In this document: positions 1 through 64,000 of the stretch, in pieces
Position numbering within the stretch: the first letter of the stretch is position 1
How the letters are laid out: every line of letters begins with the position of its first letter
From: Patescibacteria group bacterium
GTDB lineage: Bacteria > Patescibacteriota > JABMPQ01
Direction of reading: 5' to 3'
Assembly (NCBI GenBank): GCA_018818965.1
Contig: JAHJQX010000029.1
Coordinates: 2,982 to 66,981 of the forward strand
DNA: 64,000 bases
Position numbers and translations under genes: made by a program
The notes under the pieces: model-generated
The model's database searches: none
Seen by the model: only the letters and a program-made list of their open reading frames with translations
What the model was told of the DNA's origin: nothing

Positions 1-192
1 TAAACCACAAGGTACTCCGATCACTATTTTAGCAACAGAATGCTCCTGACACAAATCTTTTAATGTAACAATGACTCTGTTTATTCCCTTATTCTCAAGC
101 GTCGCTAAAGTACTGGCGATTGTGCCAGTAGGATCTGAGATAGCTACCCCAATACGCTTATCGCCATAATCGAGGGCGAGAATTTTGGACAT
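1..192 (-). CDS. ruvX: Holliday junction resolvase-like RuvX/YqgF, N-terminal part (truncated by window edge)
   Basis: Reverse-strand translation MSKILALDYGDKRIGVAISDPTGTIASTLATL... matches the YqgF/RuvX N-terminus. ATG at 192 lies directly after the map stop. Confidence 0.6.
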   Translation of the reverse strand, partial: MSKILALDYGDKRIGVAISDPTGTIASTLATLENKGINRVIVTLKDLCQEHSVAKIVIGVPCGL

Positions 193-204
193 ATTAAATA
201 ATAT

Positions 205-963
205 TTATTTGCCATCTTGATATTTCGTCAAAATCTCATGCCCTTCTTCCGTTACCACCACCGTATGCTCAAAATGAGCCGACAAGCTTCCATCCTTCAT
301 CTTAAATGTCCAGCCATCAGTAGCTAGCTCGGTGGTGTGATCGCCAAGCGACAACATCGGTTCAATCGCTAATACCATCCCTACTTTTAACTCGGGACCA
401 TCGCCAGGATTACCAAAGTTGGGAATCTGAGGTGGCTCGTGTACCTTCCGCCCCACTCCGTGTCCAGTCAAATTACGTATTATTCCGTAACCACCAGACT
501 CAGCGTGTCGCCCTACGGCGGCCGAGATATCACCAATATGATTTCCGGGTTTGATTTGTTTAATACCGAGCTGTAAAGACTCAGCTGTGCTAGCCATTAA
601 TTTACTGGCCACGGAATCCACCTGGCCGATACCAACTGTCACTGCCATATCAGTAAAAAAACCTTGGTAAAGTAAGCCAAAATCTAAACCAACAATGTCC
701 CCGGTGTGTAATTTTTTCTCACCGGGCAACCCATGAACTATTTCTTCATTAACGGAAATGCATATATTGGCGGGAAAGCCATTGTAGCCCAAAAAAGAGG
801 GTTGGGCTTGCTGTTGACGAGCCAGCTGACCAGCCAAATCATCAATTTCCTTAGTAGTAATCCCGGAAACAGCAGCCGTTTTTAGTTTCTCCATAATCGC
901 CGCCAAGCGTTGTCCGCCCGCTCTAATTTTGGCTATTTCATCGGGAGATTTAATATCAATCAT
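205..963 (-). CDS. map: methionine aminopeptidase type I
   Basis: 252 aa with MAP metal-binding motifs (HG...D...D...H...E...E). Sits in the conserved position after adk. Confidence 0.9.
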   Translation of the reverse strand: MIDIKSPDEIAKIRAGGQRLAAIMEKLKTAAVSGITTKEIDDLAGQLARQQQAQPSFLGYNGFPANICISVNEEIVHGLPGEKKLHTGDIVGLDFGLLYQGFFTDMAVTVGIGQVDSVASKLMASTAESLQLGIKQIKPGNHIGDISAAVGRHAESGGYGIIRNLTGHGVGRKVHEPPQIPNFGNPGDGPELKVGMVLAIEPMLSLGDHTTELATDGWTFKMKDGSLSAHFEHTVVVTEEGHEILTKYQDGK

Positions 964-1035
964 AGGTGATTACAAAAAAAGCCATCCCCTCCCCTAATGA
1001 CTTCTGGTCTTATTAATATCAAACATTTTAACAAG

Positions 1036-1710
1036 CTATGACAAAAGCTTCTCTACTCGCGTGACTAATTCCTGATGAATTTCTTCAATATCGCGATTGC
1101 CGTCGATATTAACCAACACTCCTTGCTTCTGATATTCCGCGATGGCTGGCTCTACCTGCTCGTGCGCCCATTTCAGCCTGGCTTTTATTTTGGCCGGCGT
1201 ATCGTCCGAACGACGAATTATCTGACCGCCGCACTTAACACATTTTCCATCTTTCTTGATAGTTTTGCTAGCAATAAACACTGTCTTACAATTATCACAG
1301 ACTAATCTTTTGGACAGACGCTCCAAAACAGCTTCGTCAGACAGGGCAACATTAAAAACAGTTAAATGTTGACGCTTGGCCTTAGCCAGTAATTTAGTAA
1401 AATCGTGTACTTGCTGAACTGTCCGCGGATAACCATCAACAATTAGATTCTTCTCGTTAGGCACACTCAGGATCTTATTTTCCAGCAACTGATAAGTAAG
1501 CTGATCATCAAGCAACTTGCCCTCAACCATTACTACCTGGTGAACCTTTTTCCCCAGCTCTGTCTCCTTTTTAGCTTCTGCTCGAATAATTCCTCCCATT
1601 TCGATAAACTCAAAGCCAAACTTCTCACTCAATAGAACCGCTTGAGTACCCTTGCCAGAACCGGAAGGACCCATGAAAATAATAGTAAAAGCTTGGATAT
1701 TATTAGCCAT
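1036..1710 (-). CDS. adk: adenylate kinase with Zn-binding lid (CDNC...CVKC)
   Basis: GPSGSGKGTQA P-loop, LID-domain Cys4, order secY-adk-map. Confidence 0.9.
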   Translation of the reverse strand: MANNIQAFTIIFMGPSGSGKGTQAVLLSEKFGFEFIEMGGIIRAEAKKETELGKKVHQVVMVEGKLLDDQLTYQLLENKILSVPNEKNLIVDGYPRTVQQVHDFTKLLAKAKRQHLTVFNVALSDEAVLERLSKRLVCDNCKTVFIASKTIKKDGKCVKCGGQIIRRSDDTPAKIKARLKWAHEQVEPAIAEYQKQGVLVNIDGNRDIEEIHQELVTRVEKLLS

Positions 1711-1717
1711 TCTCTTT

Positions 1718-2998
1718 TTAATAAAACTTATCGTAATCCCTCATTACTACCTGCGATTCAATTTGCTTGACCGTCTCGATCACCACTGAGACCACAATTA
1801 GAATACCGGTACCACCAATCACCAAGGAAGGAATATCCAAAATGGCTCGCATAATAAACGGCAAGGTGGCGACCAAACCAAGGAATAACGCCCCAGTTAA
1901 AGTAATGCGACTCAGTGTCTTCTGTAAATACTCAGCGGTGTGGCGACCCGGTCGAATGCCAGGGACAAAGCCTCCCTGACGTTGGACATTTTCTGAGATT
2001 TGTTTAGGATCAAAAGTAACAGCCGTATAAAAATAGGTGAAGAGAACTACGAGAACAAAATAGAAAACGCCATAAAATAGCTGATTGTCGAAGAGGGCTA
2101 CTGTTTGTTGGGCAATCCGTCCAACCATTTCGTTCTGAGAATTAGCGAAAAAATTAGCCACCATTCCGGGTAGTAACATCACCGACATGGCAAAGATAAT
2201 GGGAATAACACCCGCCTGGTTGACCTTTAGAGGTAAGTGGCTGCTAGTACCGCCATACATCTTGTTACCGCGCACGCGTCGGGCAAAGGAGATAGGAATG
2301 TTGCGCTGTCCTTCCGTAATAAAAACAATCCCCGCGATAACCACGACAGCGATAATGCCAAAACCAATCAGGTCAACTAGTTTAGAAGAGTCAAAATTGA
2401 CAACAGTTTGTTGGATGGCTTGGGGGACAGCACTAACAATACCCGCAAAGATAATCAGTGAAATGCCGTTACCAATACCATGCTCAGTCATTAACTCGCC
2501 GATCCACATTAAAAATACTGTACCAGCAGTCATAATGGTGACCATGGTGATCAAATTAAACAAAGGAATATCTCCAATAATCCCTTGTCCTGAGCGCTGC
2601 AGGAGGGCAATCATACTATAAGACTGCAAAGCCGCCAACGGGATAGTGGCATAGCGGGTGATTTTATTGATTTTGGCTCGTCCCGCCTCCCCCTCTTCCT
2701 TTTGCAGTTTTTCTAGATACGGCACGACCATCACCAATAACTGCATAATAATTGAAGAAGTGATATAGGGACCGACGCCCAGAGCTACTACCGAGAAATT
2801 ATCCATCGCTCCTCCTGTAAACATGTTTAACAAACCCAGAATCTGATTAGACTCAAAAAACTTTTTCAGAACCGTGATATCCACGCCCGGTACTGGAATA
2901 TGGGCAGCCAAACGAAAAATCACTAACATCATTAGGACGTAAAATATCTTTTTACGTAAGTCCTTGATCTTAAAAATTTGAGTTATTTTTTCCAGCAT
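1718..2998 (-). CDS. secY: preprotein translocase subunit SecY
   Basis: 426-aa 10-TM protein with SecY signature, after rplO. Confidence 0.9.
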   Translation of the reverse strand: MLEKITQIFKIKDLRKKIFYVLMMLVIFRLAAHIPVPGVDITVLKKFFESNQILGLLNMFTGGAMDNFSVVALGVGPYITSSIIMQLLVMVVPYLEKLQKEEGEAGRAKINKITRYATIPLAALQSYSMIALLQRSGQGIIGDIPLFNLITMVTIMTAGTVFLMWIGELMTEHGIGNGISLIIFAGIVSAVPQAIQQTVVNFDSSKLVDLIGFGIIAVVVIAGIVFITEGQRNIPISFARRVRGNKMYGGTSSHLPLKVNQAGVIPIIFAMSVMLLPGMVANFFANSQNEMVGRIAQQTVALFDNQLFYGVFYFVLVVLFTYFYTAVTFDPKQISENVQRQGGFVPGIRPGRHTAEYLQKTLSRITLTGALFLGLVATLPFIMRAILDIPSLVIGGTGILIVVSVVIETVKQIESQVVMRDYDKFY

Positions 2999-3016
2999 GA
3001 ATATTGGGATCGTCGA

Positions 3017-3511
3017 CTATTTATCTTTAGAGGGCTGAGTATTCTCGGCTGCAGTTGGCTGTTCTGTTTTTTTAACGATTACTTTCCCGCCGGCCTTTTC
3101 AATCGCCTTTTTTGCTCCCGCTGAACAAGCATCAATAATAATTTCAAACTTTTTAGTAATTTGGCCGTTACCTAGTAATTTGGCTGGGCTTTTGACAGAC
3201 TTAATTAGCCCGGCGACAGCTAATTTTTTCTTATCAACTTTACCAGCTTTAGTGAACTTACTTTCTAACTTACCGACATTAACAATCTCCCAAGTAGGCT
3301 TGAGACTGCGGAAACCTCGCTTCTTCGGTATTAATTTGACTAAAGGAGTACGACCCCCCTCAAAGCCAGGGTAGAAGCTGGCGCCGCTACGAGATTTCTG
3401 CCCCTTCATTCCCCGGGTAGCGTAAGTACCACCCTGCGCCGCATTGCCCCGACCAACTCTTTTTCTCTTTTTCTTCGCTCCCACAGCTGGTTTTAATTCG
3501 TGTATTTTCAT
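3017..3511 (-). CDS. rplO: 50S ribosomal protein L15 (C-terminally extended)
   Basis: KRVGRGNAAQGGTYATRGMKGQKSR Gly/Arg-rich L15 N-terminus. Confidence 0.85.
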   Translation of the reverse strand: MKIHELKPAVGAKKKRKRVGRGNAAQGGTYATRGMKGQKSRSGASFYPGFEGGRTPLVKLIPKKRGFRSLKPTWEIVNVGKLESKFTKAGKVDKKKLAVAGLIKSVKSPAKLLGNGQITKKFEIIIDACSAGAKKAIEKAGGKVIVKKTEQPTAAENTQPSKDK

Positions 3512-3523
3512 GGCTAACTAAAA

Positions 3524-4069
3524 TTAAACTTGCAATATCCTAACTAAAGCCTCACCAAAATCGGCGGCCGCTTCCGGGCCATCAGCCGTAATTACTTTCC
3601 CATCCGTTACCACTGGCTGATCAACAAACTCGGCTCCGCCGGCTTGGAGGATCTCTACCCCACTCCGATCAGTGGCAGAAGCCCAGACAGTTGCTTTCTT
3701 ACCTGACAAAACGCCTGCCTTGGCCAATACTTGTGGCGCCATACAAATTGCTCCGAGTACTACCCCGGCTTGAGCAGCTTCTTTGATTACCCGATGAGCA
3801 TCATTACTATTAACATATTCAACTGTTCCCGGACCACCGATAAAGATGGCGGCTTGGTAGCCAGTAACATCAACCTCGTTTATTAAAACACTAACTCTGG
3901 TCTCCCCGCCAAATTTACCGCGCGCTGTTCCCAGGGAAGAACTAGCTGTTTCCAGCTTGGCTCCCGCTGAACGCAACACCTTTTTAGTCCCTTTCAATTC
4001 TAAATCCTGGTAGTCATTGTAGGCTACGACGATGAGGATTTTTTTATCTTTGAGCGGTTTGTCAGTCAT
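3524..4069 (-). CDS. DJ-1/PfpI family protein inserted between rpsE and rplO
   Basis: ILIVVAYNDYQDLE..., nucleophile-elbow GAICMAP motif. Occupies the slot where rpmD (L30) normally lies. Confidence 0.75.
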   Translation of the reverse strand: MTDKPLKDKKILIVVAYNDYQDLELKGTKKVLRSAGAKLETASSSLGTARGKFGGETRVSVLINEVDVTGYQAAIFIGGPGTVEYVNSNDAHRVIKEAAQAGVVLGAICMAPQVLAKAGVLSGKKATVWASATDRSGVEILQAGGAEFVDQPVVTDGKVITADGPEAAADFGEALVRILQV

Positions 4070-4120
4070 ATGTTGTTAGGTGGTAGGAACTGTATGCTAT
4101 TCTCGACTCTAAAACCTGCT

Positions 4121-4678
4121 TTATTTACTTTTTTCTGCTAATTTTTTCTCCACCTGACCTGCTTCACTTTTACTGTCATCTTTTTTCTTCACCATTTTCC
4201 CCCGTCGCTGATAAATCTGCTCCTTGGTTTGCAACAGCTCGAGAGCTTTAATAGTAGCCTGAACGTTATTGGGTTTATTACTTGATCCTTGGATTTTACT
4301 AAGAATGTTTCTAATACCAGCTAATTCGACTACTGCTCGCACCGCTCCTCCCGCAATTATGCCTGTACCCTTACGCGCTGGCTTAAGGAAGACTTGCGCG
4401 CCTCGATATTTTACTTTTATCTCGTGCGGAATAGTATCATCAACAATGGGGACTGTGATCATTTTCTTCTTGGCTAAGGTAACCGCCTTGGTGATGGCAC
4501 TGGATACATCCCCGGCTTTGCCAATGCCCGCTCCGACCTTTCCCTTTTGGTTGCCTATTACCACTGTGGCGCGAAAGCGAAAACGCCGCCCACCAGCTAC
4601 GATCCGAACAACCCGAGCTACATCTACCAATTTTTGTTCAAATTCAGGTTTTTCTCTTCTATTAAACCTTTTTCTCAT
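4121..4678 (-). CDS. rpsE: 30S ribosomal protein S5 with Lys-rich C-terminal tail
   Basis: VVRIVAGGRRFRFRATVVIGNQKGKVGAGIGKA signature. Confidence 0.9.
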   Translation of the reverse strand: MRKRFNRREKPEFEQKLVDVARVVRIVAGGRRFRFRATVVIGNQKGKVGAGIGKAGDVSSAITKAVTLAKKKMITVPIVDDTIPHEIKVKYRGAQVFLKPARKGTGIIAGGAVRAVVELAGIRNILSKIQGSSNKPNNVQATIKALELLQTKEQIYQRRGKMVKKKDDSKSEAGQVEKKLAEKSK

Positions 4679-4689
4679 TACCAGTTAAC

Positions 4690-5058
4690 TTAAAATTTTA
4701 ATTTACCTTTACGGGCACCATCTGCTACCGCTTTGACTAGACCATGATATTTAAAACCGCCCCGGTCAAAAACTACTTGCTTAATCTTATTCTTGTCAGC
4801 TTTGGCAGCAATCAACTCGCCCACAGCTGTAGCGTCCTTAAGATTGGCACTCTTGGTGACATCAGACTTAGCTTGCTTTTTTAACTCGACATCAGAAACT
4901 GCTGCTAGCGTTTTCCCCTGCTCGTCATCAATCAACTGCGCATAGACGTGACGATTGCTTTTAAAAACACAAAGGCGGGGACGCTTTTTGGTACCCTGTA
5001 GGCGCTGACGTATCTGATGATGCCGTCGCTGGCGAGTGATGCTTTTTTTAATATTCAT
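4690..5058 (-). CDS. rplR: 50S ribosomal protein L18
   Basis: L18 fold signature (RLCVFKSNRHVYAQLIDD), operon position. Confidence 0.85.
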   Translation of the reverse strand: MNIKKSITRQRRHHQIRQRLQGTKKRPRLCVFKSNRHVYAQLIDDEQGKTLAAVSDVELKKQAKSDVTKSANLKDATAVGELIAAKADKNKIKQVVFDRGGFKYHGLVKAVADGARKGKLKF

Positions 5059-5081
5059 AAAATAATCTAACTTATTTTCGA

Positions 5082-5642
5082 CTAAGCCGCGCCTTCATTG
5101 GCAACTGCTTTCTTGCCAACTTTGCGCCGCACGTGCTCATCAATATGTTTAATACCCTTACCTTTATAAGGCTCAGGAGTTCGTACTGCCCGGACATTAG
5201 CAGCTATCTGACCGACTAATTCTTTGTCTATCCCGGTCACTGAAATAATATTTTTCTCTACTTTGAACTCTATCCCCTCTGGAGCTTCAATCTCGACCGG
5301 GTGAGAATAACCCATTTTGAGCGTCAACTTACGACCACTAGCTTGAGCAGAATAGCCTACTCCGTTTATTTCCAGTTTTTTGGTAAAACCCTTGCTCACT
5401 CCCTCAATCAGGTTACGGATAAGAGCACTAGTGGTACCCCACATAGCATTAGTTTCTTGATCAACATTATTTTCGTCCTTAGTAGTAATGGTCAAAGTTT
5501 TATCTTCTACCTTAACAACAAGACGGGGATCAAGCGTCTGCTCTAATTGTCCCGCTTGACCTTTACAAGTAATTTTATCGGCAGTGACCTGGACTTCGAC
5601 CCCTTCCGAAATTTTGATTGTTTTTTTACCTATCCGTGACAT
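5082..5642 (-). CDS. rplF: 50S ribosomal protein L6
   Basis: MSRIGKKTIKI..., two-domain L6. Confidence 0.9.
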   Translation of the reverse strand: MSRIGKKTIKISEGVEVQVTADKITCKGQAGQLEQTLDPRLVVKVEDKTLTITTKDENNVDQETNAMWGTTSALIRNLIEGVSKGFTKKLEINGVGYSAQASGRKLTLKMGYSHPVEIEAPEGIEFKVEKNIISVTGIDKELVGQIAANVRAVRTPEPYKGKGIKHIDEHVRRKVGKKAVANEGAA

Positions 5643-5652
5643 AGATAATTCA

Positions 5653-6048
5653 TTAATAAACTTCGCATAATATTTCTCCCCCTAGTCCGGCACGACGAGC
5701 TTCCTGATCGGTCATCAAACCCTTAGAAGTAGAAACAATCACAATACCCATTCCTTGTAAAATACGAGGCAACTTCCCTTTCTGACAATAAACCCGACAA
5801 CCTGGTTTACTAATTCTCTTGATTTTCTTAATGATTGGCTGGTCATTTTCATCGTACTTGAGCTGGATTTTAATCAGCTTGTTTTCTTCCGGCTGTTTGA
5901 ACTCTTTGCTCTGTTTGACATAGCCCTCGCGTTCTAATATTTTCCCCACTTCCAATTTGACCTTAGAATAGGGCATTAAAACACTAGGCTGCTTTACAGC
6001 TTGAGCATTTCTTATTCTGGTTAACATGTCTGCAATAGGATCTGTCAT
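5653..6048 (-). CDS. rpsH: 30S ribosomal protein S8
   Basis: MTDPIADMLTRIRNA... canonical S8 start. Confidence 0.9.
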   Translation of the reverse strand: MTDPIADMLTRIRNAQAVKQPSVLMPYSKVKLEVGKILEREGYVKQSKEFKQPEENKLIKIQLKYDENDQPIIKKIKRISKPGCRVYCQKGKLPRILQGMGIVIVSTSKGLMTDQEARRAGLGGEILCEVY

Positions 6049-6066
6049 AATAAATTCAATAAATTA

Positions 6067-6252
6067 TTACCAACTAGATTTTTTAATCCCAGGCACCTGT
6101 CCCTTATTAGCCAATTCCCGGAAACAAATTCGACAAATCTGGAACTGACGCATATATCCCCGCTTGCGACCACAAAGCTCACAACGTCTCACTATACGTG
6201 TAGAATATTTCGGTTTTCTCTTTGCCTTAGCAATTAGTGATTTTTTTGCCAT
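6067..6252 (-). CDS. rpsZ: 30S ribosomal protein S14 type Z (zinc-binding)
   Basis: 61 aa, [10 protein letters not shown]...CRICFRE Cys4. Confidence 0.9.
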
Positions 6253-6794
6253 TATTTCTCTTTAAAAGGAAAGCCTAATAATTTCAACAGGGCGCGAGCC
6301 GCCTGATCATCCTTAGCACTGGTAGTAATACAAATTTCTAACCCGTGCACTTCTTCGACCTCGTCAGTTCTCACTTCCGAAAAAACAATTTGCTCTTTAA
6401 ACCCAATATTATAATTACCTTGTCCATCAAAACTTTTAATCGACAGTCCTCGAAAATCACGGACTCGGGGCAAAGTAATACTGATCAACCTATCCAAGAA
6501 ATCATACATTTTCGTCCCACGTAAAGTTACTTTCAATCCTACTAATTGGTTCTCTTTAACCCCAAAGCCAGAGATGGCTTGCCGACTGTATGTTTTTACC
6601 GGAGCTTGACCCGATATACGCTTTACATTATCAATCGCATTATCTATGTTTTTCTTATTTTTAACAATTGACCCCACCCCTACATTAATCGTCACCTTCT
6701 CAACACGAGGTACTGCCAAGTCATTATCAATCTCGAGCTCTTGCTTGAGCTGAGGAACTATTTTTTCTTTGTATAGTTTAAATAAACGGGACAT
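6252..6794 (-). CDS. rplE: 50S ribosomal protein L5
   Basis: 180 aa L5, operon position. Confidence 0.9.
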
Positions 6795-6808
6795 TTGTAT
6801 ATATTACT

Positions 6809-7123
6809 TTAATCGACTGCTTCTTGACATTTGCGGCAAATTCTTTGCTTGGTCTTGTTGTCTTTGCCTAATTTACGACCGATCCGGGCTGGCTGATTAC
6901 ACTTGGGACAAACTAAAATTACGTTAGAGACTGATACGGGGGCAAAAAACTCTATTTTCTGTCCTTTCTCTCCTTCACGTTTTGGCTTAACGTGACGATA
7001 CGTCTTATTTACACCCTCTACTATTACCTTATTGTTAGATAATAAAACCTGAGTAATTTTTCCTTTTTTACCCCGATCCTTGCCTGATATTACTAATACG
7101 TTATCACCTTTTTTAACTTTCAT
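6809..7123 (-). CDS. rplX: 50S ribosomal protein L24 with C-terminal CxxC...CxxC zinc ribbon
   Basis: MKVKKGDNVLVISGKDRGKKG KOW motif. C-terminal CPKCNQ...CRKCQ. Confidence 0.85.
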   Translation of the reverse strand: MKVKKGDNVLVISGKDRGKKGKITQVLLSNNKVIVEGVNKTYRHVKPKREGEKGQKIEFFAPVSVSNVILVCPKCNQPARIGRKLGKDNKTKQRICRKCQEAVD

Positions 7124-7489
7124 CTATAATACCTCCGATGCTAAAGAAACTATTTTATTAAAACCTTTATCCTTAAGCTCACGAGCTACTGGTCCAAAAA
7201 TGCGGGAGCCCCGCGGATTTTCACCTTCTATAATCACCGCTGCATTTTCATCAAAACTCACAATCACCCCGCTAGGTCGCTGTAAATTTTTTTTCTGTCT
7301 GACTAAAACTGCCTGGACGATCTCCTTTTTCTTGACTATACCTCCGGGATTAACTTCTTTGACTGAAGCAGTAAAAATATCACCGACCTGGGCGTAATTC
7401 GGTCGGCCACCACCCAACACCCGAATACACTCAATTATCTTGGCTCCGGTATTATCAGCAACTTTAATTTTCGATTTATTCTGGATCAC
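7124..7489 (-). CDS. rplN: 50S ribosomal protein L14
   Basis: [17 protein letters not shown]... Confidence 0.9.
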
Positions 7490-7499
7490 AATTTATATC

Positions 7500-7763
7500 T
7501 TAAATTTTCTTTGTCACCCGCCACCGCTTATCCTTACTAAGCGGCCGGCAAGCTTTTATTTCTACCCGATCACTAACCTGATATTCATTTTTAGCATCAT
7601 GAGCTTTATATTTACGACTAACACGGTACTGTTTACCATATTTAGGATGGGTTTTTATCCGCTGGACTTCTACCGCTACAGTTTTGTCATTCTTATCACT
7701 TACCACTACTCCCACCAGGGTTCTGATCTTGACTGCTTTTTTTGTCGTTGATTGCTTAGTCAT
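7500..7763 (-). CDS. rpsQ: 30S ribosomal protein S17
   Basis: 87 aa, S17 OB-fold motif. Confidence 0.9.
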
Positions 7764-7788
7764 AAATATTTAATCACTTTTGAGCCAA

Positions 7789-7989
7789 CTAGGCTACTTT
7801 AGCTAAATCCTGCTTTTTTAAAACCGTTAATATCCGAGCAATATCCTTCTTAATCCTGGACACATCCTTAAAATTCTTGTGCTGCTTAGAAGCAACGGAA
7901 AACTTAATCTCTCGTAGTTTATCTCTCCGCTCAGCTAATAACTGGTGCAGCTCCTGGCTATCTTTATTCTTAATTTCACTTATCTTCAT
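7789..7989 (-). CDS. rpmC: 50S ribosomal protein L29
   Basis: 66-aa helical protein between rplP and rpsQ. Confidence 0.8.
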
Positions 7990-8402
7990 GATTCGCTACT
8001 AACTAATTTAGTCTTAATAGGCATTTTATGGGCTGCCAAACGCATAGCCTCGCGGGCAATTTCAGCTTCCACCCCGTCCATTTCGAAAATGATCCGACCC
8101 GGTTTAACAGGCACTACAAAATGATCTACCGCTCCTTTTCCTTTACCCATCGGTACTTCCAAGCCTTTTTTAGTAATCGGTTTATCGGGAAAAACTCGAA
8201 TCCATATTTTACCTCCGCGTTGGACGAAACGGGTCATGGCTCGGCGGGCAGCCTCAATCTGGCGGGAAGTAATCCATTTCGCCTCCATCGCCTTGAGGCC
8301 AAAAGAGCCAAAAGCTAGCTGATTACCTTTATGAGCAATCCCCAGACCGCGCTTTCTCCCTTTTTGCCATTTACGGTGTTTTACTTTTTTAGGCATTAAC
8401 AT
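7986..8402 (-). CDS. rplP: 50S ribosomal protein L16
   Basis: [11 protein letters not shown]... Confidence 0.9.
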
Positions 8403-8411
8403 ATATCTGTA

Positions 8412-9086
8412 CTAATTCTTAGCTGCTTCAGACTGCGCGGTAGCTTTTTTACCAAAAATATCACCTTTATAAACCCAAACTTTAATCCCAACCACTCCAT
8501 AAGTAGTATTAGCTTCGTACCGAATAAAATCAATATCAGCCCGCAGAGTGTGCAAGGGCATGCGACCTTCTGCTAACCACTCGCGCCGTGACATGTCTGC
8601 TCCATCCAAACGACCAGCGACCATCACTTTAATACCTTTAGCTTGTGAAGACTTGAGAGCACGATCGACAGCTTGCTTCATCACCCGCCGAAAAGATACT
8701 CTCTTCTCTAGTTGCTCCGCCATTGACTGAGCGATAACAGCTGCATCTGATTCCGCGTCTTTTATTTCGTGAATATTAATATTAATCTTGCTGGGATAAG
8801 TAACAATTTTACTAACATGTTTTTTCAATTCTTCTATGCCTGCTCCCCCCCGGCCGATAATAATACCAGGGCGAGAGGAGTAAATATTTAGAGTGACGGC
8901 TCGTGGCGATCGTTCAATATCTACTCGGGCGACTGAAGCTGTCTTGAGCTTATCTAAAACTAATTCCCGAATTTTTAGATCACTGATAAAATTATCACGA
9001 TATTTTTTCTTTTCAGAAAACCAACGTGAGTGCCAGCCTTTAACGCCACCGAGACGAAAACCAATTGGACTTACTTTCTGTGCCAT
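8412..9086 (-). CDS. rpsC: 30S ribosomal protein S3
   Basis: MAQKVSPIGFRLG..., KH domain. Confidence 0.9.
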   Translation of the reverse strand: MAQKVSPIGFRLGGVKGWHSRWFSEKKKYRDNFISDLKIRELVLDKLKTASVARVDIERSPRAVTLNIYSSRPGIIIGRGGAGIEELKKHVSKIVTYPSKININIHEIKDAESDAAVIAQSMAEQLEKRVSFRRVMKQAVDRALKSSQAKGIKVMVAGRLDGADMSRREWLAEGRMPLHTLRADIDFIRYEANTTYGVVGIKVWVYKGDIFGKKATAQSEAAKN

Positions 9087-9102
9087 AAGAAACGTATTAT
9101 CA

Positions 9103-9669
9103 CTAGACGCTTTTGCGTCTAAACATTTTATTTAATAAACTTGATCGATTAGTATCCTTGCCTTTTTTCGGACCTTGGCCTGAAACTTGCGGTCCTCGGC
9201 CGAGCGGTGGTTTGCTACCTGTCTGCTTTTTATCCGATTTGTCCTGATCTGATTTAGCTTGTTTAGATTTGGTGGCTGGATCAACAGGTTTCTGTAAACT
9301 AGTAGTTTTCTTCTGTCCCTTACTCTTCATACCTTTTACTTTCTCCTCCAAGACTATCGTGACGTGGGTTGATCTTTTCATTATGGGGAAAGCTCGCCCG
9401 TGCGCCCGCGGTCGCCAACGTTTCATAGTAGGGCCTTCGTTAACCAAAATCTCAGCTACGCGTAAATTATCTTCCACCATGTCAAAATCATGTAGAGCGG
9501 TAGCTATTGCCGAATTAAGTAATTTCCGTAAAGGACGAGCCGCTCCCTTCGTTGCAAAACGCAGCTGTTTGGTCGCTTCAACCACATCTAAGCCTCTAAC
9601 TAAGCCTGCGACCAGATTAACTTTGCGTGGGGCAATATGTAGATTTCTCAAGTGAACTTTAACAGCCAT
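9103..9669 (-). CDS. rplV: 50S ribosomal protein L22 with ~80-aa Lys-rich C-terminal extension
   Basis: L22 core (AVKVHLRNLHIAPRK...) plus low-complexity tail. Confidence 0.85.
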   Translation of the reverse strand: MAVKVHLRNLHIAPRKVNLVAGLVRGLDVVEATKQLRFATKGAARPLRKLLNSAIATALHDFDMVEDNLRVAEILVNEGPTMKRWRPRAHGRAFPIMKRSTHVTIVLEEKVKGMKSKGQKKTTSLQKPVDPATKSKQAKSDQDKSDKKQTGSKPPLGRGPQVSGQGPKKGKDTNRSSLLNKMFRRKSV

Positions 9670-9689
9670 CGGAATAATAATTAACTACT

Positions 9690-10064
9690 TTATGATTCAT
9701 CGCCAGCAGCTGGCTTGGCAGCTGCTTGGTCGGCACTAGTTTCATCCGTTGCTGCCGCTACTTTAGCTTTTTCTGCTTCAACCACGGCGGCAGCCTCTTC
9801 ACGGGCAATTCGACCACCATGGACCACAAACTTCCGTGTGGGGGAAAATTCTCCCAACTTATGACCGACCATATCCTCTGTCATAAAAACTGGTACGTGC
9901 TCCCTACCATTGTGTACACCAACAGTGAACCCAACCATTTCCGGAAAAATCGTTGATTGACGTGACCAAGTTTTGATAACTCTCTTATCCCCAGGTCTGG
10001 CTGCCTTAATTTTCTTAAGTAGCTTCGGATCACACCAGGGACCTTTTTTTAGACTTCTTGCCAT
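9690..10064 (-). CDS. rpsS: 30S ribosomal protein S19 with Ala/Glu-rich C-terminal extension
   Basis: [12 protein letters not shown]... canonical S19. Confidence 0.9.
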
Positions 10065-10078
10065 TATATCCTAAATAA

Positions 10079-10912
10079 TTACTTACGTTTCTTGATAATA
10101 AACTTATTTGACTTCTTATTTCGGCGACGGGTCTTCCGACCTAGGGCAGGTTTACCCCAACGGGTCTTGGGATGCACCATACCGATTGGTGATCGACCTT
10201 CTCCACCTCCGTGGGGATGATCGACTGGGTTCATCGCTTTACCTCTGACGGTCGGTCTAATTCCGCGATGGCGCTGACGACCAGCTTTACCAATTACTAT
10301 GTTTTCATACTCACGGTTACTTATCTGACCAATACTTGCTAAACATTTTTTACCAATCTTTCGTACTTCACCAGAAGACAGCTTTAGATTAGCGTACTTG
10401 CCCCCTAGCTCCATCAATTGTGCACTCGTACCAGCTGCCCGAACGATCCGTCCCCCTTGGCTAGGGTTAAGCTCAATGTTATGCACTATACTACCAGCTG
10501 GGATATACTGCAACGGCATTCGGTTGCCGATCTTGGCCTCAATTTTCTTTTGCGAGAAGACAACTTTATCGTTTGCTTTGAGTTTATCTGGAGCCAATAT
10601 ATATCTTTTTTCTTTATCCTCAAATTCTAGCAAAGCAATGAAAGCCGTACGATTAGGATCGTATTCAATCGCTTTAACCACAGCCGGTGCATCAAACTTA
10701 TCCTGCTTGAAATCAACTAAGCGATAACGACGTTTGGCGCCACCCCCTTGGTGCCGCACCGTGATCCGACCGGAGGCCCGACTGCGACCAGCTTTCTTTG
10801 GCAATGGGGAGGTTAAAGACTTAACTGGCTTTTTTTTAGTCAGACTACTAAAATCAGTCGTGGTAATAAAACGACGGGAAGGGGTAGTTGGTTTGTAGGT
10901 CTTGACTGGCAT
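10079..10912 (-). CDS. rplB: 50S ribosomal protein L2
   Basis: 277 aa, GGGEGR/HPHGGGEG motif. Confidence 0.9.
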   Translation of the reverse strand: MPVKTYKPTTPSRRFITTTDFSSLTKKKPVKSLTSPLPKKAGRSRASGRITVRHQGGGAKRRYRLVDFKQDKFDAPAVVKAIEYDPNRTAFIALLEFEDKEKRYILAPDKLKANDKVVFSQKKIEAKIGNRMPLQYIPAGSIVHNIELNPSQGGRIVRAAGTSAQLMELGGKYANLKLSSGEVRKIGKKCLASIGQISNREYENIVIGKAGRQRHRGIRPTVRGKAMNPVDHPHGGGEGRSPIGMVHPKTRWGKPALGRKTRRRNKKSNKFIIKKRK

Positions 10913-10938
10913 TAATTTCTACTCCGGTTAAAATATTG

Positions 10939-11385
10939 TTAAACTCCCTCGTATACTTGGATTGACTGTCCAGCCGGCAAAGTAACAATGGCTTTCTTAT
11001 GATCATTGGTACGTCCTAAAGTCCGGCCATATCTCCTCGATTTACCTTTTACACTTATAACATTAACTCCGCTCGGTTCGACACCGTAGACATCTTTAAT
11101 TGCTTGCTTAATCTCTCTTTTAGTAGCTTGGCGATTAACTCCAAAAACATATTTATTCTCACCGCTTAAAAAAGTAGCTTTCTCGGAAATTAACGGCTGC
11201 ACTAACGCTCGATAGGCACCACTGTCAATGCGAGCAGTTTTTTTCTTGTCGGAGCCGCCTTTTTTCTTAATTTTCTTAGACGCTAAACTTGACTTAGTCG
11301 GCTTGGCTAATTGCTGAGACTTTTCAGCTGCGCCTTTACTCTCGGCCTTCTTTTCTTTTTTGAAAACGTTTTTTATAATTGACAT
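10939..11385 (-). CDS. rplW: 50S ribosomal protein L23 with N-terminal Lys-rich extension
   Basis: L23 core in C-terminal 100 aa. Confidence 0.8.
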   Translation of the reverse strand: MSIIKNVFKKEKKAESKGAAEKSQQLAKPTKSSLASKKIKKKGGSDKKKTARIDSGAYRALVQPLISEKATFLSGENKYVFGVNRQATKREIKQAIKDVYGVEPSGVNVISVKGKSRRYGRTLGRTNDHKKAIVTLPAGQSIQVYEGV

Positions 11386-11394
11386 AGGGGTCTT

Positions 11395-12033
11395 CTATTC
11401 CTTAGCAAATGTCTTTTCAATCTCTTTTAAAGCTGATAAAGACAATAATAAATACTCAAACCGGATAACGTCATAGATATTTAAATTGGCAGCCGGTAAC
11501 ACCTGCACCCGAGGCAAATTAGCAACTGATTTTGTAATAATGTTATCCTTAGCCGCCAATACTAACAATGCATCCTGATTTTTAACTGACGGAATGGCCG
11601 CCAACGCTGCTGTTATATTCTGTGTCTTTATATCTTTAAATTTTATTTCATCTATTACGGCTATTTTCTTGCCAGCTGCTTTATCGGAAAGTGCCATTAG
11701 TAGAGCTTTTTTCTTTTCCTTTTTGTTGACCTTCTTAATAAAATTACGCTCAGCGGTCGGACCAAAAGTCACTCCGCCCCCCTTCCAGAGAGGCGAACGA
11801 TTGGAACCGACTCGCGCTCGACCAGTACCTTTCTGGCGCCAAGGTTTGATACCCCCTCCCCGTACCTGGCTGCGATCTTTAGTGGCTGCCAAAGATTGAC
11901 GACGATTGGCCAAAATTGATTCTACTACCCGGTGCAGTACTACCGACTTGACTTCTACCGCAAAAATATCAGGATTTAACTTGATATCCTTTTTCTTTTC
12001 CCCTTTGAGATTGTAGACGGGAATATTAGTCAT
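11395..12033 (-). CDS. rplD: 50S ribosomal protein L4
   Basis: 212 aa, L4 signature (RQKGTGRAR). Confidence 0.85.
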
Positions 12034-12680
12034 GATTTATCCTTGACTTTATCATCTTCAGAACTAGCTGTATCAGCTGCCTGGATCTCTATAAAAGTAT
12101 TGCGTGGGCCTGGCAAAGACCCTCTCAGAACTAACAAATTTTTTTCGGGATCAACTTCCACTACGGTGAGATTCTTGATGCTAATTTGAGTATGACCTGA
12201 CCGACCAGCCATCTTGACACCCTTGAAAACATGTTCGGGGAAACCAGCCCCAATTGAACCAGGAGCTCGTTCATCATGACGATGGCCATGAGTTTTCGGT
12301 GAACCAGCAAAGCCATGACGTTTTACTACTCCGGTGAACCCCTTACCTTTGGAAACAGCTGTTACCCTCGCCTGATCACCAGGCTTAAATATGGCAACGG
12401 TAATTTCCTGACCTGGCTCATAACTACTTTCGCTATCAACGTGAAATTCTCTTAGATACCGAGTACTTTTTAATTTGGCTTTTTTGAGATGCCCCGCGAT
12501 GGGTTTAGTTATCTTTTTCCTTTCACCCCAGCTTAGCTGGACTGCTTGATAACCGTCTTTATCAGACTTTTTAACTTGAGCAACTTGGCAAGGACCGGCT
12601 AATACTAAAGTTACCGGAATAGCTTTTTTCCCCTGGAAAACTCTGCTCATGCCTATTTTTTTTCCCAAGATAAATTTCAT
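12030..12680 (-). CDS. rplC: 50S ribosomal protein L3
   Basis: MKFILGKKIGMSRVF... Confidence 0.9.
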   Translation of the reverse strand: MKFILGKKIGMSRVFQGKKAIPVTLVLAGPCQVAQVKKSDKDGYQAVQLSWGERKKITKPIAGHLKKAKLKSTRYLREFHVDSESSYEPGQEITVAIFKPGDQARVTAVSKGKGFTGVVKRHGFAGSPKTHGHRHDERAPGSIGAGFPEHVFKGVKMAGRSGHTQISIKNLTVVEVDPEKNLLVLRGSLPGPRNTFIEIQAADTASSEDDKVKDKS

Positions 12681-12690
12681 GATAGTACCT

Positions 12691-12743
12691 AAAACCGGGT
12701 TTTTTAAGACCAGACACCGCAGGCCTTAGAAAACCCGGTTTTT
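12691..12743 (-). promoter_or_regulatory. 13-bp perfect-stem hairpin (AAAACCGGGUUUU/AAAACCCGGUUUU) with U-run in the rpsJ-rplC intergenic region
   Basis: Exact reverse-complement arms read directly from the sequence. Possible attenuator or terminator inside the S10 operon. Confidence 0.5.
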
Positions 12744-12823
12744 ATCTGGTTCGCCCTGATAAATTAAATAATGTTTAAAAACATAAAACTATCTGATTAC
12801 TAGCACTACTAGTAATATACTAA

Positions 12824-13171
12824 CTACATCTTCACTTCCACGTCTACACCGGCCGGTAAATTAAGGTTGGTCAGCGAATCGATTATCTTACTAGACGGCT
12901 TGATGATATCAATCAGCCTCTTATGCACCCTCATTTCGAACTGCTCCCGAGAATCTTTATTGACGAAGGGAGACTTAATGACAGTCTCGCGATGTCTTTC
13001 TGTCGGCAAGGGAACTGGGCCAGAAACTTCTGCCCCTAGTCTCTTCACCGTATCCACAATCTTGACAGCTGCCTGGTCAATCACTTTATGATCGTAAGCT
13101 TTGATCTTTATTCGAATTTTTTGGGTTGGAACACTGCCACTAACTGCTTCTTCTTTCTTTTTGGCCATCAA
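12824..13171 (-). CDS. rpsJ: 30S ribosomal protein S10
   Basis: [16 protein letters not shown]... S10. Confidence 0.9.
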
Positions 13172-13205
13172 TCCAATGTGCTAAATTATTAAAAACAACT
13201 AACTA

Positions 13206-14402
13206 CTATTTGGATATCTTAGTCACCACACCAGCACCTACCGTTCGACTACCTTCACGAATGGCGAACTTCATACCGTCTTCCATAGCAACCGGAGCAC
13301 CAAGCTTGATGTTAACTTTTACTGTATCGCCAGGCATCACCATTTCCGTTCCTTTGGGCAAACTTACTACTTCACCCGTCACATCCGTTGTCCGAATGTA
13401 GAATTGAGGCTTGTAGCCAGCAGCAAACGCTGTGTGACGGCCACCTTCTTCTTTGGTCAGTACATACACCTCCGCTTCAAATTCAGTGTGCGGAGTAATA
13501 CTACCCGGCTTGGCTAATACTTGACCTCGCTCGACTTCTTCTTTCTTGGTACCACGCAAAAGAAGACCAGCATTGTCACCCGCCCGACCTTCATCTAATT
13601 GTTTGTTAAACATTTCAATACCAGTAATAACTGTCTTGGCCGTATCGTGAATACCAACGATCTCTAGCTCTTCATTGAGCTTGACCATACCGCGCTCGAT
13701 TCGGCCAGTCACGACTGTACCCCGACCCTCAATCGAGAAAATATCTTCAATCGGCATTAAAAATGGTTTGTCAACATCACGTTTTGGTTCCGGGATGAAT
13801 GTGTCCAAAGCTTCTAACAACTCCAAAATTGGCTTACCAGCGTCACCTTTAGGATCTTCAAGGGCTTTCAAAGCAGAACCTTTGATAATCGGGGTCTTAT
13901 CTCCGGGGAATTCGTACTTAGTCAATTCCTCCCGAACTTCTTCCTCTACTAACTCGATCATCTCTTTGTCATCAACTTGATCAACTTTGTTTAAGAACAC
14001 AACAATTGAAGGTACCCCAACCTGTCGAGCTAACAAGATATGTTCCTTGGTCTGGGGCATCGGACCATCGGTGGCGGAGACAACCAAAATAGCACCGTCC
14101 ATCTGGGCAGCACCCGTAATCATGTTTTTGATATAGTCGGCATGTCCGGGACAGTCAACATGAGCATAATGTCGCTTCTCTGTTTCATACTCACAATGGG
14201 AAGTAGCAATGGTGATACCACGCTCCTTTTCCTCAGGGGCGTTATCAATCTGATCAACTGTCTTTATATTAGCTTTACCTTTGCCACTGGCATTGATAAC
14301 TTGCAAGATAGCAGCTGTCAGAGTGGTCTTACCGTGGTCGACGTGACCAATAGTACCAACGTTCACGTGAGGTTTACCTCGATCAAATTTTTCTTCGGCC
14401 AT
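13206..14402 (-). CDS. tuf: elongation factor Tu
   Basis: 398 aa, [18 protein letters not shown]. Confidence 0.95.
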
Positions 14403-14576
14403 TTGTTTACTCCTATTTTATAGTTTTAATTATTGATAAAAGTTCTCTCGTATTATAGTTTTTCTAGCTTAGGCTGTCAACAGGAAAAACGGAGATAAGT
14501 TGTTGAATTTCAGGTGGAATGATAAGGACTACAGACAGATTATTTTAAATAGTTTCTTACACCTACAACCTACGGC

Positions 14577-16676
14577 CTACTTCTCTTCTCCCATGATCTC
14601 CGCCTTTATTTTTGCTGGAACTTGTTCATAACTGCTAAACTCCATCGTGTAATTAGCTCTTCCCTGCGAGATTGACCGTAAAGTAGTGGCGTAACCAAAC
14701 ATTTCCGCCAGTGGTACTAAAGCATCAATTACCTTCACGTTAGCCCGATCAGTCATTTGCTGGATTTGCGCTCGTTTGGAATTCAAGTCCCCCACTACAT
14801 CACCCATAGATTCTTCGGGGGTAGTCACTTCGACTTTCATCACTGGTTCGAGAATAACTGGGTTGGCTTTCTTAACACCTTCTCGCAAAGCCATGGAAGC
14901 GGCAATTTTGAAAGCAGATTCATTAGAATCAACTTCGTGGTAAGAACCATCATATAAAGTAGCTTTGACGTCAATAACAGGATAACCAGCCAAAACGCCT
15001 TTGTCCATCGCTTCACGAGCCCCTTTCTCTACTGGAGGAATATACTCAATTGGGATAACTCCACCCTTAATCTCGTTCTCAAACTCAAAGCCCTTGCCCC
15101 GTTCGAGCGGTTCCAGTCGTAACCAAACATGACCATACTGTCCTCGACCACCTGACTGTTTAATATATTTACCCTCAACTTCCGTGGTAGTAGTAATAGC
15201 TTCTTTGTAAGCTACCTGCGGTTGACCAATATTGGCTTCGACTTTAAATTCTCGTTTCATTCGGTCTACTAAAACTTCCAGGTGGAGCTCACCCATCCCC
15301 GAGATAACCGTTTGCCCGGTTTCTTGATTAGTCTCCCGGCGAAAAGTCGGATCTTCTTCGGATAGCTCTTTCAAGGCGTTAGCCATTTTTTCTTGATCGG
15401 CTTTCGTTTTTGGTTCAATTGCAATTGAAATCACTGGCTCAGGAAAAGTAATTTTTTCTAGGATGATTGGACTATCTTCAGCACAAAGAGTATCACCAGT
15501 AGTTGTTCCCTTTAAGCCAACAATTGCCGCGATATCACCAGAGTAAACTTCTTTTACCTCTTCCCGTTTATTAGCATGCATTCGCACAATTCGTCCCACC
15601 CTTTCCTTGCTGCCCGAATTAGCATTCAAAACATAAGACCCTGCCTCCAACACACCAGAATAAACCCGGAAGAAAATCAATTTACCAACAAAAGGATCGG
15701 TTGCTACTTTAAAAGCTAGGGCAGAAAAGGGTTCACTGTCATCAGTCCGGCGTTCAATTTCTTTAGTTTCGTCTTTAACATCAGTCCCCTTGGCAGTAGG
15801 GACATCCAGCGGTGAAGGTAGTAGGTCAACAATTGTATCAAGTAACTTTTTCACAACAGCCTTCCGTCCGTCTCCACCTAAAACTGGGAAAAATTTCCCT
15901 TCTAAAACACCTTTACGCATGGCGGCGCGATACTCCGCCAAACTAATCTCTTCGCCTTCTAAATATTTCTCCGTCAGCTCATCATCAGCTTCGGCAATAA
16001 TTTCCAACATTTCCTCCCGGTATTTTTCACAATCTGCTTTCATATCATCCGGAATATCTTTAGGCTCTGACAATTCTAACCCTTCCTCTCCTTCATTATA
16101 ATAAGCTTTCATTTCCAAAAGATCGACTAGACCTTTAGTATCTTCACCCAGGCCGATCGGTAACATAATGGGGAAAGCTTTATCACTTAAACGCTCCTTA
16201 ATAGAATCGAGCGAACGATAAAAATCCCCACCAACTAGATTAATTTTGTTTAGGAAGCAAATCCGGGGAACATTATATTTATCGGCTTGTCGCCAGACCG
16301 TTTCTGATTGGGGCTCAACTCCCATTTTGCCATCGAAGACAACTACCGCACCATCAAGTACCCGCAAAGAACGCTCGACTTCCACCGTAAAATCAACGTG
16401 ACCCGGAGTATCAATTATATTGATCCGATGCAGGTCTTTTTCTTTTTTATGCAACGGCGACCAAAAACAAGTGGTAGCGGCTGAGGTAATAGTAATCCCT
16501 CTTTCTTGTTCTTGCTCCATCCAGTCCATAATCGCTTCACCCTCATGCACTTCACCAATTTTATGAGAAATACCAGTAAAAAACAAAACTCGCTCGGTAA
16601 CAGTTGTTTTACCAGCGTCGATGTGAGCAATAATGCCGATGTTTCTAGTTTTCTCCAATGAGTATTCGCGAGGCAT
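14577..16676 (-). CDS. fusA: elongation factor G
   Basis: 699 aa, AHIDAGKTT, five-domain EF-G. Confidence 0.95.
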
Positions 16677-16741
16677 GTTTAAAAATTTTAAGTCTAGCTG
16701 CCAATTTACATGCCGCTAGGCATTCAGGCAGGTTATAAATG

Positions 16742-17104
16742 CTAAGAACCCTGATCTTCTTTCCTCTTCACAATAAAATAATAAATTAGCGCTCCAATCC
16801 AACTAGTTAAAGCAACCACTAATATCCAAACTGTTTTATCATCTTTATTGGGAAAATCTCTTTTGACGCAATCAATTAGCATTAGCACCCAAATAATAAT
16901 ACCGCCGATATTAATCCCAATTATTAAAGCAATAAACAAGAAATATAAAGAAAAAAATCCAGTGAAAAACAAACCCATAATTAATGCGACTATACCAGCC
17001 GCTACTTCCCCACTATTAGCCTGAGCTAGCTGTGGGCATAAACAAAAAGTAGCTAGCATGGCTAGCGATAAAAACTTAACGTAATTAGTAATATGGGTGG
17101 TCAT
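16742..17104 (-). CDS. secreted/membrane protein with PLDc_N-type domain, inserted between rpsG and fusA
   Basis: N-terminal signal/TM. C-terminal DCVKRDFPNKDDKTVWILVVALTSWIGALIYYFIVKRK resembles the PLDc_N consensus. Confidence 0.5.
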   Translation of the reverse strand: MTTHITNYVKFLSLAMLATFCLCPQLAQANSGEVAAGIVALIMGLFFTGFFSLYFLFIALIIGINIGGIIIWVLMLIDCVKRDFPNKDDKTVWILVVALTSWIGALIYYFIVKRKEDQGS

Positions 17105-17112
17105 AACTTATA

Positions 17113-17580
17113 TTACCGAGCGTAGTGAGCAAAAGCTTTATTAGCTTCCGCCATCCGATGAGTATCTTCTTTCTTTTTAATTGCGGCTCCTTGATTCTGT
17201 GATGCTTCCATGATTTGATTAGCCAATTTAATAGCCATTGATTTACCTTTCTGACTACGAGCTGCTTCCACAATCCAACGAAAAGCGAGCGTATTTTTGC
17301 GATCACCCTTCACCTCATAAGGAATTTGATAATTAGCCCCACCAATCCGCCTACCCTTAATCTCTAAAACCGGCCCGACATTTTTTAAAGCTAGATCAAA
17401 CGTCTCTACGGGATCTTTCTTGGTCTTTTCGTAAATAATTTCAAAAGCTCCGTAGACAATGTTGCGGGCAGCGTTTCGCTTGCCTCTCTCCATAATAAAA
17501 TTAATAAACTTAGCGACTGTCTCGTTGCTAAATTTAGGATCGGGTAAAACTGGTTTTTTTATCGCCCGGGCTTTTCGCAT
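17113..17580 (-). CDS. rpsG: 30S ribosomal protein S7
   Basis: 155 aa S7. Confidence 0.9.
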
Positions 17581-17592
17581 AATAATTAAACT

Positions 17593-18108
17593 TTATTCTT
17601 TGGGTTCGGCTGGTTGTTCAGCTGGTTTGGCCTCGTCACCAGTTTTTTCTTCGGCCACAGTCGCCGGCGTTTCCCCTCCACTACTACCGCTACCTTTCTT
17701 GGTGGCATATTTACTCCGACTTTGCTGGCGACCATCTACCCCACTAGTATCAAAACGACCGCGTACCACGTGATATCGCACCCCGGGTAAATCCGGAACT
17801 CGACCACCTCGAATCATTACAATCGAATGTTCCTGCAAATTGTGACCTTCGCCAGGAATATAAGCAGTTACTTCCATACCGTTAGTCAGACGCACCTTGG
17901 CAATCTTTCGTAAAGCAGAGTTAGGCTTTTTAGGGGTGGTGGTGGTGACCTTAATACAAACTCCCTTTTTAAAAGGACTGCCGCCTTTGCGTGAAGGTTT
18001 AGCTGCTTTCTTTTTTATGACATTAAAACCTTTCTGCAATGCAGGAGATTTTGATTTCTTCTTGATCTTATTTCTCTTCTTTTTTACTAACTGATTTATT
18101 GTCGGCAT
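17593..18108 (-). CDS. rpsL: 30S ribosomal protein S12 with ~45-aa C-terminal extension
   Basis: [10 protein letters not shown]..., [10 protein letters not shown] motif. Confidence 0.9.
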
Positions 18109-18202
18109 CGAATCAAAAAATTTTAAGCAAAAAAAGACGCACTGAGTGCTCGCAAAACATTGTTACATAGGTACTGAAAGTGGTCAAGGGGAATTATCTA
18201 AT

Positions 18203-18829
18203 TCATAGCCCCAAAAGTAAATTGACTCCACCAATTAACACACTATACATTAGAGAGAAGAAAAAGCCACCGAATAATACTAGACCAATCAAGATGAAAA
18301 AACCATAACGCTGCAGAAATTCTTTCACGTTGTCCATTGAAGTAGGTAGGATCGCGAATAATAATTTGGATCCATCCAACGGCGGTACTGGCAACAGGTT
18401 AAAAGTCATTAAAACCATATTTATGATTATCAGGAAGTAAAGAAAATCAAACAAAGCATTGCCAGCTCCGAGGTTCAGAAGTGGATAGACAAACTTGAGA
18501 AAAGCGATGAACATTAATGCCATTACTAGATTAGACCCAGGTCCGGCTAGTGAAACCAGGGCTGGCCCCCAACGCTGATTGCGCAAATTATAAGGATTAA
18601 ACGGTACCGGCTTACCCCAACCAAAGCCAGCTAATAATAAAAGTAAAGTCCCCCATAAATCTAAGTGGGACAAAGGATTAAGTGTCAATCGTCCTTCATT
18701 TTTAGCGGTTGGATCACCAAGGTAATAGGCCATAGCCGCATGCGCAAACTCATGCACGGAAATGGCAATTACAATCCCAACGGCGGTGATAACAAAATAT
18801 ATTGGGTCTTGGAACAGTCGCTCGATCAT
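18203..18829 (-). CDS. site-2 protease family (peptidase M50) membrane metalloprotease
   Basis: HEFAHA zinc motif in a TM helix, polytopic. Confidence 0.7.
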   Translation of the reverse strand: MIERLFQDPIYFVITAVGIVIAISVHEFAHAAMAYYLGDPTAKNEGRLTLNPLSHLDLWGTLLLLLAGFGWGKPVPFNPYNLRNQRWGPALVSLAGPGSNLVMALMFIAFLKFVYPLLNLGAGNALFDFLYFLIIINMVLMTFNLLPVPPLDGSKLLFAILPTSMDNVKEFLQRYGFFILIGLVLFGGFFFSLMYSVLIGGVNLLLGL

Positions 18830-18918
18830 TTAATTAGTTTTATTTGCGTTGACCGCCCCGATACACCTCCGAAAACCGTTTGCAGGCCAAACGGGCACGG
18901 GAACAGAAAACAATCTTG

Positions 18919-18947
18919 CACCTTTGCGATACTAGTATTATACTGCA
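18919..18947 (+). promoter_or_regulatory. candidate sigma70 promoter TTGCAC-N17-TATACT upstream of rpmB
   Basis: Sequence motif read directly. Confidence 0.4.
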
Positions 18948-18980
18948 AAAGTGAATTTCGTCACTATTAACTATACAATC

Positions 18981-19154
18981 ATGTCTAGAGTTTGTGAAAT
19001 ATGTAACCGTGGTCCACTCAAGCGCGCCTCTCGCAGTCACTCTAATATTGCTACCAATCGTCATCAATACGTCAATTTGCAGTGGACGCAAAAAGATGGC
19101 CAGCGCATAAAAGCTTGCGCCAAGTGTATTAAAACGATGAGTAAGAATAAATAA
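18981..19154 (+). CDS. rpmB: 50S ribosomal protein L28 (Zn-ribbon form)
   Basis: MSRVCEICNRGPLKRASRSHS... Start taken at the internal Met of the 67-aa ORF. Confidence 0.8.
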   Translation: MSRVCEICNRGPLKRASRSHSNIATNRHQYVNLQWTQKDGQRIKACAKCIKTMSKNK

Positions 19155-19164
19155 TCAAAAAAAT

Positions 19165-19353
19165 ATGACTGCTGAAGTAAACTACTCACCAAACTGGGAA
19201 GATAAAAACAGCCAGTGCCAGAGCTGTAAGCTTTTCCAAACAGAAGACGGGAAAAATGCTTGCGTCCCCCCTGATAAAAGTTTCGCGGAGGCCTTGGAAG
19301 AATACGGTGAAGCTAGCCCGACTGGACACTGTGACTACTTCGAAAAAAAATAA
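19165..19353 (+). CDS. small 4-Cys protein, HiPIP-like iron-sulfur protein candidate
   Basis: CQSCKLF...GKNAC...GHCDYF spacing resembles the HiPIP CxxCxF...GxC...GWCxxW pattern. 10 nt after rpmB. Confidence 0.4.
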   Translation: MTAEVNYSPNWEDKNSQCQSCKLFQTEDGKNACVPPDKSFAEALEEYGEASPTGHCDYFEKK

Positions 19354-19406
19354 TCCTCCCTCCAAAAAAGCGTGCCTAGGTTGTCATGCTTTTTTAATAA
19401 TTTTCT

Positions 19407-19829
19407 TTATTCCCCTAATGCCTGCTGCAAATCCATCGCGTGCTCTTGTTCCATCGCGAGGATATTGCGTAGCTGTCCAGCGAGCGCAAATTCCTTAATT
19501 TCTTCAGCTTGTTCAATTCTTAGCTTGTATCTTTTTACAGCGTCCTCTTCGCCAGCCAAATCCTGCTTTAACATTTCTTTATTGTCATCAGCTGTTCCAA
19601 TTTCCCCAACTTCCACACTTGGCTTCCCACCAAGGTAAGCAATCTGATCAGCCAGGGTCATTGCGTGCTGGATTTCCTCGGTAGCGTGAATTTTCAATTC
19701 TTTGATAATTGAGCCATACTCAGCACCGGTCATCACCGCTGTGTGATTGATGTACTGAATAGCAGCTGAATATTCTAGTTTTAGATCATTATTCAGTAGC
19801 TCGATTAATTCTTCTTTACTAATCGCCAT
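19407..19829 (-). CDS. ferritin-like diiron four-helix-bundle protein (bacterioferritin family)
   Basis: LEYSAAIQY...EEIQHA...EEDAVKRY...EQEHA ligand pattern. Confidence 0.65.
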   Translation of the reverse strand: MAISKEELIELLNNDLKLEYSAAIQYINHTAVMTGAEYGSIIKELKIHATEEIQHAMTLADQIAYLGGKPSVEVGEIGTADDNKEMLKQDLAGEEDAVKRYKLRIEQAEEIKEFALAGQLRNILAMEQEHAMDLQQALGE

Positions 19830-19867
19830 ATTTTATTTGATTATAATTTTTTAAAAGAATCTACTAT

Positions 19868-20245
19868 CTACTCGCTCTTCCATAAACCATGCAAGTTACA
19901 ATAGGTTCGCGCCGCCACATCATTCGCCTGAACCATAAACTCCGCCTCCGGCTTCTCACCTGGTTTCAAATTCTGACGATAAACCAGCCCATCAACCAGA
20001 ATCTCTATCCATTCGATGTAATGATCGTCTTCCATCGGATGATCGACTGAGCCGACTTTTACTCTCACGCCAGTGTCAGTCTTCTCTATTACTGGCACGT
20101 GCTTCTCCACTGCTGCATCCTCGGTGTTCTCGGTTAGTAGCTTCATCGGCTGGCCGCAGCAAACTAGCTCACCTGCACCAGTATGCAACACCTCAACAAT
20201 ATTGCCACAAACTTCACATTTGTAGACTTGATTTGATTCGGTCAT
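19868..20245 (-). CDS. dfx: desulfoferrodoxin (2Fe superoxide reductase)
   Basis: N-terminal desulforedoxin CEVCGN...CCGQPM plus SOR centre (HVPVIE...H...C.LHGLW). Confidence 0.8.
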
Positions 20246-20272
20246 TTGTTTTTTGTTAATTTATTATTAAAA

Positions 20273-20686
20273 TTATTTTTTACGCCTGGCGCACTTCTTG
20301 CAGATACCATACAAGTTACATTCTGTCCGCTCCACCTTCCCCCAACATACTTTTTTTCGCACTGGCATATTGCCGGCTCGGCGCAAATCATAAATTGTCC
20401 CACACTTATCACAAATATAATGCCAATGTTCTCTAATACAGCCATCAAAATGACGCTCGGCATCGGTCGTATTTAGCTCCAGAGCATATTCCCTGTCCAC
20501 TAAATAATCTAGATTACGATAGACTGTGCCTAGACTAATATGGGGTAACTTGCGTCGGACATTATTATAAACTATCTCCGCTGTCGGGTGACAAGTTACT
20601 TTCTGTAAATAATCAAGAATAACCTGGCGTTGTTTGGTCAAACGATCTCCAGTTTGGTTGATTTCGGTTTTAATGTCTCGCTGCAT
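20273..20686 (-). CDS. Fur family transcriptional regulator, PerR-like
   Basis: Fur DNA-binding helix (TKQRQVILDYL), HxH and C-terminal CxxC...CxxC. Confidence 0.8.
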   Translation of the reverse strand: MQRDIKTEINQTGDRLTKQRQVILDYLQKVTCHPTAEIVYNNVRRKLPHISLGTVYRNLDYLVDREYALELNTTDAERHFDGCIREHWHYICDKCGTIYDLRRAGNMPVRKKVCWGKVERTECNLYGICKKCARRKK

Positions 20687-20776
20687 TATTAGGAATTATT
20701 ACTATTAATATATCACGCCCAAGAATAGTGTCAAGAGAATAATATTGGCAAAATACTCTCCTGCCTTCAGGTTTTT

Positions 20777-21955
20777 TCAATCCACCAAATGCTCTTCCCG
20801 CACCCGCGAGACTAGAGAGAAGATGACCGCCACGATCCCCAAGATTATCAGCGTATAATTAAGCGACTGATCAACTAACAAACCGACCAACGGATACATA
20901 AGCACCATGGTAAATTTGCGCAGCATTGATACCGAAGATAAGACAGTCGCTCGCTTCTCTGACGGTATATATTTATTAAGATAGCTAGAAAATAACGGTC
21001 GACGTCCCAGCCCAAATCCACCCGCTAAAATTATTACTACTATCACTAGTGGAATAAATTTCGTCAGTCCACCAATTATAAAGGCTACGCCCGTAATAAT
21101 CGAGCTGGCAAATATCAATCGCCGCTTGCCACCCAACCATTTTTCCATCCAACTATAGCCATTCATCACTAATATCTCACTGGCCACAATAACAGCGTGA
21201 ATAATGCCAAAGTAAATAATACTAACGCCAGCTTGGGTTAACATCGGCTGGTAAAGCCAAATGACGAAAAAAGCAATGGAATCGATCACTAGAAAATCGA
21301 GGGCTAAAATTTTAAGTATTCGATTGCGATAGAAAAATCCCACGCCCTCTCTGAGGATTTTCAGATAGCGCATTGATTCTACCTTTTTGTCCGTTCTGGG
21401 TTCTTTTAGAGTTAACCCAATCAAAAAAGCAATCATCATCGGGAAAAACTGTAGCGCCATCGGCATCTGCAGTCCCCAATGACTAGCTATCACACTACCA
21501 ATCGGCGCGGCCACCATTAATCCGCTCAGTTTGTAACTATCGGCGCGGCCAAATATTCTTTTTGATTGGTTACTCTCCTTAGTTTTCTTAAGAGTGTCAT
21601 AGACAAAAGCGTCTTCCGCTCCAGAAAACAAAGCCATTGATCCCGCCAATAGAAATTCACAGAAAAGGAAAAGGTAAATGTTGGGAGTAATAGTATAAAC
21701 ACTAAACGCCACGGCACTCACTAGCGCGGCCAGTGCCAAAGAGTGTTTGCGACCAAAGTAATCCGCCACTACTCCCGTTGGCACCTCCAGTAAAAAATTC
21801 CAGAGCATAAACCAAGCTTGAAGTAGCATTAACGTGGTGAAACTAATCTTTCCCCACTCGGTAAAGAAAGGTACCAGCACTCCGGCCATTAAACCAAAGC
21901 TGGAGAAAAATTTGAAAGCGTAGATTTTGGGGATGTTTGCTTTATAGGTAGTCAT
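20777..21955 (-). CDS. MFS transporter
   Basis: 392 aa, 12 predicted TM helices. Confidence 0.75.
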   Translation of the reverse strand: MTTYKANIPKIYAFKFFSSFGLMAGVLVPFFTEWGKISFTTLMLLQAWFMLWNFLLEVPTGVVADYFGRKHSLALAALVSAVAFSVYTITPNIYLFLFCEFLLAGSMALFSGAEDAFVYDTLKKTKESNQSKRIFGRADSYKLSGLMVAAPIGSVIASHWGLQMPMALQFFPMMIAFLIGLTLKEPRTDKKVESMRYLKILREGVGFFYRNRILKILALDFLVIDSIAFFVIWLYQPMLTQAGVSIIYFGIIHAVIVASEILVMNGYSWMEKWLGGKRRLIFASSIITGVAFIIGGLTKFIPLVIVVIILAGGFGLGRRPLFSSYLNKYIPSEKRATVLSSVSMLRKFTMVLMYPLVGLLVDQSLNYTLIILGIVAVIFSLVSRVREEHLVD

Positions 21956-21988
21956 GCTATTGCGTTTCGCTTAGTTTGATTTGATTCC

Positions 21989-22849
21989 TTATTCCTGACA
22001 GCGCGGACAGTAATGGGTACCACGACCTGCTATTTTTATTTTTTCAATTACGCTGCGTCGACACCGCTGGCATTTTTTGCCCGCTCGCTGATAAACTTTG
22101 AGTCGGCTGATAAAATTACCTTTATTGCCATCGGCATCAACGTAGTCATTGAAGGTGGTGCCGCGATATTTAATCGCTTGCTTGAGAATTATATTGCAGG
22201 AGTTGAATATTTTGCGCAACTCGGCTGAGCTTAATTTATTCACTGCTCGACTCGGCCGCACTCCCGCCCGGAAGCAAATTTCGTCAGCGTAAATATTTCC
22301 GATTCCGGCGATAAGTTTTTGATTTAATAAAACTGCTTTAAGGCTAGTTTTTTTACCGGCCATCACCTGCTGGAAATTTGTCCAAGTAAAACCTTTGGTA
22401 AGTGGCTCGATGCCAAATTTCTTGAGAACTTCTTGTAGCTCATTTTCATCCACCAACTTCATATAACCAAATTGGCGCAAGTCATTGAAAAAAAGCTGCG
22501 ACCTGTCAACGAAAGTAAAAATAATGTGCGAATATTTATTGGGCAGCTTATCAATCTGCGGCCAACCATGACCACCCGCAGTTACTTTACCTTGAGCCTG
22601 ATAAATTAATTGGCCCGTCATTTTAAGATGGATGAGAAGAAATTTCTCGCCTTTTTTTAATTCTAAAATGAGAAGCTTCCCGCGGCGGTTAATTTTGGTG
22701 AAAAAATTGCCGGTGAGAGTTTTATTAAGCGCCGTTTTACTGCCTTTGATGATTTTTGGCTTACACACCTGAATACGAGCGATTTTCTTGCCAACAATCT
22801 TACGCTGCAAATCACGTCTAATTGTCTCAACTTCGGGGAGCTCTGGCAT
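21989..22849 (-). CDS. mutM: formamidopyrimidine-DNA glycosylase
   Basis: MPELPEVE N-terminus (catalytic Pro2), H2TH, C-terminal CQRC...CPRC zinc finger. Confidence 0.9.
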   Translation of the reverse strand: MPELPEVETIRRDLQRKIVGKKIARIQVCKPKIIKGSKTALNKTLTGNFFTKINRRGKLLILELKKGEKFLLIHLKMTGQLIYQAQGKVTAGGHGWPQIDKLPNKYSHIIFTFVDRSQLFFNDLRQFGYMKLVDENELQEVLKKFGIEPLTKGFTWTNFQQVMAGKKTSLKAVLLNQKLIAGIGNIYADEICFRAGVRPSRAVNKLSSAELRKIFNSCNIILKQAIKYRGTTFNDYVDADGNKGNFISRLKVYQRAGKKCQRCRRSVIEKIKIAGRGTHYCPRCQE

Positions 22850-22850
22850 A
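22802..22850. repeat. direct repeat copy A (mutM 5' end, first 15 codons)
   Basis: ctgcaaatcacgtctaattgtctcAacttcggGgagctcTggcata. Matches 23655-23704 with 3 synonymous mismatches. Confidence 0.85.
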
Positions 22851-22922
22851 TTTTCAGTTTATTTCCCTCTATTTTAGCTTGTTTTAGACGAAAAGTAAGA
22901 GCTTTTTAATAAAAACGAAGTA

Positions 22923-22950
22923 TTGACAGCATCTGTTATTATAGTATAAT
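22923..22950 (+). promoter_or_regulatory. near-consensus sigma70 promoter TTGACA-N16-TATAAT inside the inserted segment, directed at ORF 23017
   Basis: Read directly. Followed by the perfect palindrome TTCCCTAAAGGGAA (22985-22998). Confidence 0.55.
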
Positions 22951-23016
22951 GTAAAGCTTGAAGGATACATGAACATTGCAAACTTTCCCTAAAGGGAAGA
23001 TCGGAATAAGAAAGAA

Positions 23017-23613
23017 ATGGAAAGACATTACAAAGATAGGCTTTTCTCTGATCATTCCTGGCATGTGCCCCCACAAGATTACGCTCAAATGAAGGACAAC
23101 ATGGTTCGCTCGTGCGCGGACGCCATGGTCTTACTAGTAACGGGATGGTGGATCTTTGCAAAGGTCTACGTCCTCCTGGGCAAGCGACAACAGCACCCCC
23201 ATCCCAACTGGTGGGTAGTTGGGGGAAAGATGTGGATGGGGCTGAGCTTCGTTGCGTCGGTTGTGAAAAACGTCGCAAAGGAGCTGAAACTCAATCTTGA
23301 TCCCTCAAGGTTCGAAAACCTCAACCGAGCCTACTCACTGGCTTGGGCAACGCGTCGAGAAGAGCCGGTTAATAACGGCTGTCACGATGTCTCCCATCTC
23401 CTGGTGGCAGAGATCAGTGCAGCGGAAGCCAGCCGGATCAAGCACAACAAGGAGTACAGCGAGGTGGCATGGGTAGAATTGAAGCTAGTGGCTTCTGGTC
23501 GACAGTACCATTCGTCCTTGCGCCGAATGGCCCGAGACGTGATCGAGTTCCGCCATGGCCCACTTCGCAAGACCCTCAAAATCTGGGTCGACTGGTTCAA
23601 GCAGCTCTTTTAA
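23017..23613 (+). CDS. hypothetical 198-aa protein on GC-rich inserted segment (possible degenerate Nudix-like fold)
   Basis: Long ORF with clearly higher GC and Trp/His/Arg-rich composition than the host genes. WWVVGGKMWMG...ELKLNL weakly Nudix-box-like but catalytic Glu missing. Confidence 0.45.
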   Translation: MERHYKDRLFSDHSWHVPPQDYAQMKDNMVRSCADAMVLLVTGWWIFAKVYVLLGKRQQHPHPNWWVVGGKMWMGLSFVASVVKNVAKELKLNLDPSRFENLNRAYSLAWATRREEPVNNGCHDVSHLLVAEISAAEASRIKHNKEYSEVAWVELKLVASGRQYHSSLRRMARDVIEFRHGPLRKTLKIWVDWFKQLF

Positions 23614-23654
23614 AAGAACCTTTTCAAAGTACCCTAGAGGTGCTTTTTTTTATT

Positions 23655-23704
23655 TCTACTGCAAATCACGTCTAATTGTCTCCACTTCGGGAAGCTCGGG
23701 CATA
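23655..23704. repeat. direct repeat copy B (second copy of the mutM 5' end)
   Basis: Reverse strand encodes MPELPEVETIRRDLQ again (CCC/CTT/GTG synonymous variants). Confidence 0.85.
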
Positions 23705-23727
23705 AAATTCTGTCTATTAGCTCACAT

Positions 23728-23807
23728 GAGGTTTGCTATAGTTGCCGAGTGAACCCGGCTTCGCCGGAGGCGGAGCTATGGTGAACGAGGTAACTATAGC
23801 AAACCTC
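23728..23807 (-). terminator. 16-bp perfect inverted repeat (GAGGTTTGCTATAGTT...AACTATAGCAAACCTC) with 48-nt loop between the ABC operon and mutM
   Basis: Exact reverse-complement arms. Inner CCGGC-TTC-GCCGG hairpin. Confidence 0.4.
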
Positions 23808-23815
23808 CCCCGCCC

Positions 23816-24979
23816 CTACTCCCACTTAAAAAACTTCGTCGCTAGCGCAAAAGCGATCACCATCCATACCAACAAGCCGATTATTTCTCCCCCCACATCC
23901 AGCAAGCCGCTACCGTCAATCATCACGGCCCGGATAGCATCAGCTAAATAAGTCAGTGGTAAGTATTCGGTAATAGTCTTAAGCCAGTCCGGCAAAACAT
24001 CGCGCGAGAAAAAGACGCCGGAGAGAAACATCATCGGCATCATGATGATATTTGACAGCGCCATAACGGTATTGTGCGTCTTACCAAAACCGGAAATAGT
24101 AAAGCCAACACTTAGAAATATAATACCGCCCAAGAAAGCCAGCAATAATACCAACAACGGACTACCGATTAGCTGCAAATCAAAAAACACGACCCCCAGC
24201 GTAACAATAATCGTGGTTTGAAGCACTGAGATAATCAAGCGAGTGAGTACCTGACTAAATATAATAGTAAATGGCTTCACTGGAGTCGCTAGTAGTCGCC
24301 GCAAGATACCTTTTTCCCGCCAAGAGACAATCGAAGCGGCCACTCCAATAACCCCCATCTGCATAATACTCATCGCCACAATGCCGGGGATAAGAAAATC
24401 AACAAAGGTGAGATTACGACTAGTAACTGGTTTGGATTCGAGAAAAAATAACGACTGAGAATTAGTTATCCCCTGCTCATATTGATGAAAAATTTCTTTA
24501 AGGATAGATGTCCCAATGGCAACCTTGCTTTCTTCTCCCTCATTATAATAGAGCTCAATATTAAGTGGTCCGGGAGCAGCCGGCACCTCAATTCCCGTCT
24601 CAGCCACAATTTTCTGATACGCAGCCGGCAGCCCTGATGTATCAAGTCGAGCAGTCGCTCCAAAAGACTCTGGTAATATCAACAATAGATCCCGATCGCC
24701 TGCCTCTAGTAATTTCTTTTCATCTTCAACTGAACCAGTTGATATCTCAAAAACGTCAGCCTGCTCAATAGACTCAACAAACTTACCAGATGCTTCATTT
24801 TTAGCTTCATCGGCAATACCAAGCTTCACCGCACTCATTTTTTCAAAATCCATAAATCCGAATATCACCATAATCATCACGGGTAAAAACAGACTAAAGA
24901 AAATTGCCTGCTTGTCGCGAAAAAACATTTTAATAGCAGAAAAAGTAATATTTTTTATGGCCACAATTGATTTATTCAT
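23816..24979 (-). CDS. ABC-2 type transporter permease
   Basis: 387 aa, N-terminal TM plus large extracytoplasmic domain plus C-terminal 5 TM. Confidence 0.75.
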   Translation of the reverse strand: MNKSIVAIKNITFSAIKMFFRDKQAIFFSLFLPVMIMVIFGFMDFEKMSAVKLGIADEAKNEASGKFVESIEQADVFEISTGSVEDEKKLLEAGDRDLLLILPESFGATARLDTSGLPAAYQKIVAETGIEVPAAPGPLNIELYYNEGEESKVAIGTSILKEIFHQYEQGITNSQSLFFLESKPVTSRNLTFVDFLIPGIVAMSIMQMGVIGVAASIVSWREKGILRRLLATPVKPFTIIFSQVLTRLIISVLQTTIIVTLGVVFFDLQLIGSPLLVLLLAFLGGIIFLSVGFTISGFGKTHNTVMALSNIIMMPMMFLSGVFFSRDVLPDWLKTITEYLPLTYLADAIRAVMIDGSGLLDVGGEIIGLLVWMVIAFALATKFFKWE

Positions 24980-24983
24980 ATTT

Positions 24984-25754
24984 TTATTTCTCCCTTAAAT
25001 TACGACCAGTTAAATCCAAAAAGACATCTTCCAGATTGGCTAACTTCTCCGCCTGCGCTTTTTTAAATCCTTTGGCCAGTAGATTATCAATTAATTTATC
25101 CGGCGTATCGAGAGCTATTATTTTCCCCTTATCAATAATAGCTACCCGATCACACAATATCTCCGCCTCATCCATATAATGAGTAGTAAGTACTACGGTT
25201 TTGCCCGTATCACGAATTTTCCCAATCAAGTCCCAGAGATGTCGCCGCGCCTGGGGATCTAAACCAGTGGTCGGCTCATCGAGAAATAGCACTTGCGGAT
25301 CATTTACTAAGGCTGAGGCAATCGAAAAACGCTGCTTTTGCCCACCTGACAAATGTTTAACATACGATTTACCTTTCTCGGACAACTCCACTTTCTCTAA
25401 CAACTCATCAGGATTAATTTTTCGCTGGTACAAATTACCGAAAAGCTTAAGCAACTCCTTTAAATTCAGGTAATCAAAAAATGAGGAGGATTGCAGCTGC
25501 ACACCAATTTGTGACTTTACATCATCCGGCTTCATATCAACATCAATTCCGGCTACTTGCACTTGGCCGTTGTCAATCTTGCGTAGTCCCTCGATCATCT
25601 CCAAGGTGGTGGTCTTCCCTGCTCCATTGGGACCAAGCAGGCCAAAGATCTCTCCTCGCTCAACCGAAAAAGAAACGTTATCGACGGCCTTGAGGTCACC
25701 GTATGTCTTGCGTAAATTTTCGACCTCGATTATTTTACCGTTAGTTTTTGTCAT
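24984..25754 (-). CDS. ABC transporter ATP-binding protein
   Basis: Walker A GPNGAGKTT, signature LSGGQKQR, Walker B. Confidence 0.9.
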   Translation of the reverse strand: MTKTNGKIIEVENLRKTYGDLKAVDNVSFSVERGEIFGLLGPNGAGKTTTLEMIEGLRKIDNGQVQVAGIDVDMKPDDVKSQIGVQLQSSSFFDYLNLKELLKLFGNLYQRKINPDELLEKVELSEKGKSYVKHLSGGQKQRFSIASALVNDPQVLFLDEPTTGLDPQARRHLWDLIGKIRDTGKTVVLTTHYMDEAEILCDRVAIIDKGKIIALDTPDKLIDNLLAKGFKKAQAEKLANLEDVFLDLTGRNLREK

Positions 25755-25814
25755 GAATATTGAATTAACAGATGGAATTATTCTACCGCATCCTCACAGA
25801 AAAACCAAATTTAC

Positions 25815-25862
25815 TTGACAGCAAATGCGGTCACTTGCTAACCTGTACCCTAGGTATAGGTA
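25815..25862 (+). promoter_or_regulatory. divergent promoter region with TTGACA and a TACC-N9-GGTA inverted repeat (TACCCTAGGTATAGGTA), candidate CsoR operator
   Basis: Resembles known CsoR operators (TACC...GGTA pseudo-palindromes) immediately upstream of csoR. Confidence 0.4.
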
Positions 25863-25883
25863 TTAATAAATTAACTTACATTA

Positions 25884-26156
25884 ATGACTGAGCAAAAAAA
25901 GAAAACGCTGACCAATTTCAAAAAAGCCCAGGGTCACATAGCTAAGATCTTGGAGATGCTCGAAGATGATGAGTATTGCATTGATATCATGCAGCAAAAC
26001 TTGGCGGCCATTGGCCTATTAAAATCAGCTCACCAAATGCTGATGGAAAATCATCTCAACACCTGTTTTAAAAAAGCGATGGGTACCAAAGACGGCGCCA
26101 AAAAAAGAGCGATGACTAAAGAAATATTACAGGTAACTAGATTATTCAACAAATAA
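25884..26156 (+). CDS. csoR: CsoR/RcnR family metal-sensing repressor
   Basis: 90 aa, DUF156 fold, YCIDIMQQ...H...C metal ligands. Confidence 0.75.
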   Translation: MTEQKKKTLTNFKKAQGHIAKILEMLEDDEYCIDIMQQNLAAIGLLKSAHQMLMENHLNTCFKKAMGTKDGAKKRAMTKEILQVTRLFNK

Positions 26157-26164
26157 AAAAATAG

Positions 26165-26689
26165 ATGAAAAAAACTTTTCCCATAATACTTTCGCTAGCA
26201 CTGCTAGCCACCACTGCCCTACTGGCTGGCTGTAGCAAAAACACGACGGAAAATACAAAAGGTCAACTCACAGAAGTGAATCAAAGCACTAAGGCAGCCA
26301 GTTTTTCTGGTACAGAGGGTGAGGCGGTAACAATAGAAGATAGTCAAATCGCAATAGATACCACCAAGCTACAAGGCACCACAGCTAATTACTACAACAC
26401 TGAACTATCCGATGGACGGACTGTCTACTTTTTTGTGGTCAAAGATAAAAATGGCACCTATCGGGCGGCGGCCAACGCTTGTCAAGTTTGCGCTGATTCT
26501 AAAGCAGGATTTCATCAAGAAGGTGACCAAATGGTCTGCAATACTTGCGGCAATGGTTATCCGTTAGAAAAAATCGCTACCGAAAAAGGTGGCTGTAATC
26601 CTGTCCCAATTAACCCCAATCTCAAAGTAGCTGATAGCAAAATAATTATTGAGCAATCAGACATCGAGCAAATAGCAGACTTTTTCTAA
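26165..26689 (+). CDS. lipoprotein with CxxC-x18-CxxC metal-binding module
   Basis: Lipobox LLAGC. CQVCADS...CNTCGNG. Confidence 0.6.
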   Translation: MKKTFPIILSLALLATTALLAGCSKNTTENTKGQLTEVNQSTKAASFSGTEGEAVTIEDSQIAIDTTKLQGTTANYYNTELSDGRTVYFFVVKDKNGTYRAAANACQVCADSKAGFHQEGDQMVCNTCGNGYPLEKIATEKGGCNPVPINPNLKVADSKIIIEQSDIEQIADFF

Positions 26690-26706
26690 AATTATCACTA
26701 TAAAAA

Positions 26707-28203
26707 ATGCTTAAAAAAATAAAATTTCAAATAGACGGCCTGCATTGTCAAAGCTGTAAAACCATTATTGAAACTGAAGTGGACGTCTTGCCCGGAGTAA
26801 AAGATATTAAAGTTGATTATCCCTCGGGAAAATGTCAGCTAGAATACGACGAGGAAAAGATATCTCAAGCGAAGATGTTTACAGCTATTGAGAAGTTAGG
26901 CTATAAAATCAAGCAAAAGGCTGCCACCAAAAATGATAGCTCCAAAAACAAATATAAAAATTATATCATCGCTGGCGTCTTGGTAGCACTTTTTGCCATT
27001 GGCTATCTAATTATTAAAGAGTTGGGGCTACTAGAAATATTGTCACGATTAAATGAAGAGCGACTCGGTTACGGATTAATCTTTTTGATTGGCCTCCTGG
27101 CGAGTTTTCACTGTGTTGGCATGTGCGGCGGACTCATAGTCACTTACTCCGCTAAACAGCAACCCAAGCCAGACAAGAAATTCAGCTTTTCCGGAGCCCA
27201 CCTGCAATACAATCTTGGCCGCCTTATTTCCTACACTACTATCGGTGCTATTTTAGGTGGCTTCGGATCTTTTTTTGCTATCAATCCCACCTTCACTGGC
27301 ACTATCACTTTAGTAGCCGGAGTCTTTATGGTGCTAATGGGGTTGTCTCTAACCACTAAGCACAAGTGGCTAGAAAAGATAAAGCTGCGCACCCCGACTT
27401 TTATCGCCCGCTTTTTATTCAACCAACGTCATAGTAAAAAACCTAAAGGGCCTTTCGTGATTGGTCTCCTCAATGGCTTCATGCCCTGTGGACCGCTGCA
27501 AGCGATGCAACTTTATGCTTTGGCCTCCGGCAGCATTGTCAGTGGGGCGCTCTCGATGGGCTTTTATGCCCTGGGCACTATCCCTCTCCTCTTTGGCTTC
27601 GGTAGTTTTATTTCTCTCATCAGTCAGGAACACGTCAAGAAAGTAATGAAGTTTTCTGGCATTATCGTAATCGCTCTAGGCATTATAATGTTTAATCGCG
27701 GACTAACTAACTTTGGCTACGGCTTTAGCGGTCTAATCCCCAGCAAGCAGCTTGGTGAAAAAGAATATCTGGTCAGCGGCGACGTCAAAGAATACCAGGC
27801 AGCTAATATGGAATTATCATACAGCGGTTATTCTCCTAATGTTCTCTATGTAAAAAAAGGTATTCCTGTCCGCTGGGTGATAAATGTAAAGCAAATGTCA
27901 GGCTGTACAGACGAAATCATTATGCCGGAGTATAATATAGATAAGAAACTACGAAAAGGAGAAAACGTGATTGAATTCACACCGCTTGAAGCCGGCGAGA
28001 TAAAATTTTCCTGCTGGATGCAAATGGTCTGGGGTAAGTTCATTGTCGTAGATGAAGAAGAAGAGCTGCCAGCGGCTAATGATTTGTCAGTCGAAGAAGT
28101 CAGTGATCAGCCTAGTAGCTCTTGTAGCGGTGACGGCGAGTGTGGTGGTAGCTGTGGTTCAACTTCTTGTGGCTGTGATGGTAGTCGAATTAGTACAGAA
28201 TAA
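26707..28203 (+). CDS. HMA-domain / polytopic permease (HCxGMCGG motif) / cupredoxin-like beta-domain fusion with Cys/Gly-rich C-terminal tail
   Basis: N-terminal GLHCQSC HMA. TM core FHCVGMCGG and CGPLQ. C-terminal SCSGDGECGGSCGSTSCGCDGS. Confidence 0.6.
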   Translation: MLKKIKFQIDGLHCQSCKTIIETEVDVLPGVKDIKVDYPSGKCQLEYDEEKISQAKMFTAIEKLGYKIKQKAATKNDSSKNKYKNYIIAGVLVALFAIGYLIIKELGLLEILSRLNEERLGYGLIFLIGLLASFHCVGMCGGLIVTYSAKQQPKPDKKFSFSGAHLQYNLGRLISYTTIGAILGGFGSFFAINPTFTGTITLVAGVFMVLMGLSLTTKHKWLEKIKLRTPTFIARFLFNQRHSKKPKGPFVIGLLNGFMPCGPLQAMQLYALASGSIVSGALSMGFYALGTIPLLFGFGSFISLISQEHVKKVMKFSGIIVIALGIIMFNRGLTNFGYGFSGLIPSKQLGEKEYLVSGDVKEYQAANMELSYSGYSPNVLYVKKGIPVRWVINVKQMSGCTDEIIMPEYNIDKKLRKGENVIEFTPLEAGEIKFSCWMQMVWGKFIVVDEEEELPAANDLSVEEVSDQPSSSCSGDGECGGSCGSTSCGCDGSRISTE

Positions 28204-28215
28204 TAAATATATTTT

Positions 28216-30408
28216 ATGAATAACAAAAAAGATAGTTACAAAATATCAGGCATGCACTGCACCGCTTGCTCTCTGACTATTGAAAAGACTTTGCAGAAGG
28301 AGCCAGGCATCAAAAAAGCTAACGTTAACTTTGCCACCGAAGAAGCCAATATTGAATACGAAGCTGATCAGATTGATGACAAAAAAATCGTCAGCCTAAT
28401 CAAAAAAGCCGGCTATGAAGCTATTAATCAGAAAGACAGTGCTAGCGGCGACAGCAAAGCCAAAGAGATAAAAAAGACACGTAATCTCTTTATTGTCAGT
28501 CTGCTTTTATCTTTGCCGGTTTTTGTACTAGCGATGATTTTAATGGAAAAGTCGCTGGCTGGCCGAGTGATCCAGATGATTCTAGCTGGCATTGTTCAAT
28601 TTTATATCGGCAGCCGTTTTTATAAGGGGGCTTACAATGCTCTGCGGAATAAGACAGCCAATATGGACACGCTGGTGGCTCTCGGCACCTCAGCCGCCTA
28701 TTTTTACAGTTTAGCCACTACTTTTTTGATTGCTGGCGAAGTATTTTACGAAACATCAGCTCTACTCATTACCTTTATTATGCTGGGTAAATGGCTAGAA
28801 GCCCGCGCTAAAGGCAAGACAGGCGAAGCTATCAAGAAACTACTAGGGCTGCAAGCGAAGACAGCTCGCGTAGCCAGAGACGGGGAAGAAAAAGATATTC
28901 CGATTACTGAAGTGATAGTCGGCGACATTGTTATTGTGCGCCCGGGTGAAAAAATCCCGGTCGACGGCAAAATTATCAACGGCGACTCCAGCGTAGATGA
29001 GTCAATGATCACCGGCGAGAGTATGCCAGTAGGTAAAAAAACTGGCGATTCAGTTATTGGCGCAACTTTGAACAAAAATGGTAGCTTCAAATTTACCGCC
29101 GAGAAAATCGGTCAAAATACCGTGCTGGCTCAGATTATTAAGATCGTCCACGAAGCTCAGTCTTCTAAAGCTCCAATTCAGAAATTTGCTGATAAAGTAT
29201 CTAGTTATTTTGTACCGACAGTGATGGGAATAGCTGTTATTACTTTCGGCTACTGGTATTTTATTGGGTCGTCTTCTTTCGTCACTGCCCTAATGACTTT
29301 TACAGCGGTGCTTGTGATCGCCTGCCCCTGCGCGCTTGGCCTAGCTACTCCAACAGCTATCATCGTCGGTACCGGTAAAGGTGCAGCCAATGGTATCTTG
29401 ATAAAAAGTGGTGAGGCACTAGAGATTGCTAACAAGATTCAGACGGTGGTACTAGATAAAACTGGTACTTTGACTAAAGGAGAGCCGGAGGTGACAGACA
29501 TTGTACAAATTACAAATAACAAATACCAAAATACAAACAAATTACAAATAACAGAAGAATTAAGAATTCTAAAGTTGGCGGCGTCAGTCGAAAGTAAGTC
29601 TGAACATCCATTGGCCGAGGCAATTATGCGAAAAGCTAAGGCTGACAAAATGAAACTAGCTGAAGTACAAGATTTTGCCGCAGTGACTGGTCACGGGGTG
29701 AAAGGGACAATTAACGATAAGCAAGTTTTAATAGGCACAGATAAATTGATGAGCAAGTTTGATATTAATGTTGCAGATGATCTAGTGACTCAGAAAAATA
29801 AATTAGAGAGTGAAGGGAAAACGGTAATGATTGTAGCGGTGGACAGTGATGTTGCCGGCCTAATCGCCGTAGCTGATACAATCAAAGACACATCGCGCGA
29901 AGCGATAGCTGCGCTACGCGAGATAGGTATTAAGACAATAATGATCACTGGAGATAACCAGCGGACGGCGGCGGCGATCGCTGAACAGGTTGGAATCGAC
30001 GAGGTGCGAGCGCAAGTTTTACCACAAGATAAAGCGGCGGCCGTGAAGTCACTACAAGGAGAGGGTGAGAAAGTAGCGATGGTCGGTGATGGTATTAATG
30101 ATGCTCCAGCGCTGGCTCAGTCGGATCTGGGTATCGCCATGGGAGCCGGTACAGATGTAGCCATTGAGACGGGAGAGATCGTATTAATAAAAGATGATCT
30201 ACGCGATGTGGCCCGAGCAATCAAGCTCAGCCAGCAGACCATGAATAAAATTAAGCAAAATATGTTCTGGGCGCTATTTTATAATAGCGTTGGTATTCCA
30301 ATCGCAGCGCTCGGGCTTCTACGCGCTGAATTTGCTGGACTAGCGATGGCGATGAGTAGCGTGTCGGTTGTATTAAATTCGTTATTACTGAAGAAAAAGA
30401 AACTCTAA
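28216..30408 (+). CDS. copA: copper-translocating P1B-type ATPase
   Basis: HMA GMHCTAC, CPC motif, [15 protein letters not shown]. Confidence 0.9.
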
Positions 30409-30463
30409 AGTTTGAGACAACATAAAACGTCTAACCACTCCTCGTCAAACAAAATTAAATCAA

Positions 30464-31111
30464 TTAAATCTTTTCCAAATCAACCTCCTCATAACTATCA
30501 ACTACCACGGTTGCTCCTTTGAGATCTTGCCGCGGGTAAGTAGTAGTTAGAGCCACCGAGCGCATGCCAGCTCGCCGCGCCGCCTCGATCCCATTGGGTG
30601 CATCCTCAAACACAAGACATTCGCCTGGATCTATCTCTAATTTCTGCGCCGCGTGAAGAAATATATCAGGATGTGGTTTTGATCGGTCGCCAATTTCGTA
30701 AATACTATAAACATGGCCGCCAAACATTTTTTTTAGTCCCACTTGATTATCAACAATATCCAAATACTTTAGCTTGAGAGCAGTAGCCACGGCGGCTGGC
30801 AAATTATTGTTCTGGGAAATAAATTCCTTAAATCCAGTAATAAAATCAATTTTTTTAGCAAAAAAACCATCGATTATCTTTAGCCGCTCATTCAAAAGTT
30901 TCTGTTCGTCACCCTTGATACCAAAATGATCTTTCATGATCCGCACGCCATCGAGCAAACTAGTGCCGGTAATTTTTGTACCCAGATCCTGAGTAAATTT
31001 ATAGCCTTGCAATCGACAAAATTCTTTGTCCGCCGGGATCCAGACAGATCGCATGGTATCAATCACTACTCCTTCTAGATCAAATATTAAAGCTTTGATT
31101 GGTTTTGCCAT
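30464..31111 (-). CDS. HAD family hydrolase (beta-phosphoglucomutase-like)
   Basis: [10 protein letters not shown] motif I. Confidence 0.8.
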
Positions 31112-31123
31112 CCCTTTTTATTA

Positions 31124-31786
31124 TCACTTTTTTCCATTCTCTATCCTGACCGCCTTCTCCTTAGTAAAATCTCCCACCCGTGTCCGTTCCAGATCGGCCA
31201 AATACCCACCCATACCAAGCTTGCCTCCAATATCTCGCGCCAACGAACGGATATAGACGCCCGGCCCAGTCACCACTCGTAGTTCTAAATATGGCCATTT
31301 ATAACTCAATATTTCAATCTCCTTAATCTCTACTTGGCGCAATTTCATTTTCACCTCTTCTCCCCGTCGCGCCCGCTTGTAAGCTTCCTGCCCCGCGATC
31401 TTAACAGCGCTATAGATCGGCGGCATTTGTTCAATCTTGCCGATAAATTTCTCTACTACTTTTTCTACCTCTGGTCGTAAAACCTCCTCCACCCCATGCA
31501 CTTCCTTCTCTCCTTCCTCATCATCCGTCGTGCTGGTCACACCTAGTCGCACTCTGGCAATATATTCCTTTTCCTTCGCCACCACGGCGGCAATCTGTTT
31601 GGTCGCCTCGCGCCCAATCGCCACCACTAAAACCCCACGCGCCAAAGGATCTAATGTCCCCGCATGACCTACTTTCCTGACACCTGTTGCTCGACGAACC
31701 ATATCGACAATGTCATGTGAAGTGGGGCCAGCTGGCTTATAGATGGCTACTAGGCCAGTGGTGGTATGATCAATCTTTTTTTTCAC
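31124..31786 (-). CDS. truB: tRNA pseudouridine(55) synthase, short form
   Basis: GHAGTLDPLARGVLVVAIG. Confidence 0.85.
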   Translation of the reverse strand: MKKKIDHTTTGLVAIYKPAGPTSHDIVDMVRRATGVRKVGHAGTLDPLARGVLVVAIGREATKQIAAVVAKEKEYIARVRLGVTSTTDDEEGEKEVHGVEEVLRPEVEKVVEKFIGKIEQMPPIYSAVKIAGQEAYKRARRGEEVKMKLRQVEIKEIEILSYKWPYLELRVVTGPGVYIRSLARDIGGKLGMGGYLADLERTRVGDFTKEKAVRIENGKK

Positions 31787-31849
31787 CCTCAGTAATGTTT
31801 ATCTTTATATCAAACACGCCCAATTTTTTGGCTCCTGATAGAGATTTTT

Positions 31850-32131
31850 TTATACCTTTCCCTCTAGCTTAGCTACCTTTTTGTATTTGCCCATCAAAAT
31901 GAGTTGGACCAAGCCAACAACGAAGGAAACACCGTTGGTAATCATAATCGGCCAACTATTTATAGAATGCGCGTAGATCACCCACAACATTGTGCTGGAC
32001 ACATAGGTTATAACCATTAGATAAGATATGTCAGTTACCCTTTTGGTCCGGTAAGTTTTTATCACTTGTGGGAACATATTGAACAAAGTCAAAGTCCCAG
32101 CTATATAGCCAACTATTTGTATCAAAAACAT
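31850..32131 (-). CDS. SemiSWEET (PQ-loop/MtN3) sugar transporter
   Basis: 93 aa, 3 TM, FPQVIKTYRTK PQ motif. Confidence 0.65.
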   Translation of the reverse strand: MFLIQIVGYIAGTLTLFNMFPQVIKTYRTKRVTDISYLMVITYVSSTMLWVIYAHSINSWPIMITNGVSFVVGLVQLILMGKYKKVAKLEGKV

Positions 32132-32158
32132 ACTCTTTAAAATAATTAATTACGAAAA

Positions 32159-32662
32159 CTATTTAACAACAGTATGCCTCACTAGTTCCAGCGGATAATC
32201 CTTACCGGCCAGATAATCTTTGACCTCTTGCTTAATATCCATATCTCTCAACTGATCAAACTCCATCGTATAAATTTCCTCGGGAGAAAACCAGCGCCTC
32301 TCAGAAATCTCCTCATCCAACCCCGGCTCCTCCAACTCACCAGAAAATTCGCCCCGAAAAATTAATTTTATGGCGTGGCTGCCTGGCTGGCCAACATACT
32401 CAGCAATATTGTCTTTATGCAGAGAGTACACTCCCAGCAACCCAGTCGCCTTAAACTCTAAACCAGTTTCCTCTTTTACTTCGCGTTCACAGGCAGCAAT
32501 CGGCTCCTCGCCCACCTCAACCCAACCCGCTGGCTGATTCCATTTGTTATGCGCTTCTGGATATTCAGGCATATTTTCTCGCACCAACAGAAACTTACCA
32601 TCTTTCTCAATAATCGCCCCCACTACCCCATAAGTTTGGGTAAATACTCTTTTATTCGCCAT
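32159..32662 (-). CDS. NUDIX hydrolase
   Basis: Nudix box GWVEVGEEPIAACEREVKEETGL. Confidence 0.8.
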   Translation of the reverse strand: MANKRVFTQTYGVVGAIIEKDGKFLLVRENMPEYPEAHNKWNQPAGWVEVGEEPIAACEREVKEETGLEFKATGLLGVYSLHKDNIAEYVGQPGSHAIKLIFRGEFSGELEEPGLDEEISERRWFSPEEIYTMEFDQLRDMDIKQEVKDYLAGKDYPLELVRHTVVK

Positions 32663-33365
32663 TTTTGATGTCTAAATATTTTTTTATTCTATTTTCCGAG
32701 ATCACTTTGTACTTACCTGGTCGTAATCCTTCCAAAGTCAAATCGCCAATTCGTCGTCGTACTAGTTTTTGCACTTTATATCCGCAAGCTTCACACATTT
32801 TACGCACCTGTTGATTTTTCCCCTCGATGATGGTCAGTGATATTTTACGATCTTCCAGCTTCTCAGCTTTAGCAGGTAAAGTGATATAGCCACCAATATC
32901 TACTCCTCCCTGTAGCTGTTTTATAAATTCCTCGTTTACTTCCTTATCCACCTTCACTAGATACTCCTTTTCCACTTTACTATCTCGTCGCGAGACTTTG
33001 TTAACCAGGTCACCATCATTGGTCATGATAATAAGTCCCGAAGTAGCTACATCAAGTCGTCCCACTGGATATACCCGCTCGGGATAATTGATATAATCAA
33101 CAATATTATTATCAGCCTTCTCATCCGTAGTACAAATAACGCCTACTGGTTTATAAAAAGCAAGGTATACTTTTTTTATGCCAGCCAACTTTACTATTTG
33201 ACCCTCGGCACGCACCTCGTCACCTTTTTCCACCTGTTGTCCCAAGCTGGCCACTTTGCCATTGATAAAAACCAGCTCCTGCTCGATCAAGCGATCAGCC
33301 TGCCGGCGTGAACAATAGCCCGCGGTGGTTAGATATTTATTTATTCTGATTGAGTGTTTGCTCAC
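32652..33365 (-). CDS. rRNA pseudouridine synthase (RsuA/RluB family) with S4 domain
   Basis: S4 N-terminus, GRLDVATSGL catalytic Asp motif. Confidence 0.85.
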   Translation of the reverse strand: MSKHSIRINKYLTTAGYCSRRQADRLIEQELVFINGKVASLGQQVEKGDEVRAEGQIVKLAGIKKVYLAFYKPVGVICTTDEKADNNIVDYINYPERVYPVGRLDVATSGLIIMTNDGDLVNKVSRRDSKVEKEYLVKVDKEVNEEFIKQLQGGVDIGGYITLPAKAEKLEDRKISLTIIEGKNQQVRKMCEACGYKVQKLVRRRIGDLTLEGLRPGKYKVISENRIKKYLDIKNGE

Positions 33366-33948
33366 GTAGATATTTTTTTAACTTGTTGAAAGCAATCCCG
33401 CGATGACTAATACGACATTTCTCGTCCGGTGACATTTGCGCGTAAGTTTGATCATACCCTTCTGGCTTAAATAAGCAATCGTATGGCAAGTGCGGACGAA
33501 TTGGTCCCCGTAGTTCCGTCATAATCTCGCCACGTAAGATTCCCTCAAACAAATGCTCACTACCATCAGGTGCGATCAAAGCCGCCACTGTGTTAAAAGA
33601 AGCTCCACGCTCACCTACCGGCACGTTTTCCATTTTGACTAAGGTGAATTCCGCTTTGGCACGGTCAGAGACATCATCCCCCGCCCAGCGCGCCGAATGA
33701 ATGCCTGGTTGACCATCTAGTGCATCAATACACATCCCACTATCATCAGCCATTACCCATTCACTAACTTGATCCGCCGCAAAGCGAGCTTTTTTGAGAG
33801 CATTGGCCGCAAAAGTGTCACCATCTTCGACAACATCCTCGGTAATACCAATATCATCCAGACTGACAATTTCAAGATCAAGCTCTGACATCAGCTGCGA
33901 GATTTCCTTGACCTTACTGGAATTGTGCGTAGCTAGGATTATTTTCAT
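33337..33948 (-). CDS. rdgB: non-canonical purine NTP pyrophosphatase (Ham1/RdgB)
   Basis: MKIILATHNSSKVKEI, Ham1 fold. Confidence 0.85.
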   Translation of the reverse strand: MKIILATHNSSKVKEISQLMSELDLEIVSLDDIGITEDVVEDGDTFAANALKKARFAADQVSEWVMADDSGMCIDALDGQPGIHSARWAGDDVSDRAKAEFTLVKMENVPVGERGASFNTVAALIAPDGSEHLFEGILRGEIMTELRGPIRPHLPYDCLFKPEGYDQTYAQMSPDEKCRISHRGIAFNKLKKYLREQTLNQNK

Positions 33949-33989
33949 TTATTTCAAAAAATATAAACTACACATCCCTTTAGTAAAAT

Positions 33990-34226
33990 CTATTTAATGT
34001 CTAAAAGCTTAGCCAATTTTTCTTTGTCAAAACCAACGACTACTTCATCATCAACCGTAATAACCGGCACACCCATCTGATTTGATTTCTCGGTCATTTC
34101 AGCACGAGCCTTTTCGTCAGCCGCTACGTCCTTTTCAATAAATTCTATTTTATTATCACTTAGATAGTCTTTAGCCATTGTACAATAAGGGCAAGTTGGG
34201 GTTGAATATACGGTCACTTTTTTCAT
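33990..34226 (-). CDS. glutaredoxin-like protein
   Basis: 78 aa, CPYC active site. Confidence 0.8.
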   Translation of the reverse strand: MKKVTVYSTPTCPYCTMAKDYLSDNKIEFIEKDVAADEKARAEMTEKSNQMGVPVITVDDEVVVGFDKEKLAKLLDIK

Positions 34227-34276
34227 AATTTTTATTATTAATTTTTTATATTAAAAAGATTATATTCAATTTAGAC

Positions 34277-34345
34277 GAGTAGTATGCCCGAGTACAAACC
34301 CAGGCATACTACTCTATAGCGAAAACGCTAATGGCAGACTGCCAT
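34277..34345 (-). promoter_or_regulatory. three contiguous hairpins downstream of the micropeptide ORF: 5-bp ATGGC/GCCAT, 5-bp TAGCG/CGCTA, and a 12-bp stem GAGTAGTATGCC/GGCATACTACTC
   Basis: Exact reverse-complement arms read from sequence. Not followed by a U-run. Confidence 0.5.
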
Positions 34346-34347
34346 GT

Positions 34348-34422
34348 TTAACCACAACATGAACCGCCGCCTAGGCCACAGCACGAACCACCACCATATG
34401 AACAACATGAACCTCCGATCAT
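34348..34422 (-). CDS. unannotated 24-aa Cys-rich micropeptide MIGGSCCSYGGGSCCGLGGGSCCG (three GGSCCG repeats), metallothionein-like or RiPP-precursor-like
   Basis: ATG 8 nt after a canonical SD (GGGAGGTGA), rare in this genome. 23 nt downstream of the ArsR gene stop on the same strand. Below the 60-aa ORF-track threshold. Confidence 0.4.
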   Translation of the reverse strand: MIGGSCCSYGGGSCCGLGGGSCCG

Positions 34423-34445
34423 ATATATCACCTCCCTTCAAATTT

Positions 34446-34775
34446 TTAATTATTTTTATGAACTTCACGTAATACTTTCATTAGACACTTCACTAATGGA
34501 TTGTCTTTTTTAATTTTGCAGCACATCATTTGTCCGCATCTCAGTTTGCGCAGTAGACCAGCCATTTCTAGAATACGCATTTGCTGAGAGACAGCGGAGA
34601 CTGTTACTTCAAATACGCGAGCGATATCGGTAGTACACAGCCCTTCGTGCTTAGCAAGTAATTTAAACATCTGGTATCGGCTAGGATCACTTAAGGCGGC
34701 AAAGACGGCTATGATTTTCTCTTCATGTTCGGTCAGCTCTTTTTTTAATTTCCCTATCTTTGACTTACAAAGCAT
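34446..34775 (-). CDS. ArsR/SmtB family metalloregulator with C-terminal Cys cluster
   Basis: wHTH SDPSRYQMFKLL...DIARVFEVTVSAVSQQMRILEMAGLL. C-terminal RCGQMMCC...C. Confidence 0.75.
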   Translation of the reverse strand: MLCKSKIGKLKKELTEHEEKIIAVFAALSDPSRYQMFKLLAKHEGLCTTDIARVFEVTVSAVSQQMRILEMAGLLRKLRCGQMMCCKIKKDNPLVKCLMKVLREVHKNN

Positions 34776-34887
34776 ATATGTAAGGTAGATTTATAGTTTA
34801 AGCTATTGCTTAACTACTTAAAGTATAATCCCCTGGCAAATGATTGTCAAGAGATTTAGGGAAATAGAAAACGGTGTTTTATTACTA

Positions 34888-37800
34888 TCAACTAAGACTA
34901 AAATAAGTCGCGGCGGGATGATAGACTACCAGGCCGCTAGTGCTTTGCTCGGGCACCAGCTGATAAGTTTCTGACAAGGAAATGCCGATTTCTTCTGGCT
35001 GTAAAAGTTGAAAAAGCTTCTGTTGATCGGCTAAGTTCGGACAAACGGAATAGCCAAAGCTATACCGTTGACCCTGATACTTATTTGGCGGCAGTATCAT
35101 TGGCTTTTTAGGTTCGCTGCCAGCGATGCCCAATTCAACCCTGATCCGCTTATGAATAAATTTAGCTAACGCCTCAGCCATTTTCACCGTAAAACCGTGC
35201 CAGAGGAGATAGTCAGTATACTCGTCTTTCTGAAAAATATCCTTGCTCTCCTCTGAAGCACGGGCACCGACCGTGACGATATAAAAACTGACGACATCGT
35301 ATTTGTCTTTTTGCCGCGGACGGAAATATTTGCTTAGACTGAGATGCGGCGGGCGGACTTGAGCGGGAAATTCAAACTCCACTATTTTTTTGGTCTGGTG
35401 ACGAGGGTCAAGAATAATAAGTTTATTGTTGTCACTGTAACAAGGATAAAATCCGTAGGCTACTTTTAAGTCTAAAAGCTTTTCTTTTTTTGTCTTCGCA
35501 ACAATCCTGGTTAAAGCTGGTTCGGCATGTAATTTAATTGCTTCGGTTACCTTTTTGGCTGACATGCCTGTTTGCTGAAACTGCCATTGCTGCTTGAACA
35601 ATAAATTCTTGTCTAAATATGGGAGGACTTTGGTCAAAGGAATGTCTTTTATTATCTTATGGCCCCAGAAGGGTGGCTGGGGGATCGGTTGGCGATAGGA
35701 AATTTTGTCAGTAGTCGATTTTGGCTGGCTGGACTTTTTACTGGCTGAATTAGCTTTACTGACAATCTTTTTAGCCGGACTAGATTCACTTTGCTTGGCA
35801 GCGGCGTGATCACCGATTATCTTCATGGCCGCAAAAGCATCCTGAGCATAATACACTTCTCCTTGATAAGCTTTGTTTAGTACTTTCTCAGTATAATCCG
35901 GCGTCAGAGCCGCTCCCCCACACAGCACCGGAATATTTATTTTATGCTTATTGAGCATCGTTAACAAATCCTTCATTATCACGGTCGACTTCACTAGTAA
36001 GCCACTTAGTCCGAGATAGTCTACTCTATGCTTTTTGATAGCAGCAATGATATCCTCGGCCGATTGGTCAACCCCAATATTGTGAATTTTATAGCCGTTA
36101 TTGCTAAAAATGATATCAACCAGATTCTTGCCGATGTCGTGAACATCTCCTTTTACCGTCGCCAGCGCCACACTGCATAAACTGTCCGAGTATGACTTAG
36201 GCATATGCGGCTCGAGTAGGCTGACAGCCGCTTTCATTGTTTCCGCTGAACGCAAAACGAACGGTAGCTGCAATTTTCCCGCCCCAAATAACTCGCCCAC
36301 CTCTTTGATACCATTGAGAAGATAATTATTAACAATCTCCAGCGGCTGATATTTTTTTAAGCTCTGCTCAAGTGTATCTTTAAGGCCCTTCTTCCGACCT
36401 TCGACAATATGTTTAATTAATTTTTCTTCAACTGGTATCTTGTCCCACTGCACCGCATTTTCCTCTTGGGGAACAGATTTCTCATAACGACTAATGATTT
36501 TCTCAAGTGGACTACAGCCAGGCCGTTTTTTATTATAAATAAGATCCTGAGCCAGAGTTACATCCTGACGCGATATTTTATTAAAGGGAACAATCTTGGC
36601 CGCGTGCAAGATGGCGGCGTCTAGGCCAGCCTGCAATGCTTCCTGGAGAAAAACAGAGTTGAGCATTTTACGCGCTCGTGGTTTAAGACCATAGGACACG
36701 TTACTAACTCCCAAGATAGTTTGCGACTGAGGGAATTTCTGCTTGATCGCTTTGATAGCTTCCAGGGTGGCCCGAGCGGCGTCTTGATACTTTTTATCTC
36801 CGGAAGCGAGAGTGAAAGTGAGCGGGTCAAAGAAAAGGTCTACTGGTTTGATGTCAAACTCCTTAGTAGCCAGATCATAGATTTTTTGCGCCACTGCAAT
36901 TTTACGCTCGGTTGTTAGAGCCATACCCTGCTCGTCGATAGTGAGGCAGATCAAAGCCGCACCAAAGTCCTGCGCCAACCGTAAAACTTTCTTAGCTCTA
37001 GTTCCTCCGTCCTCCAAATTTATCGAATTAATCAGCGGTCTACCCGCTAACTGCTTCAGGCCGTTAGTGAGGGCTTCGACATTAGTCGTATCGATAGACA
37101 AGGGAACTTTGAGAACGGTATTAAGTTTGCTAACAAACAAAGGGAGGTCTTTTGTCTCATCCCGACCAGCATATCCAACCGAGACATCAATCAGATGAGC
37201 ACCTTCTGCCTGTTGCTCCAGAGCAATATCGACCATACCATCAAGATCATTATCCAAAAGATGCTCGCGAAATTCCTTGCTCCCGGTGGCATTAGTCCGT
37301 TCGCCAACAATCAGCGGCTTGGGCTCCACATCCATTTCCTGGGTGCCATAAAGTGAGGAGAAACTGGGAATAAATTTATATTCTCTCCGCTTGGCTCGTT
37401 TACTCTTTACCGCTTCCACCACTGCTCGCAAATGCTGGGGGGTAGTACCACAACAACCGCCGATAATATTTACGCCATAATCCTTTACTAAACCAGTCAA
37501 TTCCTGCGCCAGAGCTTCGGGAGAAAGATCATAAACTTGGCTTTCACCAACTAGCTTAGGCAGCCCCGCGTTGGGCAAAACGCTAATATTGAAAGGAGAG
37601 TGACAAGCTAGTACAGCCACTTGCTCTTTCATAGCGGCGGGACCAGTCCCACAATTAATTCCCAAAGCAAACAGATTATACGGTTGAAAGGTGGTGATAA
37701 CGGCTAACATTTCAGTTCCAAGCAACATCTTTTTATTAGATTCTATGGTCACCTGGACAATCACGGGCAGAGCTTTATCCCGCTCTTGCTGAGCCTTGGC

Positions 37801-38322
37801 GACTCCCTGCCAAGCTGCCTTTATTTGTAACATGTCTTGGCAAGTTTCTATCTGTAGTAGATCAACTCCTCCATCCAGGAGGCCTAGCGTCTGCTCGTAA
37901 TACACATCTAGCAACCTATCAAATCCAACTTGACCCAGAGATGGTAATTTAGTCCCAGGGCCAATCGAACCGGCCACATAACGTTTCTGGCTAGCCGTTG
38001 AGAAATCTTTGGTCACAGACTTAGCCAAGCCAGCAGCTGCTTTATTAATCTCATACACTTTATCCTCCAAGCCATAATCTGCCAAAACCACACCATTAGC
38101 GCCAAAAGTATTAGTTTCAATAACATCACAACCAACTGCCAAAAAGCTAGCGTGGATCTTTTTGATCACTGTCGGTTGAGAAATTACCAGATATTCATTG
38201 CAGCCCTCATGTCCACCAAAATCAGCCGCGGCCAAATTAAATCCCTGAATACTGGTACCCATGGCGCCATCGAAAACGATGACCTTTTCTTGGATTAAAT
38301 TTTTAATATCCGGCTGGTTCAT
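34888..38322 (-). CDS. metH: cobalamin-dependent methionine synthase
   Basis: 1144 aa with Hcy-binding, pterin-binding, B12-binding (DVHDIGKN) and AdoMet activation domains. Confidence 0.9.
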   Translation of the reverse strand: MNQPDIKNLIQEKVIVFDGAMGTSIQGFNLAAADFGGHEGCNEYLVISQPTVIKKIHASFLAVGCDVIETNTFGANGVVLADYGLEDKVYEINKAAAGLAKSVTKDFSTASQKRYVAGSIGPGTKLPSLGQVGFDRLLDVYYEQTLGLLDGGVDLLQIETCQDMLQIKAAWQGVAKAQQERDKALPVIVQVTIESNKKMLLGTEMLAVITTFQPYNLFALGINCGTGPAAMKEQVAVLACHSPFNISVLPNAGLPKLVGESQVYDLSPEALAQELTGLVKDYGVNIIGGCCGTTPQHLRAVVEAVKSKRAKRREYKFIPSFSSLYGTQEMDVEPKPLIVGERTNATGSKEFREHLLDNDLDGMVDIALEQQAEGAHLIDVSVGYAGRDETKDLPLFVSKLNTVLKVPLSIDTTNVEALTNGLKQLAGRPLINSINLEDGGTRAKKVLRLAQDFGAALICLTIDEQGMALTTERKIAVAQKIYDLATKEFDIKPVDLFFDPLTFTLASGDKKYQDAARATLEAIKAIKQKFPQSQTILGVSNVSYGLKPRARKMLNSVFLQEALQAGLDAAILHAAKIVPFNKISRQDVTLAQDLIYNKKRPGCSPLEKIISRYEKSVPQEENAVQWDKIPVEEKLIKHIVEGRKKGLKDTLEQSLKKYQPLEIVNNYLLNGIKEVGELFGAGKLQLPFVLRSAETMKAAVSLLEPHMPKSYSDSLCSVALATVKGDVHDIGKNLVDIIFSNNGYKIHNIGVDQSAEDIIAAIKKHRVDYLGLSGLLVKSTVIMKDLLTMLNKHKINIPVLCGGAALTPDYTEKVLNKAYQGEVYYAQDAFAAMKIIGDHAAAKQSESSPAKKIVSKANSASKKSSQPKSTTDKISYRQPIPQPPFWGHKIIKDIPLTKVLPYLDKNLLFKQQWQFQQTGMSAKKVTEAIKLHAEPALTRIVAKTKKEKLLDLKVAYGFYPCYSDNNKLIILDPRHQTKKIVEFEFPAQVRPPHLSLSKYFRPRQKDKYDVVSFYIVTVGARASEESKDIFQKDEYTDYLLWHGFTVKMAEALAKFIHKRIRVELGIAGSEPKKPMILPPNKYQGQRYSFGYSVCPNLADQQKLFQLLQPEEIGISLSETYQLVPEQSTSGLVVYHPAATYFSLS

Positions 38323-38350
38323 TTTTGCACGTCAAATTTGGTAAAGTAAG

Positions 38351-39292
38351 CTAGCGGGGCTTACCAAAAACAGCTTCCATTAAAGCATAAGTTTCCTCGG
38401 CTTCTCCCATGGTAAAAAAGTGAATTCCCGACACCCCATAATCTAAGAGTCTAGCAACACCCTCGGCCATATATTTAATACCAGCTTGAAATTCTGCTTG
38501 AGAAGTCCGGGCTGCTTCGAATGCTTTGACTAATTTTTCTGGGGCACCCAAGAAAAACGCTCGCGGAATAGTTTTTAGAACCTTGAGTGACACAACTGGC
38601 TTAATTCCGGGGATAATTGGTATTGAAATGCCCATTTCTTTCGCTAGAGCCATAAAATTGAGGCACTGATCAAAATCAAAAAACATTTGAGTGATGATAT
38701 AATCAACCCCTTTAGCTACTTTGCGCTTTAAGTAAAGCATATCCCTAGTTAAATTCAACGCCTCATAATGCTTTTCCGGATAACCAGCGGCACCAATACA
38801 AAGGCCAGCAGGAAAAGTAGCTAATTTTTCATTTTCGTTGATAATTTCCTCGATTAATCCACCAGCGCACTTAAAACCGTCTTTTTCTTTAATAAACTTA
38901 CGCATGCCAGGCGGATTATCCCCCCTAACCACAAAAATATTTTCCAAATTATATTTCTTGAGGCTACCCAGGATTTTTTTGATTTGGTGTCGGGTTGTCC
39001 CGCCACAAATTAGATGTGGCACCGGCTCAACGTTAAAGTGATTTTTTAAATCGGCACAAAGCTCAAAGGTGTTCATTTTGTTGCCCAGTGTCATTTTGTT
39101 CATTTGACCTTTGACTTCGGTATAAATGACGTGTAGTTGATGATTGGTTACATTGATAAATTGGGGGTTAAAATCCATTAACTTTTCTACCGACCGAATT
39201 ATCTTGTCACTTTTATTCCCCTTTTCTGGAGGTATCACCTCAAGTGATATCAGCGGTTGTTTACTTTTTTGTAAGACGTCGGTAAATTTCAT
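38351..39292 (-). CDS. metF: methylenetetrahydrofolate reductase
   Basis: 313 aa MTHFR TIM barrel, adjacent to metH. Confidence 0.85.
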   Translation of the reverse strand: MKFTDVLQKSKQPLISLEVIPPEKGNKSDKIIRSVEKLMDFNPQFINVTNHQLHVIYTEVKGQMNKMTLGNKMNTFELCADLKNHFNVEPVPHLICGGTTRHQIKKILGSLKKYNLENIFVVRGDNPPGMRKFIKEKDGFKCAGGLIEEIINENEKLATFPAGLCIGAAGYPEKHYEALNLTRDMLYLKRKVAKGVDYIITQMFFDFDQCLNFMALAKEMGISIPIIPGIKPVVSLKVLKTIPRAFFLGAPEKLVKAFEAARTSQAEFQAGIKYMAEGVARLLDYGVSGIHFFTMGEAEETYALMEAVFGKPR

Positions 39293-39384
39293 ATTTTTTT
39301 ATTTATAGTTAAAACAAAAAACTCCTTACCCTAATAAATTCGGATAAGAAGCTTTTTGTCTTCTTGTTTGCTCGCCTGATAGCG

Positions 39385-39490
39385 ACAAACCATATCTTCC
39401 CTATTGGGGTAGAATTTACCACCCAGCTTTACCCGGGTTGGTAGACAGTCGTAGGGTCTAATCCCTCGTGTCGTTCTTGATATTTATTCA
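39385..39490 (-). ncRNA. candidate SAM-I (S-box) riboswitch in the metF-metH leader
   Basis: Reverse strand reads AUAUC-AAGAACG...GAGGGAUUAGACCC...CCAACC...GGUGGUAAAUUC...AAGAUAUGG. Compare the SAM-I consensus GGAGGGA...GGCCC...GCAACC...GGUGCUAAUUCC...AGAUGAG. P1 pairing AUAUC/GAUAU, followed by AAGAAG/CTTCTT hairpin plus U-rich tract. Confidence 0.45.
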
Positions 39491-39677
39491 CTTCTCAAAG
39501 TACTGAAGCTAGTTTAGTTCATATTTAAATTAGGATCAAGCCAATTTCGCCTCGGTTGACAAATGATTTTTTTACTTTAAACTCCATCATAATCATTTGC
39601 CCTCAATCCTATTGTGAAAACCATTGATAATCACTATTATAGTAATAATGTCGATAGCGACGAGGTTTAATTTATGA

Positions 39678-39749
39678 GCCCTCGTAGTTCAATGGATAGA
39701 ACACCAGCCTTCTAAGCTGGTTATGGGGGTTCGATTCCCTCCGAGGGCA
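39678..39749 (+). tRNA. tRNA-Arg(TCT)
   Basis: Cloverleaf: acceptor GCCCTCG/CGAGGGC, anticodon loop CUUCUAA. Confidence 0.85.
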
Positions 39750-39762
39750 GTTTTTACAACAT

Positions 39763-39835
39763 GCGTCCATAGCTCAGTTGGTAGAGCAGTTGCCTCTTAA
39801 GCAAACGGTCGAAGGTTCAAATCCTTCTGGACGCA
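39763..39835 (+). tRNA. tRNA-Lys(CTT)
   Basis: Acceptor GCGTCCA/TGGACGC, anticodon loop CUCUUAA (one G-A mismatch at 27-43). Confidence 0.8.
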
Positions 39836-39883
39836 TTTTACACTATTTAAGACAAACAGGTCGGACTAATTACCAGGGGTTCT

Positions 39884-39930
39884 CACCCTACGGGTGACCA
39901 CCCGTTAGGGTGGAAATCCTTCTGGACGCA
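39884..39930 (+). repeat. palindromic element CACCCTACGGGTG-AC-CACCCGTTAGGGTG followed by a 17-nt exact duplicate of the tRNA-Lys 3' end (AAATCCTTCTGGACGCA)
   Basis: Read directly. Near-identical element at 60282-60327 downstream of tRNA-Arg(GCG). Confidence 0.75.
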
Positions 39931-40003
39931 CCAATTATTTGTTTTTCAAGTATAACTTACTTACCACCACGCAAATTACATTGGTTTTATACGCAATAAT
40001 CAT

Positions 40004-40654
40004 ATGAGTGAATTAGAACAAAGCAGAGAGATGCTAGCGGAAGAATGCCTGGAGTGTACAGCAGCGAACTCTATCGCGGATACACTCCTTAACGAAGGGA
40101 AAAAGCCAGGAGACAGAGATGGTTCCTGTGGTCTCGGTGCTGCAATTTGCGCCCACAACCTAAACTATGCAAACGGAGCTCGAACAGAATGGCAAGCAAA
40201 TTCAGTCAATGTGTGGATGCTTCACGCAGCTGCCAGAGGAGAATCCAAACAAGGAATTGAAGAAAGACAGGCAAGATTTTGCGATTCACTAAATTATGAT
40301 GAAATACCTGAAGCTCGTAGTGCTTTTAAGCATGCCATATGCGTAGCCAGAAGTCCCAAGGGAGAATTCTGGTTAATGGATCCAACTTTTTGTCAATTTT
40401 TAAATGACCAAGGAGAAATTGGAACGGCCAAGAAAAAAACAGGTGAAAATATCAAAACAAATAACACAATAAGAACCCTGCATGAACGAGGCTATATAAA
40501 ACTAACCCCGAAAAATTTAGCAAGCTTCTTGAAAGCAACGGCCACTACTGAATTCAACGTGGATCTAGGTCATTTACCCAATATTTCCGACATCGTAAAA
40601 AATACTCCAGCCATAGCAGAAACTTACGAACCTGAGGAATTAACAGTTCAATAA
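40004..40654 (+). CDS. hypothetical protein, atypical composition, Cys/His-containing (possible papain-like thiol peptidase fold, speculative)
   Basis: 216-aa ORF directly downstream of the tRNA-Lys att-like duplicate. DGSCGLGAAICAHN then HAIC...D. Confidence 0.45.
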   Translation: MSELEQSREMLAEECLECTAANSIADTLLNEGKKPGDRDGSCGLGAAICAHNLNYANGARTEWQANSVNVWMLHAAARGESKQGIEERQARFCDSLNYDEIPEARSAFKHAICVARSPKGEFWLMDPTFCQFLNDQGEIGTAKKKTGENIKTNNTIRTLHERGYIKLTPKNLASFLKATATTEFNVDLGHLPNISDIVKNTPAIAETYEPEELTVQ

Positions 40655-40732
40655 ATACTCTCGTTTATCGAGAATTAATTTAAGAAGCATAAGAGTTACT
40701 ACTCCACTGACAACGGAGTCTTATTATCTAAA

Positions 40733-41653
40733 ATGGAATTTCAGATTAATAAAATTGAAGCCGGCCAACGTCTAGATGTATTGTTAGCCAGAAAACTTCC
40801 TGACCTATCACGCTCAGTCAGCAAAAAATATATCGAAGCTGGTTGTGTTGTGATCGGCGGAAAAAAAGTGAAAGCTAGTTATAAGCTCAACGATCAAGAT
40901 ATTATAAGTATTAATCTGCCCGAAAAATCTACGCCGCCAAAACTAGCACCAGACAATATCAAGCTAGATATTGTCTACGAAGATGACGATATTGTAATAA
41001 TCAATAAGCCGGCCGGTATGGTAGTTCACCCCGACAATACTCATAAGACAGGCACCTTAGTGAATGCTTTGTTAAATTATTATCCCCCAATAAAAGACGT
41101 GGGTGAACCCGACCGACCCGGCATCGTCCACCGTCTCGATAAGGACACTTCCGGCCTGGTTATTTGTGCTAAGACTGGAAAAGCATACAAATATCTGGTA
41201 GGTAAATTTAAATCTCGGGAAATCACTAAAAAATATTATGCCCTAGTATTCGGGAAAGTGAAGGACAAGAAAGGCATAATCACCTATTCGCTCAGCAAAA
41301 ATAAAAGCGGTACTGCCAAGATGACTGTCGCCATTGATAAAGAAGCAGTGACAGAATATAAAGTTAAAGAATATTATCGAGGCGAGGATCAGGACTACAC
41401 TCTACTAGAAATATCCCCTAAGACCGGACGCACTCACCAAATCCGCATTCATTTAGCTAAAATAGGTCATCCAATTGTCGGTGACCAGCTGTATAGTTTT
41501 AAACAACACCGCCGCGAATGTCCGCTACAAAGACAATTTCTACACGCCTTTCGCCTAGATTTTAAATTGCCCAGTGGAGAAAATAAATCATTTAAGATTG
41601 GGCTGCCGGAAGATTTGAATGACTTCTTATCCCGATCCTGCTATACTCAATGA
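40733..41653 (+). CDS. RluA family pseudouridine synthase (RluD-like, S4 plus catalytic domain)
   Basis: HRLDKDTSGL catalytic motif. Confidence 0.85.
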   Translation: MEFQINKIEAGQRLDVLLARKLPDLSRSVSKKYIEAGCVVIGGKKVKASYKLNDQDIISINLPEKSTPPKLAPDNIKLDIVYEDDDIVIINKPAGMVVHPDNTHKTGTLVNALLNYYPPIKDVGEPDRPGIVHRLDKDTSGLVICAKTGKAYKYLVGKFKSREITKKYYALVFGKVKDKKGIITYSLSKNKSGTAKMTVAIDKEAVTEYKVKEYYRGEDQDYTLLEISPKTGRTHQIRIHLAKIGHPIVGDQLYSFKQHRRECPLQRQFLHAFRLDFKLPSGENKSFKIGLPEDLNDFLSRSCYTQ

Positions 41654-41665
41654 CAAATCAACACC

Positions 41666-42193
41666 ATGAAAATCACCATTGGCGGCCTACCTGGTAGTGG
41701 TACTAGCACCGTCGCTCGACAACTTGCCCGTCAGCTTAAGCTGCAACATATCGATGCTGGTGATATTTGGGATGAAATGGCCGCGGCTCATAATACTGAC
41801 GTTACTGGTCTTAATTTACTGGGTGAGTCTGACCCTTCGATAGATAAAGAGCTCGACGAGAAAATGCTAGAATATGCCAGAACTAAAGATAATATTATCT
41901 TGGAAGGTCGCCTTGTCGGCTGGCTCAGTCATAAAGATAGCCTGGATAATTTTAAAATCTGGTTTGATTGCCCCTTGGATGTACGAGTGCAAAGAGTGAA
42001 AAAGCGAGAGGGAGAAAATTTGGCGGAAATTAAAGCTGATACGATAAAACGAGAAAATAGTGAAGCCAAAAGGTACAAAGAGTATTACGATATTGACATT
42101 AAAGATCTTTCAATATACGATTTAGTAGTTGATTCCAGCATTAAAACTCCACCGGAGATTGTGGGGTTTGTTTTACAAAAATTAGATCAATAA
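41666..42193 (+). CDS. cmk: cytidylate kinase-like (short archaeal-type CMP kinase)
   Basis: [17 protein letters not shown]-loop, 175 aa. Confidence 0.7.
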
Positions 42194-42194
42194 G

Positions 42195-42803
42195 ATGGAC
42201 CTACTGCAAGAATTTGAGAAAAAACAAGCAACTAGAAAAATACCTTACATCAAGCCAGGTGATACTATTAAGGTACACCAGAAAATTAAAGAGGGCGATA
42301 AACAAAGAATTCAAGTATTTGAGGGTGTTGTCATTAAAATCCACTGTGGTTTTGGTATCAATGGCAACGTAACCGTACGTAAAATTGCTTCTGGTGTCGG
42401 AGTAGAAAAGACTTTTCCTTTTCATTTACCCAGTATCACCAAACTAGAAGTAGTGAGACGGGGAAAAGTACGTCGAGCTAGGCTGTATTATCTACGCGAA
42501 TTACAGGAAAAAGCAGCTCGTCTTAAGGAGAAAAAACTAACCCAAAAAGTGAAAGATGGACTGCGTTTTGAATCGGACGAGGAAAAGAAAGAACAGGAAG
42601 CCAAAAAAGCGAAGAAGAAAGAGGAAAAGGGAACGGAAAAGGACACCAAGCTGAAAGAAGAGAAGAAGCCTGAAAATAAAAAAGGGGGGAAGTCTAAAGA
42701 AAATAAGCCTTCTCCCGCGAAAACTCCAACAGAGAAGAAAGAAAAGCCGGAAAAAGATGAAAAGGCTGAGAAGAAAGAGCCAGATAAAAAAGAGAAGAAA
42801 TAG
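42195..42803 (+). CDS. rplS: 50S ribosomal protein L19 with ~85-aa Lys/Glu-rich C-terminal extension
   Basis: L19 core in the first ~115 aa, then KE-repeat tail. Confidence 0.85.
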
Positions 42804-42823
42804 ATAATATTCTTAAGGTTCAA

Positions 42824-42910
42824 GCCCAGGTGGCGGAATTGGTATACGCGCATGGTTGAGGGCCATGGGGTTTTTAACCCGTGCGGGTTCAAGTCCCGCC
42901 CTGGGCACCA
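42824..42910 (+). tRNA. tRNA-Leu(GAG), class II, CCA encoded
   Basis: Acceptor GCCCAGG/CCTGGGC, anticodon loop UUGAGGG, long variable arm. Confidence 0.85.
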
Positions 42911-42924
42911 GTTCTTAATAATTT

Positions 42925-43000
42925 GGGCACTTGGCGCAGTTGGTAGCGCGACTGTTTTACACACAGTAGGTCGGGGGTTCGAATCCCTCAGTGCCCACCA
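42925..43000 (+). tRNA. tRNA-Val(TAC), CCA encoded
   Basis: Acceptor GGGCACT/AGTGCCC, anticodon loop UUUACAC. Confidence 0.85.
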
Positions 43001-43059
43001 TTGTGATAATAGAACCCTTATGATATATTTAAGACAATATATAGTTTAGGGGTTTTATT

Positions 43060-43734
43060 ATGAAAGAAATTGAAAAGGAAAAAGCTAGGAAACTGCGCCA
43101 GCTTGGCTGGTCTTTAGGTCAAATAAAACATAAACTGGACGTCTCGAAAAGTAGTGTGAGTATTTGGGTGCGAGATATAAAGTTGACGAGTGAACAAAAA
43201 CAGGAGTTATCAAAAAAAGGTCTGAAGAAAGAAATTATTGAGAAACGCAGAGAAACAAGACTGAGAAGAGAAAAAGCCAAAAGACAAATAGTAATCGACA
43301 GAGCTAAATACGAAATCAAAAAACCTTCAAGGGAAGATTTAAAACTTATTGGAATAGCTCTATATTGGGCAGAAGGTAGTAAAACTCAACGTGGAGTGGT
43401 TCAGTTTTCCAACAGTGATCCACTAGCAGTAAAAGTCATGATGCGATTTTTCAAAGAAGTCTGTAAAGTTCCTAAGGAAAAATTCAGAGGGCATATATAT
43501 ATCCACCCCCATTTGAGTATAAAAAGAGCTTTAGGACATTGGCATAAAATATCAAGAATCCCAAAAGATCAGTTTTTCAAAACATCTACACAAAAAAGCA
43601 GAGCCAGTAAGAACAAGAAGGATTCACTTCCTTTCGGAACATTCAGCATCGAAATATGTGATACAAAATTGTTTTTAACCATCAAGGGTTGGATAGAAGG
43701 TGTACAAGAAAATTTATTAAATATGCCGGGGTAG
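43060..43734 (+). CDS. HTH plus LAGLIDADG-like homing-endonuclease-like protein, 3' end overlapping tRNA-Phe
   Basis: N-terminal HTH (LRQLGWSLGQIKHKLDVSKSSVSIW). LIGIALYWAEGSK resembles the LAGLIDADG motif. Stop codon lies inside the tRNA-Phe D-arm. Confidence 0.45.
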   Translation: MKEIEKEKARKLRQLGWSLGQIKHKLDVSKSSVSIWVRDIKLTSEQKQELSKKGLKKEIIEKRRETRLRREKAKRQIVIDRAKYEIKKPSREDLKLIGIALYWAEGSKTQRGVVQFSNSDPLAVKVMMRFFKEVCKVPKEKFRGHIYIHPHLSIKRALGHWHKISRIPKDQFFKTSTQKSRASKNKKDSLPFGTFSIEICDTKLFLTIKGWIEGVQENLLNMPG

Positions 43735-43796
43735 CTCAGTGGTAGAGCAAAGGACTGAAAATCCTTGTGTCGAGAGTTCAATTCTCTCCCCCGGCA
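43725..43796 (+). tRNA. tRNA-Phe(GAA)
   Basis: Acceptor GCCGGGG/CCCCGGC, anticodon loop CUGAAAA. Confidence 0.85.
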
Positions 43797-43801
43797 TGCG
43801 A

Positions 43802-43876
43802 GCGGGAGTGGCTTAGTGGTAAAGCATCTCCTTGCCAAGGAGAAGATCGCCGGTTCGAATCCGGTCTCCCGCTCCA
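43802..43876 (+). tRNA. tRNA-Gly(GCC), CCA encoded
   Basis: Acceptor GCGGGAG/CTCCCGC, anticodon loop UUGCCAA. Confidence 0.85.
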
Positions 43877-43909
43877 GAACGGAAAATTCGCAAATCGATA
43901 GGTATAGAA

Positions 43910-43940
43910 AACGGCTTAGATAAGCCGTTTTTGTGTTTTT
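43910..43940 (+). terminator. rho-independent terminator after the tRNA-Phe/Gly pair
   Basis: AACGGCTTA-GA-TAAGCCGTT hairpin plus T-run. Confidence 0.6.
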
Positions 43941-44106
43941 GGGGGAAATTTTTGGTTCGAACAATTCTAATTATATTTTTATCAATCAAGTTGTTTTTAT
44001 AACTATACTTCCCAGCGACAAGGCCATAAGTGAAAATCCGCGTGAGTTCGATTCCGGTGTGCCCCGCCAAAGAAGAACACGTAGAACTCAACGAGTTCGA
44101 ATTTAG

Positions 44107-44133
44107 AGCCCTAGTTTAAGGGCTTTTATATTT
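44107..44133 (+). terminator. hairpin plus T-run (AGCCC-TAGTTTAA-GGGCT-TTTATATTT)
   Basis: Read directly. Follows tRNA-like T-loop fragments. Confidence 0.4.
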
Positions 44134-44266
44134 GGAAAAGATGATTTGAAGTTAGAATTAAGGAGGGAAAGCGGAAGCTCGAACTCTGAATCTTAGAATA
44201 CTGCCAGTTACATTGTTTTTAGCCATTGGCCGTGTATAATTAAAACAAATTATTTATCTAACATCT

Positions 44267-44911
44267 ATGTCTAGAGAACGTTCTCCAGAATATCTAGCTT
44301 ACATGCAACAAGAGGCACATAAAGTCTTGAACGATGAGATTGTTATAGGATCCATCGAAAGAGAATATACAAACCAGACAGCATCGCTTTCCACGGAGTC
44401 TGTGCCAGATGAGTACCAAGCAGTTGTCAGGGATATAGCTGTTGAACTCGTGGATATCATTTCCTCTGAGGTTAGTTTTGATGAAATAGATTTTGAACAT
44501 GAAGGATGGAAAAAAGATTATTCTGATATGATTGAAAGATGTGTTTTATCTAAACTTAAGGATGAGGAAAATATCCTATCGATATTAAGAGGAAAACTGA
44601 AAAAAGTAGCCAGAGAGAACTTGAAGATCGAACATTTGTTCGAGGAATCTTTTGATATGTCTTATAAAATATTGATTGGTAGTATTGGTAAGGTGACTGG
44701 TTTCAGCATTGCAAAAATGGATCCCAACCTATTATTGATGACACCAGCGGAGATTAGAGAATCATTTAGAGAAACTGCTGATACGGCAGTGCGTGCTAAC
44801 AAAGACCCCGAGTACTTACCTGACGAAGAGAAAGCAGAGAAATTTATAAGATCGGTTGATGGGGATGAGGAAGATGATAATGATGAGGGCGACCCAAACG
44901 ATGCAAATTAA
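44267..44911 (+). CDS. hypothetical acidic protein (Asp/Glu-rich C-terminus)
   Basis: 214-aa ORF, no recognisable domain. Confidence 0.5.
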   Translation: MSRERSPEYLAYMQQEAHKVLNDEIVIGSIEREYTNQTASLSTESVPDEYQAVVRDIAVELVDIISSEVSFDEIDFEHEGWKKDYSDMIERCVLSKLKDEENILSILRGKLKKVARENLKIEHLFEESFDMSYKILIGSIGKVTGFSIAKMDPNLLLMTPAEIRESFRETADTAVRANKDPEYLPDEEKAEKFIRSVDGDEEDDNDEGDPNDAN

Positions 44912-45222
44912 GTACTCTATCAGCCAAGCACCAGGCATTTGTTAATAAATTACTGCCAAATGTCGACAGCAGGAGACGCTGACAGGCGTAGAGTAGCCAT
45001 CTAGCTACTTACCAGACGATACTACTCTCAAACCTTTGGAACACTTAGAGGTGTTCCTTACTTTCACGTTTGTCTGACCCTTTTCCTTCTGACAAGCCTA
45101 ATCAGGAACAATGAAAGAACAGGGCTCGGTGTACCAAAGGGTTCTAATACGTTCCTCTAGGGCCCGCCAAGGATTGGAGAAGATTAGAACTTTTTCAGTG
45201 TAATTATACTATATGAGATTAA

Positions 45223-46098
45223 CTATTTTATAACACCCTCTAAACCTTCTACCCATCCCAGGCTTCCACAGTTTTTAGTGATAATTATTTTCTCACTAAA
45301 TTTTTTAGCTTCGCTTGCTTTTATCCCCCTTTTAAAGTTTTCTACAATAACATCAGGGTCAATCTCAGGATTTTTTACAAGTATAAATTTATTACAAACC
45401 TTACTTAACTCAAGATCAGCCAAAGAGTCACCAATGGCCACTGTTTCATCATAAGAACAATTTAATTTTTTTTGTATTATTTTGGCCGCCGAGTATTTAT
45501 TTGCACCTTTAATAACTAAATGGTAAGCATGATCCCTCGTCCCATCGGAATTTGGAATCTCAATAAAACCGTTGTCTATAATCTCCAAATAAGGAAAATT
45601 ATTAGACAAAGATTTATTAAACGATTTAAGGTCTATCTTTCCCCTCAAAAGAACCGTACCCTTTTTACGCATTATATTATTCTTGGTACCTCCTGGTCGT
45701 CCGTCCTTAGGGGTAAAAATTGAAAGTTTTTCTTTTTTTGTTTTAGCTTTCTCTAACAGCAGATCTACGGCACCAATTTTATATATTGCATCGTGACTAT
45801 TTGTTCTGTGTAGATAATCAATAAAACTCTGGTTATTCTTATATTTACTTGGATCTCCAAGATTAGTAATTTCTTCTCCTTTATAGAAAATAATCGCTCC
45901 CAACTCAGCAATAAAGATAGGAGAAAAATTCTCGCTTTTAACAAATCTATTAGTCTCCTTAATAGATCTGCCAGAAACCAGAGAAATAATAACACCTCTT
46001 TTTTGGAGAATCTCTTTTAACTTTCTAGCTGGTGCTAAGACTTTACCTCCCTGATTCGCGTAAGCACCATCGTAATCAGTTAATATTAATTTAATCAC
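45223..46098 (-). CDS. HAD-IIB (Cof/sucrose-phosphatase-like) hydrolase
   Basis: LILTDYDGA motif I, GDSLADLEL motif IV. Confidence 0.7.
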   Translation of the reverse strand: MIKLILTDYDGAYANQGGKVLAPARKLKEILQKRGVIISLVSGRSIKETNRFVKSENFSPIFIAELGAIIFYKGEEITNLGDPSKYKNNQSFIDYLHRTNSHDAIYKIGAVDLLLEKAKTKKEKLSIFTPKDGRPGGTKNNIMRKKGTVLLRGKIDLKSFNKSLSNNFPYLEIIDNGFIEIPNSDGTRDHAYHLVIKGANKYSAAKIIQKKLNCSYDETVAIGDSLADLELSKVCNKFILVKNPEIDPDVIVENFKRGIKASEAKKFSEKIIITKNCGSLGWVEGLEGVIK

Positions 46099-46531
46099 AA
46101 AAGTAGATATTATCTTAATGCCTGGATGAATTATACATTAACAGCTTGATCGAGTCCATTCCAGCCGTTCGACCGTCTGACTCGGGTTCTCCTAAAAAAC
46201 CAACCCATTTAGACAAAAATAGATCTACAGGGTACTAATCAATAAGATGATCCATTCCCGGGCCATTAAACTATTAATGGAGGGGGCAATAATTGATTAA
46301 TGCTTACTAGTATTATACACCTATTTTTGTAGTTTGCTTTATGGTACTACTCTGCCAATTGGCATAGAAAGCGTCATTTACCGTTGCGCAGCTGCAACAC
46401 CTTCAGTGTTCCTGATTGTCAGATGATTTCTCCTCAAACTTAGTCAGATCAGGTAGGTCACTAAAACAGTCTGGACTGTTGTACTCTGTTCGTAACATTT
46501 CCTCTAAGGCGCTCCAGATGGAATAATAAAT

Positions 46532-46554
46532 CGCCGAAAGGCGGTTTTTTATTT
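46532..46554 (+). terminator. rho-independent terminator CGCC-GAAA-GGCG plus T6
   Basis: Read directly. No annotated plus-strand gene upstream, so it may end an unrecognised ncRNA. Confidence 0.5.
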
Positions 46555-46668
46555 CTACACGACCCGCACTAGCTCCGAATTACTCTCAGAAACAAAACCA
46601 ACGGTCTTGATAGCTTTCAAAATTAGTTTATAATGGACTAGAAGTATATTTGGTTACGCTGCAAAAGT

Positions 46669-46740
46669 GGCCTGGTAGCCAAGTGGTAAGGCGAGGGTCT
46701 GCAAAACCCTTATTCGCGAGTTCGAACCTCGCCCAGGCCT
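46669..46740 (+). tRNA. tRNA-Cys(GCA)
   Basis: Acceptor GGCCTGG/CCAGGCC, anticodon loop CUGCAAA. Confidence 0.8.
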
Positions 46741-46765
46741 CAAAATTATAAAAAATGTTATAAAG

Positions 46766-46790
46766 ATAAGCATCCAAGCTTATTTTTTTA
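46766..46790 (+). terminator. terminator after tRNA-Cys (ATAAGC-ATCCAA-GCTTAT plus T7)
   Basis: Read directly. Confidence 0.6.
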
Positions 46791-46825
46791 TTAGCGCTTC
46801 CAAAAATATCTGAATTCAAAAACCA

Positions 46826-46853
46826 TTGACATAATAAAGTCACATGTTATTAT
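46826..46853 (+). promoter_or_regulatory. sigma70-like promoter TTGACA-N13-TGT-TATTAT (extended -10) for the first RlpA-like gene
   Basis: Read directly. Confidence 0.5.
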
Positions 46854-46944
46854 GGGTGGTCATTTTCCTAACACGGGAAAATGATTTTTTATTACCGGGC
46901 ACTTTTGCCCTTAACCGAGGAGAAATTAAGTAAATAACACACTT

Positions 46945-47697
46945 ATGCTCCAAAACAAGCCCATAAAACTAATCTTAGCAGCTATCTTGATTGCCTTTGT
47001 TTCGATTATTTCTGTATCCTACGCTGAGGGTCGTGATACTATCGTAAACGTGGATGAAGACACTATAAATAAAGGTTACACTGTGTCTCACAACAACCAA
47101 GATCTACGCTTTGCTGTAACTCCCGAACAGGTCAATCAAGAGATCGAAGTAACGGTTAAAAACCGTAGTCTAGAGGGTGATCCTTTGCCTCCGCAGAAAA
47201 AGCTAGTTTCGAACATCTACAGTTTTGACATGATCGGTAAAAAATACAACCCTTTGATCACGGGTAAGCCTTCTTGGATCGCACTAAAATATAACACTAC
47301 TGATAACAGCCGAAAGTCCATCTATTATTGGAACGGTGTCAAGCACGAATGGGCAGCTTTACCCTCTTCAACTGATGTGCAAGGTAAATACATGAGAGCT
47401 ACCACTCATCTACCCTACAGCCGAGTAGCGGTGTTCGAAGATGTACCTGAAGTAACTATGCACGGTGGAGCAAGCTGGTATCACGCTCCGACTCGTCAAT
47501 CAGCGGCTATGCGAGTCTTCAACAAAGGTGATATTGTTAAAGTAACTAACCTGGCTAATGGTAAAACATGCGAGGTAGTAATTGCTGATCGCGGCCCCTA
47601 CATCCGTGGTCGAATTATTGACCTTTCGCCCGATGCTTTTGCCCAGATTTCATCTCTTTCCGCTGGCGTGACTAAAGTTAAAGTGGAAAAGTTCTGA
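46945..47697 (+). CDS. secreted RlpA-like double-psi beta-barrel protein with novel N-terminal domain
   Basis: Signal/TM. C-terminal GGASWYH...VKVTNLANGKTCEVVIADRGPYIRGRIIDLSPDAF is an RlpA/DPBB signature. Confidence 0.7.
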   Translation: MLQNKPIKLILAAILIAFVSIISVSYAEGRDTIVNVDEDTINKGYTVSHNNQDLRFAVTPEQVNQEIEVTVKNRSLEGDPLPPQKKLVSNIYSFDMIGKKYNPLITGKPSWIALKYNTTDNSRKSIYYWNGVKHEWAALPSSTDVQGKYMRATTHLPYSRVAVFEDVPEVTMHGGASWYHAPTRQSAAMRVFNKGDIVKVTNLANGKTCEVVIADRGPYIRGRIIDLSPDAFAQISSLSAGVTKVKVEKF

Positions 47698-47739
47698 ATA
47701 ATTTCCATTGAAAATTAAAAAACAGTGCTATATAGTTAT

Positions 47740-47771
47740 AAGTACACTAGAAGAAGTGTACTTATTTCTTT
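47740..47771 (+). terminator. 8-bp stem hairpin AAGTACAC/GTGTACTT plus T-rich tract between the two RlpA-like paralogs
   Basis: Read directly. Confidence 0.5.
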
Positions 47772-48539
47772 ATGGATCATATGGCCACTAAAAAAACAAC
47801 GCGTTACATTTTGCTTGTTGCCCTAGTGGCGGGTGTATTCTCTTTTCACACCTCCGTCAGCGCTAGCAGTGACGCCACTCGCATAAGAATCGATAAAGCT
47901 ACCATCAAAAAGGGTTATACTGTGGCTCATAGCAGCCAAGCTCTCCGCTTTGCTATTACCCCCGGCCAGGTCGATCAAGAAGTAAACGTTACTTTAAAAA
48001 CTGCAAATTTAGATGACACCCCTTTACCAATAGATAAACAACTCTCCTCGCAAGTTTACAGTTTTGATATGATGGGACGAGAATATAATCCGATTATTAC
48101 TACTCGACCTTCCTGGATTGCAATTCACTACACCACCTCTAGCAACATTAATAAGGCTGTCTATTATTGGGACAACAACCGGGGAGCTTGGGTAGAGTTA
48201 CCTTCAAGGATAGATAGGATAAATAAGTACGTACAAGCAATAACACACTTACCTTTCAGTAAAGTAGCTATCCTGGAAGAAGCCCCACCGCAAGAAGAAT
48301 ACACCGGCGTGGCTAGCTGGTATGAAAGCGGGGAAGAAATGACCGCGGCTATGAACCAATTTGAATTGGGTGACACAGTCAAAGTAACAAATCTTGATAA
48401 TAACAAAAGCTGCCTGGTACGAATAATAGATCGCGGACCTGATATCGCTGGTCGTATTATTGATTTATCTGACGACGCCTTCGGGAAACTAGCCCCGTTA
48501 TCGTGGGGGTTGATTGAGGTAAAAGTAGAGAAATATTAG
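47772..48539 (+). CDS. secreted RlpA-like DPBB protein, tandem paralog of 46945-47697
   Basis: Same two-domain architecture. Conserved blocks KGYTV.H..Q.LRFA.TP.QV.QE, YSFDM.G..YNP.IT..PSWIA, YYW, VKVTNL, RIIDLS.DAF. Confidence 0.7.
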   Translation: MDHMATKKTTRYILLVALVAGVFSFHTSVSASSDATRIRIDKATIKKGYTVAHSSQALRFAITPGQVDQEVNVTLKTANLDDTPLPIDKQLSSQVYSFDMMGREYNPIITTRPSWIAIHYTTSSNINKAVYYWDNNRGAWVELPSRIDRINKYVQAITHLPFSKVAILEEAPPQEEYTGVASWYESGEEMTAAMNQFELGDTVKVTNLDNNKSCLVRIIDRGPDIAGRIIDLSDDAFGKLAPLSWGLIEVKVEKY

Positions 48540-48611
48540 CTTGTAGACAAAAAGGAAGGGGCATAGAGACTAACTTGACTAAGCCTTTACCATATGATAC
48601 GATAGCTATTA

Positions 48612-49097
48612 ATGAGAAGAAGATCATGGACAAAAATACAGCTGACCAAGGCTGTCGCCGACTCAATAAGTTATCGGCAGGTTCTAATGAAGCTCGGGCT
48701 AAAACAGGCGGGAGGGAATTATTCTCAGTTAAAAAAATATATAAGGGAGCATAAATTAGACGCCTCTCATTTTAAAGGTCGAGGGTGGAACAAGGGAATG
48801 TCACTTCCCTTCTCACCGAAGGTTCCTCTTAAAGATATCATGGTAAAAAATAGTACCTTCCAAAGCTACAAGTTAAAAAAAAGACTGCTTAAAGAGGATG
48901 TTAAATCTCCCCACTGCGAAGAATGTAGCTGGGCAGAAAGGGCGGAAAACGGACGATTACCTCTTGAATTACACCATATCAATGGTGACGCCAGCGATAA
49001 TCGCCTGCAAAATTTAAAAATACTATGCCCCAATTGCCGTAGCTTGAAGCCAAATTATCGAGGTAGAAACAAAAAAGCCCGGGTGGTGGAATGGTAG
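48612..49097 (+). CDS. HNH homing endonuclease (phage-type N-terminal module), 3' end overlapping tRNA-Leu(TAA)
   Basis: N-terminus W.K..L..A...S.S...VL..LGL...GGNY...K.I.E..LD.SHF. HNH core LELHHINGDASDNRLQNLKILCPNC. Confidence 0.7.
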   Translation: MRRRSWTKIQLTKAVADSISYRQVLMKLGLKQAGGNYSQLKKYIREHKLDASHFKGRGWNKGMSLPFSPKVPLKDIMVKNSTFQSYKLKKRLLKEDVKSPHCEECSWAERAENGRLPLELHHINGDASDNRLQNLKILCPNCRSLKPNYRGRNKKARVVEW

Positions 49098-49158
49098 ACA
49101 CGCGACACTTAAAATGTCGTGAGTAACCCTCGTGCCGGTTCGAGTCCGGCCCCGGGCA
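49077..49158 (+). tRNA. tRNA-Leu(TAA), class II
   Basis: Acceptor GCCCGGG/CCCGGGC, anticodon loop CUUAAAA, long variable arm. Confidence 0.85.
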
Positions 49159-49192
49159 AATGTGATTAATAATTGTTTCTCGATAGTTAGAA

Positions 49193-49216
49193 AACCGCTT
49201 AAACAAGCGGTTTTTT
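49193..49216 (+). terminator. terminator after tRNA-Leu (AACCGCTT-AAAC-AAGCGGTT plus T-run)
   Basis: Read directly. Confidence 0.65.
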
Positions 49217-49424
49217 GGTATTTTTGGGATTTAAGCTACCGAGTTACTAGAAAATTGTTAATTGTAGACAGAAATTGGAAGGGTGAACCAGAGATTCGGG
49301 ACAATGGTACCTACTACTGCCGGGTTGATAAGATCTCGCCAGGGTGCCGAACGGACACTTTCGAACTGGTGATCGTTCATCATTTTCTGGAAGCTCGTTG
49401 ACAGATAGGGTATAGCCCAACACA

Positions 49425-50138
49425 CTATACCCTTTTTTTAGGTGGAGTAATATTTGGCTGATTTATATAAAGTGGCTCACAGAGACTATTTTTAGCCACG
49501 CCGGCAAGCTCCTCCCCACCCAACTCAACTAATCTTTCTGCCACCCCCTCCCGAGAATAATCTGTCGACAATAATAAAATATCATCCCTGAGGTTTTTTT
49601 CTGCGTTCTCATCAATCTCTCCGACTACATAGCTTATCCCTTTCTTTTTCTCCAGAATATTTTCCAACGTATTATTACCATAATCACCAATTAACTTAAT
49701 CTTGTTGCGACGTTCTTTATAGACGCCATAATAATATTTGTCAGCAACGGAGTTGACTAGAGTGACAAACTTGCCACCATCGCTCAAACTCCCAACAAAC
49801 TCAGCGGCTAAATCTTTATCAACCTCCCCCACCGCCCAACCAGCTAAAACATCCAAATACGACACTCCCACCACCGACACGCCCAAGGTAAACCCCAAGG
49901 CATTGCCAGTCGATACCCCCACCCGAATGCCCGTATATGATCCCGGGCCATTCACCACCACCACGCCAGTCAAATCCTCTTGTTCTGCCTTATTAGCCTG
50001 CAATAACTCGTCAATTTTTACCAAAAGTTCCTCAGATTGCTTATAATCCGATGGCCAAATAATCTTACTCACTAATCTACCTCTCTCGCCCAGAGCAACC
50101 AAACTCTGTTTACTAATTGTATCGATGACAAGATCCAT
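49425..50138 (-). CDS. tsaB: tRNA threonylcarbamoyladenosine biosynthesis protein TsaB (YeaZ-like)
   Basis: NGPGSYTGIRVGVSTGNALGFTLGV. Confidence 0.8.
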   Translation of the reverse strand: MDLVIDTISKQSLVALGERGRLVSKIIWPSDYKQSEELLVKIDELLQANKAEQEDLTGVVVVNGPGSYTGIRVGVSTGNALGFTLGVSVVGVSYLDVLAGWAVGEVDKDLAAEFVGSLSDGGKFVTLVNSVADKYYYGVYKERRNKIKLIGDYGNNTLENILEKKKGISYVVGEIDENAEKNLRDDILLLSTDYSREGVAERLVELGGEELAGVAKNSLCEPLYINQPNITPPKKRV

Positions 50139-50196
50139 AAAATCTTGTTTAATTTACACAACTTGCTAAAATAGTGACACTGAACTAACAAAAACT

Positions 50197-50634
50197 ATGC
50201 TTGAAGTTATTCCTAAAATCCTAATTATCTCTCTTATCTCTGGCTTAGCCGCTCAGGCTGTTAAGATCTTGATTAAGAGCACTAAAAACGGAAAATTTAA
50301 CGTTAAATCTGTAGATGACTACGGTGGTATGCCTTCGTCTCACTCCGCTTTTTTAATATCTCTGTTGACCGCTATTGGCCTGCATGATGGTGTTCTTTCC
50401 ACTTCTTTTGCTATCGCTTGTATTATGTCCACCTTACTTATCCGAGACGCTGTCGGTATTCGCATGGAATTAGAACAACAAGGCAAGTTTCTCAAGAAAG
50501 TAGCGGAATCTCAGCAGCCCCAGGTAAAAATCGCGGATGGGATCGGTCACCGAATTGGCCACACTTACCCAGAAGTAATCGTCGGAGGAGCGATTGGTTT
50601 TGCCCTAGCGTTTATCCTTTATTATCTCCTGTAA
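50197..50634 (+). CDS. divergent PAP2 family membrane protein (DUF212-like)
   Basis: YGGMPSSHSAF motif. Confidence 0.65.
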   Translation: MLEVIPKILIISLISGLAAQAVKILIKSTKNGKFNVKSVDDYGGMPSSHSAFLISLLTAIGLHDGVLSTSFAIACIMSTLLIRDAVGIRMELEQQGKFLKKVAESQQPQVKIADGIGHRIGHTYPEVIVGGAIGFALAFILYYLL

Positions 50635-51960
50635 AAGCTCACGGGAAACCTGACGATCATCCCAAGGAACATGCTGGCCGTTAGCCACCGCCATTACTGG
50701 TTCGCTGCCTTTACCGGCAATTAAAACTACATCACCAGCGTTCGCCAACTCGAACGCTTTTTTGATACCTTCTCGCCTATCTAATATTTTAAATAAATTC
50801 TTCCCCAGAACTTGACCCGCTTCCTGGGCTCCCTGAGCTACTCGATCAATAATTGCTTGTGGTAAATCGTCGTAGGGATCTTCATTGGTGGCAATAACAT
50901 AATCAGCGTACTGAGCAGCTAGCTTACCCATTATTGGCTGCCGCTTTATATCACGACCGCCGCCACACGAGCCAGTCACAACAATTAGTTTACTACCTTC
51001 AGCTTTATACAAATCTATCAATGTCCGTAGTACTTTCTCAAAACTGTGTGGTTCGTGGGCGTAGTCAACTACTACTGTAAAATCTTGGCCAGCGTTAACT
51101 AGCTCCATCCGCCCCGGGATACCTTTTATTTTCTTGATGACTGCTGGCATTTCGGCCACTGGCAAACCCAATGCTCGACAACTAGCAATACTGGCTATTA
51201 GATTGTAAGCATTAAACCGTCCTAATAATGGAGAAGTAAATTGGATACCTTTTATCTTAAACTGGAGATCTTTGTCAATGCAATTCACTTTGAATTCTAT
51301 CCCCTGCTTGCTTGTTATAATATCGCTAGCCATAATATCCGCCTGGCTATCAATACCATAAGTCAATTTTTCGTCAGCTTCAAATGACAAAAAATACTTG
51401 GCATACTTATCATCAGCATTAACTACAATTTTCTTAGGAATCACTTTCCCGGCATTTCTTTTTCGCTGGCAAGTAGTTAAATGAGAAAATAACCGCCCTT
51501 TTGCTTTTTTGTATTCCTCAAAAGAACCGTGGGACTCAATATGTTCTGGCGTTAGATTTGTAAAAACAACTACATCGTAATTAATCTCGGAGTGGCGGCA
51601 CTGAGCAATCCCCTCTGATGAAGTTTCAATGACGGCAACCTTACATCCAGCTCCTACCATTTCCCACAATAATCCCTGTAATTGGAACCGACCAAGCATT
51701 GTCTGTTTTTTATCGTTAATCCATTCCTTTTTGCCAATTTTAAAATTAGCGGTGGTGGCCATTCCCACCTTACAACTTGTTTCCCCTATTAGGGCAGCTA
51801 TCAAATTACAAACAGTAGTTTTTCCCTTTGTGCCCGTTACTCCAATGACAACTATTCTATTGGCAGGGAACCAAAAATAGACCGCTGCTAGCCAAGCCAC
51901 TAAGCGATGATACAAAAGTAACCAAGATCTAGGTAATTTTCGACGCAGCCAAGCTTTCAT
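50605..51960 (-). CDS. Mur ligase family protein (MurE/MurF-like, short N-terminal domain)
   Basis: VIGVTGTKGKTT P-loop, C-terminal IAGKGSEP...WDD Mur ligase C-terminal domain. Confidence 0.75.
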   Translation of the reverse strand: MKAWLRRKLPRSWLLLYHRLVAWLAAVYFWFPANRIVVIGVTGTKGKTTVCNLIAALIGETSCKVGMATTANFKIGKKEWINDKKQTMLGRFQLQGLLWEMVGAGCKVAVIETSSEGIAQCRHSEINYDVVVFTNLTPEHIESHGSFEEYKKAKGRLFSHLTTCQRKRNAGKVIPKKIVVNADDKYAKYFLSFEADEKLTYGIDSQADIMASDIITSKQGIEFKVNCIDKDLQFKIKGIQFTSPLLGRFNAYNLIASIASCRALGLPVAEMPAVIKKIKGIPGRMELVNAGQDFTVVVDYAHEPHSFEKVLRTLIDLYKAEGSKLIVVTGSCGGGRDIKRQPIMGKLAAQYADYVIATNEDPYDDLPQAIIDRVAQGAQEAGQVLGKNLFKILDRREGIKKAFELANAGDVVLIAGKGSEPVMAVANGQHVPWDDRQVSRELLQEIIKDKR

Positions 51961-53096
51961 GTCACAAATAAATAATAGACTTCATATAATGCTCCGAGAG
52001 CAAATATCACTGACAAAATATAAATCACTGGTTTTGGAACTTTGATAACATAGGCTGGTTCTTGATCACCTTTTTTCTTAGCCCGTAAATACATCCATAA
52101 AATCATAATACCAGAGATACCGCCGGTGACAGACCCTACTGCTCCCAACACGCCAATAAAACTAACCAAACCCAATAAAAATATAATTAGTGGCACAAAG
52201 CAAGTAAGTACCCAGCCTAAAGTTTTATCGAGACCATAATCATAACGATATATTTCTTTCATTGCTAAGCCTAAGGTCAAAAAAGAGGTCGCCATCGCCA
52301 ACACACCAAAAACCGAGCCAACGATTACTATCTTCTTACCGAGAAGACCAACTAGCCCCACTACTGCCTCTGGTGAAGTTCCTGCTCCAGAAATTCCCAC
52401 AATAATAAAAGTAAAACATAAATAAATAAAAAAAACTGTGACCGTACCTATTAGTAGTGCTTTTTTGAAATTATGCTTTTCTTTCTTCAGCATACGACTC
52501 ATATCGGGAATGGCCGATAAACCTGTAAAAGCAAAAAATAAGACGCCGTAAGGTAAAAAAGCATGACTAAAATCAAAAGTCCTAAGATTTTCTAGATCAA
52601 TGTGTTTGCCTCCAAAAACAAAGAACAGTGATATAACAATAAAAAGAGCGATAAACATTACTTTTTCCACTCTGATGATCATACCCAAGCCAGCCAATAT
52701 CGCTAGACTAGCTAACACAAAAAATAAAAGCGAATAAAGCATCGGTGTACCACCCAGCATATCTCCCAAAATCGTGTACAAAAAATCACCGACCCCGATC
52801 ATGTAGGCTAATAAAGATCCGTACAGACCAAAAAACAAGGAGAAACTAATGGCATATTTACCCCATTTACCTAAATACTTCTCGGCGTAACCTGTGGTCT
52901 GGTGAAATTCTTTGGTGCGGGAAACTACTTCTCCGTAACAGAGCATCTTAATGGTAACAATCGTCCCTAAAACAACCAGGTAGATTACCCCCGGGATGAA
53001 ACCAATCTTAGCGATCACATACGGGATACCAAAAATACCAGCACCCACTACTGTACCAGTATAAATTGCAACTGCCGAAAATAGTTTGCTTTTCAT
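51957..53096 (-). CDS. amino acid permease (aromatic amino acid/Trp-Tyr permease family)
   Basis: 379 aa, 11 TM, GTVVGAGIFGIPY N-terminus. Confidence 0.7.
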   Translation of the reverse strand: MKSKLFSAVAIYTGTVVGAGIFGIPYVIAKIGFIPGVIYLVVLGTIVTIKMLCYGEVVSRTKEFHQTTGYAEKYLGKWGKYAISFSLFFGLYGSLLAYMIGVGDFLYTILGDMLGGTPMLYSLLFFVLASLAILAGLGMIIRVEKVMFIALFIVISLFFVFGGKHIDLENLRTFDFSHAFLPYGVLFFAFTGLSAIPDMSRMLKKEKHNFKKALLIGTVTVFFIYLCFTFIIVGISGAGTSPEAVVGLVGLLGKKIVIVGSVFGVLAMATSFLTLGLAMKEIYRYDYGLDKTLGWVLTCFVPLIIFLLGLVSFIGVLGAVGSVTGGISGIMILWMYLRAKKKGDQEPAYVIKVPKPVIYILSVIFALGALYEVYYLFVT

Positions 53097-53105
53097 AATA
53101 ATATT

Positions 53106-53453
53106 TTATTCGATTCGATGTTCCTCGAACTCCACTTTTCCCTCCTCAACTAAACGTCGGACATTTTTTTGTTTTGGTGACAATTGTGATTGAGCTGTTT
53201 TGAATTCTATTAATACTACCTTGTCATCTTCGAATTGTACCCCGTCAATTGGTGTTCCCAAAAAGCGAAAGTCGCGCGGATCGTAAGGGTAATCATCTAA
53301 AAAAGGGAGGAATTGTTCCGTCATCTTGCCATAGCGAGAGGATTGACTCTTCTTGGAATGTTGCAAAACCTGATATTTTTTCCTTATATTAATATATAAA
53401 AACAACAGGATTAGGATAAGCAGAAACGAAAATGTTAGAATATATTCCGTCAT
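53106..53453 (-). CDS. membrane-anchored protein with PD-(D/E)xK-like motif (Hjc/restriction-endonuclease-like fold candidate)
   Basis: N-terminal TM. IDGVQFEDDKVVLIEFK...QK motif spacing. Confidence 0.35.
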   Translation of the reverse strand: MTEYILTFSFLLILILLFLYINIRKKYQVLQHSKKSQSSRYGKMTEQFLPFLDDYPYDPRDFRFLGTPIDGVQFEDDKVVLIEFKTAQSQLSPKQKNVRRLVEEGKVEFEEHRIE

Positions 53454-53457
53454 TGTT

Positions 53458-53910
53458 TTAATTATCTGCGTTCTGAATATAAGTGATCCCCTTCTTTAAA
53501 ATCCTCCCCACGTTCTTGTAACTAGAAAACTCTACTGCCTTGTCTATATCGACCCACTTCACTGCCGTAATTTTTTCTCCAGGCTGAGGTGTCGCCTGCG
53601 CTTCGGGAGCAGCTTCAAACAAATAAAAGTGGACTAATTTGTGGATCTTACGATTGGTAAAGGTAAATTGATACTCCAACTCTCCTAGATATTCCACTAC
53701 CCGCAGCCCACTTTTAGCAAGACCCGTTTCCTCTTCTATTTCTCGCCAGGCTGCTTCTTGATTACTCTCCTCTTTTTCAATATGCCCCTTAGGAAAAGCC
53801 CACTCACCGTAAGGGTCAAGGATAAATAATATTTGCACTTTGTTGTGCCAGCGGCGATAAACAACACCACCAGCTGAATATTCTGATTCCATAAGCGAAA
53901 GCTTTTTCAT
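53458..53910 (-). CDS. NUDIX hydrolase (start placed at internal Met of ORF 53458-54051)
   Basis: Nudix box GHIEKEESNQEAAWREIEEETGL. The upstream 47 codons of the ORF look non-coding. Confidence 0.75.
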   Translation of the reverse strand: MKKLSLMESEYSAGGVVYRRWHNKVQILFILDPYGEWAFPKGHIEKEESNQEAAWREIEEETGLAKSGLRVVEYLGELEYQFTFTNRKIHKLVHFYLFEAAPEAQATPQPGEKITAVKWVDIDKAVEFSSYKNVGRILKKGITYIQNADN

Positions 53911-54067
53911 TATTCTACCACATTCAGCTCTAATTTTTAACCCTATCAAAAAGCAAAAGAGCGGCATTGTAGAGAGCCGCTCTTTTATTTCTCCGCCTTC
54001 TTCTTCCATCTCCCGGGCTAATGTTAACATCGCAAAGATTTCTGTCAACACGATTTGGGGACAAATC

Positions 54068-54226
54068 TTACCCTCTAGCTATAAAAGCGTTGAGGGCAAG
54101 AAAAATTACTATCCCCACCACAGCCAAAGTGATAAATACTAAAAGTAAAGCTCGCCCGATATTACGCTTATGAGACAAATCAGGTTTCTCGGTAGCCATT
54201 TTATACTGCTTTGGTATAGACTTCAT
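54068..54226 (-). CDS. unannotated 52-aa single-TM protein (MKSIPKQYKMATEKPDLSHKRNIGRALLLVFITLAVVGIVIFLALNAFIARG)
   Basis: ORF below the track threshold. Starts 4 nt after the stop of the TolB-like gene on the same strand. Confidence 0.25.
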   Translation of the reverse strand: MKSIPKQYKMATEKPDLSHKRNIGRALLLVFITLAVVGIVIFLALNAFIARG

Positions 54227-54229
54227 ATA

Positions 54230-55933
54230 TTATCCCTTCTTCGCCACGCTATTAATCACCCAAATCCCCCCGCTGCCCTGATCCATCGGTTGAATCAACT
54301 GGATAATATAGGTGACGTCTTTATGTTTAGCTTCTACGGTAGCCTCACCCGCACCAGAATATTCACCACTCTCAATTTTAGAAATGAGAGTAAAGACATC
54401 TCCCGCTTGATTAAAGCCCAATTCGACTCCATCATTGAGAGCTGCCATATAAGGATCAAGCCGCCAAGCTTGGCTGCCATCATTAACTGAATTCTGCATC
54501 GCCTCCAGATCCGAGCGTTTGTGCTCGACTGCACCTGTTTTGATTTCTTCACTCGTAGAGCTGGAATCGTCCTTCTCCGATTGCTCTTCCTGTTTTATCT
54601 CCTCACCTGATATTAACCACTGGGAATCTTGATAAAAATTAATTGTATAGGTGCGCTCCTGGCTACCCTCATTGCTGTCCTCGGGAGATAACTTAACATC
54701 CACTTTTTTCTCCGATTGGCTGATGGTGGCCTCGCGTACAATCTCGTAGCGAGTGAACGTCCCCGCCAACGAACTGGATATCTCAGTTGAACCGCTTTTA
54801 AGCTCTTCAACCACCAATTCTTTGACGGTGGTGCTATCCCCTTTCATGCGAGCCACCAAGTAGGCGTCAAGAACTTCAGTATAAATACTAAAGTCAACTC
54901 CCAGGCCCCCGATTTCATACTGCGACCAGCGCGGAGCCAAGTCATTTATTTTGTTATTAGTCAGTCTTTCTTGCCCTGAGCCATCAGCATCCATAGTATA
55001 TATCTCCCAAGTTTGGCCGCCATCACGATTAGAGGCGAAAGCGATCTTTTCACCATCAGGTGAAAAACGGGGCGACTTATTACTGCCCTCGGTCGTTAAC
55101 TGTTTCTTGCCTTTTCCGTCAGCCTGAGCTAGCCAAATTTGCTCCTGGTCATCCTTCATCACTGTATAGACAATCTTCTTACCGTCCGGAGAAAGAGCTG
55201 GTTCGTATTCTTTATCCTCACCGGCAATCAAAGCAGTCACTTCTAAACCATCAGAATCAACTGTGTAAATATCACGATTGTCGTCCTCTTTTTTAACCTG
55301 GAACAAAATCTTCTTGTTCTCCGGGAAAAAGGAGGGAGAGAAAATGTCACCGGGTAAATTGTCGGCGGCAATCACTGTTGCATAATCACTACCATCCGGC
55401 TCGATAGTGGCGAGAACGTTCTTGGCCTCATCGTCTTTCCCCACCAAAACTGACATCACTAATTTTTTCCCATCATGACTCCAAGATATCTGGTGAGGTA
55501 CTCCTTCAATCTCAGGGTTAAGCAAACCGGTGCCATCAGATTTTTTGAGGCAAAGTTCGAAAACGCCCGCTAGGCAGGCGTAGGCCAAGGACTTACCATC
55601 AGGACTGATAGCTGCACTTTCGGGAGAATTTAAAGCATCAATCTTAGAAAAAGCCTGTTTTTGTTCGGTGCCATCACCCCGCATCCGCTGGATAGGATAA
55701 GTCATTCCATTAGTCATCGGCCTCTCCTGAGCCCAATAGATAAAGTCATCTGGCTGAGAAGTAGTTCCCTCTGATTGAGCTTCTTCTGTCTGAGTTTCTT
55801 CTATCGCTGTAGCCATTTCTTCTGTAGCCTCATAGGGCACTTTGATAAAAACCACCCAAGCTAAAGCTCCGCCGAAGGCAAGAGCGGTGACAACCAGAAA
55901 AATAACGATAGAAACTGCTAGTCCCTTTTTCAT
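54230..55933 (-). CDS. TolB-like WD40/PD40 beta-propeller protein with N-terminal TM and C-terminal unknown domain
   Basis: Repeated SPDGK/FSPDG propeller blades. Confidence 0.65.
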   Translation of the reverse strand: MKKGLAVSIVIFLVVTALAFGGALAWVVFIKVPYEATEEMATAIEETQTEEAQSEGTTSQPDDFIYWAQERPMTNGMTYPIQRMRGDGTEQKQAFSKIDALNSPESAAISPDGKSLAYACLAGVFELCLKKSDGTGLLNPEIEGVPHQISWSHDGKKLVMSVLVGKDDEAKNVLATIEPDGSDYATVIAADNLPGDIFSPSFFPENKKILFQVKKEDDNRDIYTVDSDGLEVTALIAGEDKEYEPALSPDGKKIVYTVMKDDQEQIWLAQADGKGKKQLTTEGSNKSPRFSPDGEKIAFASNRDGGQTWEIYTMDADGSGQERLTNNKINDLAPRWSQYEIGGLGVDFSIYTEVLDAYLVARMKGDSTTVKELVVEELKSGSTEISSSLAGTFTRYEIVREATISQSEKKVDVKLSPEDSNEGSQERTYTINFYQDSQWLISGEEIKQEEQSEKDDSSSTSEEIKTGAVEHKRSDLEAMQNSVNDGSQAWRLDPYMAALNDGVELGFNQAGDVFTLISKIESGEYSGAGEATVEAKHKDVTYIIQLIQPMDQGSGGIWVINSVAKKG

Positions 55934-55992
55934 ATTTGTTTTCTTAATTTAGTGCTACCATTATAGCAAAATTTGCTAACAAAAGGAAAAGA

Positions 55993-56430
55993 ATGTCGGA
56001 AGATCTATTTCAACTAGGAATTAAAGCTCTTATTCGTAATCCAAAAGGGGAAATTTTGTTGTTGCAAATAAATCCAGAGGTTAGGGCGCGCCGGCCAGAG
56101 AAAGCTTACTGGGATCTCCCCGGCGGCCGGGTACAAAAAGGTGATACTATCAAAAACACCCTACGGCGAGAGATAACAGAAGAAACCGGAATTACTAAGC
56201 TATCGAAAACTATTTTTTTTACTTCTGTTTTGTCTAACCTGCGCGTGCCGCTAGCAGATGGAGATGTGGGTCTGATTTTATTGGTCTATCTCTGCGAAGT
56301 TGATGGGGCGAAAGATATAAAGCTCAGTGATGAACATACTAAAGCGGGCTGGTTTACGCCAGCTAAGGCTAGTAAGTTGCTACACGTAAAATACCCCGCG
56401 GAATTTTGTCAGAAAATCACCGTAATATAA
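55993..56430 (+). CDS. NUDIX hydrolase
   Basis: GGRVQKGDTIKNTLRREITEETGI Nudix box. Confidence 0.8.
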   Translation: MSEDLFQLGIKALIRNPKGEILLLQINPEVRARRPEKAYWDLPGGRVQKGDTIKNTLRREITEETGITKLSKTIFFTSVLSNLRVPLADGDVGLILLVYLCEVDGAKDIKLSDEHTKAGWFTPAKASKLLHVKYPAEFCQKITVI

Positions 56431-56494
56431 AAAAAGACGCCGGCCAATCGTGTTAACGATGGCTAGCGTTATGTTTTCTAACGGAGGTGGATGC

Positions 56495-56851
56495 TTACGC
56501 TGTTGTCGAAGGCTGCTCAGTCCCTCCAGAAGATACGCTACTGATAGCAGCCGTAGTAGCTACGGTGGCCTGCCAAGCCTCGTGCCGTGCCCAGCTCATC
56601 AGCCCAGTCAGCGGGATAAAGACAGACTCTGCCCTCCCTTGCCCACGCGGCCGAATGAGCAGCTCTTGCCCACTGACCCCGACCACCTCGACTTCGCGGT
56701 GACTGAGAGTAGCCATTAACAGCGGCGGCTCCACTACACACTCCCCCCTCTTCAGCTGTACCCGCCGCCGGTACTCATCCATGCTTCCGTCGAAAGCTTT
56801 TACCAGGAAATTAATAGCAGTCCTGTCAACACGAGGTATTCCAACGCTCAT
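56495..56851 (-). CDS. hypothetical 118-aa protein on a GC-rich island (weak PilZ-like RRxxxK ... VSGQ resemblance, speculative)
   Basis: Longest of several overlapping ORFs in a ~0.4-kb segment that is clearly GC-richer than its flanks. The frame choice is uncertain. Confidence 0.3.
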   Translation of the reverse strand: MSVGIPRVDRTAINFLVKAFDGSMDEYRRRVQLKRGECVVEPPLLMATLSHREVEVVGVSGQELLIRPRGQGRAESVFIPLTGLMSWARHEAWQATVATTAAISSVSSGGTEQPSTTA

Positions 56852-56952
56852 TTCTTCTTTCTCTTTTCAGTTCGAGCCAGTTGAACAACAAACAACGGGA
56901 GCATAAACTCTCCGTTACCAAAGAACCAATATGCTAAAACCTAATACCTAAA

Positions 56953-59118
56953 TTATTCCCAATGCATTACCTTCTCAAACTGTCCTATCCTTTCTCTTAA
57001 AAGTACATTTTCATCTAAATCCGGGTCTTTGTCAAGTAATTTATCAGCTGCCTGCTTGGCTTGCTTGATCAACCCATAGTCTGTCAAAGAAGCCATGCGT
57101 AAATCTGGCAAGCCCGATTGTTGCAGGCCATAGACTTCCCCTGGCCCCCGTATCTCCAAGTCTTTTTCCGCTAATTTAAAACCATCATGGCAGTCGACAA
57201 TTGCCTGCAAGCGCTCTTGTACTTTCTCGCCCCCCGCTTCCGTGAAAAGAAAACAATATGATTGCTGCTCCCCCCGCCCTACTCGCCCCCGGAACTGATG
57301 CAGTTGAGCCAAACCAAAACGTTCCGCACCTTCAATCATCATAATTATCGCGTTGGGTACATCAATCCCAACTTCAATCACTGAAGTCGATACCAAAATA
57401 TTCAACTTACCCGCCACAAACTCCCCCATTACCTGCTCTTTTTCCTCTTTTGGCAACCGACCGTGCAGCAAGCCAATAGCCAGCTCGGGAAAAACCTGCC
57501 GCGATAACTTATTATATTCCTCCGTGGCTGACTTAACGCCTAGCTTGTCCGATTCTTCAATTAAGGGACAAACCACGAACACTTGCCGGCCATCGCTGAC
57601 TTTCTGCCGGATAAAATTGTAGGCTTTGTCACGATTATAGGGAGCTACTAATTTAGTTATTATCTTTTGTCTGCCGGGAGGTAGTTCGCCAATGATGGAT
57701 AAGTCCAGGTCACCATAAAGACCAAGCGCTAGCGTCCGGGGAATAGGAGTAGCCGTCAGCGAAAGCAAATGGGGAGCCGTCTGCGGTTGCTGATCAATCT
57801 TCTTTAACTTAGCCCGCTGCTCTACCCCAAAACGATGTTGCTCATCAACAATTGCTAAAGCGAGTTTTTTGAATTTTACTTTATCCTGAATGAGGGCGTG
57901 GGTGCCGATGACTAGATCTAGCTTGCCCGCCTTGATCAACTTCCCCATTCCACTTTTGGATATATGAGTGCCGTTAATTGATGTTTTAATATTGCTCCGA
58001 GTAAAAAGCCCTACTTTAACCCCAAAGGGTTGTAATAATTTACTTACACCAGTAAAATGCTGCCCCGCTAAAATCTCTGTCGGAACCATTAGGGCTACTT
58101 GATACCCAGCTTTTACTACCTGCAAAGCAGAAATTGCTGCTACCACTGTTTTCCCGGAACCGACATCACCTTCAAGAAGTCGATTCATCGGCTCCGACTT
58201 TTCCAAATCCTGCAAAATCTCCCAGGCAGCTATTTTCTGTGCTTTAGTTAAAATAAAAGGCAACTGGCCGACAAACTTTTTCACTAACGGCTCATCAAAT
58301 TTAACAGCGTAAGATTTATTTTGCTGCCAAACTGCTTTCTTTTGCAACGAATTCAGCTGGATTAAAAATAGCTCGTCAAACGACAGGCGCTTGCGAGCGG
58401 CACAAAGAGATTTGGTATTGTCCGGAAAATGTATCTGTTTGATAGCAGCTGCCAGGCTAATTAAACCTTGCTTCTCGATTATTTCCTCTGGCAACCAGTC
58501 CTTTATTTCACCTACTTTGCTCAGCAGCGGTTTGATCACAAATCGTAACCAGCGTGAAGTTAAGCCAGCTGTCTCGGCATAAACCGGCACGATGCGACCA
58601 GTGTGGACTGAATCTTCTTTGTAACGTTCAAATACTGGATTGGTCAACTGCCATTTTGCTTGGTAACCACTTTCAACTTTGCCATGCAAAACAGCGCATG
58701 TTCCTACTGGCAAAGACCGTTCAATATAAGGCTGATTGAACCAAACTATCTTAAGACTAGCACTGTCATCAGAAATTACTGCCTCGGTGATGACTAGCCG
58801 ACGACGCGGAGTGCGGCTAGTATTGATCGCTTTAATCTGTCCGCGAATTGTGGCCTGCTCATTGAGTTGCAACTTTTTGATTGAAGTAATAGTACTAAAA
58901 TCATTGTAACGTTTAGGAAAATAAAAAAGCAGATCTCGGACAGTTACCAGACCTAACCTCTTCAGCGCCTGCTGACGCTTACGATCTATTTTGCGTATTT
59001 TGGTAAGAAGAGTATTGATATCCACCGCTTTTTCCAACTGGCAATTAATTGTCTGCTTAGTCAGTAACGGAGAAAAGAGTAGTTTCTTCATCAGGTTCAA
59101 CTGAAATCGTCTTTTCAA
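56953..59118 (-). CDS. recG: ATP-dependent DNA helicase RecG
   Basis: 721 aa, wedge domain, GDVGSGKT, DEQHRFGV, helicase C. Confidence 0.9.
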   Translation of the reverse strand: MKRRFQLNLMKKLLFSPLLTKQTINCQLEKAVDINTLLTKIRKIDRKRQQALKRLGLVTVRDLLFYFPKRYNDFSTITSIKKLQLNEQATIRGQIKAINTSRTPRRRLVITEAVISDDSASLKIVWFNQPYIERSLPVGTCAVLHGKVESGYQAKWQLTNPVFERYKEDSVHTGRIVPVYAETAGLTSRWLRFVIKPLLSKVGEIKDWLPEEIIEKQGLISLAAAIKQIHFPDNTKSLCAARKRLSFDELFLIQLNSLQKKAVWQQNKSYAVKFDEPLVKKFVGQLPFILTKAQKIAAWEILQDLEKSEPMNRLLEGDVGSGKTVVAAISALQVVKAGYQVALMVPTEILAGQHFTGVSKLLQPFGVKVGLFTRSNIKTSINGTHISKSGMGKLIKAGKLDLVIGTHALIQDKVKFKKLALAIVDEQHRFGVEQRAKLKKIDQQPQTAPHLLSLTATPIPRTLALGLYGDLDLSIIGELPPGRQKIITKLVAPYNRDKAYNFIRQKVSDGRQVFVVCPLIEESDKLGVKSATEEYNKLSRQVFPELAIGLLHGRLPKEEKEQVMGEFVAGKLNILVSTSVIEVGIDVPNAIIMMIEGAERFGLAQLHQFRGRVGRGEQQSYCFLFTEAGGEKVQERLQAIVDCHDGFKLAEKDLEIRGPGEVYGLQQSGLPDLRMASLTDYGLIKQAKQAADKLLDKDPDLDENVLLRERIGQFEKVMHWE

Positions 59119-60256
59119 TTTCCCAACTCTCTAGATTTACTACGCGCAAAGATCTAGATTCTTTGGCTTGATAATATAGTTTGTTATTATCGACAAATAT
59201 AAAATTAGCGTAGAGTTTGTCTTCCGGAATTATTTTACTGGCAATAATTTGCTTGTCTTTATCGAAACGCAGGAGCGTGATAAAATCGCCCCCGCCAATT
59301 ACGATAGTGCTGGTTTTTACGGATATAGCCGTCGCGTAGGGACGAGACTTATCAGCTATTTGGCTCTTGACTTCCTCTGACACGGTGTAGACTTCTTTTT
59401 TGGGTTCTAGCTGATGGGGATCAACAACAATTATTTTATCAGCTCCACCTTTGGGTACTGCCAGAAAATATCGACCGTCATATTCTAGATCCACCATTCC
59501 CGCGCTATCATCCGGCATACCAAATTCAGAAAATGCTAAAATCTGTTGCTCCCGCAAGTCATCTACTTCCACAATTGAAAGAGGGATCGAAGACCCGACC
59601 CCTTCCCCACAAGGCCAGACAAAGAAACGATCATATTTTGAATCATACTGGTGACAACCAAAAAAATCACCGACACCGGGGAGCTTAAGATCATCGGCTG
59701 CTTTCACTTGGTTACTGCTGGCATCCAGGAAGTATTTTCTACTGCCAACCACCTTGTAGCCATACATACCCAATTCTTCTTCCGTATCGCTTATCTCGAG
59801 ATAAAATTTACTTGGCTCAGAAATAGAATGGTCTAGACTGATTAATTCTGAGGATTTCAACGGCTCCAAAGATATTTTATTAATAGCTTTATCCTCCAAA
59901 GAGTAAGCAAATAAGCTGCTGTCTTTCTGTAGAATAATATAGCTAGGAAAGGGATTATAACTGTATTGACTAGCGATCTCATAACCGGCAGGGATCAAAT
60001 CTTTATTTTCATCAGTAGCAACATTTATAAAAGAATATTTACCTTCTCTCCCTAGACCAAAATAAACAGATCTGGTAGGTCCGATGATCACTGACGACTC
60101 ACTTGTCTGCGAAAAAGAGCATTGATAAACTAAATAGCCTGCTAAACCAATAGCAACAACGCTCGCTACCACAATTAGAGCAATAACTGGCCGAGACACA
60201 GACTTACTCAGCCGAAAACTTGCCTGCGATTTTTGGGGAGGTGTTGGTTGATCCAT
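59057..60256 (-). CDS. hypothetical membrane-anchored extracytoplasmic protein
   Basis: N-terminal TM (VIALIVVASVVAIGLAGYLVY), 399 aa, no clear domain. Overlaps the recG start by ~60 nt. Confidence 0.5.
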   Translation of the reverse strand: MDQPTPPQKSQASFRLSKSVSRPVIALIVVASVVAIGLAGYLVYQCSFSQTSESSVIIGPTRSVYFGLGREGKYSFINVATDENKDLIPAGYEIASQYSYNPFPSYIILQKDSSLFAYSLEDKAINKISLEPLKSSELISLDHSISEPSKFYLEISDTEEELGMYGYKVVGSRKYFLDASSNQVKAADDLKLPGVGDFFGCHQYDSKYDRFFVWPCGEGVGSSIPLSIVEVDDLREQQILAFSEFGMPDDSAGMVDLEYDGRYFLAVPKGGADKIIVVDPHQLEPKKEVYTVSEEVKSQIADKSRPYATAISVKTSTIVIGGGDFITLLRFDKDKQIIASKIIPEDKLYANFIFVDNNKLYYQAKESRSLRVVNLESWEIEKTISVEPDEETTLFSVTD

Positions 60257-60281
60257 GTTTTTTATTATTTTCTGCCTTCGT

Positions 60282-60327
60282 GAGAAATCCTACCCTAGCG
60301 GGTGGTCACCCGTAGGGTGAAAACCTA
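60282..60327 (-). repeat. second copy of the tRNA-downstream palindromic element (CACCCTACGGGTG-AC-CACCCGCTAGGGTA in tRNA orientation)
   Basis: About 55 nt 3' of tRNA-Arg(GCG). Near-identical to 39884-39912 including flanks (GGTTYTCACCC...AGGGTRG.AWWTC). Confidence 0.75.
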
Positions 60328-60378
60328 TATAATCAGCTCCCCGCAAGTAGACCAGACTTTGTTCGCAAAACTTTAATA

Positions 60379-60452
60379 TGTCCTCGACAGGATTCGAACC
60401 TGTGGCCTTAGGCTCCGCAAGCCTACGCTCTATCCAGCTGAGCTACGAGGAC
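60379..60452 (-). tRNA. tRNA-Arg(GCG)
   Basis: Reverse strand GTCCTCG...CGAGGAC acceptor, anticodon loop UUGCGGA. Confidence 0.8.
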
Positions 60453-60681
60453 AAATCTCTCTGCTCTTATTATTACAGATAAAAAAAGGGGAGGCAACTC
60501 CTCTTAGCCAAAGTAATATTTATGTAACGAGTATCAATCCGCAGAACTTTTAGTATAAGTTACATTAAAACTATATATTCTCATGTCACCATTACCTGGA
60601 TCAACATAATCGGCCGAAGAACATACTACCAAAAAAGACCACCGCACCACTATTTTTGATTTTCATTTGAGTTTATTGGTT

Positions 60682-61221
60682 TTAGATTCCCAGTTTCCGC
60701 GCTGCTTTCTCCGAAAGATGCTCCTCTTTCTCCATATCCTCGGGTAAATAACGTAATAATACTTCCCTGATCTTGAGCGGATTTTCACTTTCTAGCTGGA
60801 GGTTAATATTGGGAAATATAAGTTGCTGTCGGTCGAAATTTAGAGTTTTAACTTCGGGTGGATTATACAATATCCAAAATGACTTGAGATCGCCCTCATA
60901 TGTTAAAACCTTATCGCCGATTACCACGCCCTCTTTCGTAATATGAACATCAATAGTGGCCGGCTCTTTTGTATCAAAAATATAGACTACCACTGCCACC
61001 ATGATGATAATGACTACAAACAAATAATTAGCAGTTATTAATCCGTAGATCAGCAAAGCAATGCCAGCTACTATCAGAAAAGTCAGCTGAGAACCGACAA
61101 AATTGTATTTTTGGAATTCCTGCGTTTGCCAACTGAATAATACCTCGTCATTACCACCCGGCCGGCCGGCTTCTAAGGCATCTTCCCTCGAATCTAATTG
61201 GGAAATGTTTTCTTTGGGCAT
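60682..61221 (-). CDS. membrane protein, two TM plus C-terminal bacterial PH-like (DUF304-like) domain, tentative
   Basis: Architecture only. 179 aa. Confidence 0.4.
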   Translation of the reverse strand: MPKENISQLDSREDALEAGRPGGNDEVLFSWQTQEFQKYNFVGSQLTFLIVAGIALLIYGLITANYLFVVIIIMVAVVVYIFDTKEPATIDVHITKEGVVIGDKVLTYEGDLKSFWILYNPPEVKTLNFDRQQLIFPNINLQLESENPLKIREVLLRYLPEDMEKEEHLSEKAARKLGI

Positions 61222-61252
61222 ATATTTATTTTAATATTTAGACAAAATATTA

Positions 61253-62155
61253 TTAACCGGTCTCGGCAATATCAGCTTCGGCTGTTTGTTCTTCTAAATT
61301 GCTCCGGGCACTTTCCAGCTCAGCCATCCTTATTTCCAGGGTTTTCATTTTATCCCTCACGGCAAGCAAACCTTCGAACCCCTCTTCCGCAAATTTCCAT
61401 CTAGTTTTTTTTATCCAAGATTCATCATATCGGCCAGGATTGCTTTCTTGCTCATCAAGTCTACGCATTAGGTGTTGATATTCTGCTAATCTATCAGGAT
61501 ATTCAACCAGGTCTTGGGTTCCTTTTTCCCTAACCATCCCCTCTAATACACTATTTAATCGATGTATTCTTCGCTCGATATCTTCCCCCTCAGCTTCATT
61601 AGTTGCCTCTCCCCTCTCTCTGGCCAATTCCATTAGCCTCCTTTCAAGCTTGCTTGTCCCAGCTACATTATATGCTCGACTTTTTTCCCTTTCCAGCTCA
61701 GACATCTCCCTCTCAGCTCTCTTTTGTTCAGCAGCAAAATACTCCCGAGTTGATTCGATATCGCCTTCTTGCCAAGCTTTGATGACGATCAAGAGCTCTT
61801 TTAAATCATCCCCTTCTGCCTCAGCAACTCTATCCTGCAAATACTCAAGAGGATCTTTATTGACAGCTCGTCCGTCCACTGGGGTTTCGGCTTCCCTCCT
61901 TCTCCTTTCTACAGACAAATCAATAATATTCGCATCGTCAACATCGTGCATATCATCGCGTACAGTCCTCATCAAACCAGATTTTATCTCTTGAGGTTGT
62001 CGGCCTCTGCCCTGTCCTGGCTTTCCACTCTCTCCACTTGCCTCTGCTTCTTCTGTCATAGTAACATCATGCTCACCAGCGGGAATTACTTGATCGCTAC
62101 TTTCACGAGCAGAAAAATGTTGGTCTTCTTGCCCTGGTTGTCCTTCTCTAAACAT
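61253..62155 (-). CDS. hypothetical acidic coiled-coil protein with disordered N-terminus
   Basis: 300 aa, Glu/Arg-rich heptad-like repeats, GC-richer than neighbours. Confidence 0.5.
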   Translation of the reverse strand: MFREGQPGQEDQHFSARESSDQVIPAGEHDVTMTEEAEASGESGKPGQGRGRQPQEIKSGLMRTVRDDMHDVDDANIIDLSVERRRREAETPVDGRAVNKDPLEYLQDRVAEAEGDDLKELLIVIKAWQEGDIESTREYFAAEQKRAEREMSELEREKSRAYNVAGTSKLERRLMELARERGEATNEAEGEDIERRIHRLNSVLEGMVREKGTQDLVEYPDRLAEYQHLMRRLDEQESNPGRYDESWIKKTRWKFAEEGFEGLLAVRDKMKTLEIRMAELESARSNLEEQTAEADIAETG

Positions 62156-62245
62156 AAAACAAATAGCTAATTCTAACTTTGTTTACTATAACACAGACAC
62201 ATGTTGAAATCAAACTGTGCTCGGAAAAATATAAAATGTTAAGCC

Positions 62246-62332
62246 CGGAAGGGGTGGGATTCGAACCCACGGTCCCCGTAAGGAGACTCCGGTTTTCAAG
62301 ACCGGTACATTCGGCCACTCTGCCACCCTTCC
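62246..62332 (-). tRNA. tRNA-Ser(TGA), class II
   Basis: Reverse strand GGAAGGG...CCCTTCC acceptor, anticodon loop CUUGAAA, long variable arm. Confidence 0.85.
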
Positions 62333-62568
62333 TTAAGCCCCCATCCTTTTTTTCAGGCTATCACGAACTACAATAAAGCAAAACAGACAATCAGGCAAGC
62401 TGGCTGGGTTCCTAATTAGGCAAAAATTACCCTAAAGATACAGAAAAGTTCAATATTTAAAAACATCTACGACTTCGCAGAACTACTGCCTCCTAGAGCC
62501 AAGATTATAAGTATTGGCCGTGAGATACTAATATTTTTCTTAGGCGTGGTTTTGAATGCGCCAGAATT

Positions 62569-62738
62569 GATCTGGGACTGTCGCCGAATACGCTTTCGTC
62601 ACGAAATTTTCATATTTTGAGGCAAATGTTTTAAACAATCTTTGAAGTTTAGCCTAAGCTAAGCCGAAAAGATTTTTAGAAGATTTGACCAAAATAGGGA
62701 AATTGCAGTCGGAATGGTATTTGGCGACAGTCCCGATC
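62569..62738. repeat. imperfect 21-bp inverted repeats (GATCTGGGACTGTCGCCGAATA / TATTTGGCGACAGTCCCGATC) flanking a ~127-bp AT-rich spacer
   Basis: Read directly. 20 of 22 positions complementary with one indel. Confidence 0.6.
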
Positions 62739-62764
62739 TAGTAGACATTTTTCTGCGGGAATTA

Positions 62765-62792
62765 AAAAGCAGCCTACACTGGGCTGTTTTTT
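62765..62792 (-). terminator. bidirectional hairpin (CAGCC-N7-GGCTG) with flanking A/T runs immediately 3' of tRNA-Ser(GCT)
   Basis: Read directly. Confidence 0.6.
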
Positions 62793-62797
62793 GAAAT

Positions 62798-62884
62798 CGG
62801 AGAGGGAGGGATTCGAACCCTCGAGCCACTAATGCGGCTAACACCTTAGCAGGGTGCCCCTTTCAACCACTCAGGCACCTCTCC
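62798..62884 (-). tRNA. tRNA-Ser(GCT), class II
   Basis: Reverse strand GGAGAGG...CCTCTCC acceptor, anticodon loop CUGCUAA, long variable arm. Confidence 0.85.
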
Positions 62885-63025
62885 AATATGATTACTCGGC
62901 AAGGCCTCGGACAAAAAGTCGTAGTGCCTTCGGGTTCCGGGGTTGCTTTGGCAACCCGTCGGACGACTCGCAAGCTCGCGTCCAACCCACTCAGGCACCT
63001 CTCCAATATGATTACTCGGCAAGGC
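62865..63025. repeat. ~42-bp direct repeat (CAACC(C)ACTCAGGCACCTCTCCAATATGATTACTCGGCAAGGC) x2, 119 bp apart, duplicating the first ~20 nt of tRNA-Ser(GCT) plus its upstream sequence
   Basis: Copies at 62865-62905 and 62984-63025. GC-rich hairpins (GGGTTGC-TTTG-GCAACCC) in between. Confidence 0.8.
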
Positions 63026-63079
63026 TCTGTCTGTTAGTCCTACTCCCACCATACTATTAGAATAAGCCAGCCTCGTCAA

Positions 63080-63814
63080 TTACTTCCCGCGCGCCAACAC
63101 CAGCCCCCAAATTTTTCGCGGCTTGGCTTTATCAATTTCCTTGGCACATTCCTCCAAAGTCGCACTGGTAGTACAAATATCATCAATAATAAAAATAGTT
63201 TTACCCCGCAAAATAGCAGTCTTCTCTAGCTGAAAAGCACCCTTGATATTTTTACGCCTTTTGATTGGATCTAGCTTGGCTTGGGCAGGTGTGCTCTTAA
63301 TTCTGACTAACACATCATCTCGCACTGTAAATTTAGCTCTTTTATTCAACTCCTGCGCCAACAAAGCAGTCTGATTAAACCCTCGCTGACGTTGGCGCTG
63401 ACGATAAAGCGGCACGGGTACGAAAATAACGTCTTGCCAATCCACCTGATGGCGACTCAACCAAACCTTTAGTCCGGCGTGCAATATCGTCGCTAGCGGC
63501 CGTGACATATCCCGCACAAACTTATACTTGAGAGCATGCACCGCCTGTCGCAACAACTTATCCTCATAAGAAGCAGCTGCCACAATACCGGTCATTTTCG
63601 AAGTAACTCGACACTGGTCGCAAAATGAGCCATCGTCCGAAATACATCCACAACGGGGGCAAGCCAGCTTTTTGTTAATTTCAATTTCCGACAGACAAGA
63701 AGAACAAACCCATTCCCCTTCCCAGAGACAACCAATGCATTTAATCGGAAATATAATATCCAGGATAAACTGCCAAATTTTACTTATTCCCTCCCACATA
63801 AATAAATATATCAA
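63080..63814 (-). CDS. comF: ComF family protein (phosphoribosyltransferase domain with N-terminal Cys4 zinc finger)
   Basis: CIGC...CSSC / CPRC...CDQC. C-terminal PRTase motif IFIIDDICTTSAT. Confidence 0.8.
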   Translation of the reverse strand: MIYLFMWEGISKIWQFILDIIFPIKCIGCLWEGEWVCSSCLSEIEINKKLACPRCGCISDDGSFCDQCRVTSKMTGIVAAASYEDKLLRQAVHALKYKFVRDMSRPLATILHAGLKVWLSRHQVDWQDVIFVPVPLYRQRQRQRGFNQTALLAQELNKRAKFTVRDDVLVRIKSTPAQAKLDPIKRRKNIKGAFQLEKTAILRGKTIFIIDDICTTSATLEECAKEIDKAKPRKIWGLVLARGK

Positions 63815-63865
63815 AACGTCGTTATTGGAAAGTTGTCTTCCTTATTGTATAATAGAAATAATCAT

Positions 63866-64000
63866 ATGCCAGATAAAAACTACCAAGCTGCGTTCAATTT
63901 TGCCCACAAGTTGCTTAGTTGTTATCCACGTACTGTCTATGAAATTCGCTCCAAGTTGATGAAAAAGAATTACGGATCGGATTTAGTGGACAAGATAATC
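63866..64000 (+). CDS. recX: regulatory protein RecX, N-terminal part (truncated by window edge)
   Basis: MPDKNYQAAFNFAHKLLSCYPRTVYEIRSKL resembles the RecX N-terminus. Frame differs from track ORF 63672-63959. Confidence 0.5.
   Translation, partial: MPDKNYQAAFNFAHKLLSCYPRTVYEIRSKLMKKNYGSDLVDKII

What the first reader, a model, noticed from the sequence alone, without database searches (positions are those of the whole stretch)
22802..23704. GC-rich 0.8-kb cassette inserted at the 5' end of mutM, flanked by 47-bp direct repeats that duplicate the first 15 mutM codons with synonymous-only differences
Copies at 22802-22850 and 23655-23704 both encode MPELPEVETIRRDLQ on the reverse strand. The three mismatches are all third-position synonymous (CCA/CCC, CTC/CTT, GTT/GTG). 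Integrative elements that target the 5' end of a protein gene carry a replacement gene start, and this is the pattern they leave. Between the repeats lie a near-consensus TTGACA-N16-TATAAT promoter and a perfect palindrome TTCCCTAAAGGGAA (possible operator). A 198-aa ORF follows whose GC content and amino-acid composition (W/H/R-rich) are foreign to this AT-rich genome, ending in a T8 run. No integrase is present, so this is either a remnant or a minimal mobilised cassette. The ORF may be a degenerate Nudix-fold protein.
Basis: seen in the sequence. Interest (0 to 1): 0.8.

Follow-up and report, generated by a model that had tools for sequence, protein, structure and literature searches.

The report
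Nudix gene insertion scar beside mutM
A foreign-looking Nudix hydrolase gene was spliced in front of the DNA-repair gene mutM in a small group of Parcubacteria, leaving a dead 15-codon copy of the mutM start; this is an old recombination scar, not an active mobile element.

Summary
A 46-nt direct repeat (22805-22850 and 23659-23704, 43/46 identical) brackets a complete transcription unit: a consensus promoter, a 198-aa Nudix ORF and a terminator. The ORF's GC3 of 0.64 is the highest of 53 ORFs in the window.

Relatives show which state came first. Two outgroup lineages have the ABC permease stop codon 4 or 74 nt from the mutM ATG, which is an empty site. The closest relative, L001, has the same relic, the same junctions and the same hairpin. 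L007 has the cassette but no relic. More distant L002 and L017 have a divergent mutM/Nudix pair and no repeat.

The two mutM starts differ only synonymously (6/6 in L001, P~1e-4). That points to two functional mutM alleles rather than a decayed tandem duplication. The window's Nudix is 35% identical to L001's but 50% to L017's, while the flanks are 80-95% identical at DNA level. The transcribed part was therefore swapped.

No integrase, viral copy or near-identical cassette turned up anywhere.

Best reading: acquisition by mutM-anchored homologous plus illegitimate recombination, followed by an allele swap and gene conversion. The integrative-element interpretation is only partly supported. 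Interest is modest.

The parts
21989..22849 (-). mutM/fpg, the full-length live gene (286 aa)
   Evidence: ORF list. Pfam Fapy_DNA_glyco 2.5e-32, H2TH 4.1e-23, zf-FPG_IleRS 3.9e-10. NCBI names it a bifunctional formamidopyrimidine glycosylase/AP lyase.
22805..22850 (-). Left copy of the 46-nt repeat: codons 1-15 of the live mutM plus 1 nt upstream
   Evidence: Its first 20 nt carry the GAG-CTC haplotype otherwise seen only in the relic copies, which indicates gene conversion.
22851..22922 (.). AT-rich spacer between the mutM ATG and the Nudix -35 box. It holds the motif AAGCTAAAATAG (- strand, 22869-22880) that occurs only in Nudix-bearing genomes.
   Evidence: About 77% identical to L001. The motif is present in L001, L007, L002 and L017 and absent upstream of mutM in the empty-site genomes.
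22923..22950 (+). Nudix promoter, TTGACA-16-TATAAT. The -10 region is the left breakpoint of the allele swap.
   Evidence: 12/12 match. Conserved in L001, L007, L002 and L017. On the mutM side of it the window resembles L001; on the ORF side it resembles L002/L017.
22951..23016 (+). 5' UTR of the Nudix gene, L002/L017 type. Contains a 6+6 inverted repeat at 22985-22998 and lacks a well-placed Shine-Dalgarno sequence.
   Evidence: Read by eye from the sequences, the relatives have GGAGG-like sites 6-8 nt before the ATG.
23017..23613 (+). 198-aa Nudix-fold ORF resembling GDP-mannose mannosyl hydrolase, with a degenerate Nudix box (GGKMWMGLSFVASVVKNVAKELKL) and an 8-aa insertion
   Evidence: Pfam NUDIX. 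Family alignment. The family profile matches PDB GDPMH at 3e-15. AlphaFold2 pLDDT 83.6, and Foldseek best hits 2i8t/1rya with target TM 0.75-0.82. GC3 0.64.
23626..23654 (+). Intrinsic terminator: stem-loop 23626-23646 plus a T run. The T run is the right breakpoint of the allele swap.
   Evidence: Alignment to L001 jumps from about 25-50% to about 90-95% identity at 23646.
23656..23704 (-). Relic mutM start: ATG at 23703-23701, 15 codons, TAG at 23658-23656. This is the right copy of the repeat (23659-23704).
   Evidence: The orthologous relic in L001 (3832-3885) has the same junction to the T run.
23705..23815 (-). Upstream region of the relic: 23 nt identical to L001, then an 80-nt hairpin (23728-23807, 28-nt arms), then the end of the permease gene
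   Evidence: Found only in the window and in L001/L004. Not similar to the upstream region of the live copy. No Rfam match.
23816..25754 (-). ABC-2 exporter operon (permease 23816-24979, ATPase 24984-25754). In empty-site relatives it runs straight into mutM.
   Evidence: Pfam ABC2_membrane_3 1.2e-44. Synteny in L001, L007, L008-L011 and L013.

Best explanation
This is a fixed gene acquisition with a recombination scar.

A self-contained Nudix hydrolase transcription unit (promoter, ORF, terminator), together with the roughly 70 nt that now precede mutM, entered the gap between an ABC-2 exporter operon and mutM. This happened in the common ancestor of a small Parcubacteria clade.

The incoming DNA came from a lineage in which Nudix and mutM are divergent neighbours, as in L002 and L017. 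It paired with the resident chromosome through the highly conserved start of mutM. Its far end was joined illegitimately at about codon 15-17 of the resident gene. The alternative is that a circularised fragment integrated by a single crossover in those codons.

The resident gene's first 15 codons, still attached to their old upstream region and hairpin, were left behind as a dead stub. The live gene now uses the start that came with the cassette.

Two later events followed in the window's lineage:
- The transcribed part of the cassette (22951-23645) was exchanged for a different Nudix allele, with breakpoints in the conserved -10 region and the terminator T run.
- The stub and the live start exchanged sequence by gene conversion.

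Shown: the direction of change (empty sites), the shared junctions, the allele swap, the purely synonymous differences, and the conversion tract.
Inferred: the recombination mechanism, and which of the two copies was resident.

The Nudix protein is a diverged member of a family related to GDP-sugar hydrolases. Its substrate is unknown, and in this genome its catalytic motif and ribosome-binding site are weakened.
For: (1) Empty sites. L008-L011 (mutM 83% aa, four assemblies) read permease-TAG-AAAT-ATG-mutM. L013 (74%) has a 74-nt spacer.

(2) The occupied genomes (window, L001, L007) form a clade. The permease 3' end is about 90% nt identical among them and about 80% to L008/L013.

(3) L001 has the same relic, hairpin, T-run junction and promoter. 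L004, a separate public assembly record, is 100% identical to it.

(4) L001's two copies differ at 6 sites in codons 2-14, all synonymous (P~1e-4). The window's differ at 3 of 3 (P~0.011). This is expected if both copies spent most of their divergence as working gene starts in different lineages. The repeat stops at the ATG, and the two upstream regions are unrelated.

(5) L002 and L017 (mutM 63%) carry a divergent mutM/Nudix pair with the homologous promoter and no second mutM start.

(6) Nudix identities:
- window-L001 35%
- window-L007 37%
- window-L002 46%
- window-L017 50.5%, with the same N- and C-termini
- L001-L007 67%
The flanks are 80% (mutM side) and 93-97% (relic side) identical at DNA level. 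The window's 5' UTR matches L002/L017, while the promoter-to-mutM side matches L001.

(7) Window live-copy nt 1-20 equal the L001 relic rather than the L001/L007 live copies. mutM itself is mosaic, at 94-96% versus 62-70% identity along the gene.

(8) The cassette's distal end (L007 TCGCGGAAAAT, L002 GCTGGAAAGA) resembles mutM codons 15-17 (CAGCGGAAGAT). This is a candidate microhomology at the joint (read by eye).

(9) No integrase, no viral or phage match, and no protein more than 50% identical in the 1.84 billion 50%-identity cluster representatives.

(10) Homology-facilitated illegitimate recombination is an established route for foreign DNA with one-sided homology (PMC3240628; PMC122324 and PMC122325 as cited in PMC5361080).
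Against: - The mechanism is inferred from its product only.
- The microhomology at the joint is short, and it cannot be told apart from the cassette's own end sequence.
- No genome with the predicted pre-insertion state (permease-hairpin-mutM) was found.
- It is unresolved whether L007, which lacks the relic, is a deletion derivative or an older state.
- The relic and its upstream region with the hairpin are more conserved between the window and L001 (93-97%) than the neighbouring coding DNA (85-92%). The three differences between the orthologous relics are all synonymous (P~0.012). This hints at constraint or continuing conversion.
- All five mutM-adjacent Nudix genes keep GC3 of 0.54-0.64 in AT-rich hosts despite deep divergence. 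A single old acquisition does not explain this.
- Only a handful of relatives were available, and most contigs are short.
Confidence: 0.55

Rival explanations
1. Site-specific integrative cassette. A minimal element whose attachment site is mutM codons 1-15 is integrated by a recombinase supplied in trans, and it brings a replacement gene start, as SXT/R391 elements do at prfC.
For: - Direct repeats bracket the unit exactly.
- The live mutM start and upstream region are cassette-linked.
- Composition is foreign.
- Two different Nudix alleles occupy the same frame in two species.
- Empty sites exist.
Against: - No integrase in the cassette or among 20 ORFs of the window.
- L007, L002 and L017 have the cassette beside mutM without repeats.
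- The junctions in the window and L001 are homologous base for base, so they were inherited and not made twice.
- The allele-swap breakpoints lie inside the repeats' span, at the -10 box and the T run, not at the repeats.
- The cassette is absent from viral contigs.
- No protein more than 50% identical to the window's Nudix was found.
Confidence: 0.12
2. Recombinase-free mobile cassette. The unit pops out and in by RecA-dependent crossover between the two mutM starts. It spreads between species because the mutM start is conserved enough to serve as a portable homology arm.
For: - Gene conversion between the two copies shows that they do recombine.
- The cassette is next to the mutM start in five genomes of two clades, always with the same promoter.
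- The GC-rich signature persists in all five.
- A ComFC-like protein (DZR_2 plus Pribosyltran, 63080-63814) hints at DNA uptake. That reading rests on my own knowledge of ComF architecture.
Against: - 46 nt at 82-93% identity is a poor substrate for homologous recombination.
- No recent transfer is visible: the nearest Nudix is 50% identical.
- Repeats are absent in three of the five occupied genomes.
- No circle or polymorphism within a population has been shown.
Confidence: 0.12
3. The relic and hairpin are kept because they work. They could be a translated 15-aa leader ORF or a transcription or termination signal between the ABC operon and mutM. This reading does not exclude the insertion history.
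For: - 93-97% identity between the window and L001 across 23659-23807, above the coding neighbours.
- The ATG and 23 nt upstream are identical.
- The differences between the orthologous relics are all synonymous (P~0.012).
- The hairpin folds at -44 kcal/mol, z = -2.2.
Against: - L007 lacks both elements.
- Codons 15-17 have decayed differently: TAG in the window, TGG TGG in L001.
- No promoter-like or Shine-Dalgarno signal was detected.
- The substitutions that separate the window and L001 in the hairpin arms are not compensated. L001 has one extra arm mismatch (arm sequences, paired by eye).
- Gene conversion from the live copy explains the synonymous pattern.
- There is no Rfam match.
Confidence: 0.1
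4. Assembly artefact, or a simple in-place tandem duplication followed by decay.
For: Short repeats can mislead assemblers, and the source is a metagenome-assembled genome.
Against: - The copies differ at three sites.
- The same architecture, with homologous junctions, occurs in a different species from other samples, held as two separate public assembly records.
- A duplication in place would start with identical copies and decay at random positions, not only at synonymous ones.
- The material between the copies is compositionally foreign.
Confidence: 0.02

Closest known systems
Homology-facilitated illegitimate recombination (Acinetobacter, S. pneumoniae, P. stutzeri, E. coli; PMC3240628, PMC122324, PMC122325)
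   Same: Foreign DNA with homology on one side only is anchored by that homology and joined illegitimately at the other end. The cassette here always adjoins the conserved mutM start, and its other end lands in different places: inside mutM, at the permease stop codon, or next to truB.
   Different: That process is known from experiments. Here it is only inferred from the product. The joint fell inside the anchor gene, so a 15-codon duplicate was left rather than a deletion.
Orphan gene fragments left by sequential displacement in T6SS effector-immunity and Rhs loci (PMC5361080)
   Same: A conserved gene part serves as the recombination anchor, incoming modules displace older ones, and relics of the earlier state remain next door. 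Different alleles sit in the same frame in related strains.
   Different: That case involves toxin/immunity genes and 3' relics. Here a housekeeping repair gene supplies the anchor, the relic is a 5' stub, and the cargo is a single Nudix gene.
[quoted passage not shown]
   Same: An insertion at the start of a protein gene, bounded by direct repeats, where the inserted DNA supplies the sequence that now precedes the gene.
   Different: SXT is about 100 kb, encodes its own tyrosine recombinase and Xis, and excises as a circle. Here the unit is 0.85 kb with one gene, has no recombinase, and shows no evidence of excision.
GDP-mannose mannosyl hydrolase (NudD/Gmm; PDB 1rya, 2i8t)
   Same: It is the best sequence-profile match (3e-15) and the best fold match. 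Both lack the canonical REUXEE glutamates in the Nudix box.
   Different: NCBIfam scores are far below the cut-off. In the profile alignment, the position of the enzyme's His124 (catalytic base by my recollection of the literature) is aligned to Tyr. The window protein has lost further motif residues.

Membership tests
Integrase-type integrative element at the 5' end of a gene (SXT/prfC type) | Encodes, or is linked to, a site-specific recombinase | tested here: not met
   The cassette holds a single Nudix ORF. 20 mid-size ORFs of the window are housekeeping genes with no recombinase domains.
Integrase-type integrative element at the 5' end of a gene (SXT/prfC type) | Direct repeats (att core) at both ends of the insert | tested here: met
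   46-nt repeat, 43/46 identical.
Integrase-type integrative element at the 5' end of a gene (SXT/prfC type) | The same element bounded by the same repeats in independent hosts | tested here: not met
   L001 shares its junctions by descent. L007, L002 and L017 carry the cassette beside mutM without a second mutM start.
Integrase-type integrative element at the 5' end of a gene (SXT/prfC type) | Excised circular form with attP | not testable with these tools
   This needs the reads of the source metagenome.
Homology-facilitated illegitimate recombination product | Homology to the recipient on one side of the foreign DNA only | tested here: met
   In all five occupied genomes the cassette adjoins the mutM start. 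The other side differs: relic, permease stop codon, or orf101/truB.
Homology-facilitated illegitimate recombination product | Microhomology at the illegitimate joint | tested here: inconclusive
   mutM codons 15-17 (CAGCGGAAGAT) resemble the cassette ends TCGCGGAAAAT and GCTGGAAAGA. They cannot be separated from the cassette's own sequence.
Homology-facilitated illegitimate recombination product | The inserted DNA is absent from the unmodified recipient | tested here: met
   Empty sites in L008-L011 and L013. The ORF is a compositional outlier.
Nudix hydrolase superfamily (PF00293) | Nudix fold | tested here: met
   Pfam 25.9 bits against a 21.1-bit cut-off. AlphaFold2 pLDDT 83.6, and Foldseek hits to Nudix structures at E 3e-9.
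Nudix hydrolase superfamily (PF00293) | Nudix box GX5EX7REUXEEXGU | tested here: not met
   The family consensus is GGRMxPGESFxEAAxRNxxRELGL. The window has GGKMWMGLSFVASVVKNVAKELKL, with only the last Glu kept.
GDP-mannose mannosyl hydrolase (NF011963) | Score above the NCBIfam cut-off (146 bits) | tested here: not met
   The window protein has no hit. Relatives score 18-43 bits.
MutT 8-oxo-dGTP diphosphatase (TIGR00586) | Score above the cut-off (97.9 bits) | tested here: not met
   The window protein has no hit. L001's Nudix scores 22.8 bits.
Integron gene cassette | Promoterless ORF followed by an attC hairpin inside the cassette | tested here: not met
   The cassette has its own consensus promoter and an ordinary terminator. 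The 80-nt hairpin lies outside the repeat and occurs once.

The most novel reading that the evidence does not exclude
The mutM-adjacent Nudix units could be a family of recombinase-free mobile gene cassettes of Parcubacteria. On this reading they carry the ultra-conserved start of a host repair gene as a portable homology arm. They would enter by RecA-dependent crossover or one-sided homology after DNA uptake, leave through the resulting direct repeats, and be exchanged repeatedly between species. That would also explain why all five keep a GC-rich signature.
Probability: 0.12. Interest if true: 0.65.

Novelty: new member of a known kind. Interest (0 to 1): 0.3.

Why it matters
It is a clean, datable example of how ultra-small Parcubacteria (CPR) genomes gain and swap single genes without any mobile-element machinery. 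The gain uses a conserved gene start as the recombination handle and leaves a small scar.

The site now has an empty state, an occupied state with the scar, an occupied state without it, and two different alleles in the same frame. That makes it a useful marker locus for studying recombination and DNA uptake in uncultured bacteria.

It also warns annotators in three ways:
- The 15-codon stub is not a gene start.
- The deposited Nudix start (Met25) is probably wrong.
- This Nudix copy may be enzymatically impaired.

Tried and rejected
- Phage records (blastn) and IMG/VR viral contigs gave no match, so there is no phage link.
- Rfam, for the whole window and for the region at relaxed threshold, found nothing for the hairpin or the UTR.
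- The single-sequence structure model was useless (pLDDT 45). It was replaced by an alignment-based model.
- The word-indexed protein search with the ORF found only the ORF itself. The exhaustive search was needed.
- The metagenome scan with the Nudix alignment gave one AT-rich relative in another context (L014) and no further mutM-linked copies.
- Further copies of the hairpin or of the relic's upstream region were sought in the window and all loci. They occur only in the window and in L001/L004.
- A hidden second mutM start in L002 was sought and not found.
- Homology between the two upstream regions beyond the ATG was tested and not found (p>0.2). The idea that the relic stems from an older Nudix cassette was therefore dropped.
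- The palindrome as an operator was rejected: it is imperfect, at chance level, and not conserved.
- An integron attC reading of the hairpin was rejected: it lies outside the repeat, occurs once, and the cassette has its own promoter.
- MutT identity of the Nudix was rejected on NCBIfam scores.
- The last look-up (L018/L019) had only 32 nt upstream of mutM and was uninformative.
Full report
**1. What is in the sequence**

The repeat is real. It spans 46 nt at 22805-22850 and 23659-23704, with 43 of 46 positions identical and the first 24 nt identical. No comparable match occurred in 100 shuffles.

On the - strand both copies read MPELPEVETIRRDLQ.
- The left copy is the start of a complete 286-aa Fpg/MutM carrying all three Pfam domains.
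- The right copy runs straight into TAG (23658-23656).
- The three mismatches are third-position and synonymous (P~0.011 under random substitution).

Between the copies lies a full transcription unit on the + strand:
- TTGACA-16-TATAAT at 22923-22950, a 12/12 match
- a 66-nt leader
- a 198-codon ORF (23017-23613)
- a stem-loop at 23626-23646 followed by a T run

The ORF has GC 0.533 and GC3 0.64. The 53 ORFs of the window average GC3 0.40 (sd 0.057), and this ORF is the most extreme.

The 'perfect palindrome' at 22985-22998 is really 6+6 nt around an AA centre. It is at chance level and is conserved in no relative.

The source is a Patescibacteria/Parcubacteria metagenome-assembled genome. The window is core chromosome: it holds genes for SecY, ribosomal protein L2, EF-Tu and tRNAs.

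**2. The protein**

Pfam NUDIX matches above its cut-off (E 1.1e-5). The word-indexed search found only the protein itself. An exhaustive HMMER search found 365 cluster representatives at E<=1e-3, the best at 48% identity.

The family consensus is GGRMxPGESFxEAAxRNxxRELGL. This Nudix box already lacks two of the canonical glutamates. The window protein is further degraded (GGKMWMGLSFVASVVKNVAKELKL) and has an 8-aa insertion.

The family profile matches E. coli GDP-mannose mannosyl hydrolase best (3e-15). An alignment-based AlphaFold2 model (pLDDT 83.6) has the same enzyme as its best fold match (target TM 0.75-0.82).

NCBIfam scores are far below the cut-offs for that enzyme and for MutT. The fold is therefore settled, but the substrate is not.

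The window gene also lacks the Shine-Dalgarno sequence its relatives have. NCBI annotates it from Met25, although homologs align from Met1.

**3. Relatives give the direction of change**

| Locus | mutM aa identity to window | State of the site |
|---|---|---|
| L001 (Parcubacteria MAG) | 84% | Same layout: permease, 80-nt hairpin, short mutM start (MPELPEVETIRRDLWWK*), terminator, Nudix, promoter, mutM |
| L004 (separate public assembly record) | same organism as L001 | 100% identical to L001 over 2.7 kb |
| L008-L011 (four assemblies) | 83% | Empty: permease-TAG-AAAT-ATG-mutM |
| L013 | 74% | Empty: 74-nt spacer |
| L007 | 79% | Nudix between permease and mutM, but no hairpin and no second mutM start; the permease stop codon abuts the Nudix terminator |
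| L002 and L017 | 63% | mutM and Nudix as divergent neighbours with the homologous promoter, other genes beyond, no second mutM start |
| L012, L015, L016 | 79%, 62%, 60% | Other upstream genes, no Nudix |

The 3' part of the permease gene is about 90% nt identical among the window, L001 and L007, and about 80% to L008 and L013. The occupied genomes therefore form a clade, and the empty state is the outgroup state. The finding is a true insertion, and it is old enough to be shared by species whose mutM genes are about 80% identical.

**4. The two mutM starts come from two working genes**

In L001 the two copies are only 82% identical. All six differences in codons 2-14 are synonymous (P~1e-4). 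A duplicate made in place would begin identical and then decay at random positions.

The repeat ends exactly at the ATG, and the two upstream regions are unrelated (p>0.2). This is what one expects when two diverged alleles are compared and only the coding part is conserved.

The stretch upstream of the live copy carries the motif AAGCTAAAATAG. That motif is found only in Nudix-bearing genomes, so the live start and its upstream region belong with the cassette.

In the window the first 20 nt of the live copy carry the GAG-CTC haplotype, otherwise seen only in the relics. The L001 and L007 live copies have GAA-TTA. The copies have therefore exchanged sequence by gene conversion, which explains why the window pair is 93% identical.

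**5. The cargo was swapped**

DNA identity between the window and L001:
- 85% over 3.9 kb on the ABC side, ending at the T run (23646)
- 80% on the mutM side, ending at the -10 box (22950)
- no detectable DNA homology between those points, apart from one 44-nt motif

Nudix protein identities:
- window-L001 35%
- window-L007 37%
- L001-L007 67%
- window-L002 46%
- window-L017 50.5%, with the same N-terminus (MERHY) and almost the same C-terminal tail

The window's leader matches L002/L017, while the promoter-to-mutM side matches L001. The window's cassette is thus a chimera. Its transcribed part (22951-23645) was replaced by an allele of the L002/L017 type, with crossovers in the conserved -10 region and at the terminator T run.

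mutM itself is mosaic between the window and L001, at 94-96% over about 180 nt and 62-70% elsewhere. Recombination between lineages is evidently common at this locus.

**6. Mechanism**

The product is what one-sided homologous recombination gives: resident upstream region plus 15 codons, then foreign cassette, then the foreign mutM start running into the gene. An incoming fragment 'cassette end - Nudix - promoter - mutM start' is anchored by the mutM start. Its free end is joined illegitimately inside the resident gene. This is homology-facilitated illegitimate recombination (PMC3240628; PMC122324 and PMC122325 as cited in PMC5361080).

The cassette's distal end resembles mutM codons 15-17. 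This could be the microhomology at the joint, but it is not provable.

A circularised fragment integrating by a single crossover would give the same product, and I cannot separate the two routes.

A ComFC-like protein at 63080-63814 is compatible with DNA uptake. That reading rests on my own knowledge of ComF architecture.

It is open whether L007 lost the relic by deletion or represents another state.

**7. Why not an integrative element**

- No recombinase was found in the cassette or among 20 mid-size ORFs of the window.
- No copy was found in phage records or viral contigs.
- No protein more than 50% identical to the window's Nudix was found, so no recent movement is visible.
- Three of the five occupied genomes lack the repeat.
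- The junctions in the window and L001 are the same by descent.
- The swap breakpoints are not at the repeats.

The resemblance to SXT at prfC (PMC2654960) is one of outcome, not of machinery. An integron reading fails because the cassette has its own promoter and no attC.

**8. What stays unexplained**

- All five mutM-linked Nudix genes keep GC3 of 0.54-0.64 in hosts with GC3 of 0.33-0.49. Family members elsewhere (L005, L006, L014) have host-like GC3. Repeated import, or GC-biased conversion at a recombination-prone site, are untested ideas.
- The relic, its 23-nt upstream stretch and the hairpin are 93-97% identical between the window and L001. The orthologous relics differ only synonymously (P~0.012). 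Yet codons 15-17 have decayed, and L007 lacks the whole block. A function for the relic or hairpin is possible but unsupported. There is no Rfam match, and the substitutions in the hairpin arms are not compensated (arm sequences, paired by eye).

**9. Verdict**

The integrative-element mechanism is not supported.

This is a new example of a known process, namely gene gain and allele exchange by recombination anchored on a conserved gene, with a relic left behind. It is a useful marker locus for recombination in uncultured ultra-small bacteria, and of modest general interest (0.3).

The most novel reading still open is a recombinase-free cassette family that uses the mutM start as a portable homology arm. 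I give it about 0.12.

Noticed in passing
window 22085-22264 (mutM nt ~586-765): mutM is mosaic. This tract is 94-96% identical to L001 but 66-81% identical to L007, while mutM nt 46-180 are only 62-70% identical to L001. It looks like a recombination tract inside the gene.
   Followed up: partly
window 23728-23807: An 80-nt GC-rich hairpin with 28-nt arms lies between the permease stop codon and the relic. It is present only in the window and in L001/L004, occurs once, has no Rfam match, and the arm differences between the window and L001 are not compensated.
   Followed up: partly
window 19868-30408: The locus lies in an oxidative-stress and metal cluster: desulfoferrodoxin, a Fur-like regulator, an MFS transporter, mutM, a CsoR-like repressor, an FtrD-like protein, an HMA/DsbD/cupredoxin protein and a P-type ATPase. 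The labels come from synteny with the Pfam annotations of L007. L002 has SOD, glutaredoxin, Ham1 and a second Nudix near its mutM.
   Followed up: no
window 63080-63814: An ORF with DZR_2 and Pribosyltran domains. To my knowledge this is the architecture of the competence protein ComFC, which would fit DNA uptake by this organism.
   Followed up: no
L002 1622-1927: A second GC-rich ORF of 101 aa (GC3 0.62, no Pfam hit on record) directly follows the Nudix gene. In that genome the GC-rich island is therefore 1.1 kb and holds two genes.
   Followed up: no
window 23017-23088: The deposited annotation starts the Nudix protein at Met25 (174 aa). Homologs in L017 and L002 align from Met1 (MERHY...). 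The window gene lacks the GGAGG-like ribosome-binding site seen 6-8 nt before the ATG in L001, L002, L007 and L017.
   Followed up: partly
L018 1-33 and L019 1-34: Two independent assemblies of a mutM that is 67% identical both break 32-33 nt upstream of the ATG. This may be coincidence, or it may be a sign of a repeat or polymorphism at the same site.
   Followed up: no
L006 380-1438: P0003 is a 352-aa protein made of two tandem Nudix domains of this family. It lies next to a HAD hydrolase gene and has its own TTGACA promoter.
   Followed up: no

What the first reader, a model, noticed from the sequence alone, without database searches (positions are those of the whole stretch)
34277..34775. 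ArsR/SmtB metalloregulator directly upstream of an unannotated 24-aa (GGSCCG)x3 micropeptide with the only strong SD in the window, followed by three stacked hairpins and a glutaredoxin gene
Reverse-strand reading of 34422-34348 gives MIGGSCCSYGGGSCCGLGGGSCCG*. It is preceded by GGGAGGTGA, although almost no other gene here has a Shine-Dalgarno. The ORF begins 23 nt after the ArsR-family gene stop on the same strand. Three contiguous perfect hairpins follow (5 bp, 5 bp and 12 bp stems), then a glutaredoxin gene. Six cysteines as three CC pairs in 24 residues is metallothionein-like. SmtB-type repressors classically control metallothionein genes. Alternatives are a RiPP or bacteriocin precursor without a nearby maturase, or a Cys-dependent leader peptide. 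No immediate U-run follows the hairpins, which argues against a classical attenuator. A minimal metallothionein of this repeat type under an ArsR regulator would be novel for CPR-like bacteria.
Basis: partly seen in the sequence, partly recalled or inferred. Interest (0 to 1): 0.8.

Follow-up and report, generated by a model that had tools for sequence, protein, structure and literature searches.

The report
Conserved unannotated Gly/Cys micropeptide gene
A never-annotated gene for a 15-26-residue glycine/cysteine-rich peptide sits between an ArsR-type repressor gene and a glutaredoxin gene in one clade of Patescibacteria, is conserved as a coding sequence with a near-perfect ribosome-binding site, and most likely makes a metallothionein-like thiol "sponge" switched on by stress.

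Summary
On the minus strand, 34422..34348 encodes MIGGSCCSYGGGSCCGLGGGSCCG*. It starts 23 nt after an ArsR/SmtB gene and 8 nt after GGGAGGTGA, in a window where about 2 of 73 other ORFs have an SD of 5 nt or more. Three hairpins (6, 5 and 17 bp) and a YruB-type glutaredoxin gene follow.

It is a real gene. Eight distinct versions (15-26 aa, 4-8 Cys, core GG(G)CCG) occupy the same position in related metagenomic contigs. Each has the same SD. Indels are in frame, and 65 differing codons are synonymous against 20 non-synonymous. None is in a 15-billion-protein collection, Pfam or NCBIfam.

More distant Patescibacteria have ArsR directly followed by Grx, behind the same promoter-overlapping palindrome. 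The peptide and hairpin are therefore a clade-specific insertion into an ArsR-Grx operon. Two lineages also carry superoxide dismutase before the peptide; a third contig has ArsR-SOD but ends before that position.

The main hairpin lacks a U tract and forms whether or not the ORF is ribosome-covered. This argues against a leader-peptide attenuator. No RiPP maturase lies in the flanks read.

Best reading: an ArsR-repressed, bulk-expressed thiolate-rich peptide, metallothionein-like. Whether it takes up soft metals or oxidants, and whether it partners Grx, is unresolved. It is a new variant of a known kind.

The parts
34822..34850 (-). Sigma-70-type promoter: TTGACA, 17 nt, TATACT
   Evidence: 11 of 12 matches. 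Conserved at the same position upstream of arsR in L122, L123, L125 and L126.
34797..34822 (.). Palindromic operator TTTAAGTAGTT-AAGC-AATAGCTTAAA, abutting the -10 (a perfect 11-4-11 repeat in L125)
   Evidence: Single site in the 64-kb window. An exact motif match lies upstream of arsR in 10 related loci, including the peptide-less L139 and L140.
34446..34775 (-). ArsR/SmtB-family repressor, 109 aa. C47 and C85 are invariant. C97 is found only in the nine sequences closest to the window's ArsR; six of them plus the window are shown to sit in peptide-bearing loci.
34428..34436 (-). Extended Shine-Dalgarno GGGAGGTGA, 8 nt before the ATG
   Evidence: The same GGAGGTGAT-like element is present in all 8 relatives.
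34348..34422 (-). Micropeptide gene encoding MIGGSCCSYGGGSCCGLGGGSCCG* (24 aa, 6 Cys, 10 Gly)
   Evidence: Absent from protein collections and family libraries.
34331..34345 (-). Hairpin H1 (6 bp). Conserved in L121 only.
34317..34330 (-). Hairpin H2 AGCGUUUUCGCU (5 bp). Identical in L121 and L126, absent in the others.
34277..34314 (-). Main hairpin H3: 17-bp stem, UUGU loop, no U tract. Proposed 3' stabiliser or leaky terminator of the arsR-peptide segment.
   Evidence: A hairpin is present in all 8 relatives, with compensatory changes. It is unaffected by blocking the ORF.
33990..34226 (-). YruB-family glutaredoxin-like protein (78 aa, CPYC). It is the constant partner of this ArsR across Patescibacteria.

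Best explanation
The locus is an autoregulated stress operon: promoter, palindromic operator, arsR, micropeptide, hairpin, grx.

The ArsR-family dimer is proposed to sit on the 26-bp palindrome that abuts the -10. It would leave the DNA when its conserved thiols (C47 and C85, plus C97 in this clade) are occupied by a soft metal or are oxidised.

The transcript then yields the repressor and large amounts of a 24-residue Gly/Cys peptide. High output would come from a 9-nt near-perfect Shine-Dalgarno, in a genome that otherwise hardly uses one. It would also come from a very stable, U-tract-less hairpin just 3' of the ORF. That hairpin is proposed to protect the upstream RNA and let only part of transcription run on into grx.

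The peptide is the functional product. It is a thiolate-dense, flexible, metallothionein/phytochelatin-like sponge that sequesters thiophilic metal ions and/or absorbs oxidants and electrophiles. The adjacent glutaredoxin is available to re-reduce it.

Shown: the gene is real, conserved and under purifying selection. The SD, hairpin, operator and synteny are conserved. The peptide-plus-hairpin module is an insertion into an older ArsR-Grx operon.

Inferred: repression at the operator, the nature of the inducer, the hairpin's role, and the peptide's chemistry.
For: 1. Coding and conserved. Eight distinct peptides sit in the same slot in relatives whose ArsR is only 50-59% identical. Length changes are always in frame. 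Pairwise codon differences are 31 synonymous against 10 non-synonymous in subtype A, and 34 against 10 in subtype B. Nucleotide differences at codon position 3 are 36 of 55 and 39 of 57. Ser switches between TCA and AGC, and Leu between CTA and TTA. The other reading frames carry stops in relatives.

2. Expression signals. A GGAGGTGAT-like SD lies 6-8 nt before the ATG in all eight, against about 2 of 73 other ORFs in the window.

3. Hairpin. A strong hairpin lies 10-33 nt after the stop in all eight. It differs in sequence but is maintained by compensatory changes. It is the strongest hairpin in the window.

4. Regulator. It matches HTH_5 and NCBIfam HTH_metalloreg above cut-off. The closest solved relatives are CadC (Lmo1102), CzrA and SmtB. 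The AF2 model has pLDDT 89.8 and its best fold match is CadC. The operator palindrome is unique in the window and conserved upstream of arsR in 10 loci.

5. Composition. The peptides are 15-36% Cys and 19-45% Gly, with CC and CxC motifs. They are similar in size and Cys count to the 26-aa, 7-Cys fungal Cu-thioneins (PMC4755600).

6. Stress context. Grx always follows. Fe/Mn superoxide dismutase sits between arsR and the peptide in L125 and L128; L141 also has ArsR-SOD but ends before the peptide position.

7. The extra Cys97 in ArsR occurs only in the nine sequences closest to the window's ArsR; seven of these (the window plus six) are shown to sit in peptide-bearing loci.
Against: - There is no direct evidence of transcription, translation, metal binding or redox activity.
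- None of the 12 or more loci has a metal exporter or importer in the operon, which is unusual for a metal-sensing ArsR/SmtB.
- The repressor lacks the canonical alpha3 C-x-C (it has C-T-T-D) and the alpha5 His/Asp ligands.
- Copper already has its own CsoR/P1B-ATPase operon at 25884-30408.
- The shortest version (15 aa, 4 Cys) could bind at most one or two ions alone.
- The peptides match no metallothionein family in Pfam or NCBIfam.
- The link between Cys97 and the peptide could be shared ancestry rather than co-adaptation.
- The family was found in only one subclade. The exhaustive searches were technically limited.
Confidence: 0.45

Rival explanations
1. Dedicated redox partner of the glutaredoxin. 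In these glutathione-less bacteria the Gly/Cys peptide would be a ribosomally made low-molecular-weight thiol. It could act as a redox buffer, as a substrate cycled by the YruB-type Grx, or as a co-ligand of a Grx-bridged Fe-S cluster. On this reading it is not a metal sponge.
For: The peptide gene always lies immediately upstream of grx, even where SOD separates it from arsR. The ancestral regulon of this ArsR is Grx alone. SOD, and AhpC in L137/L138, lie in or near the operon. The invariant ArsR cysteines C47 and C85 fall on a short strand and a wing strand in the model; they may be neighbours in a sheet, as in a dithiol switch, but no contact was measured. High expression signals suit a stoichiometric buffer.
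Against: Absence of glutathione synthesis in this genome was not tested. Vicinal Cys-Cys disulfides are strained and are not typical buffers. No thioredoxin or glutathione reductase is in the operon. No experiment is available.
Confidence: 0.2
2. Cis-acting leader peptide. Ribosome pausing at the Cys (and Gly) codons would sense charged tRNA supply and control grx through the downstream hairpin, like the polycysteine sORF attenuators of mycobacteria.
For: A short Cys-codon-rich ORF lies followed by a stable RNA structure upstream of a thiol-related gene. Polycysteine sORFs do act this way in mycobacteria (bioRxiv 10.1101/834739). In L129 the Grx start becomes more accessible when the ORF is blocked (0.12 to 0.52).
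Against: The main hairpin has no U tract in 7 of 8 loci, while canonical U-tract terminators exist elsewhere in the window. The hairpin forms identically with the ORF free or blocked. The Grx start stays largely unpaired in both states in 7 of 8 loci. Gly, Ser and Leu residues are conserved through synonymous codon switches, not only Cys. The downstream genes are not cysteine-metabolism genes. The ORF sits after a regulator gene, not at the 5' end, and has a maximal SD rather than being leaderless.
Confidence: 0.08
3. Precursor of a ribosomally synthesised, post-translationally modified peptide, for example an azole-containing microcin-B17-like product or a thioamidated or copper-chelating product. 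The maturase would be encoded elsewhere.
For: Gly/Ser/Cys-rich cores are typical of linear azole peptides (own knowledge). Subtype B peptides have a polar N-terminal stretch that could be a short leader.
Against: Subtype A peptides have essentially no leader (MI-GGSCC...). No YcaO, radical-SAM, LanM-type or MNIO genes appear in the flanks of any of the loci read, nor among the window genes scanned. The upstream neighbours differ between relatives (MetH, MazG, small hypotheticals). Patescibacterial genomes are small.
Confidence: 0.05
4. The ORF is incidental. The G/U-rich stretch plus hairpin would be an RNA element or a remnant of an inserted repeat, and the peptide, if made, would have no function.
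For: The module is an insertion restricted to one subclade. Very short ORFs are easily over-interpreted.
Against: There is third-position-biased divergence, in-frame indels of up to 8 codons, codon-family switches for Ser and Leu, and a conserved SD at fixed spacing in eight lineages. There is no Rfam match of any weight. The ORF region has no conserved base-pairing.
Confidence: 0.05

Closest known systems
SmtB-SmtA (cyanobacterial ArsR/SmtB repressor controlling a metallothionein gene); also AzuR-NmtA in Anabaena (PMC8790569)
   Same: An ArsR/SmtB-family repressor gene lies next to a small Cys-rich protein gene. A palindromic operator sits at the promoter. SmtB is among the closest solved relatives of the repressor.
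   Different: SmtA-type MTs are about 55 aa with His ligands and a zinc-finger-like fold (Pfam PF02069); these peptides are 15-26 aa, have no His and give no family match. The genes here are co-directional in one operon rather than divergent. The repressor lacks the alpha3N and alpha5 ligand sets. The constant operon partner is a glutaredoxin.
Fungal family-8 Cu-thioneins (Neurospora crassa and Agaricus bisporus MT, 26 aa, 7 Cys; PMC4755600)
   Same: Similar size, Gly/Ser/Cys-dominated composition, Cys density and lack of secondary-structure-forming residues.
   Different: The fungal proteins use C-x-C spacing rather than vicinal CC pairs. They are eukaryotic, with different regulation. No homology is detectable. 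Metal binding by the bacterial peptides is untested.
Polycysteine leaderless sORF attenuators of mycobacteria (bioRxiv 10.1101/834739)
   Same: An unannotated short ORF with clustered Cys codons lies upstream of another gene, with RNA structure between them.
   Different: Those sORFs are leaderless and sit at the 5' end of cysteine-metabolism operons. They act by unmasking a sequestered ribosome-binding site. Here there is a maximal SD, no sequestered Grx start, no ORF-dependent structural switch and amino-acid-level conservation beyond Cys.
ArsD metallochaperone, MerT and MerA vicinal cysteine pairs (own knowledge)
   Same: Vicinal Cys-Cys pairs serve as soft-metal or metalloid (As(III), Hg(II)) ligands in operons controlled by ArsR-type repressors.
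   Different: Those are parts of folded proteins of more than 100 aa, alongside pumps or reductases. None of those genes is present here.

Membership tests
ArsR/SmtB repressors (the regulator gene) | Winged-helix HTH_5 domain; score above the curated family cut-off | tested here: met
   Pfam PF01022 at 39.2 bits against 22. NCBIfam NF033788 at 65.9 bits against 55.
ArsR/SmtB repressors (the regulator gene) | ArsR/SmtB fold (helices, HTH, beta-wing, C-terminal dimerisation helix) | tested here: met
   AF2 model with pLDDT 89.8. Best PDB matches are CadC 3f72/1u2w, ArsR 6j05, CzrA and SmtB, with TM about 0.7-0.8.
ArsR/SmtB repressors (the regulator gene) | Canonical metal sites: alpha3 C-x-C (with N-terminal Cys), or alpha5 Asp/His/His/Glu | tested here: not met
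   The alpha3 position reads L-C-T-T-D, so only the first Cys is present. The alpha5 His ligands are absent. The invariant Cys are C47 and C85 instead.
ArsR/SmtB repressors (the regulator gene) | Imperfect palindromic operator overlapping its own promoter | tested here: met
   An 11-4-11 palindrome abuts the -10. It is unique in the window and conserved in 10 related loci. Binding itself was not tested.
Metallothionein (operational definition) | Low molecular weight, high Cys content, CC / CxC / CxxC motifs | tested here: met
   15-26 aa, 15-36% Cys, 1-3 CC pairs plus CGC motifs.
Metallothionein (operational definition) | Stoichiometric metal-thiolate cluster formation | not testable with these tools
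   Requires the synthetic peptide and metal titration.
Metallothionein sequence families (SmtA/BmtA and others) | Match to a curated MT family model | tested here: not met
   No Pfam or NCBIfam hit at E <= 10 for seven peptides.
Leader-peptide attenuator (polycysteine sORF type) | Clustered regulatory codons in a short ORF upstream of the controlled gene | tested here: met
   4-8 Cys codons in 15-26 codons, upstream of grx.
Leader-peptide attenuator (polycysteine sORF type) | RNA structure whose formation depends on ribosome position and that masks the 3' gene's start or forms a terminator | tested here: not met
   The hairpin is unchanged, and the Grx start equally open, with the ORF free or blocked in 7 of 8 loci. 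There is no U tract in 7 of 8.
Leader-peptide attenuator (polycysteine sORF type) | Controlled genes belong to the metabolism of the sensed amino acid | tested here: not met
   The downstream genes are Grx, Ham1/RdgB, a pseudouridine synthase and NUDIX.
Intrinsic (Rho-independent) terminator | GC-rich stem immediately followed by a U tract | tested here: not met
   The stem is present but no U tract follows, except in L128. Canonical examples exist elsewhere in the window (39315, 46513, 53944, 62752).
RiPP precursor (linear azole peptide / microcin B17-like) | Leader peptide plus a nearby maturase (YcaO cyclodehydratase and others) | tested here: not met
   Subtype A has no leader. No maturase lies in the flanks of the loci read or among the window genes scanned. 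The rest of the genome was not available.

The most novel reading that the evidence does not exclude
A genetically encoded substitute for glutathione or phytochelatin. In a clade of Patescibacteria that cannot make small-molecule thiols, a ribosomally made Gly/Cys micropeptide would be the cell's bulk thiol. It would be induced by a dithiol-switch ArsR, recycled by the neighbouring YruB glutaredoxin, and possibly serve as co-ligand for a Grx-bound Fe-S cluster.
Probability: 0.15. Interest if true: 0.85.

Novelty: new variant of a known kind. Interest (0 to 1): 0.62.

Why it matters
Patescibacteria/CPR have minimal genomes, and little is known about how they handle metal and oxidative stress.

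A conserved, strongly expressed 15-26-residue Cys/Gly peptide has never been called as a gene: it is absent from a 15-billion-protein collection. It would be one of the shortest metallothionein-like products known, and the first in this radiation.

The locus also shows how a new micro-gene, with its own ribosome-binding site and RNA hairpin, can be inserted into an older two-gene ArsR-Grx operon.

The widely conserved ArsR-Grx pair and its operator are themselves an undescribed small regulon of Patescibacteria.

The peptides can be made by chemical synthesis, so the chemistry is directly testable.

Tried and rejected
1. Peptide as query. The search for homologous proteins refuses queries shorter than 40 aa. 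The longest stop-to-stop reading is 29 aa, below the 30-aa minimum of the representative search.

2. Degenerate DNA pattern for three G-x-C-C units in genome contigs. All were off-frame readings of tandem repeats in unrelated genomes.

3. The ArsR protein alone found only itself in the word-indexed search, and the exact look-up failed. The profile search later worked.

4. The metagenome-contig scan with the ArsR alignment gave a single locus, L128.

5. Exact look-up of ten peptide variants: none is in the collection.

6. Rfam. Only sub-threshold chance hits fall on the hairpin, for example 29 bits against a gathering score of 175. The whole window gives tRNAs only.

7. Pfam and NCBIfam on seven peptides gave nothing.

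8. L141 (ArsR P0128) ends inside the SOD gene, so the peptide position is missing.

9. The repeat finder inverted-repeat scan was unsuitable for hairpins. It was replaced by a sliding RNAfold scan.

10. Literature searches for this peptide, or for an ArsR-Grx operon in Patescibacteria, found nothing relevant.

11. An internal promoter for grx in the AT-rich spacer was considered. No consensus match was found on that strand, so this remains open.
Full report
**What is at the coordinates**

Read on the minus strand, the region contains the following, in order.
- The end of a 1144-aa MetH gene.
- A near-consensus promoter, TTGACA-17-TATACT, at 34850..34822.
- A palindrome, TTTAAGTAGTT-AAGC-AATAGCTTAAA, at 34822..34797.
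- A 109-aa ArsR/SmtB gene at 34775..34446. It scores Pfam HTH_5 6.5e-10 and NCBIfam HTH_metalloreg 65.9 bits against a cut-off of 55.
- 23 nt containing GGGAGGTGA.
- The ORF ATG 34422..TAA 34348, encoding MIGGSCCSYGGGSCCGLGGGSCCG.
- Three hairpins: 34345-34331, 34330-34317 and 34314-34277.
- An AT-rich spacer.
- A 78-aa CPYC glutaredoxin of the YruB family at 34226..33990 (TIGR02196, 99.5 bits against 88.55).
- Ham1/RdgB, a pseudouridine synthase and a NUDIX gene.

NCBI names the ArsR protein as coming from a "Patescibacteria group bacterium".

**Is the observation more than chance?**

The three-unit G-x-C-C pattern is unique in the window and absent from 100 shuffles. The segment from the SD to the Grx start folds with z = -6.4. 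In a sliding 44-nt fold of both strands of the whole window, the third hairpin (17 bp, -29.5 kcal/mol) is the most stable.

A crude survey of 73 ORFs of 90 aa or more found an SD core of 5 nt or more in front of only two others: GGAGGT at 6809-7123 and AGGAG at 13206-14402. The 8-mer GGAGGTGA occurs only twice in 64 kb. The SD is the strongest but not the only one. The stems are 6, 5 and 17 bp rather than 5, 5 and 12.

**Is the ORF a gene?**

The peptide is too short for the protein search tools. A degenerate-pattern scan of genomes returned only off-frame tandem repeats. I therefore used synteny. Close homologues of the glutaredoxin were traced to their contigs. An ArsR profile scan of metagenomes added one more locus.

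In every contig whose Grx is 75% or more identical, the order ArsR, gap, Grx, (DUF1176), Ham1, RluX, NUDIX recurs. The gap holds a small Cys-rich ORF:

| Locus | Peptide |
|---|---|
| window | MIGGSCCSYGGGSCCGLGGGSCCG |
| L126/127 | MIGGSCCSCGGGSCCGLGGGCCGS |
| L121/122 | MIGEGCCGLGGSCCG |
| L130-132 | MIGGGTCCGLGGGCCGCGCGCC |
| L129 | MEGNKSLGGGCRGLSGGGCCGCGTC |
| L123/124 | MAVYKKDPGTDEDKGGGGCCGCGVCS |
| L125 | MTDYKNLDPDPGGCCGCGTCS |
| L128 | MNYNFGPGGCCGCGVCS |

The ArsR proteins of these loci are only 50-59% identical to the window's, so these are well-separated lineages.

- All eight ORFs keep a GGAGGTGAT-like SD 6-8 nt before the ATG.
- Length differences are always multiples of three, including loss of a whole 8-codon unit in L121.
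- Between aligned codons, differences are 31 synonymous against 10 non-synonymous in the MIGG subtype, and 34 against 10 in the GGCCGCG subtype.
- 36 of 55 and 39 of 57 nucleotide differences fall at codon position 3.
- Ser is encoded by TCA in one lineage and AGC in another, and Leu by CTA or TTA.
- The other frames contain stops in relatives.

None of ten peptide variants is present in a 15-billion-protein collection. No gene was called at this position in any of the loci. No Pfam or NCBIfam model matches. The conserved feature is not the (GGSCCG)x3 repeat but a core G-G-(G)-C-C-G with one to three CC pairs. The peptides are 15-36% Cys and 19-45% Gly.

**The RNA downstream**

Each of the eight loci has a strong hairpin starting 10-33 nt after the stop codon. 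Within the MIGG subtype, 4 of 17 pairs show double compensatory changes. The other subtype has a different, 10-12-bp GC stem that folds in each sequence. H1 and H2 of the window are shared only with the closest relatives.

Only L128 has a U tract after the stem. The window's genome does use canonical U-tract terminators elsewhere (39315, 46513, 53944, 62752). Near-identical U-less hairpins also follow two tRNA genes (39877-39920 and 60285-60328).

I folded the whole SD-to-Grx segment with the ORF free and with the ORF plus 12 nt blocked. The hairpin was identical in both states in all eight loci. The accessibility of the Grx start was essentially unchanged in seven.

The structure is therefore not a ribosome-dependent switch. 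I interpret it as a 3' stabiliser or leaky terminator that raises the amount of the arsR-peptide segment. That role is inferred, not shown.

**The regulator and its operon**

A profile search found 147 ArsR relatives with E <= 1e-8; those that carry a source name are Patescibacteria lineages.

In three more distant lineages (42-50% identity), the ArsR gene is followed directly by the Grx gene, with a gap of 2-33 nt. These are P0130 (L135/136), P0143 (L138) and P0156 (L139/140). No Cys-rich small ORF lies within 2.5 kb.

The same operator motif lies upstream of arsR in ten loci, including the peptide-less L139 and L140. It is unique in the window. The older unit is therefore operator-arsR-grx, and the peptide plus hairpin is an insertion in one subclade.

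In L125 and L128 an Fe/Mn superoxide dismutase sits between arsR and the peptide. L141 also has ArsR followed by SOD, but the contig ends before the peptide position. The peptide stays directly upstream of grx wherever it is seen.

Across 22 ArsR sequences, the invariant cysteines are C47 and C85.
- C47 takes the position of the first Cys of the CadC/ArsR "CVC" motif, here C-T-T-D.
- C85 lies in a wing strand.
- In the AF2 model (pLDDT 89.8), C47 lies in a two-residue strand just before the HTH and C85 in strand 83-88. They may be neighbours in a small sheet, but no distance could be measured.
- C97 (PLVKC, last helix) occurs only in the nine sequences closest to the window's ArsR. Seven of these (the window plus six) are shown to sit in peptide-bearing loci; the other two could not be checked. 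The verified peptide-less lineages have Ser at this position.
- C3 and C80 are mostly present or absent together.

The closest solved relatives by sequence and fold are CadC (Lmo1102, 1u2w/3f72), CzrA, SmtB and ArsR. The canonical alpha3 and alpha5 ligand sets are not present.

**What it most likely does**

These features call for a product needed in quantity: strong translation signals, a stabilising hairpin, amino-acid-level conservation of a flexible Gly/Cys core, and placement inside a repressor-controlled stress operon. They do not suit a catalytic or purely regulatory role.

The best-supported reading is a thiolate-rich sponge, working like a metallothionein or phytochelatin. It would be released from ArsR repression when the repressor's thiols are metallated or oxidised.

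The size and composition resemble the 26-aa, 7-Cys fungal Cu-thioneins, which were the shortest MTs reported when the Binz-Kagi classification was proposed (PMC4755600). An ArsR/SmtB repressor next to a Cys-rich protein gene recalls SmtB-SmtA.

The context is at least as much redox as metal. There is no transporter in any operon. Grx is the constant partner. SOD is inserted in at least two lineages. A separate CsoR / HMA / P1B-ATPase copper operon lies at 25884-30408. I therefore keep "soft metal or oxidant" open, and list a dedicated Grx-partner role as the main rival.

**Rivals rejected or down-weighted**

- A Cys-sensing leader peptide of the mycobacterial type (10.1101/834739) fails three of its defining features here. 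There is no ORF-dependent structure. There is no masked start or U-tract terminator. The downstream genes are not cysteine-metabolism genes.
- A RiPP precursor is unlikely. The MIGG subtype has no leader, and no maturase gene appears in any flank read.
- A structured RNA is excluded by the codon-periodic divergence and the lack of any meaningful Rfam hit.

**Novelty and limits**

I found no description of this peptide, or of an ArsR-Grx operon in Patescibacteria, in the searchable literature.

It is not a member of any defined metallothionein family. It works, by inference, like one. I rate it a new variant of a known kind.

The main limits are these.
- No expression or biochemical data are available.
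- The Cys97-peptide association may simply reflect shared descent.

Noticed in passing
window 25884-30408 (+): A separate heavy-metal (probably copper) operon. It encodes a CsoR-family repressor (PF02583), an FtrD-like membrane protein, an HMA/DsbD_2/cupredoxin fusion protein of 498 aa, and a P1B-type ATPase with an HMA domain.
   Followed up: partly
L135, L136, L138, L139, L140 (and window 33990-34850): An ArsR gene directly followed by a YruB-type glutaredoxin gene appears in several distant Patescibacteria lineages. In L139/L140 it sits behind the same TTAAG-N3-TTAAGCAA-N3-CTTAA operator. This seems to be an undescribed small conserved regulon in its own right.
   Followed up: partly
window 39877-39920 (+) and 60285-60328 (-): Two near-identical strong hairpins (CACCCTACGGGTGAyCACCCGTwAGGGTG), without U tracts. 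One lies just 3' of tRNA-Lys and the other just 3' of tRNA-Arg. They may be a repeated 3'-end or terminator element of this genome.
   Followed up: no
window 44940-45220 (-): About 280 nt with no plausible ORF and marked predicted structure, downstream of the gene at 45223-46098. There is no Rfam match. It contains a hairpin (44988-45031) whose arm AGAGTAGTAT resembles the arm of the micropeptide hairpin. It may be an unclassified small RNA.
   Followed up: no
L121, L122, L129, L130, L131: In several relatives a 216-217-aa DUF1176 (PF06674) protein is inserted between Grx and Ham1. It is absent from the window.
   Followed up: no
window 6809-7123 (-) and 13206-14402 (-): These are the only other ORFs in the window with an SD core of 5 nt or more (GGAGGT and AGGAG). 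Both lie in the 205-22849 run of closely packed minus-strand ORFs, whose products were not identified here. This suggests the SD is kept for a few genes in an otherwise SD-poor genome.
   Followed up: no
L130-L132 Grx (about 3001-3234): The glutaredoxin of this lineage has CSYC instead of CPYC at the active site (output). L139 and L137 have CVYC. By own knowledge, loss of the Pro is associated with Fe-S cluster binding in some glutaredoxins.
   Followed up: no

What the first reader, a model, noticed from the sequence alone, without database searches (positions are those of the whole stretch)
56440..56870. Second GC-rich ~0.4-kb island between a Nudix gene and recG with an orphan 118-aa ORF of foreign composition
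The segment is conspicuously GC-richer than its flanks by eye. Multiple overlapping ORFs on both strands are typical of high-GC DNA. The best candidate (56495-56851, minus strand) starts with an AT-rich N-terminus and a gaaagaagaaATG context similar to the 23017 ORF (aagaaagaaATG). Its product has a faint PilZ-like RRxxxK...VSGQ pattern. Together with the mutM cassette this suggests repeated acquisition from a GC-richer donor, possibly a host organism.
Basis: partly seen in the sequence, partly recalled or inferred. Interest (0 to 1): 0.6.

Follow-up and report, generated by a model that had tools for sequence, protein, structure and literature searches.

The report
Clade-restricted GC-rich small gene after recG
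The GC-rich patch is real, and it is the body of one small protein-coding gene of unknown function that three related Parcubacteria genomes carry just after recG, so it is an old, fast-evolving, lineage-specific gene, not a fresh import, an assembly error or a PilZ protein.

Summary
Bases 56500-56800 reach about 58-65% GC in a 42.4% GC window and are one of the two strongest GC outliers in 64 kb. The island coincides with a 118-aa ORF (56495-56851, minus strand) between recG and a convergent Nudix gene.

- **It is a real gene.** Exhaustive HMMER finds one homolog (E 1.2e-10), and a third, weaker one lies in another MAG. All three sit directly 3' of recG, and only the annotated frame is stop-free in all three. 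Third codon positions are the least conserved. AlphaFold2 on the three sequences gives pLDDT 77.
- **The GC-richness is a family trait.** All three orthologs have about 57.5% GC and raised GC3, although their genomes have diverged to about 1 substitution per four-fold site. The gene therefore predates the split of these species and is not a recent acquisition. No donor, mobility gene or phage or plasmid relative was found.
- **It is not PilZ.** There is no Pfam hit, the motifs are not conserved, and no PilZ structure appears among the 50 fold matches listed.

The predicted fold is two helices, an SH3-like small β-barrel, a helix and a disordered tail. Function is unknown, and a binding or adaptor role is only inferred. 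The site is a variable slot holding different small GC-rich ORFs in relatives. Interest is low to moderate.

The parts
56495..56851 (-). ORF118, a 118-aa protein-coding gene (NCBI: hypothetical protein KJ903_04230). It forms the GC-rich island (GC 0.577; GC1/2/3 = 0.63/0.51/0.59).
   Evidence: Homolog P0002 at E 1.2e-10. The frame is stop-free in all three orthologs. Nucleotide identity by codon position is 0.53/0.52/0.39. AF2 pLDDT 77 and pTM 0.63.
56852..56868 (-). All-purine translation-initiation leader GAAAAGAGAAAGAAGAA directly 5' of the ATG.
   Evidence: Sequence. Its purine fraction of 16/16 is the highest of 66 gene leaders in a genome where most genes lack a Shine-Dalgarno motif. Purine-rich leaders also precede the orthologs and the other slot ORFs.
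56918..56940 (-). Conserved leader block GTTTTAGCATATTGGTTCTTTGG between the recG stop and ORF118. It differs at 2 of 23 positions in L003 and is partly kept in L141. It may be a promoter or regulatory element; this is inferred.
   Evidence: Alignments. No consensus RNA structure (-2.15 kcal/mol).
56884..56913 (-). Short hairpin (GGAG...CTCC) followed by a T-rich run after recG. L003 has GGGGC...GCCCC at the same place. It may be a weak recG terminator; this is inferred.
   Evidence: Read from the sequence. Not detected by the terminator scan.
56429..56470 (.). Imperfect hairpin with an A/T run between the convergent stop codons of ORF118 and Nudix145. It is a likely bidirectional terminator; this is inferred.
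   Evidence: Read from the sequence. It is the last hairpin in the MFE fold of the minus strand. Not called by the simple scan. L140 has a clean GGTCTG...CAGACC + T7 terminator after its ortholog.
56953..59118 (-). recG, the conserved upstream flank on the same strand as ORF118.
   Evidence: Pfam RecG_wedge, DEAD, Helicase_C and RecG_dom3_C. 81-83% aa identity to L002, L003 and L141.
55993..56430 (+). Nudix145, a convergent NUDIX hydrolase gene of native composition (GC 0.43). It occupies this slot only in the window's genome.
   Evidence: Pfam NUDIX 4.9e-20. Composition. Absent between recG and the PD40 gene in L002, L003 and L140.
54230..55933 (-). PD40/Tricorn-like β-propeller protein, the conserved far flank of the variable slot.
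   Evidence: Pfam PD40 1.1e-27. Orthologs at 67-72% identity in L002, L003 and L140.

Best explanation
The island is the coding body of a genuine small gene restricted to one clade. It has its own purine-rich initiation region and a hairpin plus T-run after its stop. It lies about 100 nt 3' of recG on the same strand.

Shown:
- The gene belongs to a three-member family found only in a narrow Parcubacteria clade, always in the slot between recG and a PD40 β-propeller gene.
- It was present in the common ancestor of these genomes and was lost from one of them (L002).
- Its protein evolves far faster than its neighbours: 22-40% identity, against 81-83% for RecG.
- Its GC-richness is shared by all orthologs. 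About 60% of the excess comes from a Gly/Ala/Arg/Pro/Val/Ser/Thr-rich, Lys/Ile/Asn-poor amino-acid composition, and about 40% comes from GC-ending codons.

Inferred:
- The product is a cytoplasmic protein with two N-terminal helices, an SH3-like small β-barrel, a C-terminal helix and a disordered tail.
- By analogy with Tudor, PWWP, KOW and Sm barrels, it acts as a nucleic-acid- or protein-binding adaptor.
- The GC-rich composition reflects either an old acquisition by the clade ancestor from a very GC-rich source, still incompletely ameliorated, or a gene-specific constraint that holds GC high.

It is not a recent import, not PilZ, not an ncRNA and not a chimera.
For: - Composition outlier.
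- Homologs: phmmer against 1.84 billion representatives finds only P0002 (E 1.2e-10, 40% identity over residues 3-99). P0002 is encoded as recG -> ORF129 -> PD40 in L140 and L141.
- Third member: L003 carries a 145-aa ORF in the same position with a conserved leader and an ATGAGC start. With a 2-sequence HMM it is the top non-self hit among 12,525 six-frame ORFs from 146 loci (E 0.07).
- Reading frame: the sense frame has 0 stops in all three orthologs and no other frame does. Nucleotide identity by codon position is 0.53/0.52/0.39. The sense-frame translation gives the best of the six-frame cross-comparisons (63.9 bits).
- Fold: AF2 pLDDT rises from 63 with a single sequence to 77 (pTM 0.63) with the 3-sequence alignment. 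Foldseek PDB top matches are PWWP, KOW, Hfq and myosin SH3-like barrels (E about 0.1, prob up to 0.99, TM 0.38/0.52).
- Family-wide GC: 0.574-0.577 with GC3 0.57-0.70, against 0.44-0.47 for the flanking genes. GC3 excess given amino-acid sequence is z = +3.4, +2.9 and +6.4. Expected GC from amino acids alone is 0.526, against 0.584 observed and 0.43 background.
- Age: RecG is 81-83% identical and four-fold sites differ by JC d 1.0-1.6 between genomes.
- Loss in L002: L002 lacks about 790 bp that L003 has (RecG 92% identical between the two), starting right after the recG stop.
- Independent assembly: identical.
Against: - The family has only three members, and the third is supported weakly by sequence alone (pairwise E 0.008-0.05, HMM E 0.07).
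- The codon-aligned antisense frame also scores well between window and L140 (57 bits), and it is fully open in L003.
- Fold matches are not significant (E about 0.1), so the SH3-like assignment and any binding function rest on a medium-confidence model.
- GC class at four-fold sites is almost randomised between these genomes (mismatch 0.40-0.50, against about 0.50 at saturation). A passively ameliorating ancestral import would therefore need a starting GC3 of roughly 0.8-1.0 (my rough estimate). That strains the old-acquisition account, above all for L003.
- At four-fold sites alone the excess in ORF118 is small (0.52 against 0.45-0.47, n=69).
- There is no expression evidence.
Confidence: 0.72

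Rival explanations
1. Recent horizontal acquisition, possibly repeated and possibly from a host organism. A GC-richer donor supplied this cassette and the 23017-23613 cassette to this genome.
For: Both ORFs are the top GC and GC3 outliers of the window. Both are near-orphans. The slot content differs between relatives.
Against: Homologs of ORF118 occupy the same position, with a conserved leader, in genomes separated by about 1 substitution per four-fold site. No donor homolog was found in 5.8 billion proteins, 1.84 billion representatives, phages, plasmids or viral contigs. No integrase or att-like repeats. The two islands are unrelated. The dinucleotide signature is not an outlier.
Confidence: 0.08
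2. Independent allelic replacement. The three 'orthologs' are divergent alleles drawn separately from an unsampled GC-rich mobile pool and swapped into the slot by recombination in the conserved flanks. This would explain both the extreme divergence and the persistently high GC3.
For: Protein identity is 22-40%, although the leader is about 70% identical and RecG 81-83%. GC3 stays at 0.57-0.70, although GC class at four-fold sites of neighbouring genes is near saturation. A second GC-rich ORF family and a Nudix gene come and go in the same slot.
Against: No member of such a pool was found anywhere. There are no mobility genes. The leader and start codon, which would lie inside the swapped segment, are conserved like resident DNA.
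Confidence: 0.12
3. Not a protein gene. The GC-rich island would be a structured non-coding RNA or other DNA element, and the ORF a by-product of stop-poor GC-rich sequence.
For: GC-rich islands in AT-rich genomes are often structured RNAs. Several ORFs overlap on both strands. At this GC content a 118-codon open frame has roughly a 1.5% chance per frame (my estimate). The antisense frame is open in L003.
Against: No Rfam match at gathering threshold, or at E<=10 on the island. MFE z-scores are -0.37 and -1.30. The sense frame alone is open in all three orthologs. Third positions are the least conserved. Start and stop coincide with a conserved leader and with terminators. AF2 gives pLDDT 77.
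Confidence: 0.05
4. A degenerate PilZ-type c-di-GMP receptor.
For: The single sequence shows RRRVQLKR ... GVSGQ, which loosely recalls RxxxR ... (D/N)xSxxG. The core is predicted to be a β-barrel.
Against: No Pfam hit for any member, even at E<=10. The motif residues are not conserved across the family (YRRRVQL-KR / YRRRVKSPEK / YRQRFMPDGK and GVSGQ / KASGG / AMTGN), and there is no D/N. No PilZ structure appears among the 50 Foldseek PDB matches listed.
Confidence: 0.02

Closest known systems
Lineage-specific orphan ('ORFan') genes in small variable genomic islets flanked by conserved core genes
   Same: Membership is limited to a narrow clade. The gene sits in a slot between conserved genes (recG and the PD40 gene) whose content differs between close relatives. 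Base composition and codon usage are atypical, the protein evolves quickly, and function is unknown.
   Different: The gene is positionally conserved across species that are saturated at synonymous sites, yet it keeps its high GC. No mobility genes, repeats or donor were identified.
SH3-like small β-barrel domains (Tudor/PWWP 'Royal' family, KOW of NusG/Spt5, Sm/Hfq)
   Same: The predicted core (residues about 31-86) is a small β-barrel followed by a helix. The best PDB structural neighbours are PWWP, KOW and Hfq.
   Different: Matches are weak (E about 0.1, TM 0.3-0.5). There is no sequence similarity and no Pfam hit. The two N-terminal helices and the low-complexity tail are not part of those domains. 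Membership is not established.
PilZ domain (PF07238)
   Same: Small size, a β-rich core and an Arg-rich stretch before the barrel.
   Different: The HMM, motif and fold tests all fail.

Membership tests
PilZ domain (c-di-GMP receptor) | Match to the Pfam PilZ profile (PF07238) | tested here: not met
   No Pfam family at E<=1 for ORF118, or for P0002 and the L003 ortholog. None at E<=10 for all three.
PilZ domain (c-di-GMP receptor) | Conserved RxxxR and (D/N)xSxxG c-di-GMP-binding motifs (established knowledge of the family) | tested here: not met
   Family alignment: YRRRVQL-KR / YRRRVKSPEK / YRQRFMPDGK, and GVSGQ / KASGG / AMTGN. No conserved Arg pair at i/i+4, no D/N, and the Gly is at the wrong spacing.
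PilZ domain (c-di-GMP receptor) | PilZ β-barrel fold | tested here: not met
   Foldseek against the PDB with the pLDDT-77 model shows no PilZ structure among the 50 matches listed. The neighbours are PWWP, KOW, Hfq and SH3.
Genuine protein-coding gene | Reading frame kept open in homologs while other frames are not | tested here: met
   The sense frame has 0 stops in window, L140 and L003. Every other frame has at least 1 stop in at least two of them.
Genuine protein-coding gene | Protein-level homologs and a codon-position substitution pattern | tested here: met
   phmmer E 1.2e-10. Nucleotide identity is 0.53/0.52/0.39 at codon positions 1/2/3. The sense frame gives the best of the six-frame comparisons (63.9 against 57.0 bits and below).
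Genuine protein-coding gene | Evidence of expression (transcript or peptide) | not testable with these tools
   No transcriptome or proteome data are available.
Recently horizontally acquired island | Atypical base composition and codon usage | tested here: met
   GC 0.577 against 0.43. GC3 z = +3.4 given the amino-acid sequence. The GC-normalised dinucleotide signature is not an outlier (low power).
Recently horizontally acquired island | Absence from close relatives at the same site | tested here: not met
   Homologs lie at the same site in L003 and in L140/L141. The gene is absent only from L002, best read as a deletion of about 790 bp.
Recently horizontally acquired island | Identifiable donor lineage or mobile-element hallmarks (integrase, att repeats, tRNA target) | tested here: not met
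   No homolog outside the clade. No integrase among the neighbours. Only short, dissimilar repeats flank the ORF.
Structured non-coding RNA | Match to a known RNA family, or thermodynamic or covariation support | tested here: not met
   Rfam gives nothing on the island. Fold z-scores are -0.37 and -1.30.
SH3-like small β-barrel (Tudor/PWWP/KOW/Sm) | Significant structural match of the barrel core | tested here: inconclusive

The most novel reading that the evidence does not exclude
In this Parcubacteria clade the slot 3' of recG always holds at least one small, GC-rich, very fast-evolving protein. The two ORF families seen there (ORF118 type, and the L002/L003 111/132-aa type) would be extremely diverged paralogs of one recG-linked factor. 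Its high GC would be held by selection, for example on mRNA structure or a GARP-rich binding surface, while its sequence races as in a conflict with a host or phage. That would make it a persistent, compositionally insulated 'arms-race' gene and not a transferred one.
Probability: 0.1. Interest if true: 0.5.

Novelty: new member of a known kind. Interest (0 to 1): 0.25.

Why it matters
The main value is as a caution. A GC-rich, orphan-looking ORF in an AT-rich CPR genome looks like fresh horizontal transfer, but comparison with relatives shows an old, syntenic, rapidly diverging gene whose composition is a family trait.

It adds a three-member small-protein family with a confidently predicted but unassigned fold to the large pool of uncharacterised Patescibacteria proteins. 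It also marks the recG-PD40 interval as a small variable slot in this clade.

The one unexplained point is why GC3 stays high after synonymous sites have nearly saturated. That would matter for amelioration-based dating of transfers if it proved general.

Tried and rejected
- **Known RNA families.** Rfam at gathering threshold on the whole window, and at E<=10 on 56300-57000, gave only tRNAs elsewhere and noise. tRNA/tmRNA scan: nothing in the island.
- **Single-sequence folding.** Neither strand is significant. The consensus fold of the leader is negligible.
- **Protein family libraries.** Pfam, NCBIfam and PHROGs gave nothing for ORF118 or its relatives. PADLOC was not run: the one call that included it failed on a coordinate error and was not repeated. 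A PDB sequence search with the family profile gave nothing.
- **Antisense ORF.** The ORF at 56487-56702 gives a faint Pfam hit to the RbcS transit peptide (E 0.0023, 18.5 bits, below the cutoff of 25). I rejected it as a low-complexity Ser/Ala/Thr match, because the antisense frames of the orthologs are interrupted and dissimilar.
- **Known mobile DNA.** tblastn and blastn against phages and plasmids gave no meaningful match. Viral contig scans with both slot families found none.
- **Closer relatives.** A metagenome scan with RecG found none closer than about 52%.
- **Link between the two slot families.** hhalign gave E 0.02-0.085, but 14 of 300 column shuffles reach that score, so the link is not established.
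- **Flanking inverted repeats as TIRs.** They are short and differ between genomes, so they are probably chance.
- **Selection within the L140 strain.** All 7 contigs are identical at the DNA level, so they carry no information.
- **Literature.** Searches found nothing relevant.

Full report
**Observation**

The window averages 42.4% GC. Over 360-bp windows the mean is 0.424 and the sd 0.040. Only two regions reach the top of that distribution: 23000-23500 and 56200-56800, with a maximum of 0.586. Across 56500-56749, 100-bp windows reach 0.59-0.65. A NUDIX gene lies at 55993-56430 (+) and recG at 56953-59118 (-). The 118-aa minus-strand ORF at 56495-56851, the shorter overlapping ORFs on both strands, and the ...aaagagaaagaagaaATG context are all present. 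Among 71 long ORFs of the window, ORF118 has the highest GC, GC1 and GC2. Its GC3 is 0.588, against mean 0.405 and sd 0.060, second only to the ORF at 23017-23613. A Logan assembly of SRR6514730 matches the window exactly over 15,231 bp spanning the island and both junctions, so a chimeric join is unlikely.

**RNA or protein?**

GC-rich islands in AT-rich genomes are often structured RNAs, so I tested that first. Rfam finds only tRNAs elsewhere in the window and nothing on the island, even at E<=10. ARAGORN finds no tmRNA. Neither strand folds better than shuffled sequence (z = -0.37 and -1.30).

The protein evidence came from exhaustive search and synteny.
- The k-mer-seeded search of 5.8 billion proteins returned only the ORF itself, annotated 'hypothetical protein KJ903_04230, Patescibacteria group bacterium'.
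- Full phmmer against 1.84 billion representatives found one homolog, P0002 (129 aa, E 1.2e-10, 40% identity over residues 3-99).
- P0002 is encoded on seven contigs that are identical at the DNA level. Their gene order is recG -> ORF129 -> PD40 β-propeller -> 52-aa ORF -> NUDIX -> Holliday-junction-endonuclease-like -> permease. Apart from one extra gene, this is the order in the window.

**Relatives and the variable slot**

A RecG-based scan of species-representative genomes gave two close relatives, L002 and L003 (RecG 81-82% identical to the window). The contigs carrying P0002 (L140 and L141) are equally distant (RecG 82%). L002 and L003 are closer to each other (92%). The content between recG and the PD40 gene differs in each genome:

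| Genome | Content of the slot between recG and the PD40 gene |
|---|---|
| Window | ORF118, plus a convergent Nudix145 of native composition |
| L140/L141 | ORF129 only |
| L003 | A 145-aa ORF, plus an unrelated-looking 132-aa ORF |
| L002 | Only a 111-aa homolog of the L003 132-aa ORF |

The L003 145-aa ORF begins at the same place as ORF118. It follows a leader that aligns with the window's, including the block GTTTTAG[C/T]ATATT[G/C]GTTCTTTGG, a short hairpin, a purine-rich stretch and an ATGAGC start. Its protein similarity to the family is weak: pairwise E is 0.008-0.05 to ORF118 and 6e-4 to P0002. Even so, with an HMM built from ORF118 and P0002 alone, it is the best non-self hit among 12,525 six-frame ORFs from all 146 fetched loci (E 0.07). 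Shared landmarks are F15, A19, Y27-R28-x-R30, P43-L44, A47-T48, V56, G61, L84, W87 and W93. A direct L002/L003 alignment shows that L002 lacks about 790 bp starting right after the recG stop. Because the window, L140/L141 and L003 all carry the gene, loss in L002 is the parsimonious reading. No further member lies downstream of recG in more distant Parcubacteria, in the profile search of 5.8 billion proteins or in viral contigs.

**Coding evidence**

- The annotated frame has no stop in any of the three orthologs. Every other frame is interrupted in at least two of them; the codon-aligned antisense frame has 1, 1 and 0 stops.
- Threading the DNA on the protein alignment gives nucleotide identities of 0.53/0.52/0.39 at codon positions 1/2/3 for window against L140.
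- In six-frame cross-comparisons the sense frame scores best, at 63.9 bits. The antisense partner scores 57.0 bits, which is expected for codon-aligned antisense frames, so this test is supportive and not decisive.
- Each ortholog has a purine-rich leader, and a hairpin plus T-run follows its stop.
- AlphaFold2 gives pLDDT 63 from the single sequence and 77 (pTM 0.63) from the three-sequence alignment.

I take the gene as real, with confidence of about 0.85-0.9.

**What the protein looks like**

**PilZ**

All three tests fail.
- No Pfam hit for any member, even at E<=10.
- The 'RRxxxK ... VSGQ' pattern is not conserved in the family. There is no Arg pair at the right spacing, no D/N, and the Gly is misplaced.
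- No PilZ structure appears among the 50 structural matches listed.

**Composition and origin**

All three orthologs have 57.4-57.7% GC, against 44-47% for their neighbours, and GC3 of 0.57-0.70. Using the window's own codon table, the amino-acid sequence of ORF118 predicts 0.526 GC, against 0.584 observed and a coding background of 0.43. About 60% of the excess therefore comes from amino-acid composition (Val, Ser, Arg, Ala, Gly and Thr high; Lys, Ile and Asn low) and about 40% from codon choice. The GC3 excess is z = +3.4 for ORF118, +2.9 for the L140 ortholog and +6.4 for the L003 ortholog. The second slot family in L002 and L003 shows the same excess (z = +3.9 each), and so does ORF198 of the other island (+5.9). 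The flanking genes do not. The GC-normalised dinucleotide signature of the island is not an outlier, although 400-bp windows have little power.

The genomes are old relative to one another. Four-fold sites in recG and the PD40 gene differ by JC d of about 1.0-1.6. The GC-class mismatch at those sites is 0.40-0.50, close to the saturation value of about 0.50. Three consequences follow.
- The gene was not acquired recently by the window's genome.
- If it was imported once by the clade ancestor and has since drifted toward the host composition, the starting GC3 must have been very high. My rough two-state estimate is 0.8-1.0, which is strained for L003.
- The alternatives are a gene-specific force keeping GC high, or separate replacement from an unsampled GC-rich pool.

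None of these can be settled with three sequences. At four-fold sites alone the excess in ORF118 is small (0.52 against 0.45-0.47, n=69). No donor, integrase, tRNA target or convincing flanking repeat was found.

**The other island**

ORF198 (23017-23613) is a divergent NUDIX protein (Pfam 1.1e-5, above the family cutoff). It too is found only in this organism. It has no protein or DNA similarity to ORF118. The two islands are therefore alike in composition only.

**Verdict**

It is a clade-restricted, fast-evolving small protein gene in a variable slot 3' of recG. NCBI already annotates it as hypothetical. It is not PilZ, not an RNA, not an artefact and not a recent import.

It is a new member of a known kind: an orphan gene in a variable islet. 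The one open question is why GC3 stays high after synonymous saturation. A faint local similarity between the two slot families (hhalign E 0.02-0.085, reached by 14 of 300 shuffles) leaves open, at about 10%, that a single recG-linked factor always occupies this slot. Interest: 0.25.

Noticed in passing
window 23017-23613 (+): The other GC island is a 198-aa ORF with a divergent NUDIX domain (Pfam 1.1e-5, 25.9 bits, above the cutoff of 21.1). NCBI annotates a 174-aa version as a NUDIX hydrolase. It is found only in this organism. Its GC3 of 0.645 is the highest in the window (z = +5.9 given its amino acids). It is unrelated to ORF118.
   Followed up: partly
window 55993-56430 (+): Nudix145 has native composition (GC 0.43) and occupies the recG-PD40 slot only in this genome. 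It is absent at that site in L002, L003 and L140, so the slot gains and loses whole genes. The window thus carries three NUDIX genes (this one, 23017-23613 and 53458-54051).
   Followed up: partly
L002 3887-4222 and L003 3046-3444: A second small GC-rich ORF family (111 and 132 aa, 48% identical, basic N-terminus, conserved FFPSTKA C-terminus) lies in the same slot in relatives. It gives no Pfam or PHROGs hit. A weak local resemblance to the ORF118 family (A..G.M..E..RR....G....PP..V) is not significant: 14 of 300 shuffles reach its score.
   Followed up: partly
L003 2766-2791: A perfect 12-nt palindrome (AAGAACAAAAAC/GTTTTTGTTCTT, 2-nt loop) sits in the spacer between the two slot ORFs. Its right arm is part of TTTTGTTCTTTCG, which recurs 207 bp downstream. 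No function is assigned.
   Followed up: no
window 56474-56486 and 56910-56922; L140 655-674/1123-1142 and 608-617/1082-1091: Short inverted repeats bracket ORF118 (13 nt, 85% complementary). Inverted repeats (20 nt, 85%) and a perfect 10-nt direct repeat (ATTTGCACCT) bracket its ortholog in L140. The sequences differ between genomes and are partly low-complexity, so they are probably chance, though they could mark deletion-prone boundaries.
   Followed up: partly
window, 25 nt upstream of 66 ORF starts: Most genes of this genome have AT-rich leaders without a recognisable Shine-Dalgarno motif. The ORF118 leader is 16/16 purines, the most purine-rich of all. Starts were taken as the longest ORF and were not curated.
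   Followed up: no
window 56487-56702 (+): The antisense 71-aa ORF gives a sub-threshold Pfam hit to the RuBisCO small-subunit transit-peptide family (PF12338, E 0.0023, 18.5 against a cutoff of 25 bits). I judged it a low-complexity coincidence, because the orthologous antisense frames are interrupted.
   Followed up: yes
window 42300-42700 and 61400-61800: These regions have the strongest GC-normalised dinucleotide-signature deviations in the window (δ* up to 0.33, against mean 0.11). They lie near tRNA genes (42824-43000, 62246-62885). The 42401-42800 window also has an AT skew of 0.548. They were not examined.
   Followed up: no
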